Shown piece after piece: positions 1 through 64,000 of a stretch of 64,000 bases of DNA. A program made the position numbers and the translations under genes. Below the pieces are notes generated by a model. The model made no database searches and was not told the DNA's origin. It worked only from the letters and a program-made list of their open reading frames with translations. Source of the stretch: Paramoeba atlantica (Eukaryota > Protista > Discosea); the NCBI GenBank assembly GCA_977017575.1, contig CDRNVI010000164.1, forward strand, positions 310,001 through 374,000, given 5' to 3'. The first letter of the stretch is position 1. The number at the start of each line of letters is the position of its first letter.

Positions 1-161
1 GCATCGGCGCTTGGTGGTGGGAGATTTTGTTGGATAAGGTTGGCGCTCTCTTGTTGAGGAGGGGGTTGGCATCCCCAATCCCATACCCAACTGACGTAGC
101 TGGTCAAGTAATTGTACCAAGATTCTTGGCCATTTTGTTCTGGAGCTGAATCGTCCGCCAT
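1..161 (-). CDS. Hypothetical protein, N-terminal part (runs off the left edge)
   Basis: ATG at 161 opens MADDSAPEQNGQESWYNYLTSYVSWVWDWGCQPPPQQESANLIQQNLPPPSAD with no stop before the window edge; no recognisable motif. Confidence 0.45.
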   Translation of the reverse strand, partial: MADDSAPEQNGQESWYNYLTSYVSWVWDWGCQPPPQQESANLIQQNLPPPSAD

Positions 162-335
162 ATTACTTTGGTGAAAGTCGGAAAAAAGAAAACAAAAAAA
201 AAAACAAGAAGTTCCAACCAAAAAAGATAAGGAAGATATTCTTCGGCGAAGAACTTTTTGTTTGTGTTGAAAAAAGACTTTTTGTTTTTCAAATAATTGA
301 GATGAGGGAACACAATTTTATTTTGAGATCTCAAC

Positions 336-1041
336 TTAAGAAGAAGCAGGGGCTTTCAGGCTCTTTGCTTGGCGCCCTGGAACAACAAAAAGAGTCCGTC
401 AGAAAAGAAAAATTTGAAAACTACAAAAAGAAAAAAGAGAAAAACACATAAAAGAAGAGAAGGAAAGACACAAAAGAAGAAAGGAAGGTGGCAAAAGGTG
501 GTGTGGAGTGTGTGTGGTGGTGGGCGGCAAAACAAAACAAAAAAAAAACGCCTTTCCCGAAAAAAAAAAAAAAAAAAAAAAAAAAACAAAACCTTCGCGG
601 AAGTGGTTCTTAAAACGACGGGAAAGGGTGGACATGTATCTCATTCTACCAGTTCCAGTTGTTCGTCGCCTCAGAGCTTTGTATGACCAGTTGTCTGTGT
701 TTTCTTTTGTCAATAAAAAAGGTAAAAAAAAAAAAAATAAAAAAGGAAAGGGATACATTTTCGCATTTTAGCGGAAGGGTATCCACATGATGCACAAGTG
801 GACTTTTGAACGTGGTAAGATCTCTGCCCACAGCGACGACACATAGTGTGTGTCTTGTTGTGGCGCTTTCCAAAGCTTTGAGTTCCCTTGGTCTAAAAGG
901 GAGCTTAAATGAGAGAGAGTTTTTTTCTCAAGTTTGAAAACAAAAAAACAGCAACAAAAAAGACAATAGATTGGAGATTGTCTTTTTAAAACGGGTCTCT
1001 CTCTTGAGACAAAGAATAAAAGAAAAAAAGCCTCTTACCAT
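336..1041 (-). CDS. RPL37: 60S ribosomal protein eL37 (4 exons)
   Basis: Exons 1041-1039, 892-757, 694-593 and 376-336, all GT-AG, give [93 protein letters not shown], the classic eL37 zinc-ribbon sequence. Confidence 0.97.
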
Positions 1042-1175
1042 TGTGCACCTCCAAGAAAGAGAAAAAGGGAAAAAAGGAAAAAAGGGGAACGACGTTCGGC
1101 TAAATCTCCCCGTTTTTTAGGGCGTTAAAATTGACTTCATCGAATTTTGTGTTTTTGATAATTTATTTTTTTTTT

Positions 1176-2697
1176 TTATTCTTGGGTTTTTTGGTGTTGG
1201 AAAAGGGACAGATAACTTCCACCCCCTTCATTTTGTGTTGGTTCAACAAAGAAAGAGAAAAGATAAAATAAGAAGATGAGGTGTGTTGCAAATGCAAGGG
1301 CTCCTGCGACCATTCCACTCTGTTGTTTTGGAGCTTTCGTGAAAAAATAGTAACCCTACCACAAAAAAAAAAAATGAGAATTTTGCCTCTCTTCGAAAAA
1401 AGACCCACCTTGTTTGTTTTGGAAAACAAAAAAAAAAGAAAACAAAAAAGAAATCTAACCAAAGAAGAGGCAGAGAGAACACCAAAAATCACAAAAAATG
1501 TCAGAGATATGATTGTTGGAAGGTGAATCAGGTTTGGAAGGAGACTCAAACAAAATCCAATCATTGAGTAACCCTGAAAGAAAAATAAGAAGATGAAAAC
1601 CCAGACAAAAAGAGGTCATTTGGAGGAAAAATAAAAAGACACTCACCGAGACAGAAAGGATGGTTAAGAAGGAAAGTTCCATCGTCATTGCATATGAGAT
1701 AGCAAAGTACCAAAAAGATGACATCGACCAATATGAAAAAGAGAGTCCAAAAGCCGCTCCCATTAAAGTACCATCTTGCTATTTTGGAAAAAAAGATTAG
1801 TGAAAAAGTTTATTTAAATCCTTACTTTTCTTCTTTTTCTTTTTCTCTTTCTCTCACACTTTTTAAAAAGAGAGAAATGACAAACCAAACGAGTCGCTGA
1901 AGCTTTTAAGGTAAACATGATGATCGATGTTAAAGTAAAAACAACCATTGTAGCTCCATAGAGATCAGGTGCTGTTCCATCAGAGTCTCGCTTGAAACCT
2001 GGAAGAACCGCAGCTAGTAATCTGTGTGGGGGAAATTGATCGATGGATTAATTTTAAAAAGAACCATTTTCTTTTTTTTTTCTTTTGATCTGAAGATAAC
2101 AACACACTAAAATCAAAACATGAACCTCATTAAAACATCTGAAGGTTCAACATTAAAATAAGGTCGAATCCAATCAATGTGTCCGTAAAAGTTCAGGAAA
2201 CTTTTTGCTTTTGTTGAAGTGTCTTTGAAAATCTGTTTTGAAAAAAAAAAATTCAGAAAGAAAAATTAACGACAACACACAAGAAACACAAGATCAAAAA
2301 AAAAAAGGAACATTGCCAGCAATTTGAGAGGTCAATTGATCTTTTAAATCCCCAAACCCACCAAAACCTGATTCTCCTTCCTCTCCTCCTTTCTGAGAAA
2401 AAAAAATGTTTGAGAAAGAAAGAAAAACACCTCTCAACTCAATTTTCTTTCTCAAAAGAAAAGTGAAGATCTTTGAGATTATCTTATTCCTTCCCCCCTT
2501 CCTTCCATTTCCTAAAAAAACCAAACCTCATCTGAAAAAGAAGGAGAAGAATCGCCACCGACTGTTCCACTACTACTACTGCTCCCACTTTCGTATTGTG
2601 GATACTCATCCCCAATGGAGGGGAGATGAATCTTCACTCCACCATCATCAATTGTCCCATCATCCAAAGAAGTAGCCACCCAATCAGAGTCACCCAT
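1176..2697 (-). CDS. Yip1-domain Golgi membrane protein, YIPF3-like (multi-exon)
   Basis: Spliced segments KAKSFLNFYGHIDWIRPYFNVEPSDVLMR, PDLYGATMVVFTLTSII, GAAFGLSFSYW and GYSMIGFCL resemble the YIPF3 pattern (IDILRPYFDVEP...ELYGPLMLVFTL); several hydrophobic helices follow. The 3' end is approximate. Confidence 0.75.
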
Positions 2698-2957
2698 CAC
2701 TTCAAAAGAAAGAACGAAGGGGGGTGTTTCGTGAAGGGGTTAATGTTTGGTTGTGTTGTTGTTGTTGTTGTTGTGTTGAAAGGAAAAAAAAAAAGAAAAG
2801 ACAAAAAAACACGTTTCGGCCCAAAACAAATATTTAGAACGCTAAATCTGACCACCTACAAAATTCTTCCTTTCTCTTTCTCGGATTTTTTTGTTGGTTT
2901 CGTTCTGGGAGTCCCTCCATCCTCCAACCTCCTCCTCCTCCTCCGAATCCTTCGAAC

Positions 2958-4729
2958 ATGGGCTCATCCTCCGAACCAAAATATGAGGCTTTGGATGAGA
3001 GTTTCATTGAATCTGAAAGAAAAAAAAACCAAAGAGCTGTTGTAATTGGAGTGTCTGCTCTCATCATTCTCGTCATCGTTGCGATTGGGGTCGCTTTCTA
3101 CTTGGCGAAGGATACTTCAATTCAGGAACCTCAAAACCTTGTCTTGATCATCGCAGATGGGATGGGGTTCCCTTCATTGGCTTTTACAAGAGAAATGGGA
3201 GAGGATTTTGATCCGTCCAATCCAAAACCTCTCCTTCCATTGGATGAGTATATTGTTGGGATGTCAAGGACTTATTCTGCCAACAGTTTGGTCACAGATA
3301 GGTTTGTTTTCACACACACACACAACACAACACACAAAATCCTTTTCAATTTTTCTGATTCAAAAACAAAAGAAAGAAAAGAAAGAAAATATCAATTTTA
3401 TTTTTTCTATTTTTTTTTTTTTTTTTTGAACGACTACTCTCGACAGTGCTGCGGGAGCAACGGTTTATTCATGTTTAATCCAAACGAATAATGATCAAGT
3501 TGCATCAACCACGGAAAATACGGCATGTGCGACAATCCTTGAAGCTGCGAAACGATCGGGATTTGCAACCGGAGTAGTAACAAATGCTCGAGTGACTCAT
3601 GCAACTCCTGCTTCATTTACTGCACATGTTCTCGATCGAGATGAAGAAGAAGAGATTGCTCGTCAACAAACGTACAACTTTAGTCAATCCGTGGATCTTC
3701 TGTATGGTGGAGGGCGAGAAATGTTCACAGATCGCGAAGATGGAGAAAATCTTCTTGAGGTTTTCACAAAAAATCAAATTGAGATCTTAAATACCTCATC
3801 TGATTTGGAAACTGCTGTGCTTCCATCGGTCGGACTCTTTGCGGAGTCTCATTTGGACTACATGATCGATCATATTTACGCAATTGATAATGAAACAATC
3901 CAACAACAGCCCTTGTTATCTGAAATGGTTTCGAAAGCCCTCTCTTTATTAGCTCGAGATGGAAGGAGATTCATTTTAGTGGTCGAAACTGGACGCATCG
4001 ATCATGCCTCTCATTCAAATGATCCTGCAGCTCACTACTATGAAATGGATGAATATATGAACACGATTGAAGTTATCCAAAATTTCTTGGAGGAGGATTC
4101 GAAAGGAGATCATACAGCTGTCTTTGCAACTTCTGACCATGCTACAGGAGGGATTAGTACTGGTTCCAATTTTTTGAATGGAGATCCAGGTGTGCAGATG
4201 TGGAATCCTCCTGCGATCTTAAACACCACTGCTTCGATGTATATGATGGCAACTCAGCTGGCAAATGGAGAGGATTTAAACGATGTTTATTTTGCTGGAA
4301 CAGGGATTGACTTAAGAGAGAGTTTTCCAGAGCAATATCAGATCTTAAGTGATGAGACTCCTGATCCTCAAAGCTACCCCTACTTGGCACAGCTTGCTGC
4401 TCCTTTAAATAATAATGCAATGGTTGGATTCACTACTCTTAATCATACTGGTTTGTTTTTTTTCAACATTCTTTCTTTTGTTTTTTTGGTCGAGAGATGA
4501 AGTTGATGGATGGGAGGTCGGTGCGAAAATTTATTTCTTAACCACACTCTTCATGCACCTAATATTAGGAATGGACGTTCCTGTTTACAATTTTGGAAGA
4601 CTTATTCCTGGGATATCTGGTGTGATGAATAATTTCCAATTTGGAGAAAAAATAGGAGAGGCTATGGGATTGATGAACTCGCTTACCACCCTGAATAACC
4701 GCTTTTCCAATTGGACACTGACGATCTGA
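2958..4729 (+). CDS. Alkaline phosphatase (PhoA/PHO8 type) with N-terminal membrane anchor (3 exons)
   Basis: Motifs LIIADGMG, VTD|SAAGAT (catalytic Ser across intron), VTHATPASF, VETGRIDHASHSND, TSDHATGG and HTG|MDVPVY; hydrophobic segment AVVIGVSALIILVIVAIGVAFYL. Confidence 0.93.
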
Positions 4730-5213
4730 TCTGAAAAAAAATGTGAAAGCGAGGGAAAAAACCCCAACAAAGATTTTTTGTAGTTCTTCATTCAACACAC
4801 ACACACCCCTAACCGCACTCTCTGCTCTTTTTGATTGGCAATTCTCTTCTGCTTTTGGCGAGGAGGAGACGGATTGAAAATCTCGATTCTTTTTTTATTT
4901 CTACACCAGATTACATCATCCTCAATAAATTGAAGAATATTTTTTGAGAATTTCGAAATATTGAAGTCTCTTTTCATAATTAAGAATCGGTCTTTTCTTT
5001 TCGTTTGGTGCCCTTAGTTGTGGTGCTACCAAAATGAGGTCAAACGACGTGACTATATCACCCAACTCGTCATAAAACCTCACAAAGCGCGCCATCAACC
5101 CTTCCACACTCAAGCGCAACATCATTCATCAGGATAAATTCGGGGAGCCCATTTGTCCACAAACAAAATGAAATCATCCAATCTAGCCCCGAAAGTGTAA
5201 CCAAGCCCGCTTC

Positions 5214-6339
5214 TTAAAATTTGATAACTTTTGGTTTCGTTTGCGATTTGCTCGAACGAGGTTGTTGATTGGAAGATTTCGTATCATAATCCCCATTCCC
5301 TAATTTTTCAAAAAAAGAAGAGAACATCACATCAGCATTGCTGTTAAAAAAAAAAAGGGAGGTGTGTCTTCAAAGAAAATTGCCAAAAACAAACCTTCAG
5401 TTGACCAAACAGGAGTAGAGTCGGATTCTTCCTGTTTTTCTTGCTGAAATTGCCTCTTATTTTTCAATGGACAATCCTTTACAAAATGGTATTTATCGCC
5501 ACAAACACGACACCCACCACCATAAGGATATAATCCATTTGGATTTTCTGGACACTTTGCAGATAAATGACCTTTTTTCTTACAAATAAAACAAAGAGCA
5601 AAATCTGTTCCATCTGCAAAAGACCAAAATCAGTCACAAAATTGGAAAAAAACAAAACAAAAACAAAAAATGGAATGAGGATGACCATTTGATTTTGGTT
5701 TAGGGCACTCTCTTATCGTATGAGATGAGTTTCCACAATTAAAACAACATCCACTTAAAACAGCTCCATCATCACTTTTAATTGATTGAGGGCATTTGGC
5801 AACTCCATGTCCTCTCTCTCGGCAATTCAAACAAATCTGATTATTTTTTGGTGTGAGAGGAGAAAAGTGATGGTTTGTTTTAAGAGACACATTATTGATG
5901 GGGTGGGTTTTTGTTTTGGGATTTTAAAAAGAAAGAAAGAAAAGAAACTGTTCGAGACGCTCCACCTCCAGCTCGACGTGAACGAAATTCTGGGGCAGAT
6001 CTTTGATAATCCCTCTTTTGTTTTGTTTTATGACCCTTCCCTTCAAGCTGAAGCCCTGGAAAAAACGATTGAATTATTTTAAGTTTAAATGAAAAAAAAT
6101 ATTTTTCTCATTAAATGAAAGAGAAGACAAAAAAAAGAAAATTGGTGAAGTCTCCCCCAACCTTCTCTTTCTCTCTTTCCAAGCCTTTTACTCGATCGAA
6201 TTTTCTTGCGAAAAACTTGGTCGCTTGTCCGAATTTTTGGAGTTTCTCTGGAAGATCCAAATTCACCACCCTCTTTCATCTTTTTGTTCGAAGAAAGATC
6301 GCCAACCTGTCCATCTCTTTTTCTCTTCTTCTCACTCAT
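5214..6339 (-). CDS. Four-knuckle CCHC zinc-finger protein, ZCCHC9-like (multi-exon)
   Basis: Knuckles CLNCRERGHGVAKC, CFNCGNSSHTIREC, CFICKKKGHLSAKCPENPNGLYPYGGG and CRVCGDKYHFVKDC; C-terminus KPKVIKF; basic N-terminus. Confidence 0.8.
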
Positions 6340-6562
6340 CTTCTCAACAAAAAAGCGAAAAACAAAAACAAAAAAAGAAAGAAAAAAGGTGTCATTTTTT
6401 CATAGTATTTTTTATCAGAAAAAACATAAATCACACCATCAATAAAAAATAGGTTCCTTTTTAAGCGCTCGATAATTTTAGAGCGCTTTCTTTTTCACCT
6501 CTTCTTCTTTTTTTCGTCCCGTTTTTTAGTTCTTTTTTCGTTCTTTCTTTTGAACAAACACG

Positions 6563-8531
6563 ATGGTGTCGTGGAACTTTGCTTTGGTTTTGTTTTTGGG
6601 TGTGTTGGGTTCCATTCATTGTGATGAAGGACCTTACAAGTTCAATGCTTTGCCTGGATTAGCCACCCCAACTTCTTTTGCTCAATACACTGGTCAAATT
6701 GTTGTGAATGAAACTTATGGAACTGAATTGTTTTATTGGTTTTTCGAATCTCAAGCTGATCCCGCCAATGACCCTTTGGTTTTGTGGATGACAGGAGGTC
6801 CTGGTTGTTCAAGGTTTTTTTGATTCTTTCTTTTCATTTGTGAGATGAAAAAAAAGGTCTTTTGATCTTGAGAGATCTCTTGTGTTAACATTTTCTTTTT
6901 TCTTTGACAGTGAACTTGCAATCTTTTATGAAAATGGACCTTTCCATTTAGAAGATGATGGAATGGGAGGAATTGCTGTTACCCCCAATCCTTATTCTTG
7001 GAATTTGAATGCCAATATTATTTTTATTGATCAACCTGCTGGAACTGGATTCTCTACTCCTGGAAAGATTGCCGGTTATGTCCACAACGAAGAACAAATG
7101 GCACAAGAAATGTACAAATTTTTGCAAGGATGGTTGTCAACCTTCCCAGAGTACATTGGTCGTCCTTTTTACATTTTTGGAGAAAGTTATGCTGGTTCAT
7201 CTCTTTTCTTTCTCTCCACTCAATCTTTTTCTTTTGTCTTTTATTCTGTGTTTCTTTTGTAAGAAATAGTAAGTCAGTACTGAAAAGAATCGAATAGGAC
7301 ATTATGTTCCATCTCTTGGATATGCGATCATTGTGGGAAATCAAAATCCTGGTAACACTTTCATCCCTTTGGTTTCTATTTCTGTTGGAAACGGAATGAC
7401 AAGTCCCATTACTCAGGTTTTTTTCAATGAGATTTTTTTGTTCTTTTTATTTTTTTTTTGAAAAGAAAGGAAATAATTTTGGATGATAATTTTTAGTATG
7501 GATCTTTTGGTCCTTATGCATCTACACATGCTTTGATTGACAAACAATTGAATGACCAAATTTCTGCTCAATACCAAAAGTGTTATAACGATCTCAGTTC
7601 TGGGGTACTCTTGTGTTTTTTCTTTCTCTTCTCCACTCTTTATGTCTTTATTAATCTTTCTTTTCCACAGTCTGACAATGCTGAAGTTTCATGCAATGCC
7701 ATTTTGACAATGGTGAGCACTGCAGCTGGTCCATTCAATGATTATGATGTCACAAAAACCTGTCCATCTGATGAACCTTTGTGTTATAACTTTACATTGG
7801 CTGGAATTTATTTGAATCAAGATGATGTTCAAGCCACTCTTCATGTTGACAAAGAATGGAAGATCTGTTCTGGTATTGTTCACGAAGAGGTTCTTTGAAC
7901 AATTTATTTATTGATCTTTTCTCTCCCCAATTCTTCTTCAACCAACTCCCCACAAACCACATCCTTGCATTGTGTTTTGTTCTTTTGGTCTTATCTTTTT
8001 TCATTGACTGATCATCGAAATTAATTTTAGATGTCAAAAGATTGGTGGTCTGATCAAGATTATCTTGTCCCAGATATTTTGGCTGCTGGTGTTGGAGTGA
8101 ATATTTACAATGGTATTGATGGTTATATTTGCAACTTTATTGGACAAGAGGTTTCGCTTCTTATTTTTTGTTTTCTTTTCATTTCTCATTTTTACTTTTT
8201 CTCCCTTCTCAACTTTTTTTTTCTTTGGTCAGATGTGGACAAACCAATTGAACTGGCCATACTCCCAAGAATTTTTGAGTGCTCCTCGTGAGATCTGGTT
8301 TGTTGATGACAATATTGCTGGATATCGTCAATTTGCTGCCAATCTTTCAATGATTGCTGTGAACAATGCTGGCCACATGGTATCAACTTTTTTCATTTTC
8401 AAATGGTTAAAATGATGTAATTGATTAATTTGATTTTATTTTTGTAGGTTCCTATGGATCAACCAAAGAATGCATTGGATATGTTCACCAAGATTTTGAA
8501 CAATGAAGCTTTTGGTTCACCAGGTCAATAA
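6563..8531 (+). CDS. Serine carboxypeptidase (S10 family), copy 1
   Basis: Signal peptide; [35 protein letters not shown]|HY (catalytic Ser), DGYICN (Asp) and NAGHM|VPMDQP (His); multiple GT-AG introns. Confidence 0.95.
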
Positions 8532-8620
8532 GATCGAGAAGGTCAGAAATAAAACTCTCATTTTCAACTTTTTTCATTTTGTTTGTTTTTTCTCCACCAC
8601 AAAAAAACAAAGATTTTTTT

Positions 8621-8638
8621 AGTGTCCTATTTTTAGCG
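8621..8638 (+). promoter_or_regulatory. Recurrent intergenic motif AGTGTCCTATTTTT(T)AGCG (also at 10695, 12816 and a variant at 14587)
   Basis: Lies ~60-100 bp upstream of the ATG of carboxypeptidase copies 2 and 3, immediately after copy 3, and ~50 bp upstream of the ORF at 14653. A promoter role is inferred from position only. Confidence 0.4.
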
Positions 8639-8718
8639 TTTTCGTTTTTCTTTTTCTTTGCTTTTTTTTTCGTCCCGTTTTTTTGTTCTTTTTTCGTTCT
8701 TTCTTTTGACCAAACACG

Positions 8719-10594
8719 ATGGTGTCGTGGAACTTTGCTTTGGTTTTGTTTTTGGGTGTGTTGGGTTCCATTCATTGTGATGAAGGACCTTACAAGTTCA
8801 ATGCTTTGCCTGGATTAGCCACCCCAACTTCTTTTGCTCAATACACTGGTCAAATTGTTGTGAATGAAACTTATGGAACTGAATTGTTTTATTGGTTTTT
8901 CGAATCTCAAGCTGACCCCGCCAACGACCCTTTGGTTTTGTGGATGACAGGAGGTCCTGGTTGTTCAAGGTTCTTTTAAAGTCTTTCTTTTCATTTGAGG
9001 AGTGAATTGTTGAGATATCCTGTGAACATTTTCTTTTTTCTTTGACAGTGAACTTGCAATCTTTTACGAAAATGGACCTTTCCATTTGGAAGATGATGGA
9101 ATGGGAGGGATTGCTGTTACCCCCAACCCTTACTCTTGGAATTTGAATGCCAATATTATTTATATTGATCAACCTGCTGGAACTGGATTCTCTACTCCTG
9201 GAAAGTTTGCTGGTTATGTCCACGACGAACAGGAAATGGCAACAGAAATGTACAAATTTTTGCAAGGATGGTTGTCAACCTTCCCAGAGTACATTGGTCG
9301 TCCTTTTTACATTTTTGGAGAAAGTTATGCTGGTTCATCTTTTTATTTTTATTTTCTTTCTCTCCGCCCAATATTTTCTCTTTCTTTTGTAAGGAATCGT
9401 AAGTCAGTACTGAAAAGAATTGAATAGGACATTATGTTCCATCTCTTGGATATGCAATCATTGTGGGAAATCAAAATCCTGGTAACATTTACATCCCTTT
9501 GGTTTCTATTTCTGTTGGAAACGGATTGACAAGTCCCATTACTCAGGTTTTTTTTTTCACCCCTTTTTTTAATTTTTTTTTGAAAAGAAAGGAAATAATT
9601 TTGGATGATACTTTTTAGTATGGATCTTTTGGTCCTTATGCGGCTACACACGCTTTGATTGACAAACAATTGAATGACCAAGTTTCTGCTCAATACCAAA
9701 AGTGTTATAACGATCTCAGTTCTGGGGTACTTTTGTGTTTTTTCTTTCTCTTCTCCCCTCTTTTATTAATCTTTCTCTTTCACAGTCTGACAATGCTGAA
9801 GTTTCATGCAATACCATTATTTCGATGATCACCACTGCAGCTGGTCCATTCAATGATTATGATGTTACAAAAACCTGTCCATCTGATGAACCTTTGTGTT
9901 ATAACTTTACATTGGCTGAAATTTATTTGAATCAAGATGATGTTCAAGCCACTCTTCATGTTGACAAAAAATGGGTTGAATGCTCAAATATTGTTTATGA
10001 ACATGTAATTTTTTCTTTCTTTTTTTATTATCAATGGTTTTAACTCTTCTAAATTAGATGGCAAAAGATTGGTGGTCTGATCAAGATTATCTTGTCCCAG
10101 ATATCTTGGCTGCTGGTGTTGGAGTGAATATTTACGATGGTATTGATGGTTTTATTTGCAACTTTATTGGACAAGAGGTTTCGCTTCTTTTTCTTTTCTT
10201 TCCTTTTTTTTTTTCTTTTCTTTTCATCTTTCAATTTTACTTTTTCTCCCTTTCTAAACTCTTTTTTTACTTTGGTTAGATGTGGACAAATCAATTGACT
10301 TGGCCACACTCCCAAGAATTTTTGAGTGCTCCTCGTGAGATCTGGTTTGTTGATGACAATATTGCTGGATATCGTCAATATGCTGCCAATCTTTCAATGA
10401 TTGCTGTCAACAATGCTGGCCACATGGTTCTTTTTCTGTTTTTTGAACAATTCATCCTTTTTCTTTGTAAACTCCCAGTTGTGTTCTAACCGATGATGTG
10501 TATTTCTCAGGTTCCCATGGATCAACCAAAGAATGCATTGGATATGTTCACCAAGATTTTGAACAACCAAACTTTTGGTTCTCCAGGTCAATAA
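8719..10594 (+). CDS. Serine carboxypeptidase (S10 family), copy 2
   Basis: Near-identical tandem copy with the same motifs and intron positions as copy 1. Confidence 0.95.
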
Positions 10595-10772
10595 GATTGA
10601 GAAGGTCAGAAATAAAACCCCCCTTTTCAACTTTTTTCATTTTCGTTTGTTTTTGCTCCACACGAAAACACCCAAAAAACACCAAGACATTTTTAGTGTC
10701 CTATTTTTTAGCGTTTTCTCTTTTTCTTTTTCTTTGCTTTTTTTCTTGTTTGTTCTTTTGGCGGAAACAACG

Positions 10773-12765
10773 ATGAAAAGCGCTTTTCTTGTTGTGTTTT
10801 TGGGTGTGTTGGGTTCCATCCATTGTGATGAAGGACCTTACAAGTTCAATGCTTTGCCTGGATTAGCCACCCCAACTTCTTTTGCTCAATACACTGGTCA
10901 AATTGTTGTGAATGAAACTTATGGAACTGAATTGTTTTATTGGTTTTTCGAATCTCAAGCTGACCCCGCCAACGACCCTTTGGTTTTGTGGATGACAGGA
11001 GGTCCTGGTTGTTCAAGGTTCTTTTAAAGTCTTTCTTTTCATTTGAGAAGTGAGTTGTTGAGATATCCTGTGAACATTTTCTTTTTTCTTTGACAGTGAA
11101 CTTGCAATCTTTTACGAAAATGGACCTTTCCATTTGGAAGATGATGGAATGGGAGGGATTGCTGTTGTTCCCAACCCTTACTCTTGGAATTTGAATGCCA
11201 ATATTATTTTTATTGATCAACCTGCTGGAACTGGATTCTCTACTCCTGGAAAGTTTGCTGGTTATGTCCACGACGAACAGGAAATGGCAACAGAAATGTA
11301 CAAATTTTTGCAAGGATGGTTGTCAACCTTCCCAGAGTACATTGGTCGTCCTTTTTACATTTTTGGAGAAAGTTATGCTGGTTCATCTCTTTCTTTCTCT
11401 CCACTCAAGCTTTTTCTTTCGTCTTTTATTCTGTGTTTCTTTTGTAAGGGATAGTAAGTCAGTACTGAAAAGAATTGAATAGGACATTATGTTCCATCTC
11501 TTGGATATGCAATCATTGTGGGAAATCAAAATCCTGGTAACACTTATATTCCTTTGGTTTCTATTTCTGTTGGAAACGGATTGACAAGTCCCATTACTCA
11601 GGTTTTTTTCACCCCTTTTTTAAATTTTTTTTGAAAAGAAAGGAAATAATTTTGGATGATAATTTTTAGTATGGATCTTTTGGTCCTTATGCGGCTACAC
11701 ACGCTTTGATTGACAAACAATTGAATGACCAAGTTTCTGCTCAATACCAAAAGTGTTATAACGATCTCAGTTCTGGGGTACTCTTGTGTTTTTTCTTTCT
11801 CTTCTCCCCTTTTTTATTAATCTTTCTCTTTCATAGTCTGACAATGCTGAAGTTTCATGCAATACCATTATTTCGATGATCACCACTGCAGCTGGTCCAT
11901 TCAATGATTATGATGTTCGAAAAACCTGTCCATCTGATGAACCTTTGTGTTATAACTTTTCTTTGGCTGGAATCTATTTGAATCAAGATGATGTTCAAGC
12001 CACTCTTCATGTTGATAAAGAGTGGAAAGTTTGCTCTGGAATTGTTCACGAAGAGGTTTTTTCAACAATTTCTTTATCTCCTCTCCTAACCTCAACTTGC
12101 AACACAACAACAACCTCATCCCCTACTTTGCCATTTTTTGGGCCTAAGTGTATTTTATTGCATTGTTGTGGTGTTTTCATTGACTAATCATCGAAATTAA
12201 TTTTAGATGTCAAAAGATTGGTGGTCTGATCAAGATTATCTTGTCCCAGATATTTTGGCTGCTGGTGTTGGAGTGAATATTTACGATGGTATTGATGGTT
12301 TTATTTGCAACTTTATTGGACAAGAGGTTTCGCTTCTTTTTCTTTTCTTTCCTTTTTTTTTTTCTTTTCTTTTCATCTTTCAATTTTACTTTTTCTCCCT
12401 TTCTAAACTCTTTTTTTACTTTGGTTAGATGTGGACAAATCAATTGACTTGGCCACACTCCCAAGAATTTTTGAGTGCTCCTCGTGAGATCTGGTTTGTT
12501 GATGACAATATTGCTGGATATCGTCAATATGCTGCCAATCTTTCAATGATTGCTGTCAACAATGCTGGCCACATGGTTCTTTTTCTGTTTTTTGAACAAT
12601 TCATCCTTTCTCTTTGTAAACTCCCAGTTGTGTTTCAATTTTGCATTTTTTGTGTTCTAACTGCTGATGTGTATTTCTCAGGTTCCCATGGATCAACCAA
12701 AGAATGCATTGGATATGTTCACCAAGATCTTGAACAACCAAACTTTTGGTTCTCCAGGTCAATAA
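10773..12765 (+). CDS. Serine carboxypeptidase (S10 family), copy 3
   Basis: Same motifs; alternative signal peptide [18 protein letters not shown]. Confidence 0.95.
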
Positions 12766-13002
12766 GATATGAAAGTTATCTGAAGAACAAAAAAACACCA
12801 AAAGATATTATTTTTAGTGTCCTATTTTTTTAGCGTTTTCTCTTTTTCGTTCCGGAAAAATGCCGATTTGGTAATTGGGCCGATTTCGTCCCGCGACTTG
12901 CCTTTTTCCTTTTTCGTCGGGTACCGCTCGTTGCATTTCTGAGCATTTTTTCTCTTCAACACTTTCTTTGTTATTGTGTTCAAGTTTCCCCTCACTTTCA
13001 CC

Positions 13003-13672
13003 ATGGACGTTTTTGCTGCTGAAGAAATAAGGAAGAAATTGAGGTGTTTCGAAAGAATGGAATTTCGAAAGAGGAAGACTTTTGTCTGTTGGATATGGCC
13101 ACTCTCCAAGAGCTCGGTATTCGCCTGGGTCCACGCAACCGGATCTTAGCTTGGATTAGTGGTAAATCCCCTGCCCCACCAAAGCCAAAGGTTGAAAATC
13201 CTTGTGCTTTCTGCAGTACCTTCTCTTCCTCAGTTTAGTTTGTCATTTTTGTAGAAATCCGCTCTGCCATCTGCACAAGCACGAAACTGGCCTCAAAGGG
13301 GTGGCTAAGGGGGCGTTGAAAGATCACGACTTTTTTGATGTGCATATCTATTGTCCTGATTGTGTCAGTGTGATTGACCTTCTCAATTCACAGGGACCGC
13401 AAATTATGGTCAATTGGGGTACCATTGGGGACACCATGTGTTTTTCAGTTTCTATTTTTTGTTGTCTATGTGGTTGTGTTGCCTGGAACCAGTCAAGGGG
13501 ATATGAGAGATATGTCTACTTTACACTTTCTGAAATTCAAAAGCAGCTCAGCAGCAATTTGCAAGTCAACAAACCAGATTGCTATTCTAGGTGGCTGAAT
13601 CGGAGATACCAGCTATGTATGGATGAACCTGGCTGTAACTCTTGTTTTGTAAAGGATCATCCATTTGGCTGA
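13003..13672 (+). CDS. SAM-domain protein with Cys-rich C-terminal region (one intron, one probable frameshift near 13028)
   Basis: VFRKNGISKEEDFCLLDMATLQELGIRLGPRNRILAWI is SAM-like. It is followed by CAFC|RNPLCHLH...CPDC and a Cys-rich hydrophobic stretch. The ATG at 13003 is one base out of frame at an A-run. Confidence 0.55.
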
Positions 13673-13729
13673 GGAAAACAACACAAGAATTATTTTCAGT
13701 TTATTTTAAGTGAAATTTTTTCGTAAAAA

Positions 13730-33508: not shown

Positions 33509-34909
33509 CTAATTTCGTTTTTTAATTAGACGGTGTTGTCTCTTTTCTTTAGAATGCTTGTCAGATCTTGTTTTTAGTGCTTGATAAGCAGAAGAATGAA
33601 GAAGCTTATCTTTCGTTTTTCGAGCTATTAAAACATTCATTGGTTGTGGGGAAACTCCCAAACGAATCTCTTCTTCAACACAACTTTGAAGACTGTCAAG
33701 CATTAAGCTGTTAAGATTCACTAAACTTGCACATTTCGCTTTCTTGGCTTCTAATTCATGAGAATATGGAAATTGAATCATTAATATCTTCCCCAAATGA
33801 TCTTTGACATCAACATTTGCCATAATCGTTCGGAAAGAGTTGCGATTGGAAGAATGAAAACGAGAAAAAGCAATCAAAACTGAAAATGAAGAAAAAGGAG
33901 TTCCAATGAAATCATCTGATCTCAATCCAAGTTCAAAATCTAATTGTCCTTTCACATCAGTGAATTGTTCTTCTGTTAAAATATTATCAGATCCATCTTT
34001 CAAAAGAAGAGTTTCTTTCGAATGTAACTTGTAAAATACATTTCCCCCACTACAACTCTCCAAAACATTCATCACTTTTCTAACATTTGAATCACCAAGT
34101 ACAAGAAGATGAACTATTCCATTGTGATGAAGACCACCACCACCAGATATTCTGTTGCTCACTAACTTGATCTCTTTCAACATCTCTTCACAATACTTTT
34201 GAGAAGTAAGAGTATGAACTGTTGATTTCACAAAATCTTCGTCCAAACGCCAATGTATCGCAATTGTCACGTTTTGTTTGGTCTCTTTCTTGAAAGAAGA
34301 AATAATCTTTGAAGCTCCAATCTTAAACTTATGAGCACTTTGGAAAGCATCATTCACACTCTTCAATAATCTTATTGACTCTTTCGTATTTGGAATCAAT
34401 TTTAAGCAACAATCAATTGGATTTTCCCCAAAAGAACAAACACTTGAGTTATCCAAGCATTCTTGAGCAAAATTTTGGTTTAGACGGCTCACATGAGAAG
34501 CAGCATTCGGCCAGAGTCTCGAAATGGTTCGAAAAGTTTGAGGAGTTGAGTTTGAGTCATATTCTTGTTTTTGTTCAACAACAGAAACACCAGCGTTCTT
34601 CAAAGTCTCAAGAGTTCGTTTCTCATCATACACATCCCAAAGAGAAGGTCCTCTCTCGAAAGTGGTGGAACACTTGATGCTGTAATGGCAATTCTTTCGG
34701 CTGTAAACGTGTGTTGGAAGTTCGACTGAAGCACCAAGAAGAGTGGCGAGAGTAATATCTTGAACGATTCTCATTCTTTGGTTATTTAATCCTTTCATGA
34801 GCATTGGAATGTGAATCACACCAGTACCAGAAGAAGAATGTGGGGAGAGTGAGATGAGGAACATCAAAACCACAAAACAGATTCGAATTAATCTCTTCAC
34901 ATCACACAT
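33509..34909 (-). CDS. O-fucosyltransferase-like (O-FucT, GT-B fold) type II membrane protein, copy 1, intronless
   Basis: N-terminal hydrophobic anchor; GLNNQRMRI, IAIHWRLDEDF and LDFELGLRSDDFIGTPFSSFS are typical O-FucT motifs. Confidence 0.8.
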   Translation of the reverse strand: MCDVKRLIRICFVVLMFLISLSPHSSSGTGVIHIPMLMKGLNNQRMRIVQDITLATLLGASVELPTHVYSRKNCHYSIKCSTTFERGPSLWDVYDEKRTLETLKNAGVSVVEQKQEYDSNSTPQTFRTISRLWPNAASHVSRLNQNFAQECLDNSSVCSFGENPIDCCLKLIPNTKESIRLLKSVNDAFQSAHKFKIGASKIISSFKKETKQNVTIAIHWRLDEDFVKSTVHTLTSQKYCEEMLKEIKLVSNRISGGGGLHHNGIVHLLVLGDSNVRKVMNVLESCSGGNVFYKLHSKETLLLKDGSDNILTEEQFTDVKGQLDFELGLRSDDFIGTPFSSFSVLIAFSRFHSSNRNSFRTIMANVDVKDHLGKILMIQFPYSHELEAKKAKCASLVNLNSLMLDSLQSCVEEEIRLGVSPQPMNVLIARKTKDKLLHSSAYQALKTRSDKHSKEKRQHRLIKKRN

Positions 34910-35236
34910 TGAAAAACCATTGCAAAAACAAAACAAAAACACAAAACAGAACGAGAGAAGAGAAAAGAAAAAACAAACAAACAGAAACCAAACAAATCAC
35001 AACAGAAAAACACAAAACACAAAACAGAAAACACAAAAAAGGGAGGGAGACACCAAAGAGGACACCTTTATTCGACTTGAAGAGCCTCCCAAGTTTCTTG
35101 TTCTCTCTCTTTCCAGAACGATGAAAACATTCCATTGAGAATTGAAATTCAAAAGGAATGGGGCTCTTTTTTCTCTCATTTTGAGGTTTTAATCAAAAGA
35201 ATTGACTTCGAGTCTCTTTTTACAATTTTTTTGAAA

Positions 35237-35720
35237 CTAACCAATCGCCCGTTTGATTGTTGTGAAATTAGTTGCAAAATTGCCATACTGTGAAAGCTTT
35301 TCATCACACCAATGACCCTCAAAATGGTCTTTAAACATTTTGCCACAAATTAGGCAGGAAACTCCAAAATGAACTCCATCACAAAAAGTATCACAATTGG
35401 TTTGATGGGCTAAAGAAAAATCCCCTCTGGCCTCAGTCTTTGGGCACCGATGATCGCTGTGATAAATATAAGATCTTCGACAAACAAGACAATTTCTTCC
35501 ATGATGATAATAACTTGTACAATGTGCATCACACACTTCATCTACATCAAACCAAAATTAACACAAGAAAATGGAAAGAAAGGGTAAGTAATCCCAAAAG
35601 AAAACCATTGGGTTTGAGGGGATCTTTCACTTTCTCACAATCCCACAGCATTATTGAATTCTTCCCATTTACTCCTTGTCCTTTGTGGTTCTGTTTTCAA
35701 ATGTTGAATGAATCTCTGTG
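35237..35720 (-). CDS. Small Cys/His tandem-repeat protein, copy 1 (upstream exon boundary approximate)
   Basis: The last exon holds two repeats of C-x3-C-x3/4-H-x-G-x2-C-x2-C-x6-H-xn-H-x-C-x6/7-G-x-F. The preceding exon QNHKGQGVNGKNSIMLWDCEKVKDPLKPN splices in frame. Confidence 0.65.
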
Positions 35721-36169
35721 TCTTTTGGATGAATGAAAAGAAGGGTGGAAATACCTGCGGAAACTCTTTGGGATCAAGATTTTCCTCAATCAGTTCCTCT
35801 GAGACCACTTTTTCTTGATGTTTTTGAAAAGGATTCTTTGGGAGAGCATTTCCCATTATCTTCTCCAACACAGAAAAGTCTCTTTTTCCCCAACCCGAAA
35901 AGTTTCTTTCTGTTCGTTCCGGTTCCGTGTTTTGAGAAATTTTGGGAACCAAGCAAGTTTTCACTGATTTGGAAACCCAAAGAATCTAATTTTAATTAAT
36001 TTTGAACAAACCAAACAAACAACAGAAAACAAACAACACAGAAAAACACAAAACACAAAAAAAGGGAGGGAGACACCAAAGAGGACACCAAACTGCAACT
36101 CTTCGGTTTTGTTTTGGTCGTTTTCTGTTGTTGGTCTCTTTGGTTTTCTCTTTTTGGTTGAGTCGAACA

Positions 36170-37354
36170 ATGACGAGAGTTCTGTTGGGAGCAACTTTGT
36201 TCCTAATCGTCCTTCTGTTTGATCCTTGTTCACAGAGAATCTTTCGTGTTCCTTTGCTTCGCAAAGGATTGAATAACCAAAGGATGAGGATCATTCAAGA
36301 TGTCACTATGGCAACTCTTCTTGGCGCAGCGGTTGAACTCCCAAAACACATCGCCTCTCGCAAGAACTGTGATTTTGGTGCTAAATGTGCGAGAGTATAC
36401 TTCTCAGATACTCCTTTTTGGGAACTTTTCGACCGGAAGATCACTACTGAGAAACTGGTTCAAATTGGTGTAATTTTACGAAATTCTTCGTCTGTTCATT
36501 CCGTCGAGACAGTAAGGAGCCAATGGCCAATTACCGCGAGCTCTTTACACATCTTGAATTCTTCACAGAGTTGCTCGGGTCATCTTTGTTCTTTTGGTCA
36601 AAGCGATTGTTGTATCAAGTTGATCCCAAACACCCCGATGGCGGTCCGTGTTCTGAAGAGTGTAAATCATGCTTTTGAAAGTGCACAGAGGTATCGGATT
36701 ATGGCTGCCAAAATAATTTCTGCTTTCAAGAAGGAGACTCAACAGGATTTTATCGTCGCTATGCATTGGCGTCTGGATGATGATTTCATTAAATCTGCCC
36801 ATGCCCTTTCTCCTCAGACTTATTGTGCCGAATTCCTCAGAGGAATGGGTCTTGCGAGAAATAGGACACTTCCAAGTGACTCAACTTCGAACCTTCACAT
36901 TCTAGTACTCGGTGAAAGCTCTGTCTCCAAAGTGGAGAAGATTTTGCGATCTTGTACTCCACCACAAATGAAGACCTTCTACACACTCCACTCAAAAGAT
37001 ACACTTCTGGACAAAAGTGAGTTTAATGTCCTCGAAGAAGTCAATACTGATTTGAAGGGACAGCTTGATTTTGAGCTGGGAGGAAAAGCAACCTTTTTTC
37101 TGGGAAGTCCATTTTCTTCGTTCTCAGTTTTGATAGCTTTTTATCGCTTTGGATCTCCCCACTACAAGCCACTCATGACCTTAATGGCAAATGTCGATGT
37201 AAAAGATCATTTAGGATCTCTTTTTTCTGCTGTATTTCCTTACTCACAAGTACTTGCTGACAATCCATACAAATGTTCAACGACTGCCAATGCCTTTGCT
37301 CCTTTCCACCGACCTCTTGGATCGTGTATTTTTGAGGAGAAAAAGAGATCCTAG
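36170..37354 (+). CDS. O-fucosyltransferase-like protein, copy 2, intronless
   Basis: GLNNQRMRII, VAMHWRLDDDF and QLDFELGGKATFFLGSPFSSFS; paralog of 33509-34909. Confidence 0.8.
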   Translation: MTRVLLGATLFLIVLLFDPCSQRIFRVPLLRKGLNNQRMRIIQDVTMATLLGAAVELPKHIASRKNCDFGAKCARVYFSDTPFWELFDRKITTEKLVQIGVILRNSSSVHSVETVRSQWPITASSLHILNSSQSCSGHLCSFGQSDCCIKLIPNTPMAVRVLKSVNHAFESAQRYRIMAAKIISAFKKETQQDFIVAMHWRLDDDFIKSAHALSPQTYCAEFLRGMGLARNRTLPSDSTSNLHILVLGESSVSKVEKILRSCTPPQMKTFYTLHSKDTLLDKSEFNVLEEVNTDLKGQLDFELGGKATFFLGSPFSSFSVLIAFYRFGSPHYKPLMTLMANVDVKDHLGSLFSAVFPYSQVLADNPYKCSTTANAFAPFHRPLGSCIFEEKKRS

Positions 37355-37667
37355 AGGTACCCCCAGGCATAGTCTGTGGAACTTCTCCGGGGGGTGATTA
37401 CTAAACACTTTTTTCTTTTGGATAGAATATTGACTACCACTGAGAGAAAAACTCTCCCCACATTCATAATCGTAAACCACAATATTTAATTTTTTTCTTG
37501 TCTTTCTAATCGAGGAAAAATAGTTTCTCTCTTTTCTTGTATTTGTCCAACACAAATGAGTTTGCCTGTGATTCTTCAGATCCTTTTACAAACTCATTTC
37601 AGGTTTTTCCTAAACATTCTGACACATATCTGCACAATATTCAAAAGACTCTTTTTACAATGAAATC

Positions 37668-38158
37668 CTAACGAACTGCCCGTTTGATTGTTGTGAAATG
37701 ATTAGTTCCAAAATGACCATACTGTGAAATCTTTTCGTCACACCAATGACCCTCAAAATGGTCTTCAAATATTTTGCCACAAATTCGACATGAAATTCCA
37801 AAATGAACTCCATCACAAAAAGTATCACAATTGGTTTGATGGGCCAAAGAAAAATTTGCTCTGGCAACGCTCCCTGCGCAATCATGGACTCGTGAACCAA
37901 AGTGATAACCAAAAGATCTTCGACAAACAAGACAATTTCTTCCTTTATGATACTTTTTACAACGTGCATTACACACCTGGTCTAAAACAATTGAAATTCA
38001 ACCAAAGTATGAATTGGAAATGAGAGAGTGAATTGTTCAAAAGAAAGAAAACCTTTGGGGGCGAGAGGATCATTCCCTTTCTCGTAGTCCCACATCATTG
38101 CTAAATTCTTCTTATTTACTCCAGATCCTTCGTGGTTCTGTTCCAAAAATTGAATCAT
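37668..38158 (-). CDS. Small Cys/His tandem-repeat protein, copy 2
   Basis: MIQFLEQNHEGSGVNKKNLAMMWDYEKGNDPLAPK|DQVCNARCKKYHKGRNCLVCRR... splices in frame; further upstream exons are possible. Confidence 0.68.
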
Positions 38159-38544
38159 TGGTGGCCTTGGATCGATGAAAGAAGGAAGAAAACCTGGGGG
38201 AACTCTGTGAGTTTGTACTCAGGTACAGGAGAAAGATCTTTCCTTCCAAGAACATTTCCCATCGTTTCAAGCAAAAGCTATCGACCAAATTTTGGGATCT
38301 GCTGGAGAAATGGCCTCTTTTTTCGACTTATTTTGAGAAAACCAAAGAGTTTGGGAAGGAATTATTGGAGACAAAAGGAAGGAAAGTCAAGGAAAAAAAG
38401 GGTTTCAACGAATAAGTGCTTTGGTTTTTCAAATTAAATTGGATAAGACACAAATTGGTTTGTTCAAACTTTGATTGTTTTACTCAAGAAAGAGCAAACA
38501 CTGTCCAATATTCAAAAGACTCTTTTTACAATGAAATAAATATC

Positions 38545-39040
38545 CTAACCAACTGCCCGTTTGATTGTTGTGAAATTAGTTCCAAAATGACCATACTGTG
38601 AAAGCTTTTCATCACACCAATGACCCTTAAAATGGTCTTCAAATATTTTGCCACAAATTCGACATGAAATTCCAAAATGAACTCCATCACAAAAAGTATC
38701 ACAATTGGTTTGATGGGCCAAAGAAAAATTTGCTCTGGCCTTGGTATTTAGGCAATCATGGATATGCGAACCGGTGTGGAAACCAAAAGATCTCCGACAA
38801 ACAAGACAGTTTCTTCCATGATGATACTTTTTACAACGTGCATTACACACCTGGTCTAAAACAATTGAAATTCAACCAAAGTATGAATCGGAAAAGAGAG
38901 AGCGAATTGTTCAAAAGAATGAAAACCTTTGGGAGCGAGAGGATCATTCCCTTCCACATAATCCCAGATCAGGTAGATGTTGTTTCTGTTTATTCCAGAT
39001 CCTTTGTGGTTCTGTTCCAAAAAGTTGAATCACTGGTGGC
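38545..39040 (-). CDS. Small Cys/His tandem-repeat protein, copy 3 (one-base insertion in the upstream exon)
   Basis: Part of a ~870-bp tandem duplication with copy 2; same repeat pattern. Confidence 0.62.
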
Positions 39041-39390
39041 CTTGGATCGATGAAAGAAGGAAGAAAACCTGGGGGAACTCTGTGAGTTTGTACTCAGGGA
39101 CAGGAGAAAGATCTTTCCTTCCAAGAACATTTCCCATCGTCTCAAGCAATACCTGTCGACCAAGTATCTGCCTGAGAAATGCCTCTTTTTCCTAATTATT
39201 TGAGAAAACCAAAGAGTTTGGGAAGGAATTGGAAAGAAAAGGAAAGAAAGTCAAGAAAAAAATTCAAGTGAAGTTTTTTTTTCGGAGGGCACTCAAAAAA
39301 TGGCTGTTGGGCGTCTGGGCGGTTTTTTAGCCTCCAATAAATAGTGCTCTAAAAAACGCAAGCCTTTTTTCGGTTGGTTTTGGGTTGGTG

Positions 39391-41380
39391 ATGGTTTGTT
39401 TGACAAGTTTTGTTTTTTGTCAGAAGTGTGTGGTGGGTGTTGAAACCCCAACCTGCCCTTGGTGCAAGAATAAGGAAACCAAGTCCTATTGCTTCAAAAG
39501 TGAACAGTTTTCTCGGTCAGACAACCGCAGTCGACATATGAAACGGTGTCCCAAAAAACCAGACAAGAATGAAACAGAAGAAGTCCAACGTGAGAAACTC
39601 CTCAGAGCCTTGGTGCAGGCATTTTCTTTGGGCTCAATTCTTGGAAAGGTTGTCAAACAGGGAGTTGTTGTTGAGACAAGTGAGGGAGAGAGAAGATATT
39701 TAGAATGGACAGATAATTCAGGTGGGATTGATCTCTTGTGGGTCAGCAAAGAGCCTCTGCTGGAACCAGGTTGGGCCACTTCTTCAATTCGAAAAAGAAA
39801 GAGAAAGAAGGTAGAGAATGATGATCTTGATGGGGATTTCTGGAATACCTCCACCAGAAGAGAGCCATTGAAAAGAGAGGTCCTCTTTCCCCAGAAGGAA
39901 CAACTCCATGAGGATGGTGAGATTCTTTCTCTTCAAGCCAAGGTTTCAGATTTTTTTCTCTCTTAAACACAACAATAAAACTAAATTGAATATTCAAAAT
40001 AGATCACTGCTTTGGAAGTACAAGTAAGAGAAACAAACAAATTTCGAGAAAAAGTGGGACAATTTTGTTCAAACATTGTCTCTGAGACTTCACATCTTCC
40101 AGAAGTAAGAAACTTGCTCGTAAAAAGGATAAGCAATGAGCTTCCAGAATTTTGTAATCAAAAAACTCTGGGGATTTCATCCAAAATTATCCGAATTGCA
40201 AAGAGGACAGCTGAACAAGAAATCTCTTCAGCAAGAAGGGTAATGAAGCTGGCTGCTTACAAGGAGATATTAATGGATTATTTCAACGAAATTCTTCCTG
40301 TGAAATCAGGTCAGAAAGATCGACTCCAATATTTTACTGACAAAGAACTTTTTTTTAAAATCCAGCAATTTTTGCTTGAGAATCACCAACTTCAAGTCAG
40401 TCGAACATCGATCCGAAAATTTGTGAAGAAAGAAACGAAAAGGAGTCACGTTTCAAAATGTGATTCTTGTCCATATTGTCATCAACTCAGGTTTAGTCCT
40501 GAACAGCTTTCTGAACATCAAAAAATAGGTTATGAAAACCACAAGAAGATTGCACAGGATCAACAAGATTTCAAATGGTACATTCTCCAAGCTCTGAAAG
40601 ATGATTCAATTCCCAATGGTGTTGTTGTGACGATGGACTTTTCAAAGTTTGAGTGTTCAGCAAAGTGTGAATCACTGGAGTGTCATATTCTTGTTTTGAG
40701 GTACGGAAAAACACTTGCAGAAAAGGTGGAACACCAAACTGGTGTCAGTAAGATGATTAATGGTTTACACCGAGCTTACATCAACATTTTTGCTGAATCA
40801 AGTCGCGACAAACATGACCCTGACTTTGTCTTTTTGTCATGGGATCTTTGGATTAGCTTTTCTGGCACGGATGTTGCAGCCCATCATGAGACCTCCAAGG
40901 ACAAATAAGTTTCCGCAGATATCATTCCATTTTCATGCTTCTCACCATGGTTCAGACATTTGTGACTGTATTGCAGCAATTGACAAGAAAGCAGTAAAGA
41001 GGTATACTCTTGGAAACACAAAGTGGGTTCTTAATGGACAAGATTTTGTCGACTCTGTTGCTCCACTTTCTGGGAATTTTTATAGTGATTGGATTACCAA
41101 AGAATCTGATGCATCAATCAAAGCAAAGAATTCAATTAAAGGAATCAGGTCTTTTCACTGCTTTGAAATTAATGTTTTCAATATACAGAAAGATCCCAAC
41201 TCTGAAGAGTTCTTTGATATCAAGAGAACTGATGGCGACCTCAAGATCACCGCCTGGCGACGAAGTTTCGACAGATGGGATATTAGCAAGACACCTTCAG
41301 GAAGGTGGAGGAATAAAGGAAAGTGGTTACAACCAGTCCAACCACATTGGTTTCAACTCTCTTCTTTTCTCCAATTTTAA
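39391..41380 (+). pseudogene. Sola2-like DDD transposase, one intron (39943-40002), frameshifted near 40900
   Basis: N-terminal CPWC...RSRHMKRC finger; CDSCPYC; VVVTMDFSK (D); FHASHHGSDICDCIAAIDKKAVKR (resembles Sola2 FxxSHGKxxCDG); IKGIRSFHCF. The middle-Asp region looks shortened. Confidence 0.68.
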
Positions 41381-41773
41381 AAGGTTCATCTTCTTTATTT
41401 TTTCGATATTTTCTTTTGATTTTTTCTCACCCAAACGTCGCAGCGATGGTGTCCCTTTGGTGTCTTTTAAGGGGCGTTTTTGATTTTTTTTGTTGGAACT
41501 CCATTGTTTCTTTTCAGTAAATCTTTTTCAAATCCATTTCTTTTTTTGAACTTGTCAAGAGAGGGTGTTTGGGAACCATAATCTCAAAGGAATTTCTTAT
41601 CGGAAATGAAGCGAACGAGAACGAGAAAAAAAGTGCCCTGTCAAAAAAAAACCTCACAACGAAAAGGAAACAAAAGGAAACAAACCACAATTATCTCTAA
41701 ATTAGGAATACGTAGGTTTTCACTGCTCTATTTTTTGCGACAAACTTTTTGGAGGAAAGAAAAAAAGCAAGAG

Positions 41774-42276
41774 ATGGCAGAAAGAGAGAAGAGACTTCCT
41801 CGTTGTGTCTCTCATGAAGTCAACTATCAACAAAAGTGGTCTGAAGAAAAGGAGACAAAGGAGAAATTGAAGAACAAATTATGCTCGTTTCTCAATATCG
41901 CCCACCAATTGACGCTGAATCATTGGAGTTTTGTGCTGGATTGGTGGATAAAGGAGAGACGGCGGAAGAAGCTGCTCTTCGAGAATTGAAAGAAGAGACT
42001 GGTTATGTTGGAACAATTCGTTCAGTTTTACCCAAGTGTTCTTATGAGCCTGGTCTTTTGAGTGAATTCACCATTTTTGTCACTGTTGATATTGATTTGG
42101 AGGAAAACCAAAAACCACAACAAGAACTTGATGAAGGAGAATTTGTTAAACCTTTGTTCTTTTCGAAGAAGAATTTTTTCCAAGAGGTTCTTCAGTATCA
42201 GAAAAAGACAGGTTGTGTTCTTGATAAGGGAGTTCTTTCTTTTGCGATTGGACTCAGTCAATCTTCCTCATCATAA
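41774..42276 (+). pseudogene. Nudix hydrolase, NUDT5 (ADP-ribose pyrophosphatase)-like, apparently internally deleted and frameshifted
   Basis: LVSQYRPPIDAESLEFCAGLVDKGETAEEAALRELKEETGY contains the Nudix box. The start MAEREKRLPRCVSHEVNYQQKW is in another frame and the expected intervening segment is absent. Confidence 0.7.
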
Positions 42277-42378
42277 AAAAAAATTAAATAAAAAAATTCA
42301 AGATTTTAAAAATAATAAATTTATTTCTTTTGAAATGAATAATACAAAATAATAATGATGATAAAAGAGAAAGAATCT

Positions 42379-45300
42379 TTAACCCCTTTCTCTCGAGACT
42401 GTGTTTGTCATTGAGGAAGAAAACATTTTCCAAACACCCAAAACTTCAATTGGAAGAATTGAACCACAAAGCCAAATCAAGGGAGCCAACTCTGTCGCCC
42501 ACAAAACAATCACAAAATAGACGGTTGGACTGTCAACAATGTAATAAATCAGAAAAGCAATACAATTTAAAAGTAAGCAGATGGAGGTTGCGAGAAGCTT
42601 TCGAAACCATTTTCCGATTTTTGAAGAGTTTCCTTTCTTCCAAAAATAACCCAAAATAGCAAGAACAATCCCCGCAAAAGCCAAGACAACAGACTTGTAA
42701 ACAATTCGAATGATTTCCACAGATTCATCCGCATCGGTGGTCTCGCAAACCCGATTATCACAAGAACAATTCAAATCCCCAGAGGAATCAGAAGTGGCAA
42801 GAACTGCAATAACAATTCCAAACGAGAGCCACACAACCAAAAGACAACAAAAGATTGTTTTCCAAACACGAGATTGAGGCAAACCGGAGTTTCCAGACTG
42901 AAAAGTGTAATAAAATGTCACAAGAATTTGGACAAAGACTCCAAGATAAAAGAAAGTGGGAAGCTCAATCAAAATGTAATCAACGATATCATCATCCGCT
43001 GGAAGAACAAGAGTCCCAACAAGAAAGAAATAAATCCCACGAACAACAAACAACATCGAAGTTTGGAAAAGAAGGCACAATAACGCGATTGTGGGATTGT
43101 ATTTGAAATGAAGAAACATAAAACAAACAACTAAGACAAAACCCACTGAAAAGAGAGATCCAGAAAGAAATAAGAAAACTTCTTCCACCCGTGACAATCC
43201 ATTATCACCATTCGGATCCTCTATTCGAGCAATCAAAGCAAAAGATATCGATGAATTTTCACTCTGAATAACAATGTCCGAACCACAAAGAAAAGTAGGA
43301 CTATTGTCCTCCTTCCCTTGTACAATTTGATCCAACAAAAGAGGCCGAAACTTATTTGGCGAAACCATCACACCAAAGTCCAATATCCCGTATTTTTCCG
43401 GTTCTTGCCCAGAAAACCTTTTCCGAATACAAAATTGATCAATATAAACTGTCTCTCGTACATTGGCGAGAGAAAGATCAACAATATCACTCAAAACTTC
43501 ACCAACCACAATTCCATCCCGATTATAAACTTGAGCATAGGAATTTCTCACTTCATTTTTCGCCACAAAACTTAATGCCAAAGATTTTGTGATCAGAGAC
43601 AAACGTAAATTCGTTACAAAAACTTCCATTGTCACACAAACAATCTGTTGCACCCCCGTCTCAGTCATACTTAAAAGGGCGTGTGTTGTGGTAAGCGAAA
43701 CATTCTCGCTTTGGCAAAGGATTTGCGTTTGTAGTAAAGTTGTGTCTGGTGGATCATGTGTTGCACAAGAAGAAGGATTTTCTGCCTCTGCTTTTCTTTC
43801 AAGAGAGGTCCCTGCTGTAATATTGAGAGTTGGGCAATGACATGAGGTGAATCGGAGAGGGCTTGTTGAAGTTCCACAAATAGCCTAAAAAGAAATTAAG
43901 ATTTCAATTCATTTGAAAAAAATAAAAATAAACAAGAGGGAAAAAAGAGAGTGAGAGAAAATGCCCAAAATGACCTGGTTGGCAACAAAAGTCGTCCATG
44001 ATAAAGAAGAAGATAACTTGGCAAACTTATTTGCCAATTCAAAGTCGATAAAAGCTCCTGATTGACTGGCGGAGACCATTTGTTCTTCGACCCAATGTGT
44101 TGGGAGGAGCTTTCCCCTTGCCCATTCAGCACTCCTCCAATTGTAGAGGGGTATTAGTTCACCTGATGAGGAGAACAAAATGAATCATCTCACAAAATTT
44201 TGGGTTTCAAAAAAAAAAAAAGAAAATATCCAAACCTTTTTCAGAATCACATTCCTCTTTCGTACTCACAATCATGGTTCCCCGCTCTTGAGACAATTTT
44301 GATAAACAACCAAAACCATGTGCCTCACAATCTTCACGTGTAAAAGTTTTGTTGATAATCTGGGCTTTAGCTGCAATACATTCCGAGATCTCAATAATAT
44401 CAGGATGCAAGCATCTATGAAAAGAAAAAAAAGTTAAAAAGAATACCAACACCAACAAAAAACACATTAATGAATCTCAAACAATAACTTAAAAATGGTG
44501 ATAAAGAAACAAAGAAAATAAAAAACCCAAATGGGGTGGGAGTCGACCAAGAAGGACAGACAACCTTCCTGTTAACGGTTGCCAAGAATGGCACAACACA
44601 ACTCCACGAATTATGGTGGTTGAAATAGAGATCATCATCACACCACCCAACAACACCATTTTCACATTCACTCTTCGAGCATGGCTCAAAATAACTCTCA
44701 ACACACCCAAGAAAATTTTGGATTCCTTTTCTTTCAAAAGAACATTGCTCTTCAACTGAAGTGTCATCACAAGAAGCAAAAATGAGTCCTCTTCGTGCAC
44801 ACTCTTGCTGAGAATTAAACGAGGGGAATAAGCAAATTTGGTTCTCCCATTTCCCTCTAGCAAGAAAACACTCATGATCGCTCTCAACTTCTTTGAAACA
44901 AACGGAAGACCGTGAAATAACACGAGGCACACATTTTGAGTCATCCGACTTACAGTAACCGGTACAAAAACCATTCTCTCCACACTCATCTTCTGCCATA
45001 GTACTGGCTGGTAGGATATCACCCTGCGGTGTCACACAAACATTTTCCGACCCACAACTTTCTTCTTCAATCTCGACAGGGTGATAAAAAGTTTCGTCTC
45101 CCCATTCTTTCTTCACAACCCCACAAAAATATTCTCCTCCGAGAGTGTCACAACGAAGTCCACAATACCCATCAGAGAAATCACGGCAGTTGTCTCGATT
45201 ACAGCGCAAGGTATCACATCCGTCCTCCAGTTTCATAAAGTAAGGGAAATACTCGTTCCCATAAAAAAGTGTTGACTCACACTGAATTGGGAGATTACAA

Positions 45301-48300
45301 GTTGGATCAAGACATGGTTGGGGTCCGGATATTGCAGAACAGCAAGAACATGTTGGATCGGTAAAATCTAATGAAAATACGAATTCAGGAGAAAATCGGG
45401 ACCCGCCTGCATCATAAGTGACACATCCAGATGATGAGGATTTTGTAAAGAGTGCTTGAAGAGCCCCCAAAGATTCTTCAGTTGGAGTTACTTGAAAGTC
45501 AAACTTTGGATCAGCAAGAGCAAAAAATCCCTTTAAAGTCGGGGACATAGATTCCAAAAAGCATTGCAGAAAGATAAATGATGACATCTCAGGGGTGTCG
45601 TCACAAAGTCCGGTCAAGTAATTACATTCGGGTTGGTAATTCGGGGAATTCTTAATGCGAGATTCAATTATACAATCACCATCACTCTTACACACTCTTC
45701 CCCTCTTGTTTGAATCTCTCTCAAGAGCTTGTTCTTTACAAGATTTGTACCAATAAAGGGGGTCTCGATCAAAAGTCCCACATAATCCCTTTGTAACGTG
45801 CGATGTATCAATCTCATAGTCAACCAAATTTAAATTAAGACACGCTTCATCTTCGTCATTTTCCAAAGGGCAAAGATTTTCGTCTTCTTTCACACCTCCT
45901 CCTCTTCTCCCTGCAACAGAGCTGGAATTTCTTTTTTCATTTAAAATAGCGTTAAATTGTGCCTGACAAGCAACCCATGTATTATTAAACCGAATTCCAT
46001 CAAGTTCAATCAATGTTGAAAGTAAAGATCCAAAATCAATTGCAAGAAGATCATTAATATCTCGAACCTCGTTGAGGAGTTTGTTGGTCTGGGCATCCAC
46101 TCGATCTGCTAGCTCCATGAAGAGATTGGTATCACAAACAATCCTTTTTTGGGTAGGGCAAATTATTCGATCTGGTGCCAATTTCCGCCCATTTTCGTCG
46201 ACCAAACCCCTTCCGAAATACAAACAAAATTCATCTCTATTCTTATCAACAAAAATCTCATTCACGAAAACATAAAGATTGTTGGGATTAGGATCAACTA
46301 ATGATGGAGTCACTAACACTACTTCAGCAAGGATTTCAGCAAATTCCTTTGGTTTTTTAAAATCTAAGGGATTCAAAATATTCCCAGTCGTACTCCCAGA
46401 CCAAACTACATGCTTTAACTCATCATCACCAGCAAATCGGAAGACCTCCTCAGTGTTCATTCGGTGCGCGGCATCAAGGGCGGGTATTGACTGTAAGTTG
46501 ACAGTTGTGATATTGATGATTGAACTCACCAAGACATCTTCTCCCAAAACGGAAATTGTCTCACCAACAAGATCACAAAAATCCATTGTACCCCCATGCG
46601 GTAACACAATCTCTTCGCCCTCCTTGGTATGGTAGGATACCCTCCCCTGGAAGGAGTTGAATTGGAAATCAAGAACACAATGTCCTTCTTTGATTGTAAT
46701 AGAGTTTTCAGAGAAGTCTCGAACGTGAAAATAAACTGAATCAGGGGTTGGAGGGGGAAGATCGACAATTCGAGCAATAATCACATAAGAGAGAACATCA
46801 GCAGACACTACAGAGATAAAAATTGTCCCAAAACCCAAAGGATAATCAGGGCAGATGAGAACATGTTCACCCCCGTCCTCTTGCTCTTCAAATTGGGCGT
46901 TGTCGATCTCTGGTCCATCAAAACCTACAAAGAGCTCTGGGTCTCCAGAAATAGGCATCACTCTTATCTAAGGGGAAAAATTTTAGAGAACAAAAAAGAG
47001 AATCGACCCCAACTAATTTATGTTGTAAAGAAGGGAATGAAAGTTCCAAAAACAAACCAAAACAGCTTTTGAATGGTCCTCTGCAAAAAAGCGAAATTGT
47101 TGGGTTTGGTGGCCGTCTTGGAATTCAATTGTTTTCTCCACTCCATCTTCAAGTTTGATAAAATTCCCATTTGGAGGTTTGGGTCGAATTTTAAAGCAAT
47201 TTTCTTCCACAGCAACGGGTTGAGTATAATCGCAGCTGGGGAGAAGAAAAGGCCTGAAAACAGTTGTAGGAGGGCAATTCACTGTCTCAAAAATATGTGG
47301 GGCACGATCAAAATTTGTTTCAATCTCAAAGGTAGAATATGTCTCATGCAAAAAGCGGAAATCTTTGTGGATCCAAGTCGAAAATTCATCTTGAACGACT
47401 GGAGGAGGGGGTGACGGTGATGAGAGTGGTGGAGGTGGGGGTGATGGAGGTGGAGGTGGAGGTGGTGGAGGTGGAAGTGGTGATATCAGTGATGATGGTG
47501 GCGGTGGTGGGAGAGGAACTGGAATGCATGGCTGATTGAAAAAAGAAAGGGAACAAGGAAAGCATGACAGTGCGTTGTTTTGTAGATGAACCCAATAAAA
47601 ATTACAAAAGCTACCATTGACCAAGAGCTCTCCAGCCAGTCGGTTGGAAGAAAAATCACAAAACAAACAACCGCCCTGTTGAATGAGAGAAGAGATCACT
47701 TTCAACGTTGAACTTCCACTCAGCCGATTTTCGTACATATTCTGAAAAGAAAATTAAAATTAGAAAGGAGAGAAATGGAAAATAGAGAGAAGGAAAAAGA
47801 CCAAAGATGCAAGTCTCAAATCTGCAAACTCAAGGGGCAGAGAAGAAATCTGATTTCCTGCTAAATCCCTAATCGAGTTTGAATTAGATTCACACCAAAT
47901 GAGTTAAAAATTAATGAAAGATCACAAAAAAAAAAACACAAAAAAACACAAATTTGATTGAACAACATTAAAGTATTCAAAAAAAGCTTTCGAACAATTC
48001 TTGAAGGCCTGAAAGTTGGAAGATCTCCTGTGGAAAGGATGCAAATTTGTTATTTCTCATGTCTCTATGTGAAAAAAAATGAGAGAAGATCCACTCAAAG
48101 AAAGCTCAAAAAAAAATTTGTACAATGTGAATAAGGCTTTCAAGCTTGTTATTTCAATCGGGAAAGAAGAGATTGAATTTTCATCCAGAGACCTTTTGAG
48201 GAATTTGAGTGATATTTCTTTTCACAAAAGAAAGGAGGGTAAAAATACATACAAAACTTTGAGATTTGGGACATTTGATATTGAGGAAGGAATGGTTGTT

Positions 48301-48847
48301 ATCCAACGATTGGCACCGAGGAATCTAAGAAGAAAAAAGGACTTCAGTGAAAGAAAAAAAAAACGGAAAGAAATTGGAAAGAAAAGGGGGAAACATGTTC
48401 TCAAGTTTTGGTCGTGGGTGGGGGAACTGTGGAAAACATTTCACATTATTGTCAGGCATTTGTCTGTCAGAAATCAAAAGAGAAAAGAAAAAGATTAAAT
48501 TAAAAAAATTCAAAATACTTTTCTCCAAAAAAAGAAAAGAAAAAAGAAAAGGATCAAAAAAAAACAAACAGAGTGACAACAACGCCTTCCTCACAAAAGA
48601 CACCAAGCCAAAAACAATGATCACTTGTGCCCCAAGGACTCAATTGAAACCACTCTCTAGTTGCTCCACCACACTCTCTATGAAATTGGACCAACCACTC
48701 TCGATCTTTCTCTCTTTCTCTCTCCAAATCACTCTCGTCTCTCTTTTCTGTTTGAAGCTGTTTTGGAATCTCTCCCCTCTCTTTCTCATGGGTCAAATTC
48801 CCAACACACACCCCAAATAAAAAGAGAAAGACAAAGAAAGACCACAT
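42379..48847 (-). CDS. Large receptor-like protein: signal peptide, LRR N-cap and LRRs, Pro-rich linker, Cys-rich ectodomain, C-terminal ~7TM region (multi-exon)
   Basis: MWSFFVFLFLFGVCVG signal; WLVQFHRECGGATREW...WGTSDHCFWLGVFCEEGVVVTL N-cap; single-LRR exons (SLDENSISSFPIEITSLKALFTL, DMRNNKFASFPQEIFQLSGLQEL, DLAGNQISSLPLEF); poly-Pro at 47400-47520; Cys-rich ORF 44415-46961; about seven hydrophobic helices in 42379-43200. Confidence 0.75.
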
Positions 48848-49141
48848 CTCTCCAAAAACCCCTTCTCTTCCCAAAGAGAAAAGAGAGAGAGAGAAAGAGA
48901 ACCAGTTCTTGCGAGAACGATTAGAGACAAAAAGCAGAGAATGGAAAGGAAGAAATTAAAACAGTGCGCAAACGATTTAATTCCTATCTTTGATACCAAG
49001 AAAAGTCCTCGAAATAGAGGACACCACAAATATAGGTGTCCCCCCTTCTTTTGTTCATTCTTTTTTGGGTTGAGCGTTTGTTGTTTCTCGAAAGGAAAGA
49101 AAAAGGAGAGAGCAGAACAGAAGAGAACAACCTTCTGAAAG

Positions 49142-52100
49142 ATGGCAAATAAATTTAGGAACGTTGTTGCCAACGCAGCGAAGGCCCCTATCACACTTGT
49201 TGGGACAGATCATGATAAGGTTGCTTTTTTCTTTGATTGATAGGTTTTGACGTCGATTTTGATATTTATTTTTTGATCTTTTCTTGGACAATAACAATTC
49301 AATATCCAATTGAACACAATCAAAATTGAAGGTCTTGGATTCGTTGGGGCTTGAACTAAATTACCCATCTGGAAGTGATGCCACAAGAGGAAAGGCAGTT
49401 CTTGCTCGGCTGGTTTCTCCGATTGTTCAAGGTTTTTTCTTTAATTATTCAGAGAAGAGATTTTATGAATTATCCACTCAAAAAGAATCGAAAAATGAGA
49501 GAAAAGGGGTCAAAGGGTATATTTTTTGACCTTCCTTCATTTCAATTAGAGAAAGGGTATAACAGAAAAGTTATTTCTGCGGCAACAAAAGAGTTTCTCC
49601 AAAAACTTGAAGGACAATCAACAGAGGATCGCCTTGCAAAACTGACTGCGCCCCCTCCAGGCGTTCGAGGTTCTTCTTTCAATCTTTTGTTTTTTAGAAG
49701 AGAAAAAGAAAGAGAAAAAGAAAGAAAGAAAAGTCCAAAAAGATCAGATTTCTTTTTTTCTTTTCTCTTTCTAACTTAATTCTCAAAACAAACAAAACAA
49801 AACAGGATTCCTTCGAGACCTCTGCCTAAAACATTTCCTCCTCAACAGCGTGCAACTAAGCAACACATTCGCAGAAGTCTCTCTCTCATCCGAAGAACAA
49901 ACCAAAGTCGCCCACACAATCTACATTTGCATGGAACTAAACGACGAAGCCCCCAAACAACATGTCCTTCGATACATCGAAAATTTATGTATGGCCATCA
50001 TCTCTGCGTTGGGAGAAATCAATGAAATTTCGTTGATATCGGTTGTGTTGGATAACAAGGAGGTTTTTCCTACAAAGTATCGAAATATGGCAATTATGAA
50101 TCGGATGAGAGATAATAATTTTCCTGAGTTGGAGATTTTGAAGGAGCATGTTTTGGAGAGTTTGAAGATTGAAAAGGAGAGGAGGATGGATACTATTGAT
50201 TTGAGTGATATTTTGGATGTTTTTGAAAAGCATCCTGAGACTTATATTGAGGTTTTATTTTATTTTGATTTTTATTTCTTTATTTTTTTTTGGAGCTACA
50301 AAATTTGTTTTGTTTTCTCTGATTTTGAGTTGTTTTTTTTTTAATAACTAAAATTTTTCAAATAATCAATTTCCAATTTTTCTATTTTATGATTAAATTT
50401 AATATTGATTCTTTTCACTAAATCCCTTTTTTCTTTTCCCCCTCTTTTCCTCTCTCCCCTCTCTCCCCTCTCTCTCTCCTCTCTCTTTCTCATCTCTTCC
50501 CACTCTCATTCCAAGGCGCTGGCAATGGTATTAAAACCACAACTGCAAAAGCAAGGAGGAGAAGAATCAGAGAAAGCAACTGAGGCTCTTGATCGATTGA
50601 TTAATTTTTTGAAAAAGAGACTTGATCTTTCGAGGAAGGAGAAGAAGATGAATATTTTGTTGGCTCATTTGAGGAAACATCCTGGTTTTTTTTTTGATTT
50701 TTATTTGTTTTATTTTATTTGTTTATTTATTTATTTTTATTTTTTTTCTTTATTTATATTTATATTTTCTTCTTTTATTTTTTATTTTTTTTGATTTTTA
50801 TTTATTTTTATTTATTTTATTTAAGGAATATTTTTCTATGATCTTATCTCTTAAGTTTTGTTTTTTTTTCTTTATTTTTTGTTTTTTATTAATTTTTTTT
50901 GTTGTTTATCCTTTTTTTTTGCCTCAAAAAAGTTTTCTTTTTTAGGAATGTTACTCGCAACAGAAATTGCAAAGTTAGTTTCGTTTGGAGAATTGTACAA
51001 TCTTTTGGTTCGTGTTTCTCGTGAAATGATTTTGGGAGAAACAGGTGGGATGCAATATGCTGAGGATCTTGTTCGAGAGGTTGTTCTTACCTTTTTTTTT
51101 AAGAATTAATTTTTATTTTTGTATTTCTTGAATAATTGTGAAATTATTTATTGATTATTTCTTTTATTTCTTGTTTTAAAAAGTCACAAATTTCATCTTA
51201 TTTCAAGAATAATAACAACGACGATTTTTTAGGGATTTACAGCTCATAAAAAAAAGCAAGAAAACAAAGAAGAGGAAGAGAAAGAAGAAGAGAAAGAAGA
51301 AGAAAGCGATGGTTTTGGTGTGTCTGGTCTGCCATCAATAAGTGAAATTCGTGTGGCTTTTGATTTAAAACCTTTTCTCTTTGACTCAAAAGGAAAACAA
51401 ATCCAAAATTTGTCCACTAAAAGTCGTTCACATAGGTTTTTCTTTCTATCTCTTTTCTTTTTGTTTTGTCCCTTCTTTCTTTTTTCATTCTTTTGTTTTT
51501 TTCTATTTTTTTTTTGTGGAATTCTTGGAGTTTGAATTATTCTTGTTTAATAATTATTCAGTATTGTTTGATATTCTAGAACTTTATATCCAATTAAAAA
51601 TAAAATAATTCTTTTTTTTTGCAGTTACATCGCCGAAATCCTTTTACTCCCCTTCATTAAAGGGCTCTACGAAGCCAAAGCCAAATACCTCAATTTTACT
51701 CTCGAAACAGATAAGATTTTTGATGAATACATCAACGAAGTTAACGAAAAAGCCTCAACTACCGTCTCTCTTGATGTAAAACTCACACAACGAAAACGAA
51801 AAGAGACTCTTTTGAGATTGAAAGACATCTTAGCAACAACTCTCACCGAATTGAGTCGAGCTCCAAAAGAAAAGAAAGAAGAATTATACGGAGTTGTGGA
51901 TGGATTATTAGACTCAGCAGAGAAATTATTACTTGACCGGAGTCGATTTGAGAAGGCAGTTGAACAGGATTTAATTTCATTAAAAAAGAACTCTTCCAAA
52001 AGCCCAGCAGAATCAAGAAGATTGTATTTAATGGCCTCAGATGCCCCACCAAATGGGGTTCGAGCTCCTCCATCCCCATGGACAGAGTTCTTTTGCCAGG

Positions 52101-52752
52101 ATATTCGAGCGATGAAAAGTATTTTTAAGGCTGGTCTTGCTGTTGCTTCGAAGGATACTATTGCTTGGTTGGTTAGTACTTCAGTGACCAGGTAAATTGA
52201 TTCATTTATTTTGTTTTTCGAAAAAAGACCTCATTTGAATTTTTTCTTTATTTTTTTTTTGAAAATAATTTTAAATGTCTTTTTTCTTTTCCTTTCCTCA
52301 GAGTTGTCTCCCATTCTCTCGCCCTAAGTGATAAAAACAAAGAAAAGTTGCGACACAGCAAAGACTTCCAATTTGTTGTCAAATCAGTCTATCTGAACCT
52401 CTCTCCTGGTCTTGTCGAATCTCTCAAAGAAAGTGTGTTTGATTTATTAGCTGGGACTTATGATTATGTACATTGTAAACCAGATGGACCAAGTATTGAA
52501 AAATTGTGTGTTAAATTATTACAAATGGTTCGTCCTTTTATTGCAGAATTTTTTAGATGGTTGCATGAGGTGAATGGAACACATTTGTATTCTTCTTTGG
52601 TTGGGAAAGCGGCTCCTCCAAAGTTTCCTGTCACAAATGCTCCTTGTACTTTTTTTGGTTCTTCTCCTTCTTTTACTACATCTTCTTCTGGGTCAACTCC
52701 TTCTTCAGATTCGGATCGGGGTTCTTGTGAAGGAGGGTGGAAATTGTGGTAG
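49142..52752 (+). CDS. Large hypothetical alpha-helical protein (about 9 exons)
   Basis: Successive open exons separated by GT-AG T-rich introns (MANKFRNVVANAAKAP..., ...GFLRDLCLKHFLLNS..., ...RLKDILATTLTELSR..., ...KLLQMVRPFIAEFFRW); no recognised domain. Confidence 0.6.
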
Positions 52753-52848
52753 GGTCCAAAAAGAAATAAATAAAGTTTTTGTTAAATCGATGAAACCACT
52801 TCTTTTTCGAGAAGGCAAAAAAAAAGAATCTTTTTTTTTGTTTTCTCT

Positions 52849-54924
52849 TTATTTTGCTTTCTCCCAGAATTGAACTGTCTTTGTCTTCTGATCAGAAACA
52901 ATGATTCCACCTCCAAAATCAACACAAACCCCAAACGGACTCTGAGACTGACCCGAACCAAAAGAAAAGAGAAAAGTTCCATCTTTCTCAAATACACAAA
53001 CTCTCTTATTTTCAGAATCAGCAACAACAATCCGATCTCTTCCATCAACTGAAAGACCAGAAGGACCATTCAATTTCGAACCTCGTGAATCTTTCGATCC
53101 AAAAGTTCGAATAAAATTTCCTTCGATATCCATCACCTGAATTCGATGATTCCAATAATCAGAAACAACAATATTTCCCTCCTGATCAATTGCAATTCCA
53201 TTTGGGGTGTTAAATTGACCTTCAGAATTCCCCTTCGAACCAAAAGAACGGATAAAAGTTCCATCACTTTGGAAGACTTGAATTCGGTGATTTCCAGAGT
53301 CAGCAATAATAATTCGACCTTCTTCATCAATTCCGACACTTGATGGTTCCAAAAAAGCGCCTTCTTCTGAACCTTCCCCCCCAAACATATCGAGGAATTG
53401 GCCATCTTTATCCAATATTATAATTTTACAGAGCTCATAATCAACGATAACAACATCTTCGTCAACTCCGATCGCAACATCAATTGGATCTAGAAGCATT
53501 TCAGCTGGTGCAAACTCTCGAATAAACTTCCCCTCTTTGTCCCACAAAGTAACATTATGTTTACCCTCAACAACGAGAATCTTCCCATCACCCGTCTCAA
53601 CCATTCCCCACGGAAATCTCTCCAACTGAACAAGAGAAACAAGTTCAACCCCCGAAGTCACCACTCCCCTCTTCTTTGTTGAAGACCAAGAAGCCTCTCT
53701 CGCAATATCGATTGCAGTTTGAAACACAGTTGAAAACACTCCTTGATCCAAAATAGAACTGTCTATTGGTGTTTGGGACAATCGACCAATCGTATTATAT
53801 CTCATTCTTAAATCGTCCAACCCCAATCCCATTTTTGCGATCTCTGATTCTTTTAATGCCAATTGAATTCTCAGACTTTCCACTTCCTCTTCTGTCTCTT
53901 TCTTTGTCCCTCCAAGAACATCCATCTCCTTCTTTAATGTCTCTCCAATCTCTAAAATCTCATCTCGCTTTTTCTGAGCACTCTTTTCAAGAGGAACAAC
54001 CATCTCTTTATGACTTTCGTGCGTCTCCAAAACACAGGAAAGACAAACAAAAACAGAACATCGAAAACAAAAGCCACTCACAAAAACAGAAGAGTGTTCA
54101 GAACAATATTTCTTCATCTCAATTAAACTACCATCATCGAAATTGTGACCTCGGTGTTGTTGTTGTTGTTGTTGTTGTTGTTTTTGTCGTTTGTGGTTTC
54201 GAGAAAAGATGGTGGAGATGTGAGAAGGGTCGCAAGAATCGCAAATGAACATTTCGCAATTGGGGCAAAACATTGAAGTTCTCTCTCCACAACTCTCGAA
54301 ATTGATACATTTTGAATCTTCTATTGTTGATTTTTAAATTCAATTTACCAAGAAGAGAAAAAAAACTGGACAGAAACCTATCTGTTTTTTCAAAGACAGG
54401 ACTCCCTCAGAAACAAGAATCTGAATTGTTTCAGGAATCAAATAATTTTGATCGAAAGAGTCAACCGATTCACATTTAAATATTTTTCGACAAGAAGGAC
54501 AACAACAACCATCACCTCCTTTCTTCTCACTCTCTTCAAAATCATCACTTTCTTTTCTTTTCTCTGTATTCGCAACGATGCTGCTCACGGATCTTCTTGA
54601 AGAACCTGGATCCCTTGGGATGTTATTGAGAGAAGACGAAAAGGAAGAAGAAGAAGAAGAAGTAGGTATCGTAGAAGAAGGAAAAATCGTCTCTTGAGAA
54701 GGAGAAGAGAGAGAAAATAATTGTTTGAGACAATCAGAACAATAAGAATGCCCACAAGGAAGATCTCTAGGAACTTTCTCCAAACTCATCAAATCAAAAC
54801 AAATTCCACACTCAAACCCTCCATAAAATTCACTCTTCTTCTCATCATCATGTCCTCTCTTTTCTCTTTTCACTCCCCTTTTCTCATCTCTCTTACCCAC
54901 CCGTTTCCTCTTCCCTTTTTCCAT
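52849..54924 (-). CDS. TRIM-NHL-type protein (RING, two B-boxes, coiled coil, NHL repeats)
   Basis: RING CGICFDL...LPCGHSYCSDC...CPSCR; B-boxes FCPNCEMFICDSC...H and CSEH...FCFRCSVFVCLSCVLETHESH; coiled coil; NHL repeats such as FNTPNGIAIDQEGNIVVSDYWNHRIQV. Confidence 0.88.
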
Positions 54925-55158
54925 TTTTGAAAAAAACCAAAAAAACCGAAAAAACTGTTTGTGACCTTTTATGGAAATTTAAATTTCCCATAAAAGGTAC
55001 TAAATGGTTTCATTCCCGCACTCTTCCTTTTTTCACCAAAATAATTTCAAACCAAAATGAAGAGATCTTCTGTTTTTTTCTGGGAGTTCCATTCAGAAGT
55101 TCAATGGAGGAATTTTTTGACCCAAATCATTTGTTAAATATACCAAAAATAGAAAAAG

Positions 55159-55746
55159 ATGCATACAATTAAGTGTGTGGCAGTTGGAGACGGAGCGGTT
55201 GGAAAAACTTGCTTGTTAATGTTGTACACAACACGCTCTTTCCCAGAGGAGTACATCCCAACAGTTTTCGACAATTACGGAACCCACTGTTATGTCGATG
55301 GAAAACTAATCAACTTGGGTCTGTGGGACACAGCAGGCCAAGAGGAGTATGATCGATTGCGCCCTCTTTCCTACATCGGCACAGATGTTTTCTTGGTATG
55401 TTTTTCGGTAATGTCTTTAGCTTCCTTTGAGAATGTCCGATGCAAGTGGATTCCAGAGATCGAACACTATTGTCCTTCTGCAAAAATTATTCTTGTAGGA
55501 ACTAAGTGTGATCTTCGATCTGACGCTTTTGCGATCTTGGAGATGGAAAGCGGTTGGGAACCGATTTCGAAAGAGACGGGAAGCGAGCTTGCGAAAGACA
55601 TTGGAGCAAAGTATGTGGAGTGCAGTGCAATGGTTTCCCAAGATATCAGACATGTTTTTGATGAAGCAATTCGTTCAGTTCTTTATCCACCTGCCAAGAA
55701 AATTAAGCCACCGAAAAATAATCGTTGTGGTTGTATTTTGCTGTGA
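55159..55746 (+). CDS. Rac/Rho-family small GTPase, intronless, CAAX CILL
   Basis: [39 protein letters not shown] and ECSA. Confidence 0.95.
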
Positions 55747-55974
55747 GGTATGAAACCAATCGGTGAAAGAGAAACCATTCTCTGGTTCAAGGAAGAGCGA
55801 ATTTGAACATCTTCTTCCTTTCAGCCCCCAAATTTCAGGATTGGCGCTTTTTTTTGTCTTGTCTTGTCTAGGTAGCTATTTATCATGTCATTCTATCATC
55901 CTTCTTTAAAGGATGACAGTCCCTTCTCTTTTCTTTATTTAAATACAAATACAGTCGTGTTCTTTCTTTCCGTC

Positions 55975-58037
55975 TTAAGATGTGTTCTGAAGAACAATCC
56001 TGGCAATAGATTTCCAAGAAGGATAATCTTTTCTTGAATAAAAATTCACAACTTCTTCAAATTTGAAATGAAGACCATATTTGAGTGCTGATACCTCAAC
56101 AAGTCCTGTCAAAGCCAACATATCCGCTCTTGTTGCTATTTTGAACAAAGAAAAAACCAAAAAGAAATTATTTTTAAAAAGAAGAGAGGAAAAAGAAGAG
56201 AAAATGAGGATAAAATATTTAAAAGAAAACCTGTGAGATTTTCATTGACAGGATTACCATGAAGATCTGTTCGGGGATTGCGATTCCATCGATTGAATGT
56301 ATGAAGAGTGTTATCTCCTGTTTCGTTTGCGAGGACTGTCAGCGCCACCGTTCCATTTGAAGACTTGGAAGAAGAAAAGATTTCATCAGTTCAGAAAGAA
56401 GAAAGAATAAAGTATTAAAAAAAATATTTAAAAAAAATATTAAAAAAAAACCTCCAAATCTTTCCTCAACCAATAACCACCATTTTTACAAATCTTATTC
56501 CCCTCAATCTCCAACCTCACAACCTCACTCTTCACAAACTGCCGACACAACATTGGAAGTCTTAACCAAGTTTTTGGATCATTTGGATCATTTGGATAAG
56601 TTACAAGTATTTGATAAAATGACATTTCCTCTTTAATTAAATCCATGCTCATGTCTTTTGGGGGAAGTAGCTGGACGGGTTTTTTGAGAAAAAAGAAAAG
56701 GAATGAAAAAAAAAAAAGAAAAATGGACCTTTCCCGTTCGAAGAAAATTTAATACAACAGCAAATGCATCCCCATCTCGATCCACATAAACATATCCATC
56801 TATTTATCATTCAAAATACAAATATTAGTTCAGTTCTGGTCCCTTTTCAAGAAAGAGAGAATGAAAAATTAAATCAAGATGAATGGTACCTTCATCAAGA
56901 AGGGAAGGCAAAGAACCATCCAAGTGTCTCTCTAACATTCGAGTCAACATATTTTCTCCCTACAAAACATTGATTAAAAAGGAAAAGAAAACATATAAAG
57001 AAAAGAGATTGATTTGAAAAAGGAAAAAGAATAAGAATAAAAGAAAACGAGTGATCAAAAAAACCAACCTGAGAAGCTAAAGTTGTCCAAGAAGTAACAT
57101 ACCGTCGACCACCAACATTCAATTTAACCATCTTCTCCCCTCCTCTCTCCCCTTTTTCTCCTTTTTCTCCTCTCTCAGTTTTCTCAGCTCTTTCTCCTCT
57201 CTCTCCTTTTTCTCCCCCTCCACTACTCTCAAAATTCTTCTCAATCTCTCTCCCCCAACTCCCAGCAATAACTCTCCCACTCTCCTCACCTCCCTCTCCC
57301 TTCTTCCCATTCATAATCGGTATAAAAATAGTCGTAGTAATAGAAGAAGAAGAAGAAGAAGGAGAGGGACTTTCATCACATCCACCCTTTGTAAGAAGAC
57401 CCAAATCTCCAACACTCCGACTACTACTACTCGATCCTCCGTTATTGCCAACTCCGATTCCACTCTCATTTTCAAAGACAAAATCTTCCCCCAATTCAAG
57501 AAAGGAATCCCTCCTTTTGCTGTTGGAAGAGAAAACATTTTCCGATCCAAATCCATGGCCAGAACTAGAACTGGTTCCTCCAAACCCTCCGCTTCTATTG
57601 AAAGGAGAAGAAGGGAAAGTAGCAAAGGAAGAAGGAGATAGGCTACTAAAACCAGTACAAGGAGATGTAGAACCACTTTCTATTACACTTGTGGGAGAAA
57701 TAACCTCTTCTCCTCTTTCTCCTCCTTTTGTTCTTTTTTGACAGTGGCAACAACAAGTACAAACACGAAGTTTTCGAGAGGAAGCAGTTCTTTGATGTTC
57801 TTCTCCTCCCTCATCTGTTCCTTCTTCTCTCTTTTCAACGAAAGAAGCTCTCTTTTCCCGAGGAGATCTCTTTTCCTCCCCAGAACTCTCTCCTTTTGAT
57901 CTCTCTCTTTCCCCTTTCCCTCCAGAACGATTTCGAGAAGAAGAAGGAGGAGAAAGAGTCCCCGTTTGATCCCCATGTTTTACTCTTGAACCTTTCTTTC
58001 GATCCTTTTTCTTCTCATCTTCTGAGGCATGGAACAT
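55975..58037 (-). CDS. KCTD-type BTB/POZ protein with long low-complexity N-terminus (multi-exon, one probable frameshift near 56775)
   Basis: VKLNVGGRRYVTSWTTLASQ|GENMLTRML...|DGYVYVDRDG(D)AFAVVLNFLRTGK; the last part requires one extra G in a G-run. Confidence 0.75.
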
Positions 58038-58306
58038 GACACAAATCAACCACCCTGTGTTTTTGTCTCCTCCTTCTCTCCGATCTCTGTTCTCCTCTCT
58101 CTTTTACAACTTTTACCTCGTTTCACAACTTTCACTTCAAAAAAAAGGAGGAAAAAAATCTTTAAAAAATCCGACATAAAATTTCGGATTTTGAGTTTTC
58201 TCACTTTTGTTTGTTTTTGGATTTTCGTGTTTTTTTGTGTTTTTTGTGTTTTTGTGAGAGGGGTCGGCCGTTTGTCCTCTTCGTGTTGTGAAGAAAGGAA
58301 CAAGAG

Positions 58307-58873
58307 ATGACTTCTTTCTTAGTAGAACAAGCTGTTTCCTCTCAAGTTGGAGATGCAAAAGACTCCATGGGGTCTCTCTCTCTTTCTTTCTTTTTCAAAC
58401 CACCTTTCCTTTGTTTTTTTTCAATTGATTTTTCTTTTTTTCTTTTCAGATTCGGAGATGAAGACAAAGGAGAGTCAGATCAAGAAAGGAGAAAAAGGTA
58501 CCAAGAACACGAACAGAGAGAAAGGGAAAATGATAGAAAGTTAAAAGAGAAGGCAGATCGCCGACATGAATCATCACGGGTCAAGAACGATGCCTTGCGA
58601 TCAAAGTAAGCCAAATTCATTTTTCTCCTTTTTTTCTCTTCTCTGCCTTCTTTGGGAACTGTTCTTGTGATTATGGAATATCCAAGAATCTTCGTTTTTA
58701 AGAATCTTTTTGCTTGATACTCCTTTATTGAATGATCTCTTAGGTATGGACTATCAGATAAAAAGAAAGGCAGCCAATACCAACCAATCGGTACTTCCGA
58801 AAGAGCTTCGCTTCTTCGTTCTCCTCCACCACCACGAGAAAAGGGGTGTTGTCAATCTTGCGTTCTCCTGTGA
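58307..58873 (+). CDS. Complexin-like 116-aa helical protein with CAAX (3 exons)
   Basis: Exons 58307-58371, 58450-58605 and 58744-58873 (GT-AG) give MTSFLVEQAVSSQVGDAKDSMGFGDEDKGESDQERRKRYQEHEQRERENDRKLKEKADRRHESSRVKNDALRSKYGLSDKKKGSQYQPIGTSERASLLRSPPPPREKGCCQSCVLL. Confidence 0.65.
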
Positions 58874-59327
58874 TTTTTCTTCAAAGGAAGTCCACTGAAC
58901 AGAGAGTTTCCTTTTGTCTGTAGACTTAATCTCCCATAATAACCACAACAATCACCCACCAACAAGAAATAACTCATCTTGTTGGGCAGTTCAAAAAGGG
59001 ATCTTTTACCCAACCCTTTTTTTTGAATTTTAACTTGTTGGTAGCTCGAATATTCTGGAAGAATATCAAACAAACAAAGATATTTATCAATAACCACAAC
59101 TGTAACTGTGTTATCCCTTTGAAAGACCAGACTTTTCTCGATTTGATTAATTTATTGATTTGATAGGGTGAATGAGAAACGGAAATTCTTTGGAGTCAAA
59201 ACTCATCATTAACATTCTTGATAGAGTTTCAATAACATCTTTCTCTTCAGAACAAACGAGCTCGACAACACTTATCTCTTCTCAAGAAAAGTGTTGGGAA
59301 GTGAAGTTAATTACAATTGTTCTTTTT

Positions 59328-59921
59328 TCACGTCAGAACACAACTACGCTGATTTTTCTTCGACTGTTTCGTTTTCTTGATTGGAACAGAACGAATTGCT
59401 TCATCAAAAACCTGTTTGACGTCTTCAGAACTCATTGCACTGCACTCCACATACTTTGCTCCAATGTCTTTCGCAAGCTCGCTTCCCGTCTCTTTTGAAA
59501 TTGGTTTCAATCCTCTTTCCATCTCCAAGATTGCAAAAGTATCAGATCGAAGATCACACTTAGTTCCTACGAGAATAATTTCTGCAGAAGGACAATGGTG
59601 TTCGATTTCTGGAATCCACTTGCATTGGACATTCTCAAAGGATGATGGAGACATCACTGAGAAACAGACCAAGAAAACATCTGTGTTTGAGTAAGAAAGA
59701 GGGCGCAATCGATCATACTCCTCTTGGCCTGTTGTATCCCACAGACCCAAGCAGATTAGTTTTTCCCCCACGAAGCAGAGGCTTTCATGATTCTCGAAAA
59801 CTGTTGGGATGGACTGTGTCGGGAAAGATTTTTTTGTATAGGCAATTAACAAGCAAGTCTTCCCAACAGTTCCATCCCCAACCACAACACACTTAATTGT
59901 TTGTACGATGGTCTTTTCCAT
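59328..59921 (-). CDS. Atypical Rac/Rho-family GTPase, intronless, CAAX CVLT
   Basis: [31 protein letters not shown] and ECSA. Confidence 0.92.
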
Positions 59922-60431
59922 TTTTTTTGTTTACAAGTCTTCGTTCGCAAGATTCCCTCCATTGAACTTCAGAAAGGAACTTCTGAAACTATTTTCAGTT
60001 ATTGATCCCCAGGAATGACCTTTTAGGGCAGGAAGTCCCGAACCAATTTGGAACTCCAAATTTTGGTGAAAAGAGAACGAATTTCTTGTCATTGACAATT
60101 GGTTGTTCATTCGAAAGTTCAAATCGAGGAACAGGTCTGAAAGATAAGAAGAAAATTTTGAATGAATTAATTTATTTGGTTGGGTGAAAAAGAAACCAAG
60201 GTGGTTGTCAGATGTTCAAAGAGAATCTCTCTCTTTCAACCAAATGATGCAACCCAATATCGTGTTTCTCTCCGAAAGTTTTCTCATCTCTCTCAATAAA
60301 GGTGATGGAAGTGGATTAGGAGAGTATTAAAACTGCCAGCTCCACCAAAAAGACAACTGCCTCTTTGGCTCACAGAGAAGAGGCGAAAAGGCGGTTTAAC
60401 AGATATATAGTTCACTTCAAATCCTCTTTTC

Positions 60432-61022
60432 TCACATCAAAATACAACCATGGCGATTTTTCTTCGATGGCTTCATTTGAAGAGGTGGATAAAGAACTAA
60501 ACGAACTGCTTCATCAAAAACATCTTTGACACCTTGAGAAGTCTTTGCACTGCATTCCACATATCTTGCTGCTCCAATATCTTTCGCAAGCCCACTTCCC
60601 ATCTCGTTCGAAATTGGTTCCAAATCTCTTTCCTCCATTTTCGACATTGCAAAAGGGTCAGATTGAAGATCACACTTAGTTCCTACGAGAAGAATTTTTG
60701 CAGAAGGACAGTGGTGTTCGATTTCTCCAATCCACTTGCATCGGACATTCTCAAAGGATGATGGAGACATCACTGAGAAACAAACCAAGAAAACATCTGT
60801 GCCAGGGTAAGAAAGAGGGCGCAATCGATCATACTCTCCTTGGCCTGCTGTGTCCCACAGACCCAAGTTGATGGACTTTCCATCGACTTGGCTCATGTTT
60901 CCGTAATTATCGAAAACTGTGGGGATGTATTCTTGTGGGAAAGAATTTGTTGTGTACACAATGAACAAACAAGTTTTTCCAACAGCTCCGTCTCCAACCA
61001 CAACACACTTAATTGATTGCAT
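60432..61022 (-). CDS. Rac/Rho-family GTPase, intronless, CAAX CILM
   Basis: [26 protein letters not shown] and ECSAK. Confidence 0.95.
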
Positions 61023-61462
61023 CTTTTTCTTTTTCCTTTTCTTTTCTCTTCCAAAACGATTTGTAAGAAACAAGAAGAGAGGAGGTGAACAGTTTTGAGT
61101 GAAAACAGGATGACCTTTTATGGGAATCGGAAGTCGTGAACCAATTTGGAATTCCAGATTTTGTGGAAAGAGAACGAATTTCTTGTCATTGGCAATTGGC
61201 AATTGGTTGTTCATTCAAAAGTTCAAATAAAGGAACAGGTCCTGAAAGAAAAGAAGAAATTTTGGATGAATTAATTAATTTATTTGGTTGGGTGAAAAAG
61301 AAACCAAGGTGGTTGTCAGATGTTCAAAGAGAATCTCTCTCTCTTTCAACCAAATGATGAACAACCCAATATCGTGTTTCTCTCCGAAAGTTTTCTCATC
61401 TCTCTCTCTCAATAAAGGTGGTTGAATAAAAATGAAGATAGTTCACTTCAAATCCTCTTTTC

Positions 61463-62053
61463 TCACATCAAAATACAACCATGGCGATTTTTCTTCGATG
61501 GCTTCATTTGAAGAGGTGGATAAAGAACTGAACGAATTGCTTCATTAAAAACACGTTTCACACCTTGAGAAGTCTTTGCACTGCATTCCACATATCTTGT
61601 TGCTCCAATCTCTTTCGCAAGCTCACTTCCCATCTCGTTCGAAATTGGTTCCAAATCTCTTTCCTCCATTTTCGACATTACAGAAGGGTCAGATCGAAGA
61701 TCACACTTAGTTCCTACGAGAATAATTTTTGCAGAAGGACAATGTTGTTCGATTTCTCCAATCCACTTGCATCGGACATTCTCAAAGGATGATGGAGACA
61801 TCACTGAGAAACAAACCAAGAAAACATCTGTGCTTGGGTAAGAAAGAGGGCGCAATCGATCATAGTCTTCTTGGCCTGCTGTATCCCACAGACCCAAGTT
61901 GATGGACTTTCCATCGACTTGGCAATGGGTTCCGTAATTATCGGAAACTGTTGGGATGTATTCTTGTGGGAAAGAATTTGTTGTGTACACAATCAACAAA
62001 CAAGTTTTTCCGACAGCTCCGTCTCCAACCACAACACACTTAATTGTTTGCAT
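61463..62053 (-). CDS. Rac/Rho-family GTPase, intronless, CAAX CILM
   Basis: [17 protein letters not shown] and WDTAGQEDY. Confidence 0.95.
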
Positions 62054-62482
62054 CTTTTTCCTTTTTTTCTTTTCTTTTCTCTTCCAAAACGATTTGTAAG
62101 AAACATCTTTCTCGAACTTCAAGAAAAAGGGAACCAAGAAACGAGGAGGTGAAAAGTTTTTAGCGAAAACGGGGTGACCTTTTATGGGAATCGGAAGTCG
62201 TGAACCAATTCCAGATTTTGAAGAGAACTGACTGTACCACTCAAAAGTTCAAATAAAGGAACAGGTCCTGAAAGAAAAGAAGAAATTTTGAATGAATTAA
62301 TTTATTTGGTTGGGTGAAAGAAACCAAGGTGGTTGTCAGATGTTCAAAGAGAATCTCTCTCTCTTTCAACCAAATGATGAACAACCCAATATCGTGTTTC
62401 TCTCCGAAAGTTTTCTCATCTCTCTCTCTCAATAAAGGTGGTTGAATAAAAATGAAGACAGTTCACTCCAGACCCTCTTTTC

Positions 62483-63076
62483 TCACATCAAAATACAACC
62501 ACGGCGATTTTTCTTCGATGGCTTCATTTTCTGGACAGACGGAAAAAGAACTGAACGAATTGCTTCATCAAAAACACTTTTCACACCTTGAGAAGTCATT
62601 GCACTGCATTCCACATATCTTGCTGCTCCAATATCTTTCGCAAGCCCACTTCCCATCTCGTTTGAAATTGGTTCCAAACCTCTTTCCTCCATTTTCGACA
62701 TTGCAAAAGGGTCAGATCGAAGATCACACTTAGTTCCTACGAGAATAATTTTTGCAGAAGAACAATAGTGTTCGATCTCTGGAATCCACTTGCATCGGAC
62801 ATTCTCAAAGGATGATGGAGACATCACTGAGAAACAAACCAAGAAAACATCTGTGCTTGGGTAAGAAAGAGGGCGCAATCGATCATAGTCTTCTTGGCCT
62901 GCTGTGTCCCACAGACCCAAGTTGATGACCTTTCCGTCGACTTGGCAATGAGTTCCGTAATTATCGAAAACTGTTGGGATGTATTCTTGTGGGAAAGAAT
63001 TTGTTGTGTACACAATCAACAGACAAGTTTTTCCAACAGCTCCGTCTCCAACCGCAACACACTTAATTGATTGCAT
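62483..63076 (-). CDS. Rac/Rho-family GTPase, intronless, CAAX CILM
   Basis: [17 protein letters not shown] and WDTAGQEDY. Confidence 0.95.
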
Positions 63077-64000
63077 CTTTTTCCTTTTTCCTTTTCTTTT
63101 CTCTTCCAAAACGATTTGTAAGAAACATCTTTCTCGAACTTCAAGAAAAAGTGAACCAAGAAACGAGAAGTTGAAAAGTTTTTGGTGAAAACGGGAACGA
63201 CACCAATTATTTCCTTTTGTGTAGCAATAAAGTAAACCGATGTTTTTGGGGGTTCAAAACTTTGGCAAAAAACATTTATTTATTTCACAAATTGGATTGC
63301 ACTTTCAAATTAAAAATGAGGGAACGAAATACGTTTTTAAATGACAATAATTATCATTTTGGAACAGCAGAAGTATGTTTGGAGTGTCGCTTCCCACATT
63401 TTTCACAATAATAAGACCCACTCGTCTCTTGTTCAGCTCTCGCGAAAGAGAATTCATCCGGTTTTGCCAAGGTCGGTCCGTCTGTGAGGGAAGTAACAAA
63501 AGGTGAGATACTCAAGTTCGACAATGGATCAGCCATTGAGATGGACGGGATCTCTTTTGATGGGATCGCGCGTGACATGAAAGAGGAGGAGGGTGGGCCT
63601 CCAGAAAGGTTCGATGAAGGAGAAGAAGTACTACTGGACGAAGAAGAGGAAGAAGAGCAGCCCTTTGAGGAACTTGAACCTTTGCAAGAGGAGAGTGAAG
63701 AACCAGTCGGGCAACCAGGTGGAAGAGAAGGAGGAACAAGAAAGGGGACAGCCAATTTTCCATTGGATATTTTATGACAGGCCGCCATCAAGTCATAAGC
63801 GATTCCAGGAGATACAATAGAATCCTTTTTTTAAAAAAAAACAAAGCTTAGATTTCTAACTAAAGGGTAGGAGAGAAAAGAAGAAATGAGATTACATTTT
63901 TGTAGAAAGGATGTTTCTGAACAAAGGATCTCATCCAATTTGCAGTTGTTTGGAGTTCACCTGAAGCTCTCTTCCCTATAAACACCAGATACTGCCAAAA

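What the first reader, a model, noticed from the sequence alone, without database searches (positions are those of the whole stretch)
58307..58873. Complexin-like SNARE-regulator candidate with C-terminal CAAX in an apparent non-animal genome
Three clean GT-AG exons give 116 aa with the complexin layout. The N-terminus MTSFLVEQAVSSQVGDAKDSMGFGDEDKG compares with complexin-3/4 type MAFMVKxMVGGQLK...GGGEDKG. A charged accessory and central helix ends in LRSKYGL (complexins end in IRDKYGI/L), followed by a low-complexity tail and CCQSCVLL (prenylation motif as in complexin-3/4, plus possible palmitoylation). Complexins control Ca2+-triggered vesicle fusion and are known from animals and close unicellular relatives. 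A true homolog in an amoebozoan-like protist would push the origin of this synaptic regulator much deeper.
Basis: partly seen in the sequence, partly recalled or inferred. Interest (0 to 1): 0.78.

Follow-up and report, generated by a model that had tools for sequence, protein, structure and literature searches.

The report
Complexin-like gene in an amoeba
A small, expressed three-exon gene in an amoebozoan genome encodes a lipid-anchored protein that matches animal complexins, the regulators of vesicle fusion at synapses, so this family may be much older than animals and their closest relatives.

Summary
Exons 58307-58371, 58450-58605 and 58744-58873 (GT-AG introns of 78 and 138 nt) give a 116-aa protein ending in CVLL. 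A transcript-like public contig joins 58605 to 58744 exactly.

Searches with single exons or the intron-retaining ORF found nothing: Pfam, word search, exhaustive phmmer, PDB and ESM Atlas. I fetched real complexins by reference (12 metatranscriptome cDNAs, 120 database proteins, all PF05835) and built profiles.

- **Profile match:** the spliced protein scores 28.0 bits (E 1e-10) in a gapless alignment of residues 1-98 to model 1-98.
- **Shuffle control:** none of 100,000 composition-preserving shuffles reaches that score.
- **hhalign:** E 5e-6.
- **Intron position:** intron 2 lies 1 nt from the RDK|YG intron of mite and midge complexin genes.
- **Host:** the D123 gene on the same contig groups with Amoebozoa.

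Against canonical membership, two of the four SNARE-contact residues defined by mutation are missing (R48 and R59 equivalents). The C-terminal amphipathic helix is absent. No orthologue was found, and SNARE binding is untested.

Verdict: probably (about 0.65) a divergent complexin-family homologue outside Holozoa, a new variant of a known kind. The spliced protein has no reference, so it was analysed only inside scripts.

The parts
58307..58371 (+). Exon 1 (65 nt): residues 1-21 plus two bases of G22. This is the complexin-type N-terminal domain, M-x-x-F-L-V-E-Q-A-V.
   Evidence: It aligns from model position 1 of the complexin profiles. There is an in-frame stop 6 codons upstream.
58372..58449 (+). 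Intron 1: 78 nt, GT..AG, phase 2 in codon 22, in frame and without a stop.
   Evidence: The public gene call P0001 reads through it. hhalign of complexin alignment A1 against P0001 skips this stretch as a gap. No read evidence is available, because the region was masked as repeat.
58450..58605 (+). Exon 2 (156 nt): residues 22-74 (part). It holds the G-x-G-D-E-D-K linker and the charged accessory/central helix up to L71 R72 S73 K74.
   Evidence: It is covered by RNA-like contig X1 record 3 from 58457.
58606..58743 (+). Intron 2: 138 nt, GTAAGC..TTAG, phase 2 inside the K74 codon. It lies 1 nt from the phase-0 RDK|YG intron of arthropod complexin genes.
   Evidence: The splice joint 58605|58744 appears in X1, while DNA run X3 is contiguous.
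58744..58873 (+). Exon 3 (130 nt): Y75 G76 L77, a K-rich stretch, a proline-rich tail, C109 and C110, the CAAX box C113-V-L-L (58859-58870), and stop TGA at 58871-58873.
   Evidence: Global hhalign pairs the CAAX box with the complexin C-x-x-Q box. A synonymous A>G at 58834 appears in DNA run X3.

Best explanation
This is an expressed gene for a divergent member of the complexin (synaphin) lineage in an amoebozoan.

Proposed mechanism:
1. The short N-terminal domain and the charged helix (about residues 30-77) dock on an assembled or assembling exocytic SNARE bundle. The membrane-proximal end of the helix (L71, R72, K74, Y75, L77) would make the conserved contacts.
2. The C-terminus is geranylgeranylated at C113 (CVLL) and probably palmitoylated at C109/C110. 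This anchor holds the protein on vesicle or plasma membrane and replaces the amphipathic membrane-binding helix of animal complexins.
3. The membrane-tethered helix tunes the rate of regulated exocytosis in the amoeba.

Shown here: the gene model, its transcription and the splicing of intron 2, the statistical match to complexins, the similar exon layout, and the amoebozoan host. Inferred: SNARE binding, lipidation, and the effect on fusion.
For: - **Profile match.** A profile of 12 complexin cDNAs scores the spliced protein at 28.0 bits, E 1.1e-10 (Z=1). The alignment is gapless from Met1 to residue 98 and puts K-Y-G on K-Y-G. A profile of 132 PF05835 proteins gives 23.1 bits, E 2.4e-9.
- **Controls.** Shuffles that keep the composition of the N-terminal, helix and tail segments reached the score 0 of 100,000 times for the first profile and 1 of 100,000 for the second. 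The extrapolated p is 6e-6 to 1.5e-5. The best of 738 real ORFs from the window scores 8 bits.
- **hhalign.** The local alignment has probability 86%, E 5e-6 and 31% identity over 74 columns. The global alignment also pairs the CAAX boxes.
- **Conserved columns.** 16 of the 45 alignable columns that are at least 90% conserved are identical, including M1, F4, Q8, K18, G22, K54-E55-K56, R72, K74, Y75 and K80.
- **Independent features.** The C-terminal CAAX matches all 12 bait complexins. The exon layout is 65/156/130 nt against 55/164/... in mite and midge. Intron 2 is 1 nt from their RDK|YG intron.
- **Expression.** The spliced contig is in run X1.
- **Host.** The closest named D123 relatives are Dracoamoeba, Arcella, Rhizamoeba, Gocevia, Flabellula, Mastigella and Physarum at 47-54% identity. 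In the tree the window's D123 sits inside that clade.
Against: - Rat R48 and R59 of the '4M' SNARE-binding set (PMC4927292) correspond to L53 and S64 here. The Y52 and R63 equivalents are also lost.
- There is no amphipathic helix in the 39-aa C-terminal domain. The best 14-mer hydrophobic moment is 0.12, against 0.40-0.55 in complexins.
- Single exons and the read-through ORF give no Synaphin hit in Pfam and no complexin hit in PDB, the 5.8-billion word search or the 1.84-billion exhaustive phmmer. In my own profiles those same pieces score only 4-5 bits, so these blanks are expected.
- No orthologue from any other non-holozoan was found.
- The profiles are arthropod-dominated.
- The helix is charge-rich, a kind of sequence that inflates scores.
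- The intron match is off by 1 nt, and AAG|TAT resembles a proto-splice site.
Confidence: 0.65

Rival explanations
1. This is an unrelated, lineage-specific small protein, a charged helix with a prenyl anchor. Its resemblance to complexin would be chance or convergence, and it would act on something other than SNAREs, for example as a membrane-tethered adaptor.
For: No relative of any kind turned up in the database searches with the referenced pieces. Half of the mutation-defined SNARE contacts and the amphipathic C-terminal helix are missing. Charged helices give inflated scores: segment shuffles reach 25 bits at most.
Against: The score exceeds 100,000 composition- and layout-matched shuffles. 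The alignment is gapless and anchored at Met1, with identical spacing to K-Y-G. The CAAX box and the near-coincident intron are independent of that score. No other Pfam family fits; the only hit is PRP4 at 13.9 bits, below its cutoff of 25.
Confidence: 0.25
2. It is a true complexin homologue, but it was acquired by horizontal transfer from a holozoan into this amoeba lineage, not inherited from the common ancestor of Amoebozoa and Opisthokonta.
For: No amoebozoan orthologue was detected. The exon layout resembles the animal gene. The window is rich in transposons.
Against: Identity to animal complexins is only about 30%, so any transfer would be ancient. The introns are short and pyrimidine-rich, and the flanking genes have amoebozoan affinity.
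Confidence: 0.07
3. The contig is a contaminant from an animal or other holozoan, so the gene is an ordinary complexin.
For: The assembly record is an ENA analysis of unstated purity. B-box/NHL and laminin-G domains occur in the window.
Against: D123 lies on the same 124-kb contig, 27 kb away, and nests within Amoebozoa with 93/98 support. The protein is far more divergent than any of the complexins found. Four DNA runs of one organism hold the stretch.
Confidence: 0.03

Closest known systems
Invertebrate CAAX-box complexins (Pfam PF05835 Synaphin; e.g. arthropod complexin, loci L002-L013, P0072-P0191)
   Same: - N-terminal M-x-x-F-[ILV]-x-x-Q motif at residue 1.
- Glycine at position 22.
- A charged helix of the same length.
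- [IL]-R-x-K-Y-G-[IL] at residues 71-77.
- A lysine run after that motif.
- L-x-R and proline further on.
- A C-terminal CAAX box.
- A tiny first exon, and an intron at the K/Y junction.

Sources.
   Different: - 116 aa against 140-155 aa.
- The R53, H57, R64 and R68 equivalents are not kept.
- No amphipathic helix before the CAAX box.
- CVLL predicts geranylgeranyl, where C-x-x-Q predicts farnesyl.
- Two extra cysteines sit upstream of the CAAX box.
- The intron is in phase 2, not phase 0.
- The host is an amoebozoan.
Mammalian complexin-1 (PDB 5w5c_E, 1kil_E) and complexin-3/4
   Same: The domain order is the same: N-terminal domain, accessory helix, central helix, C-terminal domain. The I66/R67/K69/Y70/I72 equivalents are kept as L71/R72/K74/Y75/L77. 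There is a CAAX box as in complexin-3/4 (PMC4611016). Vertebrate cplx3/4 genes also have three exons and two introns (PMC2941751).
   Different: The R48, Y52, R59 and R63 equivalents are lost. Complexin-1/2 has no CAAX box. Nothing ties the candidate specifically to the 3/4 subfamily.
Unicellular holozoan complexins (Monosiga brevicollis, Capsaspora owczarzaki)
   Same: These are the non-animal complexins reported in the papers I could read (PMC4137706, PMC13454271). Like them, this gene sits in a unicellular organism without synapses.
   Different: Those organisms are Holozoa, whereas this host is Amoebozoa. Their sequences could not be fetched here, so no direct comparison was made.

Membership tests
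Complexin / Synaphin (PF05835) | Significant match of the whole protein to a family profile | tested here: met
   Profiles were built from PF05835-annotated proteins and score 28.0 bits (E 1.1e-10) and 23.1 bits (E 2.4e-9). At most 1 of 100,000 segment-preserving shuffles reaches the score. hhalign gives E 5e-6.
Complexin / Synaphin (PF05835) | Score above Pfam's own gathering threshold with Pfam's own model | not testable with these tools
   The spliced 116-aa protein has no reference and was not typed into the Pfam tool. Exon pieces and the read-through ORF gave no hit, but such pieces score only 4-5 bits in my profiles too.
Complexin / Synaphin (PF05835) | N-terminal domain motif at the very N-terminus | tested here: met
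   M1, F4 and Q8 are identical, and positions 5, 6, 9, 10 and 14 are hydrophobic as in complexins. The alignment starts at model position 1.
Complexin / Synaphin (PF05835) | Central helix with the SNARE-contact residues R48, R59, K69, Y70 (rat numbering; the 4M mutant abolishes binding, PMC4927292) | tested here: inconclusive
   K69/Y70 are kept as K74/Y75, and I66/R67/I72 as L71/R72/L77. R48 becomes L53 and R59 becomes S64 in the gapless alignment. A one-residue shift would restore R59 as R65.
Complexin / Synaphin (PF05835) | Amphipathic helix in the C-terminal domain (predicted in all known complexins, PMC5445133) | tested here: not met
   The best proline-free 14-mer hydrophobic moment is 0.12, against 0.40-0.55 in 12 complexins. 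The C-terminal domain is 39 aa and proline-rich.
Complexin / Synaphin (PF05835) | C-terminal membrane anchor: a hydrophobic motif or a CAAX box | tested here: met
   The protein ends C-V-L-L, with two cysteines 3-4 residues upstream. All 12 bait complexins end in C-x-x-Q.
Complexin / Synaphin (PF05835) | Shared intron position at the K|Y junction of the central-helix motif | tested here: inconclusive
   Mite and midge have a phase-0 intron between K and Y. The candidate's intron is in phase 2 inside the K codon, 1 nt away. The chance of such a near-hit is roughly 3%.
Complexin / Synaphin (PF05835) | Binding to the assembled SNARE complex | not testable with these tools
   No multimer prediction or assay is available, and the organism's SNAREs are not in the window.

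The most novel reading that the evidence does not exclude
The complexin family predates Holozoa. A lipid-anchored, synaptotagmin-independent SNARE regulator already existed in the common ancestor of Amoebozoa and Opisthokonta, and this amoebozoan keeps a stripped-down form: N-terminal domain, helix with the K-Y-G motif, and a prenyl/palmitoyl anchor in place of the amphipathic helix.
Probability: 0.5. Interest if true: 0.8.

Novelty: new variant of a known kind. Interest (0 to 1): 0.68.

Why it matters
The papers I could read report complexin from animals, the choanoflagellate Monosiga and the filasterean Capsaspora (PMC4137706, PMC13454271). They use it as a marker of the pre-animal secretory apparatus. 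A homologue in Amoebozoa would move its origin back to the ancestor of Amorphea and would imply losses in fungi and other lineages. [quoted passage not shown] This minimal form suggests that the N-terminal domain, the membrane-proximal end of the central helix and a lipid anchor are the ancient core. The amphipathic C-terminal helix and the upstream arginine contacts would then be later additions, or losses in this lineage.

Tried and rejected
- **Pfam on pieces.** Scans of the three exon translations and of the intron-1-retaining ORF gave no Synaphin hit, only PRP4 below its cutoff.
- **Word-index search.** The read-through ORF found only itself, P0001.
- **Exhaustive phmmer.** Against 1.84 billion representatives it found itself plus one spurious hit on intron-encoded residues.
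- **PDB phmmer.** No complexin was found.
- **ESM Atlas.** The candidate's helix, and a real complexin with PF05835 clusters left out, both gave no usable hit.
- **Why these blanks are uninformative.** The same pieces score only 4-5 bits in profiles that score the spliced protein at 23-28 bits.
- **Taxonomy by RNA.** Rfam and tRNA scans of the window were empty.
- **Synteny walk.** Starting from the D123 orthologue of a related ENA assembly, only D123 itself is shared, so no second amoebozoan locus was reached.
- **Earlier scan notes.** None mention complexin or SNARE.
- **Papers.** Yang et al. 2015 (PMC4766454) is not held.
- **Left out.** The spliced 116-aa protein has no reference, so it was not given to Pfam, PDB, the database searches, structure prediction or the Atlas. 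It was assembled from window.fa only inside scripts.
- **Considered and rejected.** A G-protein gamma subunit or other known CAAX family has no Pfam support.
- **Bait.** The back-translated I-R-D-K-Y-x-[IL]-K-K-K-E-E pattern came from memory. It served only to fetch real sequences, which were then validated by PF05835 annotation and PDB hits.

Full report
**The gene model.** An ATG at 58307 follows an in-frame stop six codons upstream. Exon 1 (58307-58371) ends at a GT donor. Intron 1 (58372-58449, 78 nt) is pyrimidine-rich and ends in CAG. Exon 2 is 58450-58605. Intron 2 (58606-58743, 138 nt) runs from GTAAGC to TTAG. Exon 3 (58744-58873) ends in TGA. The 351-nt coding sequence gives 116 residues:
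- a hydrophobic/small N-terminus;
- a G-x-G-D-E-D-K linker;
- a helix-like stretch of about 50 residues rich in R, K, E and D;
- L-R-S-K-Y-G-L at residues 71-77;
- a lysine run and a proline-rich tail;
- C-C-Q-S-C-V-L-L at the end.

Intron 1 is in frame and has no stop. The only public gene call on this contig (P0001, 100 aa) therefore reads through it and stops at the donor of intron 2.

**Expression.** Five public runs of one coded organism hold the stretch. A 239-nt contig of run X1 matches 58457-58605 and then 58744-58833 without a mismatch. It skips exactly the 138 nt of intron 2 (GT..AG). A contig of DNA run X3 runs straight through 58454-59462. The gene is therefore transcribed and intron 2 is removed as predicted. 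Contigs of X1 also cover the divergent upstream neighbour. Intron 1 could not be checked, because the tool masked 58368-58453 as repeat. The one variant seen in the coding sequence (A>G at 58834, run X3) is synonymous.

**The host.** The contig is ENA ERZ24900291 ctg3980l, 123,945 nt. Rfam and tRNA scans of the window were empty. The D123/CDC123 gene at 29538-31058 has these closest named relatives, at 47-54% identity:
- Dracoamoeba
- Arcella
- Rhizamoeba
- Gocevia
- Flabellula
- Mastigella
- Physarum

Thecamonas is at 38%. In a maximum-likelihood tree the window's protein sits inside the clade of amoebozoan rows (support 93/98), apart from apusomonads, a rhizarian and a dinoflagellate. This is one gene, but it is clear. 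Earlier notes of the scan disagree about the organism ('amoeba' against 'kinetoplastid-like'). My result agrees with 'amoeba'.

**First searches were blank, and why.** Pfam scans of the three exon translations and of the read-through ORF gave no Synaphin hit. The word-index search found only P0001. The exhaustive phmmer against 1.84 billion representatives found P0001 and one spurious match to intron-encoded residues. PDB and the ESM Atlas gave nothing. These searches therefore saw the protein only in pieces.

**Fetching real complexins by reference.** I scanned the metagenome collection with a back-translated I-R-D-K-Y-x-[IL]-K-K-K-E-E pattern, recalled from memory and used only as bait. It returned 12 contigs. 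Each carries an uninterrupted ORF of about 140-155 aa with an M-A-A-F-I-A-K-Q start, the central-helix motif and a C-x-x-Q end. An alignment of eleven of them (A1) retrieved 1,045 database proteins. The 120 listed are all annotated PF05835, and many are named complexin. One bait protein hits Complexin-1 chains 5w5c_E and 1kil_E and squid synaphin 1l4a_E in the PDB. The bait set is therefore genuine complexin, though dominated by arthropods.

**The homology test.** Inside scripts I assembled the spliced protein from window.fa and searched it with HMMs built from these sequences.
- The 12-sequence profile gives 28.0 bits, E 1.1e-10 for one target. The single alignment has no gaps: model positions 1-98 against residues 1-98. 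Met1 lies on Met1 and K74-Y75-G76 lies on the K-Y-G of the profile.
- The 132-sequence profile gives 23.1 bits, E 2.4e-9.
- Both hits pass HMMER's default filters.
- Exon 2 alone, or P0001 with its intron-encoded insert, scores only 4-5 bits and is filtered out. This explains every earlier blank.

Charged helices inflate scores, so I shuffled residues within three segments (1-29, 30-82, 83-116), keeping Met1. Of 100,000 such decoys, none reached 28.0 bits with the first profile (maximum 25.0). One reached 23.1 with the second. Tail fits give p of 6e-6 to 1.5e-5. The reversed sequence scores 4.5 bits. The best of 738 real ORFs from the window scores 8 bits. hhalign of the spliced protein against the 132-sequence alignment gives probability 86%, E 5e-6 and 31% identity over 74 columns. 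In global mode it also pairs the two CAAX boxes. The tool-side hhalign of A1 against P0001 gives E 0.0013 and opens one long gap over the intron-encoded residues, which supports removal of intron 1.

**Evidence independent of that score.**
- The CAAX box was not part of the HMM alignment.
- Gene structure: exact exon mapping of a mite complexin (P0131 on L014) and a midge complexin (P0079 on L015) shows exons of 55 and 164 nt, followed by C-terminal exons.
- In both arthropod genes introns fall after nt 55 (codon 19, phase 1), between K and Y of R-D-K|Y-G (phase 0), and in the C-terminal domain.
- The candidate has exons of 65, 156 and 130 nt. Its second intron lies inside the K74 codon (phase 2), one nucleotide from the arthropod position.
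- The reads cannot place the joint more finely, because G-T-A is repeated at both ends, but only the phase-2 reading is GT-AG.
- Placing two introns at random gives such a near-hit about 3% of the time. The sequence AAG|TAT also resembles a proto-splice site, so I count this as suggestive only.
- The first introns are 10 nt apart and are not the same position.

**What does not fit a canonical complexin.** With the PDB alignment as a ruler, rat R48, R59, K69 and Y70 correspond to arthropod R53, R64, K74 and Y75, and to candidate L53, S64, K74 and Y75. The '4M' mutation of these four residues abolishes SNARE binding (PMC4927292). Only the membrane-proximal half of the contact surface is kept (L71, R72, K74, Y75, L77). 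The Y52 and R63 equivalents are also lost. The C-terminal domain is 39 residues and proline-rich. It has no amphipathic helix: its best 14-mer moment is 0.12 against 0.40-0.55. Such a helix is predicted in all known complexins (PMC5445133). The CAAX box ends in L, which predicts geranylgeranylation where the animal forms predict farnesylation (established prenyltransferase rule). The two cysteines just upstream suggest palmitoylation (inference). For these reasons I file it as a divergent complexin-family homologue, not as a canonical complexin.

**Mechanism proposed.** By analogy, the helix would bind the groove of the organism's exocytic SNARE bundle through its K-Y-G end. The N-terminal domain would act at the membrane-proximal end of the bundle. 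The double lipid anchor would do the work of the amphipathic helix in concentrating the protein on membranes. The outcome would be control of the rate of regulated exocytosis, without needing a synaptotagmin partner, as proposed for the primordial function of complexin (PMC13454271). All of this is inference.

**Comparison with the literature.** The papers I could search report complexin in animals, in Monosiga brevicollis and in Capsaspora owczarzaki, with apparent absence in Salpingoeca rosetta (PMC4137706, PMC13454271, PMC4611016). Searches pairing complexin with Amoebozoa, Dictyostelium, other non-holozoan groups or the Pfam/InterPro accessions found nothing relevant. The key evolutionary paper (Yang et al. 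2015) is not held. The scan's own notes contain nothing on complexin or SNAREs.

**What remains open.** No orthologue in another amoebozoan was found. The profiles lack non-bilaterian and unicellular complexins. Pfam's own threshold was not tested on the spliced protein.

**Weighing.** In favour are the shuffle-calibrated match, the exact end-to-end collinearity, the CAAX box and the exon layout. Against are the missing contacts, the missing amphipathic helix and the single-sequence basis.
- Common ancestry with complexins by vertical descent: about 0.65.
- Common ancestry through an ancient horizontal transfer: about 0.07.
- Chance or convergent resemblance: about 0.25.
- Contamination: about 0.03.

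Noticed in passing
window 59328-63791 (- strand): Immediately downstream of the gene lies a tandem run of at least four small-GTPase ORFs with Ras/Roc/Arf-type Pfam hits. The part that was laid with reads, up to 60000, shows very high summed depth and many variant positions, which suggests a multi-copy family.
   Followed up: partly
window 58212-58312: The T-rich stretch just upstream of the start codon has summed contig depth of 280-800 in runs X2 and X5. Many loose ends fall at 58220-58252 and there is a 1-nt length variant at 58239/58240. It looks like a short dispersed or simple repeat in the promoter/5'UTR region.
   Followed up: no
window 52849-54270 (- strand): This ORF combines a B-box zinc finger with NHL repeats, a TRIM-NHL-like layout better known from animals, here in an amoebozoan contig.
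   Followed up: no
window 16528-18018 (- strand) and 36002-37351 (+ strand): The first ORF has a Laminin_G_3 (concanavalin-like) domain. The second has a weak GDP-fucose O-fucosyltransferase match.
   Followed up: no
window 58372-58449: Intron 1 is 78 nt, a multiple of three, and has no stop. If retained it would insert 26 hydrophobic residues in frame. The public prokaryote-style gene call (P0001) does exactly this.
   Followed up: partly
window 56895-58049 (- strand): A 384-aa ORF with no Pfam match runs divergently from the complexin-like gene, about 250 nt away. RNA-like contigs of run X1 cover it at 57374-57512 and 57828-58116.
   Followed up: no
L016 / L017 (ENA ERZ25074310, ERZ26867466): Two other ENA assemblies carry the same D123 orthologue (49% identical to the window's by tblastn). 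Its neighbours are entirely different (carnitine acyltransferase, CRAL_TRIO, a GTPase), so there is no synteny with the window around D123.
   Followed up: yes
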